Assembly: GCA_008369845.1 (NCBI GenBank)
Contig: MRSU01011155.1
Coordinates: 1-37,069 of the forward strand
Origin: Trichomonas gallinae
Taxonomy: Eukaryota
DNA: 37,069 nt
Direction: 5' to 3'
In this document: piece by piece, positions 1 through 37,069 of the stretch
How the letters are laid out: each line of letters begins with the position of its first letter
How positions within the stretch are numbered: position 1 is the stretch's first letter
Program-made: the position numbers and the translations under genes
Notes under the pieces: generated by a model
The model's input: only the letters and a program-made list of their open reading frames with translations
What the model was told of the DNA's origin: nothing
Databases searched by the model: none

Positions 1-410
1 TCCAAAAATTACAAAAAAAAAAAAAAAAAAAAAAACTATATAAATTTTTCATGAATAAGATATTTTTAATCTTCATCACATTATTTAGAAGATGTTTAAA
101 TTTTCTGATAATCCAACTTTTTCAATATGCTTGACAAAATTATTTGGAAGTACTAAAAATATATCATTGATTAAATTTATGAAAAGATTTCTTTAAATCC
201 GATAATAGATTTTTGAAACAACTCATAGAATCCCAATAAATTAACGCAAAAAACAAGTTTATTTCCTTGAATTATTTCCAAATATGCCTTTATATAATAA
301 ATTGCCGATAGAATATTTCAAAGAAAAAAATATGGACATCTATTATATATGACTAATGCTTTTTACACGAGAAAATTCGGTTATGTAAAGGAATAAAAAA
401 TTTTTGATTC

Positions 411-2471
411 ATGTCTCAAGATTTCGATCCACAAGAAATATTGGCTAATCTTGATGAGAGCATCAATGATGGTAAGTTCTTCGAAGAGTTCAGTAAGTCT
501 GTCATAAGCAAATTCTTGAAGAGGACAGATATATCAATTGAACAAGCCACAAATATCATTTCAGAAGCCAAATACAAGTACGCTTCAAAAGATTCGTTCA
601 GATTCTTACAGTCGATGAATCTTAAAAGCGTCGATGACATCGATAAAGTTATTACATTTTTGCAAGCACTCAAGGAAACATTAAAAACACCTTTCTTCAA
701 TCAAATGGCAGAACTCATTGGCTGGTATGACTCCCAAAAGAAGGAGCTCTCTTCAGAAGTCAGTCGTCTTCGACAAAAGCTGAAAACTTCCGATAACCAC
801 GGTGCTTTACAGCTCAAGGACAAAGCAGACTACACACGCATCTATAACTTACTTGGAAAGATCGCTGTTGACGATGATAACGAATCTTTGAAATTGCTCG
901 ATAAGTATGGCTTCGTTGATATTAAGAACCAGAATGACGAAGTATTATTGATAACAGCTGCAGAAAGAGGCGATGTAAAGCTTGTTCAATTTTTGATCGA
1001 AAATGGCGCAGATAGACACGTTAAAAACAAAAACAACGACGACATCTTCATCATTGCTACAAGAAACTCAAGATCTGAAGTTGTTAAATACTTATTGAGT
1101 ATTGGATTTGATCCAGCAACAATTTCAGGCAGAGACAGCGAATCAGCCATGAACATTGCAGCAAACAACAAATCCTACGAAATCGTTGACTCTTTGTTCG
1201 AGTGTGGAATAAGGTTCCACACCAAAGATGAAGTTGACAACAACGCAATTTTCAATATGGCAGCTGCTGGCAAATTGAAGATTTTACAAAACATGTCAGA
1301 TATTGGTGTTAACTTTGACATCAAAGATGAAGCAGGAAGAACACCCCTTTTCTATTCCATCAAAAAAGGCCACGAAGATGTTACACAGTTCTTGATGTCG
1401 AAGAACTTAGATGTATCCCATACAGACGACAAAGGATGGGCACCAATGCATCACGCATGCGCCCATGGTGAACTTGTTTCAGTCAAGGCTTTGGTAGCTG
1501 CTGGTGCTTCTGTCGATATCAAGTCGCAGAACGGTTCTACACCTTTGCACGTCGCAGCACTCAACGGCGAACTCGAAGTGGTCAAATACTTGATAGAACA
1601 GAAAGCTGACATCACAACCAAAACAGAGAGGGGATGGACACCACTCACATCTGCTGCTTCTAAAGGCTACTACAAGGTTGTTGACTATCTCCAGACTAAA
1701 GGACTCACCCTCAACGAAAAAGACCAAAACGATATGACACCTTTGATCTACGCAGCGAGAAAAGGTTCTATCGAAACATTCTTGTATTTAATAGATCACG
1801 GAGCAGACATCAATGACATTGACAAGTACAAGCGCAATGCTTTGATTCACGCTGCAATCTATGGCAGCCTCAGCATCATTGAATACTTGTACCAAAGAAA
1901 AGTCGATTTCCTTTACAAAGATGCTTCAGGAAAATCGGCAATTATCCACGCAGCCAGAAACGGTCATCTCAACGTCGTCAAGTTCCTTCACACTCACGGC
2001 GTCCCGTTAGATATTACTGATGATGACGGATGGAACCCGATGATCTACTCAGCGGCAAAAGGAAAAATGGACGTCGTGAAATATTTAGTCAGAGCTGGAG
2101 CTGACTATAAATATGTCGATCCAAACGCCGTGACACCAGTCGATGCTGCTATTGGCAACAGACATGAAGATATCGCTGAATACTTGGAGAAGATTATCAG
2201 CGGAGAAATCAAAATCGAAGATGAAGAGGAAGAGAAAACTGATAAAGAACCAAGGAGAGAAATTGATGAAGATGAAGAATCTAACAGCTTCGAGTTCTCA
2301 ATGTCTGAGAAGGCACCAAAGTCACAGAAATCTCCAAAGAGAAAATCCTCGAAGCAAGCAGCCAGAAAAGTTGACGAAAATGCAGATTTACCACACAGAA
2401 AGCACAACCACTTCAAGAAACCACAAGACTCATACGGAGATAGTGATCCAGAGGATAAGAGCTCATCATAA
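411..2471 (+). CDS. Ankyrin repeat protein (about 13 repeats) with N-terminal helical region and charged C-terminal tail
   Basis: 686-aa ORF with repeated 33-aa units of the G-x-T-P-L-H-x-A-A-x-x-G type (e.g. GSTPLHVAALNGELEVVKYLIEQKAD, GWTPLTSAASKG). Confidence 0.95.
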   Translation: MSQDFDPQEILANLDESINDGKFFEEFSKSVISKFLKRTDISIEQATNIISEAKYKYASKDSFRFLQSMNLKSVDDIDKVITFLQALKETLKTPFFNQMAELIGWYDSQKKELSSEVSRLRQKLKTSDNHGALQLKDKADYTRIYNLLGKIAVDDDNESLKLLDKYGFVDIKNQNDEVLLITAAERGDVKLVQFLIENGADRHVKNKNNDDIFIIATRNSRSEVVKYLLSIGFDPATISGRDSESAMNIAANNKSYEIVDSLFECGIRFHTKDEVDNNAIFNMAAAGKLKILQNMSDIGVNFDIKDEAGRTPLFYSIKKGHEDVTQFLMSKNLDVSHTDDKGWAPMHHACAHGELVSVKALVAAGASVDIKSQNGSTPLHVAALNGELEVVKYLIEQKADITTKTERGWTPLTSAASKGYYKVVDYLQTKGLTLNEKDQNDMTPLIYAARKGSIETFLYLIDHGADINDIDKYKRNALIHAAIYGSLSIIEYLYQRKVDFLYKDASGKSAIIHAARNGHLNVVKFLHTHGVPLDITDDDGWNPMIYSAAKGKMDVVKYLVRAGADYKYVDPNAVTPVDAAIGNRHEDIAEYLEKIISGEIKIEDEEEEKTDKEPRREIDEDEESNSFEFSMSEKAPKSQKSPKRKSSKQAARKVDENADLPHRKHNHFKKPQDSYGDSDPEDKSSS

Positions 2472-2872
2472 TCATAATTATTGTTTTTCTGTCAATTATT
2501 TTTTATAAATTTATATTTTATAAAAATCGAGTATAATTTCAATAATTTTCTGCAATTCTATCTATATCTTTCTATACTCAATGATTTTGTTTCTTTCTAT
2601 AAATTAATATTTTGATATAATCAAAATGAGTCTTCTTAATATTATGGAATACAATAATTTGTTTTTTTATTGCAATATTCTACTTTCTTTCATTTGATTA
2701 TGAATTATAATAAAATTCATTAAATAAATAGATGGTAGTATTTTTGTCAGAAATGATGGTATATTTTCATTCTATTGAATTATATTATTAATTTTTAACA
2801 TATTGTAGTATGACTTTGTTTAATATGAAAAAATTATTTTTTATAGAATTAAGGAAAGTTTATTTCTGTAGT

Positions 2873-3970
2873 TTAAAGGTTATCGTTGTATTCGATGAGA
2901 ACGACTGGCTTGATGAGGTCGACTGGCTTATCCTTCATGAGGTAAAGAGCTTCTTCAACCTTCTCAAGGCCCTTGAATTCGTGTGTGATGAGCTTTGTTG
3001 GGTCAACCTTATGGTACTTGATCAAGTTAGCCATCTTCTCCATACGAAGCTGGCCACCTGGTGTGAGACCGCCGTGGATGAACTTGTTACCCATACCAAC
3101 ACCCCACTCGACACGTGGAACATCGATGTTTTCGCCTTCACCGAGGTAGTTAACGTTACCGATGACACCACCTGGCTTGAGCATCTTGACAGCCTGGGCG
3201 AATGTGTGGACATCACCACCAGCGATGATGACTCTGTCGACACCCTTTCCTTCTGTAGCCTTGAGAATCTGCTCTACGATGTCGCCGTTCTTGTAGTTGA
3301 TGATATCTGTAGCACCATACTGGACTGCGATGTCGCAGCAGTGTGGGCGAGAGCCGACAGCAAAGATTCTTGCAGCGCCCATCAATGCAGCACCACGGAC
3401 GGACATGAGACCGACAGGGCCGATACCGATGACGACAACGATATCACCGAGCTTGACTTCAGCGAGCTCGGCACCCTGGAAACCTGTTGTCATCATATCA
3501 GAGCACATGATGCAGTCTCTTGGTGTCAAGTCAGCGGGGAGCTTAGCGAGGTTAGCATCAGCCTCGTTAACGTGGAAGTATTCAGCGAAAACACCATCCT
3601 TGAAGTTGGAGAACTTCCAACCACCGAGCATGCCGCCGGAGTGCATTGAGAAGCCAGCCTGAGCTTCAGATGTGCCCCAATCTGGTGTAACAGCTGGAAC
3701 GATGACCTTGTCACCAACCTTAAGGTTCTTGACGAGTGAACCAACCTTGACAACTTGGCCAACGGCTTCGTGACCGAGAACCATGTTGTGTCTCTCACCG
3801 ATGGCACCAGACCAAACTGTGTGGATATCAGATGTGCATGGAGCAAGAGCAAGTGGTCTGCAGATAGCATCGTTTGGTCCGCATTCTGGAACATCCTTTT
3901 CGATCCAGCCGACAGCGCCAATCTTGAGCATAGCGAAGGCTTTCATCTTCTTTGGAAGCTCGAATGTCAT
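2873..3970 (-). CDS. adh1: NADP-dependent zinc secondary alcohol dehydrogenase (ADH-1; C. beijerinckii/T. brockii/Entamoeba ADH1 type, MDR family)
   Basis: Catalytic Zn ligands in APCTSD, GHE and SDMM; Rossmann GIGPVG; NADP determinants GSR and INY; no structural-Zn Cys cluster; ends DLIKPVV. Strong codon bias suggests high expression. Confidence 0.95.
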   Translation of the reverse strand: MTFELPKKMKAFAMLKIGAVGWIEKDVPECGPNDAICRPLALAPCTSDIHTVWSGAIGERHNMVLGHEAVGQVVKVGSLVKNLKVGDKVIVPAVTPDWGTSEAQAGFSMHSGGMLGGWKFSNFKDGVFAEYFHVNEADANLAKLPADLTPRDCIMCSDMMTTGFQGAELAEVKLGDIVVVIGIGPVGLMSVRGAALMGAARIFAVGSRPHCCDIAVQYGATDIINYKNGDIVEQILKATEGKGVDRVIIAGGDVHTFAQAVKMLKPGGVIGNVNYLGEGENIDVPRVEWGVGMGNKFIHGGLTPGGQLRMEKMANLIKYHKVDPTKLITHEFKGLEKVEEALYLMKDKPVDLIKPVVLIEYNDNL

Positions 3971-3985
3971 TCTTGAATTCGATAA

Positions 3986-3990
3986 AATGA
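3986..3990 (-). promoter_or_regulatory. Initiator (Inr) TCATT of adh1
   Basis: Minus strand reads AAAATCATTTT, about 16-20 nt upstream of the ATG; matches the trichomonad Inr consensus TCAYW. Confidence 0.7.
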
Positions 3991-5527
3991 TTTTTTTAAA
4001 TTAGGTGAACTGTTCCTTTTTCGATGAGGGTGATGTCTTCTCAAAAATTGAGGGTGGATAAGTCGAATTGAATAATGGGATAACAATAAGTATTCGTGTG
4101 TGCCACATCTATAGGATAATTTATATTGGAGGAATTTGCTAATCGTTTAAACAATGAATGGGAAAAACTATTCAATGAGTTTCCTCAAAATATAATTTTC
4201 AGTATAAAAAGGTCTGATATTGATAGCAAATCGAACAAAGATCTATATTTTAAGGTAACTTAGAGTCAATATATATTTGTTCATGGTATTTATTGATTTT
4301 GATCATTTCCTAAAAAGTTCAATCATCGAACAAACTCCATCGCATGGATTAATGTGGTGCATGTATATATTGATATAATATGACTCTAAAATATGAAAAT
4401 TTCGAGAAATTAACAATGAACCAACAGTGATTCCGATTCTTTTGATCGTTTTGGGAATTAGTGCTAATTATTATGCAGGGATAGATTATGTGTATGTTAT
4501 CTTTTGATCCTTTAATAGATAGGGTCTGAATTATGAGTATTCTTTGGCTAATTCGATTTCATCAGACAACAAAAATGAGATTTCACTATGACACACTATG
4601 TATATGATTGAATATGTATTGTCTGATGTGTTCTACGTGATAATTTTCTTTCTACAGACTTTCTGGGAGATCCAAACTAATTTGATCTAAAAATACTATT
4701 TTAGATATATAATTATCATATATGGTTTAATTCATTGTATTCTATTGTAAAAATTGATAAAATTCGGTTCTAAAAATAAATGCAGATATTTTTTCAACCC
4801 CAACAGTTCATGATCGTATATCGTGTAAAATTATAAATATATAAAATGATTAGAGTTTATTTATTGCATTTAAATCGTGCAATTGTTAAAAATTCATTCC
4901 AAAATAATTTTCCCCCGATAAAATTCAAATTAAAAATGTTATTAAACTTCAGCTATATTATACATAAATATTATATTTTGAAAATAATTTCAAATAAATT
5001 GGCTAAAGATTAAAAAAAATTATTTCGAAAGTAAAGAAAATTGATTTAATTCTGTAATAATCCGGTCCATTTTGGTGGATAATTAACAGGAACATTATCC
5101 AAATTATCAGAAATCCACATATTTATTTGAAATTTTAGTATTCGGCAATTCTGCATTGAAAAATTTCTCACTTTTTTTATAATTTCAATGTCTCTCACAA
5201 AAATGGTCAGAAACTGTTGATCAACCCTTTATATTTATTTGATTACATGAACACACGGCATGTGCATTTTAAATGAATATTTTAAATACCAAACTAATCC
5301 AATTCTATTTTGTGCAGGCATTTCTGAAAACTTGTCGAATTATATTGTTCTAATTGTCAATTAAACAGTTGCATTCATACTCCCTGATATTGGCTCATGC
5401 TTCATTCCAATACAGAATCAAACATATCATAGTCTATCGCTTTTCATAAAATAATAATATGATGAAAATTAAAAAAAAATATGATTTATCTAATATATAT
5501 AATAGATAGGCATTTATTGAACTTGTG

Positions 5528-5820
5528 TCATTTTGCTCCGTGTTCAATGAGCCTCTTTGTGTAGTAAGTAAAATTCATCCTTTGAGAATACTGAACAGGT
5601 GTTTTGTTTTAGCGTGGCAAATTTTTGGGTGTATCATAATTATGATAAATTTGAAAAACAGATTGTAATATAGGATTAACATTTGCACCTGCATAAATGA
5701 GAAATTCAGTAGTGTCGGATTATGCATTTTTAGCCGCTGTAGATAATGATGTTAAACCACATCTCGTCATTGCGTTTATATCTGCACCTTTACTCAGAAG
5801 ATAAAATTTGCACCATCAAC
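5528..5820 (-). pseudogene. Ankyrin repeat gene remnant
   Basis: Manual translation YLLSKGADINAMTRCGLTSLSTAAKNA*SDTTEFLIYAGANVN...*NKTPVQYSQRMNFTYYTKRLIEHGAK*, with in-frame TAA at 5720-5722 and 5609-5611. Confidence 0.8.
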
Positions 5821-6369
5821 TTTCGTCCGTTAAAATAAGGTTATTAGTTTCCATCTCTTTATCTAAGGTATTTCGAATATGTTGTCATGAAGATTTGGTT
5901 TATTAATTTACAGGAACAATGATGGAATTCGAGAAATATAATGATAATATTGAAAATTTTGCATTCGTAAAATCTTTGCTGAAAAAGAAAAATTAATCTC
6001 AATATTTTCAATGACATTTCACAAAAGTGGACATAAAATTTTATGTTTGGTTCCTCACATTACATGAAAAGAAATGAAATTACGAAGAATTGTTGATTGC
6101 TTTCAAAATTAAATTTGAGAGAAAAAAAGGTCAATGATTTTAATCGTCATGAAGACAATGAAAATAAAAAATAAAGTTTGTTAGCATATGTTAAGCTTAT
6201 TTATCAAATTAAATCTCTATGACCTAATGAGCATTCAAATCTTTCAATCTTGATTTTGTTTTAAATGTTCATTGCTATTTTCCCATAATAATTTAATATT
6301 TCATGTTTTTATGGAAAATTTTTAATTCAAAGGCATTCAAATTGAGAGAACAAATAAAATGCAATAAAA

Positions 6370-6374
6370 TCATT
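6370..6374 (+). promoter_or_regulatory. Initiator (Inr) TCATT of the amylase gene
   Basis: AAAATCATTTTTTCATATG; the Inr begins 12 nt upstream of ATG 6382. Confidence 0.7.
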
Positions 6375-6381
6375 TTTTCAT

Positions 6382-7887
6382 ATGGGAATTTTCCAGAGTG
6401 TACCTATTCCGGCTAACTACAAGTCAGGGCAACTCATGAACCTCGACGATGTAGTTGCTGATATAGATGTTAACGAATTTTACAAACTTCGAATTTACCA
6501 GATCATGGTTTCATCTTTCCAGGCCAGCACTTGGTTCTGGGGAGGTTATGGATGGGGCTATGGTCCAAGCCACCACAGAGGAGACCTTGACGGCATCAAC
6601 AAAGCCTTAGACTACATTAAATCATTGAACTCAAACGCAATTTGGATCACGCCAATTTTCGACAGCAATTACAGATACAAAGGAAGAAGACTCCAGTCCA
6701 CTGGATATTTCTGCAATGACTACTTCCACGTTGACAAGCATTTTGGAGGGGATGAAGCTTTCAAGAGGTTAGTTGATGCTTGCCATGAAAAAGGAATTTA
6801 CGTTATTCTTGACGTTGCTTTTGGACATAATGGAAAAGTCAAGAAATCTTCTCCATCTGGACGCAAGCCAACAGATGAAGTTGCCAAGTTCCCAGAGTCC
6901 CTTGACTACTGCCTCGAAGTCATCCAATACTGGACTGAGAATTTCGAAGTCGACGGCTGGAGACTTGACCAATGCTACCAGATGAATCAAGATGGACACA
7001 ACTACATGAAAGAGATTCGTGAATTTTTCGAGAAGCTCTGCACAAAGAGGAAGCAAGAAGGCCACAAGTGGGGTACACTTGGCTACATTGTTGGCGAGCA
7101 TTGGGCTGGTGTTGATGAAATCAGAGACATAACATATGCAGGTGAAGGTCTCAGATCTGCTTTCGATTTTCCATCAAGATACAGCTTAGTCAAAGCAATT
7201 GCTCAAGGTGAAGATGGATATTCAGGAGGAATGAATGAGTTTTCATATATCTTCAGAACTCCAGAAGAGAAAGGATATCTTCAGGATTCAATTCCAAACA
7301 TGTTCATCGGCAATCATGATCTATGGAGACTTGGAAACTTGATCAGATCGAAGCACCGCAAAGATGGATCTTACAAGCTCTATTGGGACATCCACAAGCT
7401 TGCATTCAGTGTTTTGTGCGCATATTCTGGTCCTATCACTGTATATTATGGTGAAGAGATCGGCGACATAACACATGGATGGTTCTCGGAAACAAGACAT
7501 TTCTGCGGCAAATATACAGCTTCTGATAACTGTTCTAGAACGAATGGAAACATCAGAAAGTTCACGAAAGAACAGAAAGACCTCAATGAATTCGTACAGA
7601 ACTTGATGCAGTTGAGAAGTCAGAATCCAGCATTATACAGAGGCAGAGATTCTGTAACAATTCAAGGAAATATTTTAATCAACTACAAATATGATGACGA
7701 GACTGAAAACAAGATCATTGTTGTCTACAACATCGGTGATCAGGAAGAAACAACAGATTATATGTGTGGACATTCACAATTGATGAATATTTTCAATCCA
7801 AGTCAGAAATATGATGTTTCTGAAAATGGAACATTCCAAATCCCAATCAAAGGTATGTCTGCTCAATATCTCACTGTTGTTGCTTAA
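6382..7887 (+). CDS. GH13 alpha-amylase family glycosidase, bacterial-like
   Basis: GDLDGINKALDYIKSL, IWITPIF, YVILDVAFGH, GWRLDQ (nucleophile Asp), IVGEHW (acid/base Glu), GNHD, YYGEEIG, and a C-terminal beta domain. Confidence 0.93.
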   Translation: MGIFQSVPIPANYKSGQLMNLDDVVADIDVNEFYKLRIYQIMVSSFQASTWFWGGYGWGYGPSHHRGDLDGINKALDYIKSLNSNAIWITPIFDSNYRYKGRRLQSTGYFCNDYFHVDKHFGGDEAFKRLVDACHEKGIYVILDVAFGHNGKVKKSSPSGRKPTDEVAKFPESLDYCLEVIQYWTENFEVDGWRLDQCYQMNQDGHNYMKEIREFFEKLCTKRKQEGHKWGTLGYIVGEHWAGVDEIRDITYAGEGLRSAFDFPSRYSLVKAIAQGEDGYSGGMNEFSYIFRTPEEKGYLQDSIPNMFIGNHDLWRLGNLIRSKHRKDGSYKLYWDIHKLAFSVLCAYSGPITVYYGEEIGDITHGWFSETRHFCGKYTASDNCSRTNGNIRKFTKEQKDLNEFVQNLMQLRSQNPALYRGRDSVTIQGNILINYKYDDETENKIIVVYNIGDQEETTDYMCGHSQLMNIFNPSQKYDVSENGTFQIPIKGMSAQYLTVVA

Positions 7888-8763
7888 TCATAATTTTATT
7901 TGATATTATTATGCGTAAATATTATTCTATCCATTAATTTTGACCTATATTTTTGTATTAAATCTTTGTATTAATGAATATGAATGTCCATCTTCAAATG
8001 AAAAAAAAAAAAAAATATTTCTAGGCCAGAAATGGACATTGTTATGCACTATGTCATGATCAGCTAGTTATAGACTACATGAATTACAATTGCTAAAATG
8101 TATTTAATGCTCATAACATCTGCAAAAATGATATTTGACACTTTACATTTGAAATTTGATTTTACAAAATCCAAAGATTTTGGGGGTGTCAAAAACCATA
8201 CAATGGAATCGAGATTTTTTTCTAGAATGAAGACTTCTACTTTATGTAGGAGGATGATTTCAGCGGATATCGGATTATTTCCGTGTGCTAAATCAATTAT
8301 TGATGTGTATTTTATCAAATAGTTTATATTCTGCAAAATCTTAATTACATTCAATCAATTTTTTGTAATTTTCATCAAATTATGAAGCAATAATGCATAT
8401 GTATCTCATAATTATCTTATGTGTATGCAAATTATATTTGATTTTAAGCATATTAGACATAAATACAAAATATCACTATTTCAAACATAGGAATTACTTT
8501 ATTTTATAAAATTAGAAAAGCAAGAAAATAGGGAGATTTTACGATGTCAGATTGTCAATAATTTTGAAAAGTGAAAACGAATAAATGACATTGTAAATTT
8601 ACAAATGTCAAAATTTTAATCAAGGGGTGCATCGAAATTTTTTTGAAACTTTCCACATCACTATTATATCACTTCCAACCGGTAAATGCAGTCGAAAATA
8701 TACTTGAAAAGAACTTTAGGAATGAAAAATAAAAGTTTTATGTCAATATTTTCTGCATCACAT

Positions 8764-10743
8764 TTAATTCTGATCACGCGGAACTTTCTTTGTGACCTTC
8801 TTGTAGTACTTCTTTGGCTTCTCTGGTGACTGTGCTCTTGGCTCGTTCTTGTCGTACTTGACAACCTTGCGGATCTTCTTGTCCTTGAGCTCTTCCTCGT
8901 TGAACTGGTCCGCCTTGATGAGCTTGTGGTGTGTTGTCTTAACCTCTTGTGGCTGCTCCTGTGCAACTGGTGTTGCATCGAAGACGTGGATGAAGCACTG
9001 TGTTAGCATTGATGCGAAGTTTGTGCCGAGAAGGCTCTGTCCACGGTCGACGGCTTCGACGTCAGCATATACGAGAGAGAACTTCTGTGGGATGGCGTCA
9101 ATGGCCTTGTGGATGGCCTCGATGGCTCTGGCGAGTGGGTCGGCCTTTGGAACTGGGAACTCTGCTTCCTGGAGTGGGAAGTCTGAGACTGTGACGATGA
9201 ACTCGACGAGCATTGGGTAGATCTTCTTCTGGAGTCTCTTCTCTATGTCAGCCAAGCCCTCGAACTCGCCGTCGATGTTGCCGAGTGAGAAGACGACGTA
9301 GAGGAGTCTGGCGATTGGAAGGAAGTACTCTGGATGCTGGACGTTTGGATTGATCTTCTTGACATGGATGAGAGAGTTGTATATGTATGTCTTGAGGAAG
9401 ATCTCAGCGATGAACTGGTAGATTGTGAGTGTGTTGTTAGCAGTGATGGAAAGGTATGAGCGGGCGATGTTGAAGGCCTGCTTGATTGTGTCTGGGACGA
9501 GGTAGTATGAGTGGGCGATGAACCTGCAGATGTTTGCGACAAGCTTCTCGACGCCCTGGACGTCAACTTCTGGTGTGCCGAGGCCGAAAATGCCCTGCTC
9601 GTCGATGTATGTTGTGAGCTTTGTCATGAAAGTTTGTGTGTATGGGGCGATGAAGAGGTTAACGATGGCGTTGAGTAAGTTCTTGGAGTGTGATGGCTTA
9701 GCGATGAACTCGTTGACCGTGCCCTGAAGGTGAGAAAGGTCGTACAAGAGAACCTGCTCGATGAGAACGTTAGCCTTGCCACCGTACGAGTAAACATGGA
9801 AGAAGGACTCGATGACTGTCTTGGCAACAGTTGAGTCTGGCTGAGAAAGTGTTGGGTTGAGGAGTGTTCTGAGGATGTGAGAATCTGTGTTCATAATGAC
9901 CTGGTAAGCAGCCTGGTAGAGCTGATCTGGGGCTGGTGTTGAGATTGATGTCATGAACTGGAGCATTGGGGCTGGATTCTCGAGAACATTTGCCCAAAGC
10001 TGAACCTGAGCTGGATCTTCTGGAACGAACTTCCAAAGAGCCTTGCCCTTGTTGTCCATAACCTCGACAGAGATCTTATCCTTGCCGATCTGGAAAGCTG
10101 TTGGCTTAACGTTGAATTGTTCCTGCTGTTCGTTGCCCTTGAAGCTGTAGATGTAGAAGATCTTGTTTGCGTCCAAAACGGCCCAGAATCCTGGCTTCTT
10201 GCCCTTCTTGCACCTGCAGATAGCGAGATGTGGATTTGGATTTGGCTTTGTGAAGTTGATTGGGAAGATCTTCTGTGCGATCCACTGAAGAAGGCCTTGT
10301 GGCTGCTTGGCTTGGTGGAGCATCTTGACCAAGAAGAGAGTATAAACATCACAGCCATTGGCTGGTATGGAAGCTGGCCAGTAATTGGCGATGAATTTGA
10401 ATACTTCTGGGTTGATGTTCTGCTTGAGGTAGTCGGCAAAGTCAATAACGGCCTGCGATGGGTTGATAATCAAATCTTGTGGGGCAGCGGCGTTGAATTC
10501 GTTCAAAATTTCCTCGAAACTGTCCTTAAGTGGTCTGCCATGGAATGGGGCTGCTGTCTCGAATGTCTGTGTCTTCAATGATTCGTAAAAATCGGCAGGA
10601 TATTTATTGAACTCGTTAAAAAGCATGTTAGTGTTGACTGTTGAGTAAACAGATGAGTTTACAACTGGTGGTGGTGGAACTTCCTCCTTAATGGTTGGCT
10701 TAGAATCGGCTGGAGCTTGTTTCTTATCCTTCTTTTCTCCCAT
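8764..10743 (-). CDS. Protein with PH-like domain and degenerate RasGAP-like domain
   Basis: 659-aa ORF with strong codon bias. PH-like segment ends WKFVPEDPAQVQLWANVLE; a following helical region resembles RasGAP (EFIAKPSHSKNLL ~ LFRGNSxxSK). CDS is certain; domain calls are inferred. Confidence 0.7.
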   Translation of the reverse strand: MGEKKDKKQAPADSKPTIKEEVPPPPVVNSSVYSTVNTNMLFNEFNKYPADFYESLKTQTFETAAPFHGRPLKDSFEEILNEFNAAAPQDLIINPSQAVIDFADYLKQNINPEVFKFIANYWPASIPANGCDVYTLFLVKMLHQAKQPQGLLQWIAQKIFPINFTKPNPNPHLAICRCKKGKKPGFWAVLDANKIFYIYSFKGNEQQEQFNVKPTAFQIGKDKISVEVMDNKGKALWKFVPEDPAQVQLWANVLENPAPMLQFMTSISTPAPDQLYQAAYQVIMNTDSHILRTLLNPTLSQPDSTVAKTVIESFFHVYSYGGKANVLIEQVLLYDLSHLQGTVNEFIAKPSHSKNLLNAIVNLFIAPYTQTFMTKLTTYIDEQGIFGLGTPEVDVQGVEKLVANICRFIAHSYYLVPDTIKQAFNIARSYLSITANNTLTIYQFIAEIFLKTYIYNSLIHVKKINPNVQHPEYFLPIARLLYVVFSLGNIDGEFEGLADIEKRLQKKIYPMLVEFIVTVSDFPLQEAEFPVPKADPLARAIEAIHKAIDAIPQKFSLVYADVEAVDRGQSLLGTNFASMLTQCFIHVFDATPVAQEQPQEVKTTHHKLIKADQFNEEELKDKKIRKVVKYDKNEPRAQSPEKPKKYYKKVTKKVPRDQN

Positions 10744-11625
10744 TTTTATATTCTTCTGTTTTTTTGCGTTAAGTTTACGTTACATAACTTCTTTACATAC
10801 GTAAACTTCTCAATTAATTTTTTATTTAATATTATGATGTAGTATGTATTACTATCCCTATTTTTAAAATCAATTTTAATATATTCAATTTTATATTCAT
10901 TTATAATTCATATACTATTCATTTATAATTAAAAATTAATGATTCAATGTTTTAATTTAATTTTTTTGTGATAAAAAATGATTTTTAGTAAAATTGCATG
11001 TTTAATATGTGGAACAATAGATAACCAAATAAAAACAAATTAATTAAAATTTTTGAACTAAAATATGTCAACGTGATGAGAAGTATATTATAAATCGAAA
11101 TTCGATGAAATAAAATCGATATATTCTCAATTGTTTTAATTTTATATTTGTCATTCCTTTTGTTTACGTGACAGATTATTATCATTGGCAATGTTCATCA
11201 AAATAATACTAACATAATTTCTAAAATGAAATTCTTGTCATATAGCATCGAATGGATGTGACCGCTTTAAATTTCACTCGCATAATACTAAAGAGAATTA
11301 TGATCGAGAATCTTATATATGAAAAGGGCTAGTGGAAATTGTGGAACACTAAAAGGAATAGGTTATGAGGCAAATACATGGATAATCTCATCATATTTGA
11401 ATTAAATATTTTTTATTTTATATTAGGTGAGCATAGGAGTATATCTGACAGTGAAACATATGATTTTGATAATAAAAGAGAAATATTTTCTCATTAGCAA
11501 TGCTTCTAAATGAGATTTGAAAAATAAAATATCTGAATTGCCATTTTTGGAGTTAGATTATATTTTGAATATTTGTCTACTCATTAAAGCAATGCCATTT
11601 GTCTATTGCAGCAAAGATTAAAAAA

Positions 11626-12006
11626 ATGAGTGCTTGCCCGCAATGTGAACCAGACCCAGTTCCTCATGTAATAGACTTATCAGACGATAGCGACGATTCC
11701 AACTACAAGAGCGATTTATGGGAAGATAAAATAATTGTGCTTCCTCCACAACAGAAATGGGATAAGCCATCTGGAAAAGCTCTCTATGTAACTCAAGTAT
11801 CTATGACAATACCACCTACAGGAAGTGAAGGAACTTTCGGTATTCTCAATGCTGTAATGGCTGAAGGTCTTTACGCAATTTGCAAAATATTCCCTCATCA
11901 ACCAAACCAGCCATTAAATCTTGCATGGAGCCAAAATCAGGAAGTATCCTTCATCAATTCAGGAAATAGACCAATCAGTGTCGCTCTCCTTGTAAAATGC
12001 GATTAA
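11626..12006 (+). CDS. Small nucleoplasmin-like (NPL) domain protein with N-terminal CxxC and acidic SIM-like motif
   Basis: First in-frame ATG at 11626. LYVTQVSM...YAICKIFPHQPNQPLNLAWSQNQEVSFINSGNRPISV resembles the NPL core of FKBP39/HD-tuins. HVIDLSDDSDDS is SIM-like. Confidence 0.65.
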   Translation: MSACPQCEPDPVPHVIDLSDDSDDSNYKSDLWEDKIIVLPPQQKWDKPSGKALYVTQVSMTIPPTGSEGTFGILNAVMAEGLYAICKIFPHQPNQPLNLAWSQNQEVSFINSGNRPISVALLVKCD

Positions 12007-12317
12007 GATTTGTTCGAATACTCAATAAAATGTATGTAAATGTTTTAATTATCTTACATCTATTACATATATTAATATCTTTTAATTTATATGATAAAAA
12101 TATAATGTATTAATAATAGTTTAGGAGCCAAACATTTGGGCATAAAGAGCTGTTTTATTTGCATGCTTAGTTTAAAAAGAAGAAAGTTGAAATTTTAAAA
12201 TTTATGCCAAAATTTAATTTTCTTTAAAGAATGTATGGAAATTACTCCAAAGATTAAAATCATGTAATGGTTTAATAAATGGAATCTATAAAGCAGCGGC
12301 TTTATTGAATAAAAAAT

Positions 12318-12428
12318 CTGTGTGTTAGTTTGTTTTCTAATATTTGTTTGGGTCAGTGTTGCAAGTTTTCCTCATACTTCAGTGAGGTTCTCACAGTATC
12401 ATCAAACCCATTTAAATCGAATACATAC
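12318..12428 (-). other. Spliceosomal intron (trichomonad type, 111 nt)
   Basis: 5' splice site GTATGT at 12428-12423 and the exact 12-nt fused branch point/3' splice site ACTAACACACAG at 12329-12318, same strand, with typical length. Confidence 0.88.
12349..12410 (-). ncRNA. Box C/D snoRNA, intron-encoded (about 62 nt)
   Basis: Minus strand TGGG-TT-TGATGA (C, 12404-12399)-guide-CTGA (D', 12382-12379)-AGT-ATGAGGA (C', 12375-12369)-guide-CTGA (D, 12356-12353)-CCCA. All four boxes are in order, closed by a TGGG/CCCA terminal stem. Confidence 0.85.
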
Positions 12429-13069
12429 TATTCCCAAGATGCCTTGAAAGATTCTGGCTGGACAAAACCGCCAAGATCGTCTTTATCTGTTATCTGACTT
12501 TACATTTGACAATTAGATAATTTACGTGTCATTTTGATATATTTCTTGTTTTTTGACAGTTTACAATTCATTATTTTTGTCAATTTGACTGTTTACATCA
12601 TAGATATTTTTGCCACAATGATAGTTTACAAAAAACAGTGCATGGAAAAATTAAAATTCGTTTAGAATTTACAGCGAACAATTTGATTTTATGTAAATTC
12701 TCTGAGTAGAAAAAATCAAACGCATTCAGTTATATTAACAGAAATACACGGACCATTCATCACAAAAAAAAAATTCCAGTTACGGCGAAAATTTTACTCA
12801 TTTTCTCAGCTGCCGTTATATTTGTTGTGAGTTACAGATTAGAAATATTAGCTCAAAAACAGAAAATCTATAAATGGTCAGAATGAAGCAAAAAAATGCC
12901 GCAAAACAGATTTTTTTGGAATTGCTTGCTGGCCCTCTAAACTACTGTGAATGAATTTAAAAGACCGAGTATTAAATAAGTTAACGGATTATTATTGTTT
13001 TTTGCTCTCAATTTTCGCGGGTTCATTTGAAATTTTGAGAGGGTCTGTTTGATGCTCTAACTGTGTCTA

Positions 13070-14179
13070 ATGGCGATGAGGAGACCCGTATCCCAAGAGT
13101 ACCACAGCTCACTGGTTTTTGACGCTTTGGAGTGTCATTCTGACCCAAAGGACCTTATATCTTCAATCTTAAACCAGGATGTTAGCGATATGCCTAACAA
13201 TGAAGATATGCTGTGGAAAAGACTATACGATCTTACGTATCATGGTGGGAAAAGGATGAGAATAATCCAAAGACCCACTTTTACGGACATCGATTCGATA
13301 GTAAAGTGCATAGACGAAGCTTCTAAAATTGTTGTAATTTTAGGAGCGGGAGGAAGCGTAGGACCCGACTTTCGTTCGCCCGGAGGACTCTATGACTCCA
13401 TTGCGAAGGAAGGTGTCTTTGATGATCCTTGCCAAGTCTTTGATTTGGACTCCTTTATGGATGATCCATCTATTTTCTGGAAATTTGCGCATACGATCTT
13501 TCCAGAAAGATATCCTAGGCACTCTCAAGCGCATTATTTCTTGGAAAACCTTGAAAAGCGCGGAAAATTGCTCAGATTGTATTCTCAGAACGTCGACGCG
13601 CTCGATGTAGGTATAAAACCGGAGCATTTGAGGTGTGTTCACGGATCGTGGAGGGAGTCGCACTGCATGAACTGCGATGCCCTTCATTCAATTGAAGATA
13701 TTAGAGAGTATGTAGAGAGAGGAGAAATCCCGAAGTGTATATTCTGCGGTGGCAATATAAAGCCCGGCATTGTTTTCTTTGGTCAATCGGTGAATCTGAA
13801 TGACTTCGAATTAGAAAACGACGCCAGAGAAGCCGATCTATTGCTGGTTATCGGAACTTCTCTCAGCGTGGCACCTGTTTCAGAGATTCCTAAGATGATG
13901 AAACACGTTCCTTCCATATTAATTAATAGAGCGACTGTCAAACCTCGTTTTTCCGCGGAGCTACTTGGTGAGTGCGATGATGTTGTCGATTTCATTGAGG
14001 CGATGCTTGGTTGGTCTTCCGAAGACAAGAAGATTGTGGACATTAATGCAATCACGAAATTCAAGTCCAATAAGTTCATTTTCCCTTCCGAATCTCCGTT
14101 TGCAACAAGAGTGATCCCAACCACGCTCACAAACTTCCTTGCTACGTCCGTACCTGTTGATGTCGATGACCTCGCATGA
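13070..14179 (+). CDS. Sir2-family NAD-dependent deacetylase (class I-like sirtuin)
   Basis: GAGGS..PDFRS, SQNVD, HGSW (catalytic His), CMNC/CIFC zinc site, KPGIVFFGQ, GTSLSVAP, INR. Confidence 0.95.
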   Translation: MAMRRPVSQEYHSSLVFDALECHSDPKDLISSILNQDVSDMPNNEDMLWKRLYDLTYHGGKRMRIIQRPTFTDIDSIVKCIDEASKIVVILGAGGSVGPDFRSPGGLYDSIAKEGVFDDPCQVFDLDSFMDDPSIFWKFAHTIFPERYPRHSQAHYFLENLEKRGKLLRLYSQNVDALDVGIKPEHLRCVHGSWRESHCMNCDALHSIEDIREYVERGEIPKCIFCGGNIKPGIVFFGQSVNLNDFELENDAREADLLLVIGTSLSVAPVSEIPKMMKHVPSILINRATVKPRFSAELLGECDDVVDFIEAMLGWSSEDKKIVDINAITKFKSNKFIFPSESPFATRVIPTTLTNFLATSVPVDVDDLA

Positions 14180-15010
14180 AAAATTTTAACCCTCGGAAAA
14201 CGAAAATTTTCTATAGAAACTTTTTATTTGTGTTGTCAAGTTTTTGTTTCTTGGCGACTGTTATATATATATATTATTTTGTTATGATATAAAGCTTATA
14301 CATACCTTTCTGTCGATCGTCAATTTTTTTTTAATTTTCCCACCAAAACACATCAATTTTGACCTGGAGACTAAAATTCAAAAAGTTCTGGCCTTAGAAA
14401 AGCTATATCACGTAGATATTGCTAAGATTTGAACAATAATTTAATCGTAATATAATCTGGAGTCCTAACTGCGTAATTTCCTATGTATACCACCCTCAAC
14501 TTGCCTATATAATGTCTGCATTCCTAGAACCTTTCGAAGTTACCTTGTATATAATATATTATAAAATAACATTCTGATAAAGCAAATAATTGTATATCAA
14601 TTCATCTATGAATATCTTTGATTGAAGAAGCGGAAAATTGAACACTTTTGGAAATTTCATCAATTGAATGATATACAGATTTTTGAAACATGTTATATAT
14701 ATATATAAAGCTAGCACATATCTTTCTACTGTGCGTTAATTATCATATGTATAAAACTTTAGAAGTAATTCAACTTATATGATCAAAATCAGGCCATAGC
14801 TCAATGAGCAAATATACAGTGCATAATATCCAGTAGTGATAATCAATGATCAATATATCGCTTTCAAATTGTTAAATATTGATCTTATCATAGTCTAGGA
14901 GTTAATCATGAATGTACTGTGTAAACAATGATTTAACAATATAAATTCATTATAAATAAAGACAAATATTTATTTAATATAAATTGATAAATTAAAATAA
15001 CAAAAAAAAA

Positions 15011-18000
15011 TCATTGATTTGGTTCATTTTCTTTGATTTCTACCTGTGGATGTCTGTGACTTCCAGTTTCAAGCACAGTAAGTTCAAGTTTGTTTGGCGA
15101 CCAAATCTTCAAGATGCAACTTGAGTCTATCATCAGCTGTTTCCTTACTAAAGCGAGTGTCCATGGCTCTTTCTTCTTGTCAACATTCCACTGCACGAAA
15201 GGAGTCGTTCCTGCGCAATACTCTTCCTCTTTGAACTCGTACGTTCTGTAGTCTCTTCCCACGTAGATCCTATCTATAGGTCTTCCGTAGTTGTAAACCA
15301 AGTAAGCTGTTACTGGTGAATTTTGCGCCGAATGCGATAAACCGATCGTCAAAGTGTTGTTTGATGCTAAGCATCTCAAGGAAACATTCGCGACTTCAAG
15401 CAAACTCTCGCAGTTTTCGTCGTATGGATCAATCTGTGGCTCATCTTCTGCGGAGAAATTATATTTCAACTCGTACAAGTAAAAAGACTTGTAATCATTC
15501 ATAGTATAAACGAACTTAAAGTTTGTCAAGAACTCATCAAGAGAAATCGTGAAATTCTTTGAGCCTTTGTATTCCTTCATGCCGAATAATCTTAATGACT
15601 CTGAGTTGTCGTCTTCATATATGCTTTCGACGACAGCGTAATTTGAAATTCCTTCTTTAGAAAGTCTCGTCGCGCAAACAAGTCCGTTGTTATGTATAGC
15701 ATCATTAATTTGCATGAACAACTCTCCGCTCTCGGCGATCTGCTGTGTTTCGTCGCTCTGAAGGTTGTAGCACCTCAAAACGCCGTTGTCAAAGAATGTC
15801 ATCAAATCTGGTGGAAGACATAAATCATCGAGGCTAGAATATGATCCTAAAACCTTCGCCATTGCTTTTTCGACAATGGAGAACCACCAGGACGAGCTCG
15901 CCCTCTTTGCTGGTTCCAGAAGGATGCTGTCTCTCTCGCGATAAGGGACAGAGCTGTCAACTAGCACGAAGTATCCATAACCTTTGTAGAGAAAATTGAG
16001 GACGAACAAACCTTTTTCTTTGAAGACTTGCGAGAAAACTCCGAGGTCTGTGTCTTTCTTGTTAGCGTAGGCGAGAAGTACTGCTGCTATTGAATCATCG
16101 TTGATCATGTCATTGCCTGATTTGAAGTCTTCAAGTTGACCTTTTCCGAAGTTTCCTGTATATAAGTCTTCGGCTCTGTAAAACTTGACTTTTGACAGCA
16201 GCTCTGCGTCTTCGTCAACTGGGTCTCTTCCAGGCGCGAAGCTCTCGTCGACGTATCTCACTTTAGGATTCTCTTGCAGTTCTTTGATGATCGAGTTGTA
16301 ATAATTTATGACTTTTTCTGGCATGTTCGCTTTAATGAATGCGTATACTTTGTGGTTGATCCTTGAGCCTTTCTTGATCAGCTGGTTGACTCTATCCATT
16401 AAAGTATTCTCTTCTCCTTGTTTTAGATTATTTATTTGCTCAACTATTTGAGAAATTTGGACTCTCATCGTTGGATCAGGTAATAGTCGCTTCTTAATTG
16501 CATCATCGATGAATGGCCAGTAAGATTCAACTGATTTCAAGAAAGATGAAATAATTCTCATGTTTTTGATCGCCATGACGTCAGAAGTAATGATCAATTG
16601 TGCTCTAAATGCGCAGTAGAATTCAACCTTTTGTCTGCTCGCGTTCTCATCGTTGTCAATGAATCGAATAAAATCTGCATAATTGTAAAACTTCGATGTA
16701 TCGCTATTTGAGTGGAAATCTGTTGAGGAAGCCTGCATTGCGTTGTTTATTGACGTCTCAATTGCTTGTTTCGTGTTGATATACTGCAAAACATCAACAG
16801 ATTCAATATCTGTCTTCAACAAGAAGTAGAAAACGATGAAGAATGGAATAACGAATGCTATGCACTCCAAAAGGAAGCCTAAAGCAGGAATTGTGTAATA
16901 AGTTATCAAAATCGTGCCGGAAATTAAAGGAGCCCAAAACATGAAGCCAAAACAGAGTCCAACCATCTTAATCTCGTTGAAGTGCTTGTTTCCGTAATAA
17001 AACACTGGGAAGAAGTAATCAGAAACAGCTATTTTTCCGCCTTTGTTTGTAACTCGAAGATTATATAGTGAATACATCAAGCAGATTATCCATAATGATA
17101 TTATAACACCTGTAATGAAGCTCGCAACATCTTTCGAGACAATAAAATGACAAATAATAAACGCAATAATAATAAAAGCGGTAATTAAGGATTCTGTTAA
17201 GACATAATACCATTTCTTGCTAAAGAACATGTAACAGATGGCAAATAATAAAATAGATCCAATGATTACGAAAACAAAATTGATTGTATAAAATCTTTTG
17301 CTGAAAACGATGATGAAAGCGAATACTATCAATTGTAAGCATGTTATGAATGTTAATACTAAGACCTCGAGGTTAACAAAATGATGTGCGCGAATTAAAT
17401 CGAAATAAATCACTGAAAGACCTAATATGAACAAAACAATGGCATCAACAAGGCATACTATCACCTTATGATGTTTCCAAATAAAGAAAGAACCTATTAT
17501 CGATGTAATTACTGATATTGCAGCAAAAACTCCTAAAATAATGCGCATTATCATGAAATTGCTTGATGCTTTTTGTATATTCAAGCAAAAAACCACGAAT
17601 AACAACACCAACACAGATAAAACGAATAATGTGTGAACTTTTGTTTCTCCTGTGAAAGGCAGAGCGATTAGAAGGACAACCAATGCAATATATACAAGAG
17701 CTGAGACCGAGTAAATCCAATAATCGCCGAAAATGTTGCAAGGATCAATAAAGAAATTCTTGATATAATCAAATTTGTAAGTTCTCGCAAATAAGACTGT
17801 TGCTGAAATGAGCGCATACGTTAATGGTATATAAAAGTGAATATCGTATATTTTTTGCTTCAATCCGAATATAAACACGATAAAATTGATAAATGCGAAA
17901 ATTAGAAGCAATATTGGATAAATGTTGCTTATAAATTCTGAATCACCGTATATATAGTCTAGTTTCGTCATTGCGTATGTGAATGCGTAGAAAAACACGA

Positions 18001-19249
18001 GAATTATTACAATTTTCGCAAAATTCTTTGTATTTAATGAATAGGTATCATCTGTGACTAGTATTTCATTCGAGATATCTTTAAAAACGTGTATTTCGAC
18101 AATGATTGCTATCATGAGAATCATACTAAAAATAAAACCGAGAATAGTAATTAATTTTCCAATTCCGAACTCTTTCTTCGAAATATCTGTGATTTGCGAC
18201 TGCATTTCTTCTGGAATGTTCTCCTTCTTGACTAATGCAGGCTCATTATAGAATATTTTCTTTGTAATAAAAAATAAAAATTCGCTAATGAAATAGAAAC
18301 CGACAACAATGAAAACTATGCATTGATTTACAATCCAATACTTTTCCTGGAGGGCTACAGTTATGTATTTCAGTATAATAAAGATTATTGCGAGAATTAT
18401 AAAAACTTGTTTCGAAAGCTTTGATGTTTGCAGCACAATAATGAAAACATCCAGTGCCATGTACAAAACACATGTAGAAATTGTTGAATGCGGGTTGTTT
18501 TTGTGGAATTTCCAGATTATTAATCCGTTACTTGTGAAACTTATCGCTAAACCAGCAATAACGGCAAAAGCAACGGACACTTTGTAGCATACACCGTTAT
18601 TCAATATCATTCCTTCGTGTTCTTGATTAATAATCGAATTCACAAATTCATCTTTGTTTTGTTTAGATTGTATGATTGAAGTAAGCGTGTTTGAGTTTAG
18701 TCGCCTTCTAATGGCTGTAATAATCGCATAATATACGAATATTGGCGGCCAGGAAATGTAGCTGATTAATGTTTCGAAATTTCTGTTAGGAACAAGAACT
18801 GCGTGAACTAATGAAAGGAAGAATAGTATCAAGAAGCACGTGAATATTGCGTATTTTAGGAAGTTCGTCATTCTATATCCGCTTCTATTGTAATTCATTA
18901 TCGAATATAGCAAAGCGAAGGATGTAAGTGTTTCGAAAAGCATATCTATGCCAATTAATTTTGGTTTGAGATTAACAGAGACCATTATTCCGACAATAAT
19001 AGTAATAACGAACGGCGCTCCGTAAATAATCCACCAAAACAGTTCAAATGATATTGATGGTTCTGAAAATGGGTCTCTTTTGAGTAAATATGCGATTTTA
19101 TGCTTTGCATTTAATGCTGGCCGCCAATTCAATAAAAATTCTTGAATTAAGCAGCCAAAAATAAATGTTACAACTACAGCAATTCCGTATTCTTTGAGGT
19201 ATTGAAGAAAGCGCTTAGTTCTGAGTCCTTCTGGCGAAACAAAAGGCAT
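15011..19249 (-). CDS. Multi-pass transmembrane calpain-like protein (DEK1/TML-calpain architecture), probably catalytically inactive
   Basis: About 810 N-terminal aa with over 20 hydrophobic segments, then CysPc hallmarks (YVDESF, YFVLVDSSVPY, WWFSIVEKAMAKVLGSYSSLD, FTISLDEFLTNF) and a C2-like C-terminus. Confidence 0.85.
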   Translation of the reverse strand: MPFVSPEGLRTKRFLQYLKEYGIAVVVTFIFGCLIQEFLLNWRPALNAKHKIAYLLKRDPFSEPSISFELFWWIIYGAPFVITIIVGIMVSVNLKPKLIGIDMLFETLTSFALLYSIMNYNRSGYRMTNFLKYAIFTCFLILFFLSLVHAVLVPNRNFETLISYISWPPIFVYYAIITAIRRRLNSNTLTSIIQSKQNKDEFVNSIINQEHEGMILNNGVCYKVSVAFAVIAGLAISFTSNGLIIWKFHKNNPHSTISTCVLYMALDVFIIVLQTSKLSKQVFIILAIIFIILKYITVALQEKYWIVNQCIVFIVVGFYFISEFLFFITKKIFYNEPALVKKENIPEEMQSQITDISKKEFGIGKLITILGFIFSMILMIAIIVEIHVFKDISNEILVTDDTYSLNTKNFAKIVIILVFFYAFTYAMTKLDYIYGDSEFISNIYPILLLIFAFINFIVFIFGLKQKIYDIHFYIPLTYALISATVLFARTYKFDYIKNFFIDPCNIFGDYWIYSVSALVYIALVVLLIALPFTGETKVHTLFVLSVLVLLFVVFCLNIQKASSNFMIMRIILGVFAAISVITSIIGSFFIWKHHKVIVCLVDAIVLFILGLSVIYFDLIRAHHFVNLEVLVLTFITCLQLIVFAFIIVFSKRFYTINFVFVIIGSILLFAICYMFFSKKWYYVLTESLITAFIIIAFIICHFIVSKDVASFITGVIISLWIICLMYSLYNLRVTNKGGKIAVSDYFFPVFYYGNKHFNEIKMVGLCFGFMFWAPLISGTILITYYTIPALGFLLECIAFVIPFFIVFYFLLKTDIESVDVLQYINTKQAIETSINNAMQASSTDFHSNSDTSKFYNYADFIRFIDNDENASRQKVEFYCAFRAQLIITSDVMAIKNMRIISSFLKSVESYWPFIDDAIKKRLLPDPTMRVQISQIVEQINNLKQGEENTLMDRVNQLIKKGSRINHKVYAFIKANMPEKVINYYNSIIKELQENPKVRYVDESFAPGRDPVDEDAELLSKVKFYRAEDLYTGNFGKGQLEDFKSGNDMINDDSIAAVLLAYANKKDTDLGVFSQVFKEKGLFVLNFLYKGYGYFVLVDSSVPYRERDSILLEPAKRASSSWWFSIVEKAMAKVLGSYSSLDDLCLPPDLMTFFDNGVLRCYNLQSDETQQIAESGELFMQINDAIHNNGLVCATRLSKEGISNYAVVESIYEDDNSESLRLFGMKEYKGSKNFTISLDEFLTNFKFVYTMNDYKSFYLYELKYNFSAEDEPQIDPYDENCESLLEVANVSLRCLASNNTLTIGLSHSAQNSPVTAYLVYNYGRPIDRIYVGRDYRTYEFKEEEYCAGTTPFVQWNVDKKKEPWTLALVRKQLMIDSSCILKIWSPNKLELTVLETGSHRHPQVEIKENEPNQ

Positions 19250-19632
19250 CTAAACTAAGCTCGAAATTGCTTTAAAATTTACCTACCCCTGCATTTTCCA
19301 AAAATATAAATATCTATAACTATATCATATTGTAAATCTATATCTACAAAATTTGTTATTGAGGGGGAGCATAATGTTTACAAAACAAAACTTTGTGCGT
19401 TTAAAAAAAGTGAAAAATAAAAACTTGATTTCATTATACATATCAACTGTTTGCTAGATATTAAAACGAATATTCATGAAAAAACATATGCATTCCATTG
19501 ACAAATTTAGGAATGATTTTTAAGAAAACTGACAATAAGGTTTAATTGTAAAATTTCAAAAATGCAAATATTATACAAACAACATGAAATGCGTATTCAA
19601 ATCTTGTGTGCACCATGTTTTTGCAATTTTTG

Positions 19633-19838
19633 ATCAATATATTTTGCGTTTACATCTATACAAGGAACTCCGAGAATGTGTTTGACAAAATCCGATGACT
19701 GTTTTCTGAAGCTATAATCAAAGCTGTATTGTTGCTTTTATCTTTTGTGTTGACAACTATTCAAGGAACTGCGAGGAGGAGTTGAACAATTTTATGATAA
19801 CTTGGAATTGAGGCAGTCATCAAAGCTGTATTGTTCCA
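19633..19838 (-). pseudogene. Ankyrin repeat remnant (34-aa 'LLAVPGIDVNAK' type)
   Basis: Imperfect ~102-bp direct repeat (CAAGGAACT at 19661/19762; ATCAAAGCTGTATTGTT at 19717/19819). It translates as NNTALMTAS..YHKIVQLLLAVP*IVVNTKDKSNNTALIIASENSH/DFVKHILGVPCIDVNAK, with TGA at 19761-19763 and a frameshift near 19692. Confidence 0.85.
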
Positions 19839-20109
19839 TAGATCTATAGCGGTTTTCAGCAATAACATGATAAAATTGCATCTGGGGTATTGTATGGCAT
19901 GTATCTCCAACTAGGAAGCCTAGGCATAATCAATACTTCTAGTAATCAAAGAGTAACACATATGGAATAATATTTAATGTGAACTAATATTTATGAAGCT
20001 ATTACCAGAAAAAAGGGGAAGAATTCTCAGCAAAAAAAGGGAAAATAAAATTATGTTGGCAAAAAAGATATAATTTTTGACACGTAAAATATGCGAAATG
20101 TCATATTTT

Positions 20110-20814
20110 ATGTTCGGAAGATCGAAGGGAATTGATCCTAATCAGCTTTTAATCACGCAGAAGATGGTGAATGCTGAAGTCGGTGCTATATCACGCAAAG
20201 AACAAGGAAATTTCGATGCCGCGTGCAGAAATTGTGCAAAATTTATTGACGCGAAAAATAAGGCTCAAGCGCTTGTAGCAGGCAAGAAAATTCTTGAGGC
20301 AAAGAATAAAGTTGACGCAGCCACTGAATTGTTAAAATTTATCGCGCAATTAAAGGATAAAGCAGAATTTATCGCTAAAAACCAAATGGATGCAAACTGT
20401 GAAAATATTGTTGTTTCAATGTGCTGTGGTGCTGATTTCTTTAAGACCGATGGACTTACGAAATTCAAGACTCAACAAATGAAAGATATTTTCAAATCAA
20501 AAGCAAGCGAGCATATGAAACCGGAAAAATTGCCCGAGCCATTGAAAACATTATTCTCCACAACAACAATATCTGAATTAGAAGTAATTTCCGCAATTCG
20601 TGAGCATGCAGCTCCTTTTGTTAGAGATTCTGGAGCTATTGATTCACTTTTTGGTGCTGCTCCTACTGAACAAGAAGTTATTGCATCAAAAACACCAGTT
20701 TTAGCAGCATCTAAGAAAGATAAATTTGTTGAACATATTGACTTGTTTACAATCACAAATTGTGATGTTATTCCAATTGATCGTTGGAATACAATTCTTT
20801 CTTCCATACAGTGA
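20110..20814 (+). CDS. IST1-like (ESCRT-III/Vps4 regulator) domain protein
   Basis: The N-terminal ~130 aa follow the IST1 helical pattern (MFG...L...KM...K..CAKFI....QA....KIL...DA..L..F...L). ATG 20110 is preferred because Inr TCAT lies at 20101; ATG 20098 is an alternative. Confidence 0.6.
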   Translation: MFGRSKGIDPNQLLITQKMVNAEVGAISRKEQGNFDAACRNCAKFIDAKNKAQALVAGKKILEAKNKVDAATELLKFIAQLKDKAEFIAKNQMDANCENIVVSMCCGADFFKTDGLTKFKTQQMKDIFKSKASEHMKPEKLPEPLKTLFSTTTISELEVISAIREHAAPFVRDSGAIDSLFGAAPTEQEVIASKTPVLAASKKDKFVEHIDLFTITNCDVIPIDRWNTILSSIQ

Positions 20815-21063
20815 ATTAAAAATTGTTTGTTATTTTGTGTGAATAAAATATATTTCATATTCTTTAATCATAAGTGAAAAAATCAATTTACTTAATAATA
20901 GGTTAAATGAATAATAACAAATCTTTTGATTTATTTAGATTTTTTTTATAAAAAAATATATTTCGTTAAATTTAAATTTAATAGCTAAATTGTTAAGTGA
21001 TAGATATTAAATTTTATATTGACTGCGAATTGTGACTTGATAAAAAGAATTGAGATAAAAATT

Positions 21064-22365
21064 TCATTGCTTTTCGAGAAAGACAGCAAATTTGGAGACT
21101 TTTCCGCGCTCACCCTTAATGTTCTCACAAATATAATATGAATCGTCTTCTCCGACAATAGCTAATAATTCGCCAGTTTCAACTTCGAGGAAATCTGATG
21201 TTGTTGAGAGCTGAGCTGTTCTAACAAGCGCGAGACTCATCTTTTCGATCTGTAAGCAGTTTGATGGAACATATCTCTTTTGTCCCATTGGATCTTTTGC
21301 CAAAACCCAGTCGTGCTCAAGGTTGTCGTATGTGAAAACCCTTGTTCCAGCGGTTAAATTCATCTCGAATGGATGAGCAGCAATGAAATCGCTTATAACA
21401 CTTGCAATAAAGAGCGGAGCATCAATTTGGGTGAGTGGAGCCGCCACAACATCGAAATTGGATTGATCTGCGAATGGAAGACTGATAGGGACAAAGTCCT
21501 TCGGCTTAATGATCATTCGAACAATTCCTTTGGCCTCAATGAACTGCTTGAAGTGGTTCTTCCATGGAATTGCGCTCTGCTCGAACCAAATCTTAACATC
21601 TCTGCTGTTGTTAACTAGAGTATTGCAAGAAGGAATCAAGCATGTGTTGATAAGAGATGTGATCAAGTTGATTCTCTCTGGATGGAGCTTGTTCATCCTT
21701 TCGATAGAATCTTCAATGAAATCAGCATAGTTGTGATGAGCAGTATTAAATTTGGCAACAGCAGTTCTGAGATTGCTAACAGACTTCTGGTAGTTCATGC
21801 ATGCATCTTTGAGTGTCTTGTTTGCTTTTTCGATTTTATCTTGCTTTCCTGTCTTATTAGCAGATAATGAATCTTTATATGCCTTTTCGGCAGCTGTGTT
21901 TGCATTCTGATATTCCTTGAAGATTGCTTTAGCTGTTTCTTTTGTGTTATGACGATACTTTGAATATTCATTGTATTTCGTAACAATTTGCTTTAATATT
22001 TCTTCTGATTTAACTATGAAGTCAAGAAGAGGGTGCATGATAGCACCATCCATAAACAATGAGAATGAGTCGAGTTCAGAGATAATTTGACCTGTCATCC
22101 TTCCGAGGATTTCCAATCTCTCAGTGTGGCAGCCAGGAATTCCGGGGGCAACCAACTGGTTTGGATCTGGAATGAACTTCTTGAAGTTGGATGGTTTTAA
22201 CTGTGGCATTGTTGTTGTATGTTTTTTATATTCGCTTTTAATTGTCTTAATATATTCGCAAAGTTTCTTCATACGAAGATTGGACAAATCTAAGTAGGCA
22301 GCTGCCCATTCGAAGCGTTTTTGTAGCTGATCTTTCTGATTATTTGTGACTTCGAAACTCAGCAT
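21064..22365 (-). CDS. F-BAR/BAR-like coiled-coil protein with two C-terminal SH3 domains
   Basis: Long helical N-terminus; SH3-1 ASVISDF...EMNL...DWVLA...YVPSNCL; SH3-2 ALVR...FLEVETGELL...YYICEN..GERGKV. Confidence 0.85.
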   Translation of the reverse strand: MLSFEVTNNQKDQLQKRFEWAAAYLDLSNLRMKKLCEYIKTIKSEYKKHTTTMPQLKPSNFKKFIPDPNQLVAPGIPGCHTERLEILGRMTGQIISELDSFSLFMDGAIMHPLLDFIVKSEEILKQIVTKYNEYSKYRHNTKETAKAIFKEYQNANTAAEKAYKDSLSANKTGKQDKIEKANKTLKDACMNYQKSVSNLRTAVAKFNTAHHNYADFIEDSIERMNKLHPERINLITSLINTCLIPSCNTLVNNSRDVKIWFEQSAIPWKNHFKQFIEAKGIVRMIIKPKDFVPISLPFADQSNFDVVAAPLTQIDAPLFIASVISDFIAAHPFEMNLTAGTRVFTYDNLEHDWVLAKDPMGQKRYVPSNCLQIEKMSLALVRTAQLSTTSDFLEVETGELLAIVGEDDSYYICENIKGERGKVSKFAVFLEKQ

Positions 22366-22376
22366 TTTTTTGTCAT

Positions 22377-22384
22377 GTCACTTT
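22377..22384 (-). promoter_or_regulatory. M2 core-promoter element AAAGTGAC (also at 31909-31902 minus and 35581-35588 plus)
   Basis: Exact AAAGTGAC on the coding strand shortly upstream of three start codons (22365, 31864, 35598); a known T. vaginalis upstream motif. Confidence 0.6.
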
Positions 22385-22904
22385 TTGTTTTTTCCTTGAT
22401 CTTCATAATTTTTCGATTTTGACTTAATATTTATTGAATATATAACATTTCTATTCGTAATTTAAAATAAAAATTGATTTTTATTTATAAAATTTATTTT
22501 AATTAAAAATATGGAACTATAAAATATGTAACATCTATTTTTGTTAGAAAAATTCGGTTTTGCCTGAATTCATTTGATATTTGATATTTGATACTTCATT
22601 ATCTTTTGATATGTTAATATTATATTTTGGTGGAAAATGGATTATTTCAATTTTTTAGATTTGATAAAAACCAAAACTTTTTATTTTGAGTCTTATTCTT
22701 TCATTTCCCATCTATGCTCATTCATGTCTATCATATATTCCTAGTTCATTCATTGATAAATCAATATTAATATCAACTATCAATTATATCAATAAAATTG
22801 TGATTTCAATTATTCTCTTCCAGTAAGCAAATAAGAATGAAGTTAATTTATGGTTAGTTTAGATAATAATAACAATTTGATGGTAATAAAATAGTGTAAA
22901 TTTC

Positions 22905-24023
22905 TTAATGGACTGCAAAACCGTCGACTCCTGCATCGTCTGCATCATTGGCGTAGGCTGTTCTTGTATCTCTCTTAGCGAAGTAAATAATTAATAATAT
23001 TATAATAGCTAAAACAACTAAGCAAGCAATGACTATACCAACAATCATGCCTGTCTTCTTCTTAGTAGCAGAACCGGTCTTTGCAGCTTCATCAATTGTT
23101 TGTGATGGTGTGCGTGGTATAACAGTTTGAGCTGGTGTGCGTGGTATGACTGTTTCTGCTGGTGTGCGTGGTATGACTGTTTGATCTGGTGTCCTGTCTG
23201 GTATTGGTTCTGGAGTTGGAGTTGGTGGTGGAGCTGGAGAGATTCTGTAGCAATTAGTCTGATTGAAAGAAACACTATTAATTGTAACTGTCACAGCTTG
23301 GCCTTTAACGGAAACAGCATTTTGAATATTGCCTTCTTCTTTAACATCAATGTCAAGGATTTGAATGGATGGTTTATAGTCATTTTCTGTATATGTGCAT
23401 TTGTGAGTAATAAGGAGGTTGTCAATGAAGCAAGAATATTGGACAAGTAAAGTAGACTTGACATTTTCATTATTCTGATAGTAAATGTAGCCATTTGAGC
23501 TTGTAAGATTGTTCCAGTAGTTGTATTTGCTTGTTACGGTTGTGCATTTAACGTACGCAACAACACCCCAAACTGCTGTATTTTCAGAAAATGTGTTGTT
23601 GGAAACATCGACTGTCTTGATGGACTGCAGATAAAGGCAGGAGCCGTAAATAGAACTGCTGCATCCAACAAAATTGTTATCGTAGATATATGCCCATGAA
23701 TTGCTTGCAGAGGCGGCATTAAGATAAACGCAGCCTCCATAAGCACCATCTCCTGTAACTTTGATGTTTGTAAAATTATTGCCGTAGATATTGACAGTAA
23801 AAGCTGTTGTAGAAGACGTGACAGCAATGACACCACCATAGCTTGACGATGATGACGATAATGTCGCATCATGAACATAGCAATACCTGATATTTAATGT
23901 ATAAGGATTAACTTGGTCAGGAACAGGAATCCATTCCTTAAATTTAGAGCTGTTTGTTTGTGTGATATACTGATTTTCAATATTAGTTGTCGTGCTAATG
24001 ACTGAGTGTATTAAGAAGAACAT
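22905..24023 (-). CDS. Pmp-like (polymorphic membrane protein) single-pass surface protein
   Basis: Short signal-like N-terminus; alternating GGxI/GGCV and FxN motifs (YGGVI..NNFTN..YGGCV..NNF..NNTFSEN); Pro/Thr stalk; C-terminal TM helix; short cytoplasmic tail. Confidence 0.8.
   Translation of the reverse strand: MFFLIHSVISTTTNIENQYITQTNSSKFKEWIPVPDQVNPYTLNIRYCYVHDATLSSSSSSYGGVIAVTSSTTAFTVNIYGNNFTNIKVTGDGAYGGCVYLNAASASNSWAYIYDNNFVGCSSSIYGSCLYLQSIKTVDVSNNTFSENTAVWGVVAYVKCTTVTSKYNYWNNLTSSNGYIYYQNNENVKSTLLVQYSCFIDNLLITHKCTYTENDYKPSIQILDIDVKEEGNIQNAVSVKGQAVTVTINSVSFNQTNCYRISPAPPPTPTPEPIPDRTPDQTVIPRTPAETVIPRTPAQTVIPRTPSQTIDEAAKTGSATKKKTGMIVGIVIACLVVLAIIILLIIYFAKRDTRTAYANDADDAGVDGFAVH
23107..23214 (-). 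repeat. 27-bp coding tandem repeat (PRTPAxTVI) in the Pmp-like stalk
   Basis: GGTGTGCGTGGTAT at 23107, 23134 and 23161, with a degenerate copy at 23188. Confidence 0.9.
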
Positions 24024-24566
24024 TTTGCGTTTAAATTGTATAAAAGACGATAAAATTACTAACGCATTTGTTTTTTTTTTCAGTTTTTGACATTACAATA
24101 TTTACATGTCAAATGTATTATGCATTAGTATACTTTTGTTTAATACTAGAGTTCATAGCATTAGTTTCACTTTTTTAAATATATCTTCAGTGAAATACGA
24201 AAAGATTATTTTAATTATCAAATCAGAAACTAAATATAACTCAACAAAGACTCATGCATAGATCAGGATGTATATATCTGCTCAAGCAACAATATATTAA
24301 AAAGTCTTTCATATTGAAAGGGTTTTAAATGTTATTATTCAATATAATCAACAACTATTGATATCATCTAGTTTTAGAAGCATTATTTCTTATACAAAAG
24401 TGTATGATCATATTATTGACTTGCTTATATATTTCCTATTACATATAAATTATATCAGAAATAATATTATTCAATATTTCATGTGTAAATTGCAGGAAGA
24501 ATCATAGTCATCAAAATCAACTATCTGTAATAATTACAATTTATAATAAACAAAATTAATTTCAAA

Positions 24567-25043
24567 TTAAAATTTTTGCTTCAGTAATTGTGCTTGAGCT
24601 TCATCAAGTATTTTTTGCTTAGATTCATTAATGTATTCAACTAAATCCTTTGGATTTAGCGCAGCATAATTAAAACCAGTAATAATTCCACTCATAAGAG
24701 GTACAGCAGTAAGATAATAAAGACTTCTTGTTTCATTCATAACAATATTTGATGTTAACTTAGCCAGAAATCCACTAATAAACTCATTTACGACTTTTCT
24801 TACGAAAGATTGATTTGGCTTCGAAAGGAAGCTTTTCGACACACCATAAGTTGCACCAAATGTCCCAGTCTGTAATGTAATTGCTGCAATATGTTTCAAA
24901 AGTTGTTCTTCTGGAATATACTGGCCAGAGCAAATAGCGGCGAATGTTGCTTGTCTTATAAGCAACGACACAGTAGAATCTTTGAATTCATGCATGAATT
25001 TAGCAAAATCATGCTCAAAATTAGAATGTTGCTTTTGGTTCAT
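24567..25043 (-). CDS. Small membrane protein, possibly Tim17/Tim22/Tim23 family
   Basis: 158 aa from ATG 25043; GTFGATYGVSKSFL...VVNEFISGFLA resembles the Tim17-family TM2/TM3 pattern. The upstream in-frame extension to 25235 lies in a repeat array. Confidence 0.5.
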   Translation of the reverse strand: MNQKQHSNFEHDFAKFMHEFKDSTVSLLIRQATFAAICSGQYIPEEQLLKHIAAITLQTGTFGATYGVSKSFLSKPNQSFVRKVVNEFISGFLAKLTSNIVMNETRSLYYLTAVPLMSGIITGFNYAALNPKDLVEYINESKQKILDEAQAQLLKQKF

Positions 25044-25090
25044 ATTTCGATTGATACAAAAGTGTCTAATTTTGATATCGTTAAAATTTT

Positions 25091-25323
25091 CGACATGTAA
25101 ATATAAATATTTGACGTGTAAACTAATATTTTTGGATTGTAAATTTGTCGTTTTGACATGTAAATTTTTGTAATGTAAACTCCAAATATTTGGCGTGTAA
25201 ATAGAAATCTGTATGTAAACATTTATTTTCGACATGTAAATGTGAATTTTGTAATGTGAACATTAAATATCTGGATTGGATCAATATAATTTGTAATGTA
25301 AATAAAAATCTTTGACGTGTAAA
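25091..25323. repeat. Degenerate ~21-bp periodic array, 12 units, core (T/C)GAC(A/G)TGTAAA
   Basis: TGTAAA or a variant starts at 25096, 25117, 25138, 25159, 25174, 25196, 25214, 25235, 25255, 25277, 25297 and 25318. Confidence 0.85.
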
Positions 25324-25361
25324 ATAACATGATACTTTATTGTCAGAGAAAAATAAGAAAA

Positions 25362-25940
25362 ATGCAGGTATCAGGTCCCCACAACATGCTTAGCTTTAAA
25401 GTCATTCTAGTGGGGGATTCAGGCGTCGGCAAAACATCAATAGCAAACAGAATCGCGCATCAACAGTTTCTAACAAATACTCCGGCAACTATAGGAACTG
25501 GTACTTATCGAATTGTGATGCCAGTAGAAAATACACAAATAGAACTCAAACTTTGGGATACAGCTGGTCAAGAGAAATATAAATCTATTATTCCAATGTT
25601 TAAAAGAGAGACGTCAGCTTGTATAATTGTTGCATCAGTTGATTCTACAGAGTCTGTGGAACACATTATTGATTGGAATCGGATGATGACTGAAGATGGT
25701 GTTGAACCAACAATATTTATCGCGGTAAATAAAACAGATTTAAATATACCTATCGATGATATGCGAGATAAACTAATGAACACCTTCCCTGAAGTGCACT
25801 TTGTGTCGGCAAAGAGTAATTATGGAATTAACGAGCTTTTTAATCAAGTTGCTTACGCCTGCTTCAATGGACCTGTGCATAATACTGTCGATGCTGCATT
25901 AATCGAAGCGCCTGTTTCTAATAGAATGTGTTGTTTTTAA
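25362..25940 (+). CDS. Rab-family small GTPase
   Basis: GDSGVGKT, ATIG, WDTAGQE, NKTD, SAK and C-terminal CCF prenylation motif. Start is 25362 or 25329. Confidence 0.93.
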   Translation: MQVSGPHNMLSFKVILVGDSGVGKTSIANRIAHQQFLTNTPATIGTGTYRIVMPVENTQIELKLWDTAGQEKYKSIIPMFKRETSACIIVASVDSTESVEHIIDWNRMMTEDGVEPTIFIAVNKTDLNIPIDDMRDKLMNTFPEVHFVSAKSNYGINELFNQVAYACFNGPVHNTVDAALIEAPVSNRMCCF

Positions 25941-26623
25941 TTATATTGTTCTTTTCTTGTTACTTAAATTTGTCTATCTGAAAATATCTATTACAAATAC
26001 GATCGCAGCTATTAATACGCATCCTATTTACATACAAATTACATTTCTTCTTCCAGAATAGCTTGTTTATAATATAAGATGAAATTTTCAAATTGAAACT
26101 AGTTTCAAAGCTGAAGTACCTGAAAATAAATTGATTTGATGATCAATATTAATTTAGAAGGATTAAAAAGCTTCTATTGTCTTAATATAAGTTATACAAA
26201 TGATCCAAGCCCATAATTGATATTAGATAATGGGAAAATCAATGCAAATATTTGCAGTATATCTATCTCCATTCACAAAGAACGAAGAAAAACTGTGGAA
26301 AATTCCAGAATAAAATCAATTGAAGAAATTTTGGATGAATTTGCAAGTAAACCATATAGGAAAGATGGTATTATCTTAAATGGCCTATATTTGCAAGTAT
26401 GTATAAAATTTTGAAATTGATCCGACATCATGAGTATATATGCTTCATTACAATTAGTATATGCTATATTTTTAATCTAAATGCTAAATTCTTAAATTTT
26501 CTTCGATCTTTCAAATGAAACATGTCAGATTCCAAAATATTCATATTCTATGCATTTTTACAAATCTATTGTTTTAATTTTGTCAAAAATTTTAATTTTT
26601 TTTTTGAAAAATAAAAAAATTTA

Positions 26624-28180
26624 ATGGCAGAGGATTACGATCCATTAAATATTGGTGTAGTTCAATCATCAAACACAGAGGAGCTTCCCCCACCTACTGT
26701 TCGTGTTATACCTAGGACAACAATGCAAGTTGACTTATTTGAAGTAATCGAGGAACCTAAAAGAAGAAGGAGATCAATGAAATCACTTAATATCGATAAG
26801 GAAATGCTATTCGGTCGTACTCAAACACCAGACAGTAATTTTGTTCAAGACTTTTTACAATTTAAATCAAAATTATATAATTCTAACTCAGAATCCGATT
26901 TAATTAACATTGAAAAGGAAGATTTCACGCAATACATGGATAAAGAAAGTGTTTCAAACAAATTCTCGAACCCATCAGATACTTTAAAGAAGACTCGCCT
27001 TAGTTTGCTTAATAGTGACAACATTTCCATACAAAAACGTGTTAAGGAGCTCAAAGCAGAACTGAATCTACATTTACTTCAGAAAACAGAGATAGAGAAA
27101 AATTTAAAGGCATTATCTGACCAAATGAACGCAATTTACCATAATGGCATAGAGCAAAACCGTACTAAAGCAGCTATTTCAGCTATATATATAAGGAAAT
27201 CATTAAGATTGCACGATGTTTATGCTGATTTAATGCGATCAAATATTGCAAGATGTGGGAAGTATAATGACTGGCTTCGTGACCTTCCTGTAGAGTATCC
27301 ATGTGTTCCAACTCTAATAACAGACAAATTCCTTGAAACGCTCGTAATGAAAAATGAAAAAACAAAAAAGATAGAAAAACAAATCGCTATTCTCGAAAAA
27401 CAGATAAAACCTATTACACCTACTAAAGTTGGATCAGGAGACTGGTATGAAAACGTGCTTCATCCCAAATCAAAAACAGGAGAAATTATTAAAAGATTCG
27501 AAGAGAAAATTTCTGAGTTGAGATTCTCCGAGGTTTTCGAAATATTAGAACATCTAGCAGAAATAGAAGGCAATTACAGCGAATTTGAAGATTTATTATT
27601 TGATATTGGCTGGTCACGCATTCAATATCCATTTGGAATAAACAGAGTCATTAAACTCCCTCCAGTGAAAGATTTGTTCCCAGCTGCATTCGCCAAAATT
27701 GAGATGCCGGAGGAATATACCCTTGCCTCATTCAATATGCTCAATGGTATGGATTGGCCATTCAAAACAGTTGTTGACATGTTATTCTCAATGATGATCC
27801 TTACGAATCCATTCGATATCGCTCACGTTTTTTGGGATGTTATTCAAGAAGCAGCGAAATGCATGAACAAGCAGCTGGTTGTTTTCAAAGGAATAGCACC
27901 AGAAGATGTTGAGATAGACTTCGACTCATTATTCCCAGTTTTGTTAATTAGCATTTTAACTTTTGGCATCGACGAATGGATGCAAGTTGCTTTGTATACA
28001 ATGTCATTTAACGAGTTCGTTCATGATGACCCACAGTTACAGTTCGCAATGACTTATTTAGAAGGTTTAGTGACGCAAATGTTGAGCATTGATATGAATA
28101 AGGTGAAACAGAAAGCACATCAGATCAGAGACAACTGGATAGAAGAAAGTGTCGACCCTCTGGGCGTCTCCGGTAACTAG
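26624..28180 (+). CDS. Coiled-coil protein with C-terminal VPS9-like (Rab GEF) domain
   Basis: NPFDIA...IDFDSLFPVLLISIL...QFAMTYLEGLV matches VPS9 'ADDxLP' (D-x3-P kept) and 'YxxT' (here FxxT). Confidence 0.7.
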   Translation: MAEDYDPLNIGVVQSSNTEELPPPTVRVIPRTTMQVDLFEVIEEPKRRRRSMKSLNIDKEMLFGRTQTPDSNFVQDFLQFKSKLYNSNSESDLINIEKEDFTQYMDKESVSNKFSNPSDTLKKTRLSLLNSDNISIQKRVKELKAELNLHLLQKTEIEKNLKALSDQMNAIYHNGIEQNRTKAAISAIYIRKSLRLHDVYADLMRSNIARCGKYNDWLRDLPVEYPCVPTLITDKFLETLVMKNEKTKKIEKQIAILEKQIKPITPTKVGSGDWYENVLHPKSKTGEIIKRFEEKISELRFSEVFEILEHLAEIEGNYSEFEDLLFDIGWSRIQYPFGINRVIKLPPVKDLFPAAFAKIEMPEEYTLASFNMLNGMDWPFKTVVDMLFSMMILTNPFDIAHVFWDVIQEAAKCMNKQLVVFKGIAPEDVEIDFDSLFPVLLISILTFGIDEWMQVALYTMSFNEFVHDDPQLQFAMTYLEGLVTQMLSIDMNKVKQKAHQIRDNWIEESVDPLGVSGN

Positions 28181-28714
28181 ATTCGCTTATTATATTTTTT
28201 TGTTATATTGTTATATTAAAATATCGAGGTTATACTACTAATTTTTGATTTATTCCATCTTATTAATATGTTCAGCTGATTTAGTCTGTCCAAAAACTAA
28301 AAATCATAAATTCTCAATAATTAGTCATAAATTCAGGCGAATCTTTACAAATCACACACATATTACGCTAATATGAATAATATTACAAGTAGTCAATCGT
28401 AAACAAAATGGAAAAAATAATGAACGAAAAATATGTTATGCGCAATGATATGATTATTAGGTTGTAATAATAAACACTCATAATATGTAAATGATTGATC
28501 GCTACATTAGCTTGTGAATCGCAGTTTTGATAAAAATCAACATTATGCAGCAATTTTACTAATATGACTGACTCACGGTTTGAAAAATTGCATTTATTGC
28601 TGATATGTAATTAGCTAGTATTGTTAATATTGGTCAAAAACAAATTCTTATGAAGTGCATATAAAAATATTTTAAAGTACAACGAAAATAAATAAAAATC
28701 CGAATGACAAAGGC

Positions 28715-29491
28715 CTAATATTCTTCCGGGGTTGTCTGTGGCTCGCTTATCTCCTGCGATTCCTGTACCGAAGTATATTCAATTCTTCTAGATTTGATGA
28801 TTGGACTAACATCAACTTCTAAAAATGGCGTAGATCGATTCAAAAGGAAACCTAATGATGTCGGATCGCTCTTTTTACCAGTAATTTTCTCGGTTGCAGA
28901 AATAAAGTTGGGCATTACTAAACTAAATTCACTTTGTTTATCTGTTTTCTTCACTACTCCTGCTATCTCCAAAATAGCAGCGACTTGGTATAGCTTACAG
29001 CGTGTAGTTTTTTCTCGTTCTGTATCCCTTGCTAAAAAGGCAGATGCTTCGAGGATATTTATTGTTCTTGTCTCTAGAGCTATAAATAAAAGTAAAAATT
29101 CTTCTGTGATTCGTTGAATCGAAATTGGTCCATCGGTGGGGAAAATCTCGTCAAGGGAAAAGTTCCCCATGTATACACCGCGCTCTTTAGCCATTCTGTC
29201 TATAGCCATTCTCACTTGGTCAAACCCAAGCCAGATAAAGTTATCCGCATCAACTTTAGGGCAGCATCCAATAGTTTCGAGTGTATTCACGACGTCATAG
29301 AATCTTCTCTGTCTAAAGCCTAGTTTATCAGATGTTCTTTTAATATTATACCGAGAATTGTTAGATGTCTGACAAAGATTGATGAAATTTATAGTTGCCA
29401 TCCTAAAAGGCGACTGTTTATCCATACCCTTACCTATATTCTTGTTATCCGTGTTGCTATCAGCTGAATATGAAGCTGATAATAGCTCCAT
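28715..29491 (-). CDS. Atypical E2F/DP-type transcription factor with two winged-helix domains
   Basis: KLGFRQRRFYDVVNTLETIG (RRxYD motif) and a second degenerate domain RCKLYQVAAILEIAGVVKK. Confidence 0.85.
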   Translation of the reverse strand: MELLSASYSADSNTDNKNIGKGMDKQSPFRMATINFINLCQTSNNSRYNIKRTSDKLGFRQRRFYDVVNTLETIGCCPKVDADNFIWLGFDQVRMAIDRMAKERGVYMGNFSLDEIFPTDGPISIQRITEEFLLLFIALETRTINILEASAFLARDTEREKTTRCKLYQVAAILEIAGVVKKTDKQSEFSLVMPNFISATEKITGKKSDPTSLGFLLNRSTPFLEVDVSPIIKSRRIEYTSVQESQEISEPQTTPEEY

Positions 29492-31312
29492 TTTGAATAC
29501 AGATATTTTTTAAATTTTTATAGGTCTTTCAATATTCAGAGACATCTCACAAATTGGTTAGCATTTGCTTTGTTGTTTTACATCAGTTTAATCCTTGCAT
29601 TATGGAGACGAAAAAGTAATCCACTAAATAACTTTTTTTGCATTGAAGAAATTCTGGGACAAGCTAAACGAATTGAGAAGACATCTCAAATCGTCCTCTC
29701 AAAATTATTTTTGCTCAGTATAAAATAATAGGCAAATATTTATATCCACGAAGAACGTTGGTTGCAGAAAAACATAAGAATATCCTTGATCTGTATAATT
29801 TTTGCGAATAAATTTTGGAACTTTGGGTATTTCGACTGTACATATGATAAACAATGCTATGAAAACAAATAATTACAAAAAAATCACTGCAATTGAAAGA
29901 GAGCATTGAAAACTTTGATTTAAATATAAATTGAGACAAAGATGTGCTATGCTTAGATGACCCAGAAAGTCAATTCGATTTCAATTAAAAACGTATAAAA
30001 GACAAAACTTGGAGAATTACCAGTAAATTTATGAATACAAGCCAAAATTTCTGCGGAGATCTCTACATTAATAAGTAGTACAATGTACTATTATAAAATA
30101 TCGAAAAAAATATGTTTACATCAGAATCGTCGAAAAAATGATATGAAACATGAGTATTGAGTAGAATGATTATGCATTTTATATTCTTTGTGTGTGTATA
30201 TTGTGTTATATTCATAGACAGAATTCGATTTACCGCTCTCTTTTAGCGAATTTTTGCGAAGTTAGAGATTGTCTGTAAAAAACACGATAAAATGAAGTTT
30301 TTGGCTCATTCAATGGTTATTAATAATGATATGTTTTTTGTTTTGAAGATTCCTCACAAACTCATGATCTTTTACTTTCAAAACATAAATTCTGAGGAAA
30401 ACATGAGATAACGTAATATACTTTATTATGACTACAAATACTTAGATTAAAAATAACAAATTTTATTTCAATGGTCCTGAATTTTTGAATTGACAAATAA
30501 TATTTATTATATTATACTGGCATAGAATAACATAAAATTCAATTTTTATTCACAATTAATTCAAAGGATCATTCAAATCCAAAAGATTTTTCACTGAGAA
30601 AAATGCTATTATATGTTTATATTCTCTTCCTCTATCTGTTCTACCCAATGTTCGCTTTGTGTGAGTTTATCTATAATAAATCAATTTAATTTTATTGATA
30701 GGGAAATTTTGTGCCAAAATTTATTTCCGATAATAATATCTGGCGTTCCTCGTCAACTATGTAGGAAATTCCTTTCGATAAGGAATTATATATTCAATAC
30801 ACATTTGTTTTTCATTGAGTCTGGTCTCAAATTTTTGCTCGCAACTCAAATCTTTTTAGATAGATTTACTAATGGCCATGTGTTGATGGGAATAACAAAA
30901 TTCCAAAATGTGTTATAATAAACATAGAAATGATTTTATAAAAAGTAGATAAAGCAACTATGAGATCTTTAATACTCCTTATATTCGATATCCTAATGCA
31001 TATTTATAAAGGTAAGCTGAAAATTCATGCTTTATTCTCGGCAGCTGAAATAATTTCACATCAAATCTTTGTTTCTACTCTCTTGAAATACTATATAGAT
31101 TCTTATGTAGTGAATTTAATATGTAACCGCTCATAATATTGAAGTTAAATATTAAAAAACAAAAAATAACATAGCATGCTGATAAAAGCAAAACTATGTG
31201 TTATATACAACACAATGAGTTGAATCTTTGAAAAACAACGATCATTTATAAGCTTTGAAAAAATTTGGAAATCAAAAATTCGAATTTGATAAATGAAACT
31301 ACAAATAGATAT

Positions 31313-31864
31313 TTAGAGTGTGCTAAGGAATTCGTTAACATTAAAAGTTTTTGTATTGAAGAATTTATATCTGCGAATAATTGAAACTATCTCTTGTTGA
31401 GTTAATTCAACGCCGCATTGTTCGAAGATATGCTCTACATCAGATACTCTAGCTCTATCTGTGTCTGTAATGATTTTTTCCATCATATCGCTTTCTAGCT
31501 TCTCTTTTATGGGTCTGAGCTTATTTGTGATGAGGGTTAAATCGCACATAGGGAAATTATCTGGATCGACCTCCATAATTTCGTATGTATTCTCTGGAGC
31601 GCCGTATAATTTATAAATAACGCGATTAATGTCAACTTTTGCTCCAATATACATGTCTTGGTACCTTGGTGGTGCTTTTGGTCGATAATGTGGAGCTTTA
31701 TAAACAAATCCTCCATCAAAACCATCTGTTTTATTTTCCCAAACTTTAACTTCATCATCAACCAACGAGAAAATCACAGAAAATTCTCTTTTGTCGTTGT
31801 CTGGATTGTCTGATATCATTTTGGCCAAAAATCTTAGCTCTTTGTAGGGTTTATCCTGTTGCAT
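31313..31864 (-). CDS. DM10-domain plus EF-hand-like protein (resembles the EFHC/Rib72 C-terminus)
   Basis: LRFLAKMI...REFSVIFSLVDDEVKVWE...GFDGG...DMYIGAKVDIN..Y.L......TY..ME.DP..FP..D, then ELTQQEIVSIIRRY...FNVNEFL. First ATG at 31864. Confidence 0.85.
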   Translation of the reverse strand: MQQDKPYKELRFLAKMISDNPDNDKREFSVIFSLVDDEVKVWENKTDGFDGGFVYKAPHYRPKAPPRYQDMYIGAKVDINRVIYKLYGAPENTYEIMEVDPDNFPMCDLTLITNKLRPIKEKLESDMMEKIITDTDRARVSDVEHIFEQCGVELTQQEIVSIIRRYKFFNTKTFNVNEFLSTL

Positions 31865-32298
31865 CGGAATTAACGGATTAAAAAAATTGACAAAATAAAT
31901 TGTCACTTTTTATTATGAAATTTTTCGATTTTTTATTTTTCTTTTTCTTTAAATGTACTGTGTTACATGACTGAAAACTCCTCTAAAAACATCATTTAAA
32001 AGGATAAATTTTTATTTCATTTTACAATATTTTCATATATTTATTCAAATTTCATTAAAATCGAGTTTTAAGGGTGAGTTTAGCGTAATTCTAAATTTTA
32101 AATCAGTAAATTGATTTAATTTTAAGTAATAATCTAAAATAAATTAGAATTTCAATTAAAATCGAAGAAATTTTTTCATCAAATTTCAAAATACGCTTAT
32201 CTGAAGAATTTTGTTGATATTTGTTAGAAGTATGTTTAACATAATCAAATCTGCATCATATTAAAAACATTTTTTATTTCTAACGAGATTCCTCTTTG

Positions 32299-32931
32299 AT
32301 GATTGTTCCCGATAAAGTTATCGAGAACAGGAAGAAAATTATGGGCTCAAATCTCTTCAGTGATAGAAGAGAATCGCCAAGAAGACGCCCTCAAGAGCAA
32401 GAAGCTCAACATGAAATTCGTCCTCCTCCACCTGTTATAGAAAAATCACAATACGAGCAAGTAAGAAAATCATATGATCCTGGAAAAGGATATCAACGGT
32501 TTAATTTTCTAATACCTCCTAAAACAAACGTTCCAAAGATTGAAAATGTACCACCAAGGCTTCCTTTGCCAGTTATGCAGCCATTTCCTGAAGTTAAAAT
32601 AGAAACTCACAATGAAAAACCACGTTTTGATATGGGAATCAAAGCATTAAAATATGAAAATAATTTCAAGCCTGTTAAGATGCCTCTGCGTGGAATTGAT
32701 GACCTACACAAGATAAAAGAAGAAATTAATCTATCCAATATCGAATTTGCTTTTAAATTGAATCAACTTTTTTCAACACACAAAAACATGCAATTTGAAC
32801 CAAACCAGCCACCAAGTGAAGGCTCCTCAATGAGACCTGAGTCTATCAACGCAAACGAATATCCAACTCTCGATAAACTTAATACGCAAACAGAATACAT
32901 TGACCCTGCATCTACTGGATTTGCCCCATAA
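32299..32931 (+). CDS. Hypothetical proline-rich protein
   Basis: 210-aa ORF with coding-like composition against AT-rich flanks; no domain recognised. Confidence 0.7.
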   Translation: MIVPDKVIENRKKIMGSNLFSDRRESPRRRPQEQEAQHEIRPPPPVIEKSQYEQVRKSYDPGKGYQRFNFLIPPKTNVPKIENVPPRLPLPVMQPFPEVKIETHNEKPRFDMGIKALKYENNFKPVKMPLRGIDDLHKIKEEINLSNIEFAFKLNQLFSTHKNMQFEPNQPPSEGSSMRPESINANEYPTLDKLNTQTEYIDPASTGFAP

Positions 32932-33217
32932 GAATTTACACATTTAATATTACAATTTTCAAAAATCAAGAAATATTTTTTTATTTCTAGCGGAAATTTC
33001 CTAATTTTTGATTGGTATATTTGAATATACTGATCTATAGTAGCATTATTAGATGATTTCATGATGACAGCTTTAATTAATTTTTATTTAATTATCATGA
33101 TTCATAATGAATGCTTTATTATGGTTATTTTTTTGTATTTACTGTTTTTTTTTATTTGACTTGTTATTAATAAAAAATATTCAAAAATTATAATATTTAA
33201 TCTAACTAATTTAAAAT

Positions 33218-34795
33218 TTAGACCTTTGCATCATCGGCACCAGACTGGTCATTATTCTTCTTGTTCTTACGGAGAATGACAACAGTAACAATAATGGCAA
33301 TAATGATCAAACAGACAACGGCGACAGATACGCCAATGGCAGTCTTCTGTCCTTTAGTGAGCTTTCCATCATCTTGGCCGTTTTCGGGCTCAGTGTTTGG
33401 TATTCTATAGATTAAAACCTCAGATCCCGCCCATGGTGTATGTGTTTTGAGCTTTGGTCCTGTCATATTCTTAGACATAGCGCCAATGTAAATAGACTTG
33501 CAATCTGGGCCCCATTGTACATCAGAGCCGAAGCCAATTGGTGAATCTCCGTATTGCTTGCCCTTAAATTCTTCAGCCTTCTGGTATGTTCCATCATTTT
33601 GCTTCCTGAAGAATGTTATGTATGTAGCAGTCTGGTTATTCTCATCTTTGCGGTTGGATTGCTGAGTGAAGAAAACTTCATCGCTGCAAAAGCCAGCAGC
33701 TGACCAGCCGTACTCACCAGAGTAATCGATGGCTTGAGCTGTCTTCCAACTATTATCTTTGTTCTCAAGAACGTAGAAAGTATTCGTTGAATCTTCATAA
33801 GCAGCTGTAACACCGAAAATGTTCTGGTTCTTGATTGGCATTGAAATCGGGTGGCCATATCCAGAGTATTCCTTGCCCTCTGGAGCATCTGGAACTGGAA
33901 TAATAGATTTAACAACCCATTTGTTATTATCTTTTCTGTTCAAAATAACTGTACCGAAGTCTTTTTCGAAGCTAATATTAGCCTTTGCGTCTTTCCATAT
34001 ATATGTTGCGACAATTAATGTTGATGCATCAACAAACTGCAATGAAGCACCGAATTTGAAGTATTTATCTTTAATATCCTTGCCTGCATATGCTTCAGAT
34101 GGCTCAAAACGCTGCAAATCGTTCCATGTGGAATCTGCATTTTGCTGAGTAATGAAGACGACGCCTTGATCTTTTGCCAAGAATTTTGGCTTGTTGTAGT
34201 AGGCAGAAGCAATGATTTGGCAATCTGGGGTTGCTGTTAACGATCTTCCTAAACCTTGGCCTTCATCATAATTATCTGGGCTTTCCGTCTTAGATTTTGG
34301 ATCTTTGTTGTAAATGAGAGCAGTCTGTCCCCACTTTTTAGAATCTTTATTATAATCCCAAACAACAACTGCTCCAACCTGATCAAGGAATTCACCAGCC
34401 TTACTCTTAACATCAGAATATGGTGCACCAGCAACAATTCTGTTTCCATCTGTAGAAATTACAACTGTAGATCCCATGTTGAAAACATGGCAATTTTCAT
34501 CATCTTTAGGGTAAAGAGGATCACCCATTAACTTATATTCACCAGCTTCTGAATCGTATTGATACACATAAAGTGCACCTGTTGCATTTCCTGTTCTCTC
34601 GTCAACAGACCATGACTTATCCATTTCCGAGTACTTATTCCAGCTTGCACCAACGACAAGCCTCTGTGGATCGGAGCCAGAAACAGCTACTGCCCTTCCA
34701 TAGATGCCCCAAAAGTCTGGATCAGGCTTAAGAGTCTGTTTGAGCTCCCATTTGATCTCTTGGCAGCATGCTGAAGTTGCTAGAAAAGCAAGCAT
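33218..34795 (-). CDS. FG-GAP repeat (integrin-alpha-like beta-propeller) single-pass surface protein
   Basis: Signal-like N-terminus; blades YGRAVAVSG..LVVGA..GALYVY, MGSTVVISTDGNRIVAGAP..GAVVVW, LGRSL, FGASL, FGSDV..IYIGA; C-terminal TM and basic stop-transfer. Inr TCACT at 34808-34804. Confidence 0.85.
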   Translation of the reverse strand: MLAFLATSACCQEIKWELKQTLKPDPDFWGIYGRAVAVSGSDPQRLVVGASWNKYSEMDKSWSVDERTGNATGALYVYQYDSEAGEYKLMGDPLYPKDDENCHVFNMGSTVVISTDGNRIVAGAPYSDVKSKAGEFLDQVGAVVVWDYNKDSKKWGQTALIYNKDPKSKTESPDNYDEGQGLGRSLTATPDCQIIASAYYNKPKFLAKDQGVVFITQQNADSTWNDLQRFEPSEAYAGKDIKDKYFKFGASLQFVDASTLIVATYIWKDAKANISFEKDFGTVILNRKDNNKWVVKSIIPVPDAPEGKEYSGYGHPISMPIKNQNIFGVTAAYEDSTNTFYVLENKDNSWKTAQAIDYSGEYGWSAAGFCSDEVFFTQQSNRKDENNQTATYITFFRKQNDGTYQKAEEFKGKQYGDSPIGFGSDVQWGPDCKSIYIGAMSKNMTGPKLKTHTPWAGSEVLIYRIPNTEPENGQDDGKLTKGQKTAIGVSVAVVCLIIIAIIVTVVILRKNKKNNDQSGADDAKV

Positions 34796-35597
34796 AGTTG
34801 CAAAGTGAAATATGTGAAAAATTTCATTGGCTTCTAAAGTATAGACATAACCAAAGAAATGTAAAAATTATAATTTGACACTCCAATTTTTGTGAACACT
34901 CTCAAATTAATTCTATTTTATAATTAGTCGTTACTATATGGTTATTAATATTTAAAAAGAGTATCGTTTTGGAGCCTTTCAATTTTTTGTGAACGGTTCA
35001 AATTTTGTGAATGAGTAACCATTCTAATGTGGATTTACTATGCCAAGCGAAATACTTCAAAAAATAAAAATCCGTAATTGATCATTGAATTTGCATTAAC
35101 GATTATTTTCTTCACAAATTAAAAGTTTTGAGTCCAAATTAATCGTTATTCCGATATGAAATTATTCTAATTTTTCATATCATTTTATGATGAGTGGAGT
35201 AAAAGCAACTGGATTTCGGAAAACAATATATGTCAGACCAATGACAAAAGTGTAAAACTAAATTCATTTCCAGATCGCAACCTGCTCATATGATTGATCA
35301 TCAATACAGCTTGATAATCACACACGAAAAAATGTCAAAAAACAAGTTTTATGGAAATTCAATTTATAAAAAAAATCAGTGTTTAAAATAATTTTGATAA
35401 AGTTAATCTTAGCATTTGATAAAGATCCTGACCATTTCGATCAAAACAAATGCATTGAATCGATGTGGAAAAATAACGGATGCGGCAACAGCATAAAAAC
35501 CCCATAATTTTCACAGCATTTCTTTCTATAATAAACTGTGAAATCTGTCACTTTTATTACACCAAATATTTAAGGTTCCAAAAGTGACAATAATTCT

Positions 35598-36259
35598 ATG
35601 ATATTTTTCATCTTTTTATATTTATGTAGAAATGTAGAACTAAACGGAATATTTCACAAATATTACGGTGATGGCATAGTTGTAGTAGAAACCAGCAGCT
35701 CTGGGAAACAGGAATTTAATTGATCAAGAAAATTAACTCATCCTGAATTCATTGCTGAGCCTGTTGATAATATTTATGATTGGTTTTCACACTTTGCACA
35801 TGATAATTTTGTAAACCCATGGATTACATTTTCTTTGAAATTTTCTAAAATAAAATTCAATGGTTTCTTCATAAGATGCAGTTGCTGCAACCAAAATATT
35901 TGTTGTTGTGAGGATGATGCTTATGGATGCTTTGATTGCTGTCTTTACACTTTCAAATTTCTGATGAAACTTGGAAAGATATTTTTGAAGTTAAGCAGGA
36001 CATAACATTGCAAAAATGCATGGAGAAGACGTATAAGTTGGATAAATCCTACACAGTCAAGTATATGAGACTTTATCAAGTCGAAGCTAAACCAGGAGAA
36101 ACACCTTGTATGGCGTTGAATAGAATCGAATTATTTGGCGATGCTGATGGAGCAAATCTAAGAGAGCCAATATCACAGCAGGATGAAGATGAGGATATCA
36201 GCATTATTGGACATATCTCAAAGAGCTTTGATGAAAGAGTCAAGAGGATGCTTGTTTGA
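35598..36259 (+). pseudogene. Disrupted member of a trichomonad Cys-rich secreted family (F5/8 type C/galactose-binding-like fold)
   Basis: From ATG 35598: MIFFIFLYL...KQEFN*SRKLTHPEF...YDWFS...PWITFSLK...CSCC..CCCEDD..CFDCCLY, then a frameshift near 35950 into QISDETWK...KYMRLYQ...PCMALNRIELFG. TGA at 35721. The ORF track shows only the 3' part. Confidence 0.8.
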
Positions 36260-36737
36260 TCATTACATAAATTATAATTCCAAGAAACTATTTTCATTTC
36301 AAATTTCAATGATATTTATAATGAAAATAATCATGAAGCCTGCAATAATTGTTTTTGAACATTTTCTGTGTACTTGCACGTTCGTATAGCATCCAAAAAC
36401 TAAGAATTTTTCAAAAACATGATTATAGCAATACAGCATTTACTGCTGCTTCATTTATATATAGTTAAAACAAAACATAAATACGATGATATGGCCATGA
36501 TGATTGTTATCTGATATATGTTATTGTTGGATGATTTATTCGATATTTCAATAAAAAAGATATTTTGTTATGTAAATTTTAAAATCGACATGCAAATCTT
36601 TTATTTTTTTTTTTCATTATGCTTGATATTTTGGAATATCAGTACAGACTGCACTTGCAGACGAGTTTACGTCGAGGTTTTTCGAGAAAACTGAAGTTTG
36701 ACTAAAAGCGCATTTCCAAGTTTTTGAAAAAATATGA

Positions 36738-36974
36738 AACTCACAAACAATCATTCAGTCAATTATTTGGGATAAATTAGATGAATTTGTTGCTGAAATT
36801 GAAAAGGAAGCTTTTGATATAAATCAAGAATTTAGAAATGCAATAAGTGATGCCAAGCATTCTTCTAAATGTGCATTAATTGATATTGTGTGCAAGTATG
36901 GCTCAGAAAACTGTTTCACATTTAGAAGAATGCTACGATTTCTGATAAAACATCTATTTAAGGGTCCACTCTAG
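36738..36974 (+). pseudogene. DUF3447/ankyrin-associated domain gene remnant
   Basis: TIIQSIIWDKLDEFVAEIEKEAFDINQ...LIDIVCKYGSENCF resembles the T. vaginalis ankyrin-associated motif (IMxDxxxxFI..E...FD.NQ...LLE.CC.YG..CF); no start codon and frameshifted flanks. Confidence 0.7.
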
Positions 36975-37069
36975 CCAAATAGCGGTCTCTCGTCTAGATT
37001 TGGATGACCTCTCCAAAAGTGAGCATTAGGGTCGATTAATTAAAAAATTAAGCCACAGAATTATTTTTT

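What the first reader, a model, noticed from the sequence alone, without database searches (positions are those of the whole stretch)
12230..12510. Apparently non-coding two-exon snoRNA host transcript (SNHG-like), divergent from Sir2
Seen: upstream of the intron the only nearby minus-strand ATGs (12532, 12505) share a frame that stops at TAA 12502-12500. A 23-codon ATG-less stretch (SQITDKDDLGGFVQPESFKASWE) follows and ends exactly at the junction, as TA|A when spliced or TA|G when unspliced. Exon 2 is AT-rich with TAAA signals. Inference: the host is a short lncRNA, a decayed small gene, or a non-AUG micro-ORF, kept as a vehicle for the snoRNA. Transcript ends are estimates.
Basis: partly seen in the sequence, partly recalled or inferred. 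Interest (0 to 1): 0.7.

Follow-up and report, generated by a model that had tools for sequence, protein, structure and literature searches.

The report
Trichomonad "inactive" introns carry snoRNAs
A 111-base stretch with textbook intron signals, lying between two genes of a trichomonad protist, holds a small RNA predicted to guide ribosomal RNA methylation and is likely cut out of a very short non-coding transcript; the same layout is seen in most of the long introns that published Trichomonas studies set aside as inactive, so these would be working guide-RNA genes.

Summary
Observation confirmed. The window is a trichomonad. Minus strand 12428-12318 is its only type-A intron pattern and holds boxes C, D', C', D and a terminal stem. 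Its orthologue is row 1 of the unvalidated-intron table of PMC12316389 (T. vaginalis; T. stableri row 12, compared by eye): 30 of 31 bases over guide, D' and C' are identical. By eye 17 of the 18 canonical long introns in that T. vaginalis list have full C/D anatomy; the paper never says snoRNA. A second trichomonad in metagenomes gave 10 distinct such loci, with no long ORF across the junction and an upstream GGNCCA motif in 7. The likely target is the LSU site of SNORD79-type guides (trichomonad rRNA not seen). Not shown: splicing (only an unspliced contig) and transcript ends. Against a purely non-coding exon 1: the 23 codons score as coding-like, though no homologue exists. Sir2 adjacency looks incidental. 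The scan noted such hosts before in fungi and other protists, not in trichomonads.

The parts
12318..12428 (-). Type-A spliceosomal intron (111 nt), predicted
   Evidence: Only match to GYAYGY N41-178 RCTAACACAYAG in the window; 3 of 300 resampled windows; pattern from PMC6260720; orthologue in S3 Table of PMC12316389
12423..12428 (-). 5' splice site GTATGT
   Evidence: consensus
12318..12329 (-). Fused branch point and 3' splice site ACTAACACACAG
12349..12410 (-). Box C/D snoRNA, about 62 nt, closed by a 4-bp stem (UGGG 12410-12407 / CCCA 12352-12349) in kink-turn register
   Evidence: 12 of 15 weak Rfam matches are C/D-box families, all below gathering score
12399..12404 (-). Box C (TGATGA)
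12383..12393 (-). D' guide, 11 nt identical in T. vaginalis and T. stableri; predicted LSU rRNA target at the SNORD79-type site (Rfam LSU model position about 2332)
   Evidence: by eye
12379..12382 (-). Box D' (CTGA)
   Evidence: identical in orthologues
12369..12375 (-). Box C' (ATGAGGA)
   Evidence: identical in orthologues
12353..12356 (-). Box D (CTGA); the bases just before it differ in T. vaginalis, so no second guide is claimed
12429..12460 (-). Putative short exon 1 (5' end unknown; 12460 is a guess from the motif, it may reach about 12507)
   Evidence: inference; no RNA evidence
12431..12499 (-). 23-codon ATG-less frame with coding-like codon usage (signal from ACA 12490 on, preceded by ATA); origin unresolved
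   Evidence: no Pfam match; no small-protein homologue
12457..12472 (-). Candidate promoter motifs GGCGGTTT (12472-12465) and TGTCCAGC (12464-12457), one base off the GGNCCA motif of sister loci
   Evidence: the M3 consensus is recalled, not from a call
12500..12532 (-). 10-codon ATG frame closed by TAA; not coding-like (score -5.4)
12250..12317 (-). Putative exon 2 with TAAA at 12304-12301 and 12274-12271; 3' end is an estimate
   Evidence: UAAA 10-30 nt before transcript ends in PMC13548475; contig of run X1 covers 12261-12431
13070..14179 (+). Neighbour: Sir2 family deacetylase, head-to-head; not part of the element
11626..12006 (+). Neighbour: 126-aa ORF, weak nucleoplasmin-like match, tail-to-tail; not part of the element

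Best explanation
The locus is an intron-shaped element holding a box C/D snoRNA that is conserved across trichomonads, and it is likely spliced out of a very short non-coding transcript whose exons would be discarded, releasing a guide predicted to direct one 2'-O-methylation in large-subunit rRNA. Shown: splice signals, four boxes, terminal stem, absence of an AUG frame over the junction, an orthologue with an identical guide in two Trichomonas species, and the same layout at many loci. Inferred: Pol II starts some 10-80 nt before the 5' splice site; the spliceosome excises the lariat; debranching and trimming, limited by the bound C/D proteins, give a mature RNA of about 60 nt (established pathway in animals and yeast, recalled); the ligated exons, about 100 nt, are unstable or too short for ordinary RNA-seq, which would explain why such introns were scored inactive. 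The 11-nt D' guide would pair with the LSU strand read by SNORD79-type snoRNAs; position -5 is C, so the trichomonad base should be G where the eukaryotic consensus has A.
For: (1) Single full type-A pattern in the window, 3 of 300 by chance. (2) Orthologue in T. vaginalis (S3 row 1) and T. stableri (row 12): 30 of 31 identical bases across guide, D' and C', stem kept, intron flanks diverged, both splice ends kept (by eye), in species whose Sir2 is 65% identical to the window's. One neighbour gene tested has T. vaginalis as best named hit, 69%. (4) Four of these ten have human C/D families as best Rfam match: SNORD31 E 2.5e-4, SNORD18, SNORD29 twice, all under gathering score; three pair 13 nt directly before D' with eukaryotic LSU (L027, L053, L077). 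(5) 8 of the 10 share their guide with an intron in the S3 Table (by eye). (6) All seven loci with long flanks lie in gaps between ORFs; AUG frames across the junction are absent in 5 of 10 and 20-55 codons in the other 5. (7) GGNCCA within 60 nt upstream in 7 of 10, background 0.9%, 0 of 200 random sets as strong. (8) Rfam SNORD79, sn2429 and snoMe28S-Am2634 align to the window's guide in one register.
Against: Splicing is not shown: the only contig over the locus is unspliced and no joint was seen (run X1, RNA status a guess, depth 5.8); the T. vaginalis orthologue is listed as 'No RNAseq evidence', the T. stableri one as 'Not assembled, low coverage'. The 23 codons score +8.1 bits under the window's codon table: above 2000 of 2000 stop-free shuffles, 278 of 278 wrong-frame pieces, 5211 of 5211 overlapping intergenic windows and 88% of 285 real gene pieces; synonymous-only P 0.008; none of the 10 sister loci shows this (best +0.2). 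The window lacks an exact GGNCCA, and has neither HCAHW nor CCTTT in the 60 nt before the intron. The guide matches the eukaryotic LSU fragment at only 8 of 11 conserved positions (11 of 16 overall), with a mismatch at -5 itself; trichomonad rRNA was not available. Whole-window Rfam scan found nothing. Folding energy is unremarkable (z -1.7). The ten sister loci probably come from one species (L027 = L112).
Confidence: 0.75

Rival explanations
1. Same intronic snoRNA, but exon 1 here is coding-derived: a micro-ORF of about 21 codons started at the ATA at 12493 (near-cognate start, mutated or miscalled ATG), or the surviving 3' end of a decayed gene behind whose stop codon the intron cassette sat.
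For: Coding-like codon score that begins right after that ATA; stop exactly at the junction in both forms; in L035, L039 (both copies) and L051 the intron starts 50-62 nt after the stop of an upstream ORF, so 3'-UTR hosting is plausible in this family; T. vaginalis has one validated 3'-UTR type-A intron.
Against: No homologue among 1.84 billion representatives: all 9 hits are long repeat proteins of unrelated families scoring by summed weak repeats; no Pfam match; no such frame at 10 sister loci; the orthologues carry no ORF remark in S3; motif shared with sister loci lies inside the frame.
Confidence: 0.17
2. The splice-like signals serve only to mature the snoRNA (spliceosome recruitment or first-step cleavage, or independent transcription from just upstream), without a ligated two-exon product.
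For: No spliced read for the orthologue in high-coverage T. vaginalis RNA-seq and for 14 of 18 such introns; only an unspliced contig here; exon 1 cannot exceed about 50-60 nt at several loci unless it overlaps the upstream gene.
Against: The complete 3' end including the terminal CAG is kept in all 11 loci examined here (partly by construction of the search pattern) and in S3 rows 1-18; 4 of 18 are listed as low coverage rather than absent; a product of about 100 nt would be lost in standard libraries (inference).
Confidence: 0.07
3. Dead intron or chance arrangement with no function.
For: Published status 'inactive'/unvalidated; no Rfam match at gathering score.
Against: Guide, boxes and both splice ends conserved across three species while the rest of the intron diverges; same layout at 10 further loci with rRNA-complementary guides.
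Confidence: 0.01

Closest known systems
Non-coding snoRNA host genes of vertebrates (SNHG1/UHG, GAS5) and fungi (recalled; search listings)
   Same: A C/D snoRNA inside an intron of a transcript with no useful reading frame; splicing is the presumed release route.
   Different: One intron and one snoRNA per gene, exons of tens of bases, whole unit about 200 nt; box D lies only 18-27 nt before the branch adenosine, much closer than the 60-90 nt from the 3' splice site recalled for human; set in a genome with about 63 validated introns; a GGNCCA upstream motif rather than a tested 5'TOP.
T. vaginalis / T. stableri unvalidated type-A introns, S3 Table of PMC12316389 (read: passages, S3 whole, S2 UTR rows)
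   Same: Row 1 (T. vaginalis) and row 12 (T. stableri) are the orthologue of this intron.
   Different: Listed there as putative introns without RNA-seq support; the main text has 0 occurrences of 'snoRNA'. Their boxes C and D are variants (TGAAGA, CAGA), canonical here.
Rfam SNORD79 (RF00152), sn2429 (RF01167), snoMe28S-Am2634 (RF00537)
   Same: D' guide aligns in the same register and reads the same LSU strand. Human SNORD79 is itself intronic in GAS5 (recalled).
   Different: Scores 14-21 bits against gathering scores 47-50; guide differs at -5 and -9, so the target base would be G, not A; shorter body.
T. vaginalis C/D snoRNAs of Chen et al. 2009 (PMC2817412; read: passages; supplement could not be searched)
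   Same: C/D snoRNAs in Trichomonas.
   Different: [quoted passage not shown] Whether any of their eight equals one of these could not be checked.

Membership tests
Trichomonas type-A spliceosomal intron | 5' GYAYGY, spacer 41-178 nt, 3' RCTAACACAYAG | tested here: met
   12428-12318
Trichomonas type-A spliceosomal intron | Removed from the transcript in vivo | tested here: inconclusive
   One unspliced contig, no joint; orthologues unvalidated in RNA-seq
Box C/D snoRNA | Boxes C and D with terminal stem in kink-turn register | tested here: met
   4-bp stem at the 3-nt-bulge offset; kept in orthologues
Box C/D snoRNA | Internal D' and C' boxes | tested here: met
   CTGA 12382-12379, ATGAGGA 12375-12369, identical in orthologues
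Box C/D snoRNA | Guide of 10 nt or more before D or D' complementary to the organism's own rRNA or snRNA | tested here: inconclusive
   11-nt guide conserved in three species; 8 of 11 to a non-trichomonad LSU fragment; own rRNA not available
Box C/D snoRNA | Stable small RNA bound by fibrillarin, target methylated | not testable with these tools
   needs northern, pull-down, RiboMeth-seq
SNORD79 family (RF00152) | Score at or above Rfam gathering threshold | tested here: not met
   20.9 against 47 bits; not filed as a member, only as a likely functional counterpart
Non-coding snoRNA host gene (SNHG type) | No AUG-initiated reading frame in the spliced product | tested here: met
Non-coding snoRNA host gene (SNHG type) | Exons without coding signal or constraint | tested here: inconclusive
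   Coding-like codon usage but no homologue; orthologous flanks not available
Non-coding snoRNA host gene (SNHG type) | Own spliced, capped transcript with mapped ends | not testable with these tools
   contigs cannot show ends
T. vaginalis Inr/M5 core promoter | HCAHW or CCTTT shortly before the start | tested here: not met
   Neither within 60 nt of the 5' splice site (motifs from PMC7370421); TCAAA occurs further up at 12509

The most novel reading that the evidence does not exclude
Intron-poor trichomonads keep a dedicated class of minimal splice-and-discard genes, at least 15 distinct ones in T. vaginalis (18 copies beside 63 validated introns), whose only product is a C/D snoRNA, driven by their own GGNCCA promoter element and conserved in place across the order. 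The 'inactive' or 'intergenic' introns set aside since 2005 are these genes, and ribosome maturation is one reason the spliceosome is kept.
Probability: 0.6. Interest if true: 0.78.

Novelty: new variant of a known kind. Interest (0 to 1): 0.66.

Why it matters
[quoted passage not shown] It supplies a ready list of predicted rRNA methylation guides for a human parasite, ties splicing to ribosome making in a lineage that lost nearly all introns, and extends non-coding snoRNA hosts to Metamonada, which bears on their age. Every step is directly testable in T. vaginalis with the published coordinates.

Tried and rejected
No genome held for the window; metagenome records could not be searched further. 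Whole-window Rfam scan: 0 matches at E<=1; L058 alone: 0. No RNA holder on record; X1 is a guessed RNA run, X2-X4 gave nothing over the locus; uncovered stretches in X1 are no evidence. Trichomonad rRNA could not be obtained: pattern scans gave 0 in viral contigs and one unrelated bacterial hit; paper search for the guide gave 7 unrelated papers. First guess of target, the LSU strand after GAGAGGAAC (L120), dropped: about 6 of 11 by eye against 8 of 11 and three Rfam families for the other site. Early idea of an M3/M5 ribosomal-protein-type promoter: CCTTT absent, M3-like motif in only 1 of 10 sister loci and 31 times in the window; not supported. Five loosely matching scan loci (L031, L041, L067, L074, L085) were dropped before counting: other assemblies, no regular geometry. 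Intron-plus-box pattern in viral contigs: 0; Sir2 relatives there: 0. Multiple alignment of different loci uninformative (one row was on the wrong strand). Read-through protein: 9 hits, all repeat artefacts. Not held, so not read: Vanacova 2005, Smith 2011, Simoes-Barbosa 2008 (snRNAs) and 2012 (H/ACA snoRNAs); any of them may already describe intronic C/D snoRNAs. Chen 2009 supplement not searchable; Chen 2011 and Yeh 2026 supplements held no match.

Full report
Setting. The window is nearly intronless and gene-dense. Its Sir2 (13070-14179) is 65% identical to a T. vaginalis G3 protein, with Histomonas and Tritrichomonas at 49-51%, so the organism is a trichomonad other than T. vaginalis. No whole genome was held.

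Observation. The intron at 12428-12318 fits the type-A pattern validated in T. vaginalis (PMC6260720, part 2 of the text read; PMC13548475, Results read), is the only such match in 37 kb, and arises in 3 of 300 resampled windows. No other 3' splice motif of type A or B exists in the window, so there is no sign of an upstream exon.

The RNA inside. Box C (12404-12399), D' (12382-12379), C' (12375-12369) and D (12356-12353) are canonical or near, and a 4-bp stem closes them in kink-turn register. Rfam finds nothing in the whole window; on 161 bases it gives 15 weak matches, 12 of them C/D families, none at gathering score. Three (SNORD79, sn2429, snoMe28S-Am2634) share the D' guide register. Against a eukaryotic LSU fragment fetched from viral contigs (L121) the guide's complement matches 11 of 16 bases, 8 of the 11 conserved ones. 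Two of the three mismatches (-5, -9) fall on bases that the Rfam LSU model marks as helix-paired, where lineage-specific compensatory changes are expected; the third is at -1. I infer a 2'-O-methyl guide for the base at model position about 2332, a G in trichomonads; about 70% likely, since trichomonad rRNA was not obtained.

Orthologue. S3 Table of PMC12316389 (read whole) lists introns found by motif but not validated by RNA-seq. T. vaginalis row 1 and T. stableri row 12 share with the window, by eye, 30 of 31 bases over guide, D' and C', the GGG/CCC stem and both splice ends, while the segment before box D and the intron flanks differ. So the D' guide is under selection and the D-side segment is not.

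It is a class. By eye, T. vaginalis rows 1-18 (the canonical long introns with no ORF remark; the other two type-A rows overlap ORFs and lack the motif) have C/D anatomy: 17 with C-like box, D-like box (CTGA, CCGA or CAGA) and stem, one (row 7) with box C and a conserved guide but no clear D. They form 15 distinct sequences. The paper's text has no occurrence of 'snoRNA' (passages read). The pattern did not include a 5' splice site, yet 12 of 12 loci from two assemblies have GTAWGT just before box C, against 1 of 105 others. They are 10 distinct elements (L027=L112, L039=L040), probably from one species; a neighbour of L058 has T. vaginalis as best named hit (69%), and a Sir2 relative at 64% sits on a contig of the same length as that of L053. 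Geometry is tight: 5' splice site to box C 12-18 nt (24 here), box D to branch A 18-26 nt (27 here). Best Rfam matches include SNORD31 (E 2.5e-4), SNORD18 and SNORD29; L027, L053 and L077 pair 13 nt with eukaryotic LSU before D'. Eight of the ten share a guide with an S3 intron (L035, L039, L051, L053, L058, L077, L116 with T. vaginalis rows 16, 2, 17, 18, 7, 8/13, 6; L027 with T. stableri rows 11/13). The scan required a canonical box C and was cut short, so it is a lower bound and did not return the orthologue of the window's RNA.

Hosts. The seven loci with long flanks lie in short gaps between ORFs, in tandem behind (five) or head-to-head with (two) unrelated genes, so the Sir2 neighbourhood is not a feature. 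AUG frames across the junction are absent in 5 of 10 and 20-55 codons in the rest; all have TAAA within 90 nt after the intron. GGNCCA occurs within 60 nt upstream in 7 of 10 (background 0.9% of 6703 mostly coding windows; top of an unbiased enumeration; 0 of 200 random sets as strong). The window has TGTCCAGC at -36, seven of eight bases equal to L058 and L102, matching only the relaxed motif (background 4.4%). I read this as a promoter or start element of this gene class; untested.

The exon-1 peptide. A stop-free run of this length is common (P 0.20), but its codons are not: +8.1 bits, beyond all 2000 shuffles, 278 wrong-frame pieces and 5211 overlapping intergenic windows; synonymous-only P 0.008. 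The signal starts after an ATA at 12493; the 10-codon ATG frame before the TAA scores -5.4. No sister locus shows this. A search of 1.84 billion representatives with the read-through frame gave 9 hits, all long repeat proteins (GLUG, FG-GAP and others), and Pfam gives none. The stretch may be a relic gene end or a micro-ORF particular to this species, or promoter DNA that scores high by accident; this is open.

RNA evidence. Run X1 (RNA by guess, a relative about 96% alike) has a 173-base contig over 12261-12431, unspliced, depth 5.8, with 9 other letters and one inserted base that would lengthen the terminal stem; no joint was reported. The T. vaginalis orthologue is listed with no RNA-seq evidence. 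Splicing is therefore inferred from conservation of both splice ends, not observed.

What is in print. Searches. Chen 2011 calls intronic snoRNAs highly unlikely in T. vaginalis (part 1 and passages read); Simoes-Barbosa 2008 mentions intronic snoRNAs as unpublished data (passages); Wang 2018, Hudson 2019, Callejas-Hernandez 2025 and Yeh 2026 have 0 occurrences of 'snoRNA' in the main text. Four relevant papers were not held and one supplement was not searchable, so prior description cannot be excluded. The scan's own notes show such hosts in fungi and other protists, none in trichomonads.

Verdict. A real, conserved intronic C/D snoRNA in a probably non-coding mini-host (0.75). The kind is known; the minimal one-intron form, as a sizeable share of all introns in an intron-poor lineage and overlooked in the surveys I could read, is a new variant. 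Interest 0.66.

Noticed in passing
L039/L040 (oriented 1158-1257 and 2485-2584): Two identical copies of the intron-snoRNA cassette with about 50 nt of 5' and 110 nt of 3' flank, 1.3 kb apart, each 50-62 nt behind the stop of a different ORF, with a GTAAGT 5' splice site; suggests the mini-gene is copied as a unit.
   Followed up: partly
L051 and L058 introns: Two related elements carry a 9-10-nt complement of the LSU loop CGAGAGGAA right after box C, followed by a hairpin instead of clear D'/C' boxes; both conserved in T. vaginalis (S3 rows 17, 7). May be processing or chaperone snoRNAs rather than methyl guides.
   Followed up: no
window 12787-13069 (+): The X1 contig for Sir2 begins 283 nt before the ATG, long for a trichomonad 5' UTR; it holds a 26-codon upstream ORF (12874-12954) that is frameshifted in X1.
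   Followed up: no
window 12505-12585 (-): Four TGTCA/TGACA-type words clustered upstream of the element, possibly factor sites shared with Sir2.
   Followed up: no
L119 and L120: Two viral contigs each carry a roughly 130-nt piece of eukaryotic LSU rRNA abutting AT-rich virus-like sequence; chimera or real capture not examined.
   Followed up: no
window 11626-12006 (+): 126-aa ORF with a weak nucleoplasmin-like match (E 0.0036, below cut-off), covered by an X1 contig.
   Followed up: no
L027 2305-2376: A tRNA gene lies about 125 nt downstream of the snoRNA intron on the opposite strand.
   Followed up: no
PMC12316389 S3 rows 2, 6, 15, 16, 18: Long extra stems outside the snoRNA bring the splice sites together, as described for long T. 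vaginalis introns in PMC6679479 (passages).
   Followed up: no

What the first reader, a model, noticed from the sequence alone, without database searches (positions are those of the whole stretch)
12318..12428. Box C/D snoRNA nested in a canonical spliceosomal intron in 'intergenic' DNA
Seen: a minus-strand GTATGT...ACTAACACACAG intron of 111 nt whose middle 62 nt carry C (UGAUGA), D' (CUGA), C' (AUGAGGA) and D (CUGA) boxes with a closing UGGG/CCCA stem, ending about 24 nt before the branch A (12325). Known: T. vaginalis has only tens of confirmed introns, nearly all in protein genes, and intronic snoRNAs are typical of animals, plants and fungi. Inference: this is splicing-dependent snoRNA biogenesis in an extremely intron-poor parabasalid, and the snoRNA may be why the intron is retained. 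I do not recall such an arrangement described for Trichomonas, but cannot verify novelty. By the +5 rule, predicted targets are the bracketed G in GAG[G]UUCUCACAG (D' guide) and GUU[G]CAAGUUU (D guide); I could not place them in rRNA from memory.
Basis: partly seen in the sequence, partly recalled or inferred. Interest (0 to 1): 0.92.

Follow-up and report, generated by a model that had tools for sequence, protein, structure and literature searches.

The report
Trichomonad orphan introns deliver snoRNAs
Between two genes of a trichomonad parasite sits a 111-base intron with no protein gene around it, whose middle is a small guide RNA predicted to mark ribosomal RNA; most of the long 'inactive' introns published for Trichomonas vaginalis show the same design, so these orphan introns are likely working sources of such guide RNAs.

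Summary
Confirmed. Minus strand 12428-12318 is a perfect type A trichomonad intron holding a complete box C/D cassette (strict pattern in 0 of 20,000 shuffles). The organism is a T. vaginalis relative (81% and 62% protein identity). The host looks like a stand-alone non-coding mini-gene. The D' guide fits the large-subunit rRNA site served by U79/snoR44; trichomonad rRNA itself was not obtained. The D guide is unplaced and not conserved. Main result: homologs lie in the published list of 'inactive' introns (PMC12316389 S3). By eye, 17 of 18 canonical long T. vaginalis entries and 16 of 17 T. stableri entries carry C/D cassettes, many with guides matching conserved rRNA. The authors left them as remnants or stage-specific genes. 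Splicing, a stable RNA and methylation are not shown. Novelty is partial: a 2008 paper mentions T. vaginalis 'intronic snoRNAs' as unpublished data, a 2011 paper calls them highly unlikely, and a 2012 snoRNA paper could not be read. The scan had not noted this on other DNA.

The parts
12318..12428 (-). Type A trichomonad spliceosomal intron, 111 nt
   Evidence: Sequence; motifs and length range as in PMC12316389
12422..12428 (-). 5' splice site GTATGTA
   Evidence: same 7-mer in 35 S3 rows
12318..12329 (-). Fused branch site and 3' splice site ACTAACACACAG; branch A at 12325
   Evidence: same 12-mer in 34 S3 rows
12349..12410 (-). Predicted box C/D snoRNA, 62 nt, closed by a UGGG/CCCA stem
12399..12405 (-). 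Box C, UUGAUGA (first base U rather than a purine)
12383..12398 (-). D' guide; the 11-12 bases next to box D' pair with the U79/snoR44 site of large-subunit rRNA; +5 base predicted to be a G at Rfam model position 2332
   Evidence: 11-nt core identical in T. vaginalis S3 row 1 and T. stableri row 12
12379..12382 (-). Box D', CUGA
12369..12375 (-). Box C', AUGAGGA
   Evidence: identical in both homologs
12357..12368 (-). D guide region, no target placed, probably idle or lineage-specific
   Evidence: only its first six bases are shared with the homologs
12353..12356 (-). Box D, CUGA (CAGA in the two homologs)
12429..12451 (-). Predicted exon 1 of a non-coding host, about 23 nt, starting at an m5-like TCTTT (12451-12447; one mismatch to CCTTT)
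   Evidence: m5 motif from PMC7370421; start site inferred
12466..12471 (-). M3-like promoter element GCGGTT, 20 nt upstream of the m5-like element
   Evidence: only such pair in the window; 4 of 5,000 local shuffles but about 1 per shuffled window; M3 consensus recalled, from no call
12260..12317 (-). Predicted short exon 2 with TAAA polyadenylation signals at 12304-12301 and 12274-12271; end inferred
   Evidence: UAAA 10-30 nt before transcript ends in PMC13548475
11626..12006 (+). Neighbour, convergent: 126-aa gene, nucleoplasmin-like by feature search
13070..14179 (+). Neighbour, divergent: Sir2-family gene

Best explanation
This is a box C/D snoRNA cassette inside a canonical trichomonad intron, likely carried by a tiny stand-alone non-coding gene whose only product is the snoRNA, likely released by splicing, debranching and trimming, and predicted to guide 2'-O-methylation of large-subunit rRNA at the U79/snoR44 site. 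Steps: (1) inferred: Pol II starts near 12451 and makes a precursor of under 200 nt; (2) inferred from perfect, conserved signals: the spliceosome removes the 111-nt intron; (3) inferred from other eukaryotes: C/D proteins bind the boxes, the lariat is debranched, and exonucleases trim about 18 nt from the 5' side and about 31 nt from the 3' side to the stem; (4) predicted: the D' guide directs methylation of the G at Rfam LSU position 2332; (5) inferred: the joined exons, about 50-80 nt with no reading frame, are lost or degraded, which is why RNA-seq pipelines call such introns inactive. Shown: the anatomy, its conservation in two other Trichomonas species, and the recurrence of the design in the published orphan introns.
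For: Cassette and intron far above chance. Homologs T. vaginalis chr_I:197323-197429 and T. stableri scaffold2:14329091-14329198 share 30 of 31 bases across D' guide core, D', C' and the next six bases, plus the GGG/CCC stem and both splice motifs, while spacers differ; the T. vaginalis copy has the same 24-nt distance from 5' splice site to box C (compared by eye). Class: by eye 17 of 18 canonical long T. vaginalis S3 rows and 16 of 17 T. stableri rows carry C, D', C', D and a terminal stem (rows 7 and 14 are partial). Six T. vaginalis D' guides, picked by eye, scanned on one fetched rDNA: five pair 10-11 bases at conserved rRNA sites, reached by 2-10 of 300 shuffled guides each. D' guide aligns in register with SNORD79 and sn2429 guides; 11-12 contiguous pairs with a natural LSU variant in 11 of 11 fetched contigs, mapped to model position 2332; U79 uses its D' guide at this site and is intronic in Neurospora and chicken. 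No ATG frame crosses the junction, and both neighbours lie on the other strand. A 173-nt contig of a related organism holds the intron with 9 substitutions and one insertion that, by my reading, lengthens the stem. PMC2588526 mentions T. vaginalis intronic snoRNAs lacking TMG caps.
Against: The published homologs were not validated by RNA-seq: T. vaginalis row 1 'No RNAseq evidence', T. stableri row 12 'Not assembled, Low coverage'; 14 of the 18 T. vaginalis rows have no RNA-seq evidence. The LSU contigs were found with a pattern built from the guide, so their match is by construction and none is shown to be trichomonad; the Rfam consensus at that site mispairs with the guide at two positions, the +5 base among them. 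SNORD79 score 20.9 bits against a gathering score of 47. The D guide has no target. One of the six test guides did no better than 35 of 300 shuffles. The snoRNA sits closer to both splice sites than usual (Neurospora mostly 41-60 nt from the 5' site; a vertebrate optimum near 50 nt before the branch point is recalled). Flanking genes map to different T. vaginalis contigs (26.1 and 34.7 Mb), so orthology by synteny is not shown. No control was possible on validated coding introns, whose sequences are not in S2.
Confidence: 0.75

Rival explanations
1. The snoRNA is real but the splice signals serve end-processing without exon joining: the spliceosome performs only the first step, or U1/U2 binding marks the ends, and no spliced host RNA is ever made.
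For: Published homologs and most class members lack junction evidence; predicted exon 1 is only about 23 nt; spacing to the branch point is short. First-step-only cleavage is known for fission yeast telomerase RNA (recalled).
Against: The terminal AG is kept in all 35 long canonical S3 rows, which step two needs; 9 of 17 T. stableri rows are labelled 'Not assembled, Low coverage' as distinct from 'No SJ reads', a label the main text does not define; short spliced products would be missed by 70-nt read trimming and transcript assembly.
Confidence: 0.12
2. The snoRNA is transcribed and trimmed independently of splicing; the intron signals are leftovers of a decayed protein gene, as the 2025 authors suggest for the inactive introns.
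For: A promoter-like pair lies just upstream; PMC12316389 proposes remnants or stage-specific genes.
Against: Splice motifs are intact in all 35 rows of at least 13 unrelated snoRNA families while nearby spacer bases drift; remnants should decay. No reading frame surrounds this intron.
Confidence: 0.06
3. The intron belongs to a very small or mis-started protein gene, or to a long untranslated region of a neighbour, and the snoRNA is an ordinary passenger in a coding host.
For: An open frame of about 22 codons without ATG ends exactly at the junction; 7 of 17 T. stableri rows overlap annotated gene models.
Against: No ATG frame crosses the junction and no short type B intron that could supply a start was found; both neighbours are on the + strand and the nearest minus-strand genes lie beyond them.
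Confidence: 0.05
4. The boxes are a chance arrangement in a real or dead intron.
For: No Rfam hit at gathering score; box motifs are short.
Against: 0 of 20,000 shuffles; boxes and guide conserved in two other species; recurrence in 33 of 35 rows.
Confidence: 0.02

Closest known systems
U79 / SNORD79 (Rfam RF00152), plant snoR44 (RF00357), Neurospora Nc CD14
   Same: D' guide in the same register, same large-subunit rRNA site, intron-encoded; chicken U79 counterpart lies in intron 9 of a gas5-like non-coding host.
   Different: Predicted target base is G, not A; 62 nt against about 75-95; far below the Rfam gathering score; single-intron host.
Non-coding snoRNA host genes (UHG, GAS5; Neurospora snoRNA clusters I-V)
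   Same: Exons without coding potential, snoRNA in the intron, pyrimidine-rich start (passages read).
   Different: Here one intron and one snoRNA per mini-gene of under 200 nt, snoRNA 18 nt from the 5' splice site and 31 nt from the 3' site, in a lineage with only about 50-80 validated introns.
Orphan T. vaginalis introns: 22 of 41 fragments of Vanacova et al. 2005 found only in intergenic DNA (as reported in PMC6260720), and the 34 'inactive' introns of PMC12316389
   Same: Same motifs, length and intergenic position; S3 rows Tv 1 and Ts 12 are homologs of this locus.
   Different: Neither paper reads them as snoRNA hosts: 'snoRNA' occurs 0 times in the main text of PMC12316389, PMC6260720, PMC13548475 and PMC6679479; PMC12316389 makes one general remark on small nucleolar RNA genes in 5' UTR introns. 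Whether the 22 fragments are the same loci as the S3 rows was not checked.
T. vaginalis C/D snoRNAs of Chen et al. 2009 (PMC2817412) and the 'intronic snoRNAs' mentioned in PMC2588526
   Same: C/D snoRNAs in Trichomonas; the 2008 remark shows that one laboratory knew of intronic ones.
   Different: [quoted passage not shown]

Membership tests
Box C/D guide snoRNA | Box C near the 5' end, box D near the 3' end, closing stem | tested here: met
Box C/D guide snoRNA | Internal D' and C' boxes in order | tested here: met
   conserved in homologs
Box C/D guide snoRNA | 10 or more bases antisense to the organism's own rRNA just before D or D' | tested here: inconclusive
   11-12 pairs with LSU of other eukaryotes found by a guide-derived pattern; own rRNA not available
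Box C/D guide snoRNA | Stable small RNA bound by Snu13/fibrillarin; methylation at the +5 base | not testable with these tools
   needs northern, co-IP, RiboMeth-seq
SNORD79/U79 (RF00152) | D' guide against the LSU site at human about 3810, Arabidopsis 2317 | tested here: met
   register; position; site table in PMC3511168 supplement
SNORD79/U79 (RF00152) | Rfam gathering score 47 | tested here: not met
   20.9 bits, E 1.9; filed as working like U79, not as a member
SNORD79/U79 (RF00152) | Target nucleotide is adenosine | tested here: not met
   guide +5 base is C, so the target would be G
Trichomonas type A intron | Conserved 7-nt 5' motif; 12-nt fused branch and 3' motif; 56-196 nt | tested here: met
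Trichomonas type A intron | Removed by splicing | tested here: inconclusive
   only assembled contigs of related organisms were available
Non-coding snoRNA host gene (UHG/GAS5 kind) | Exons without a reading frame | tested here: met
Non-coding snoRNA host gene (UHG/GAS5 kind) | Several snoRNA-bearing introns in one host | tested here: not met
   one intron only in the window
Non-coding snoRNA host gene (UHG/GAS5 kind) | 5' terminal oligopyrimidine start | tested here: inconclusive
   predicted start TCTTT at 12451; start site not mapped

The most novel reading that the evidence does not exclude
Trichomonads make much of their box C/D snoRNA set from dedicated one-intron non-coding mini-genes. 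About 18 such introns stand beside 39 validated long introns in T. vaginalis, roughly a third of its long introns, so the 'intergenic' or 'inactive' introns set aside since 2005 are functional, and ribosome biogenesis gives this intron-poor parasite a standing reason to keep its spliceosome.
Probability: 0.6. Interest if true: 0.85.

Novelty: new variant of a known kind. Interest (0 to 1): 0.72.

Why it matters
It offers a concrete, testable answer to a 20-year-old loose end: what the perfect but gene-less introns of T. vaginalis are for. [quoted passage not shown] It extends non-coding snoRNA host genes to metamonads, bears on why intron-poor genomes keep splicing, and shows a very compact intron-snoRNA geometry. 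It also warns that poly(A) RNA-seq pipelines misclassify such introns as inactive.

Tried and rejected
Whole-genome scan: no genome is held for this window. Sequencing runs: no RNA holder listed; the four runs laid are contigs of related organisms or metagenomes, no joint at 12429/12317 was listed, and the two metatranscriptomes had no cover there; this says nothing on expression or splicing. The places of the nine substitutions in the related contig were not shown and remain unseen. Trichomonad rRNA could not be obtained: the 11 metagenome contigs are LSU-like (Rfam confirmed for 1 of 11, L007) but none was shown to be parabasalid; no rRNA string in the PMC3228867 supplement; a literature search for the guide and target strings listed only unrelated papers (20 of 23 shown). 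The conserved snoRNA core has 0 matches in viral and prokaryotic contigs, as expected. D-guide target: best 8-pair matches in L008, no better than shuffles; a 5.8S or 18S helix-18 target was considered and could not be supported. A small protein made with a second upstream intron was rejected: no branch motif, no type B match. UTR intron of a neighbour rejected on strand and distance. Synteny with T. vaginalis not shown. Not readable: Simoes-Barbosa 2012 (RNA 18:1656), Simoes-Barbosa 2008 (RNA 14:1617), Smith 2011; the PMC2817412 supplement.

Full report
Observation. It is the only intron-pattern match and the only full cassette in 37 kb. A strict cassette pattern occurred in 0 of 20,000 shuffles of the intron core, a loose one in 44 of 20,000; 300 shuffled windows gave 3 intron matches and 2 strict cassettes in all. 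The patterns were drawn after seeing the sequence, so these figures flatter the case, but the two rare features are nested. Rfam gives nothing at gathering score; below it, 5 of 7 matches are C/D families on this stretch.

Organism and setting. No whole genome is held. None of 7 window proteins is in the protein collection by exact sequence; the Sir2 neighbour is 81% identical to T. vaginalis G3 EAY14305 and the 126-aa neighbour 62% to TVAG_076570. So this is a trichomonad related to T. vaginalis. The intron lies in a 1.06-kb gap between two plus-strand genes, so it is not in their transcripts' sense. No ATG frame crosses the junction. An m5-like TCTTT at 12451 (m5 = CCTTT in PMC7370421, passages read) and an M3-like GCGGTT 20 nt above it (consensus recalled) form the only such pair in the window; 4 of 5,000 shuffles of the upstream 100 nt hold it, but about one is expected per whole window, so it is suggestive only. 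TAAA signals lie 14 and 44 nt into exon 2; UAAA is enriched 10-30 nt before transcript ends (PMC13548475, passages read). The inferred host is a non-coding unit of under 200 nt whose spliced product is about 50-80 nt.

Target. The D' guide aligns in register with the guides of SNORD79 and sn2429. I searched metagenome contigs with the predicted target set in recalled conserved flanks and got 11 loci. All 11 read as the same large-subunit rRNA region and pair 11-12 contiguous bases with the guide, then mismatch once; Rfam confirms L007 as eukaryotic LSU and puts the +5 base at model position 2332, where the consensus has A and these variants G. This match is by construction and none of the contigs is shown to be trichomonad; it shows that the variant exists at that site in nature. 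U79 acts there through its D' guide: Neurospora CD14, intronic, Am2288 (PMC2780460, passages); chicken GGgCD51, intron 9 of a gas5-like RNA, 11 nt before the U74/snR64 site (PMC2653536, passages); human about 3810 and Arabidopsis 2317, with no T. vaginalis entry (PMC3511168 supplement row). The D guide found no site better than shuffled guides (103 of 300).

Relatives. One run of a related organism (RNA only by guess) has a 173-nt contig over 12261-12431 with 9 substitutions and one inserted base outside the boxes. The decisive evidence came from the S3 table of PMC12316389 (read whole), which lists 34 T. vaginalis and 20 T. stableri introns not validated by RNA-seq. T. vaginalis row 1 and T. 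stableri row 12 share with this locus 30 of 31 bases from the D' guide core through D' and C', the stem and both splice motifs; the spacers, the outer D' guide and most of the D guide differ. That is the pattern of selection on a snoRNA and on splicing together. The flanking genes are not on one T. vaginalis contig, so I call these homologs, not proven orthologs.

The class. Of the 20 type A rows for T. vaginalis, 18 have the canonical motifs and are 100-135 nt; the other two lack them and overlap coding genes. T. stableri has 17 long rows. Motif counts agree (35 and 34). Reading these 35 by eye, 33 have a box C variant (GA-N-GA core; GG-N-GA in four rows with long outer stems), an internal D', a box D (CTGA, CCGA or CAGA) and a flanking stem, with C' clear in most and degenerate in a few; T. 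vaginalis row 7 and T. stableri row 14 lack a clear box D. Box D ends about 24-40 nt before the branch A in the rows I counted. Six D' guides chosen by eye were scanned against the rDNA of L008: rows 2, 8, 15, 17 and 18 pair 10-11 bases at conserved sites (2-10 of 300 shuffles each); row 11 did not stand out (35 of 300). By eye, T. stableri rows 4, 7 and 11 pair 12-13 bases with conserved LSU stretches in L001. Several guides (rows 3, 4, 5, 14) I could not place. The choice of six was not blind, and no control on ordinary introns was possible (one search has no sequences).

Mechanism. The most likely route is the one known for intronic C/D snoRNAs elsewhere: splicing, debranching, trimming to the protein-protected stem. 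Every step after the anatomy is inferred. The lack of RNA-seq support in print is expected if the joined exons are 50-80 nt: reads were trimmed to at least 70 nt and introns were counted from assembled transcripts (a default minimum transcript length of 200 in StringTie is recalled). It is also what first-step-only processing would give, which is the main rival.

What is known. Chen, Penny and Collins 2011 call intronic snoRNAs highly unlikely in Giardia and Trichomonas (PMC3228867, parts 1-2 of 5 read). Wang et al. 2018 set aside 22 of 41 predicted introns as intergenic (PMC6260720, passages). The 2025 paper leaves its 34 and 20 as remnants or stage-specific genes (sections 9-10 read), and the 2026 long-read paper re-examined the 63 active loci only (section 24). 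Against novelty, Simoes-Barbosa et al. 2008 write of T. vaginalis 'intronic snoRNAs' as unpublished data (PMC2588526, passages), and the same group's 2012 snoRNA paper, their 2008 RNA paper and Vanacova 2005 were not seen. Searches for Trichomonas with snoRNA and intron terms (30 of 62 listed, 8 of 8, 6 of 6, 30 of 179, 2 of 2) showed no paper that links the orphan introns to snoRNAs; the library lacks most subscription papers, and the PMC2817412 supplement could not be searched. Earlier notes of this scan hold nothing on this genome or sequence and only analogues in other lineages.

Verdict. Real feature; works like U79 in a GAS5-like host but is not filed as an Rfam SNORD79 member; a new variant of a known kind by its one-intron mini-host and tight geometry. 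Its weight lies in what it says about a whole published set of supposedly inactive introns. Interest 0.72.

Noticed in passing
PMC12316389 S2 table rows 6, 15, 24: Three validated type A UTR introns of 100-102 nt (two Prp18 paralogs, Lsm3 3' UTR) fall in the length range of the snoRNA introns and may be spliced hosts of the same kind; sequences were not in the table.
   Followed up: no
PMC12316389 S3 table, T. vaginalis row 17 (and partial row 7): The D' guide pairs 10 bases with the sarcin-ricin loop of large-subunit rRNA in 5 of 5 loci tested; a guide to this loop would be unusual if real.
   Followed up: partly
PMC12316389 S3 table, T. stableri rows 4, 7, 11, 13: Three snoRNA families listed for T. 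stableri have no counterpart among the T. vaginalis inactive rows, so the T. vaginalis set is probably incomplete.
   Followed up: partly
window 11626-12006 (+): 126-aa gene without a Pfam hit that resembles nucleoplasmin-like domains (feature score 0.94 to a mostly parabasalid cluster, PF17800 in 49% of members); a possibly nucleolar protein next to the snoRNA gene.
   Followed up: partly
window 12480-12620, also 8000-8200 and 8526-8640: Intergenic clusters of TGTCA/TGACA and TGTAAA words; the 8526-8640 stretch is matched by many contigs of run X1, as a multicopy element would be.
   Followed up: partly
window 12787-13069: A contig of run X2 extends 283 nt upstream of the first ATG of the Sir2 gene, long for a trichomonad leader if it is RNA.
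   Followed up: no
L008 (whole), L004, L007, L009: A group of related, divergent protist rDNA contigs; L008 holds a near-complete, GC-rich rDNA unit followed by repeated tRNA-like stretches.
   Followed up: no
window 8764-10743 (-): 659-aa gene of higher GC with no Pfam hit, covered by contigs in runs X2 and X4.
   Followed up: no
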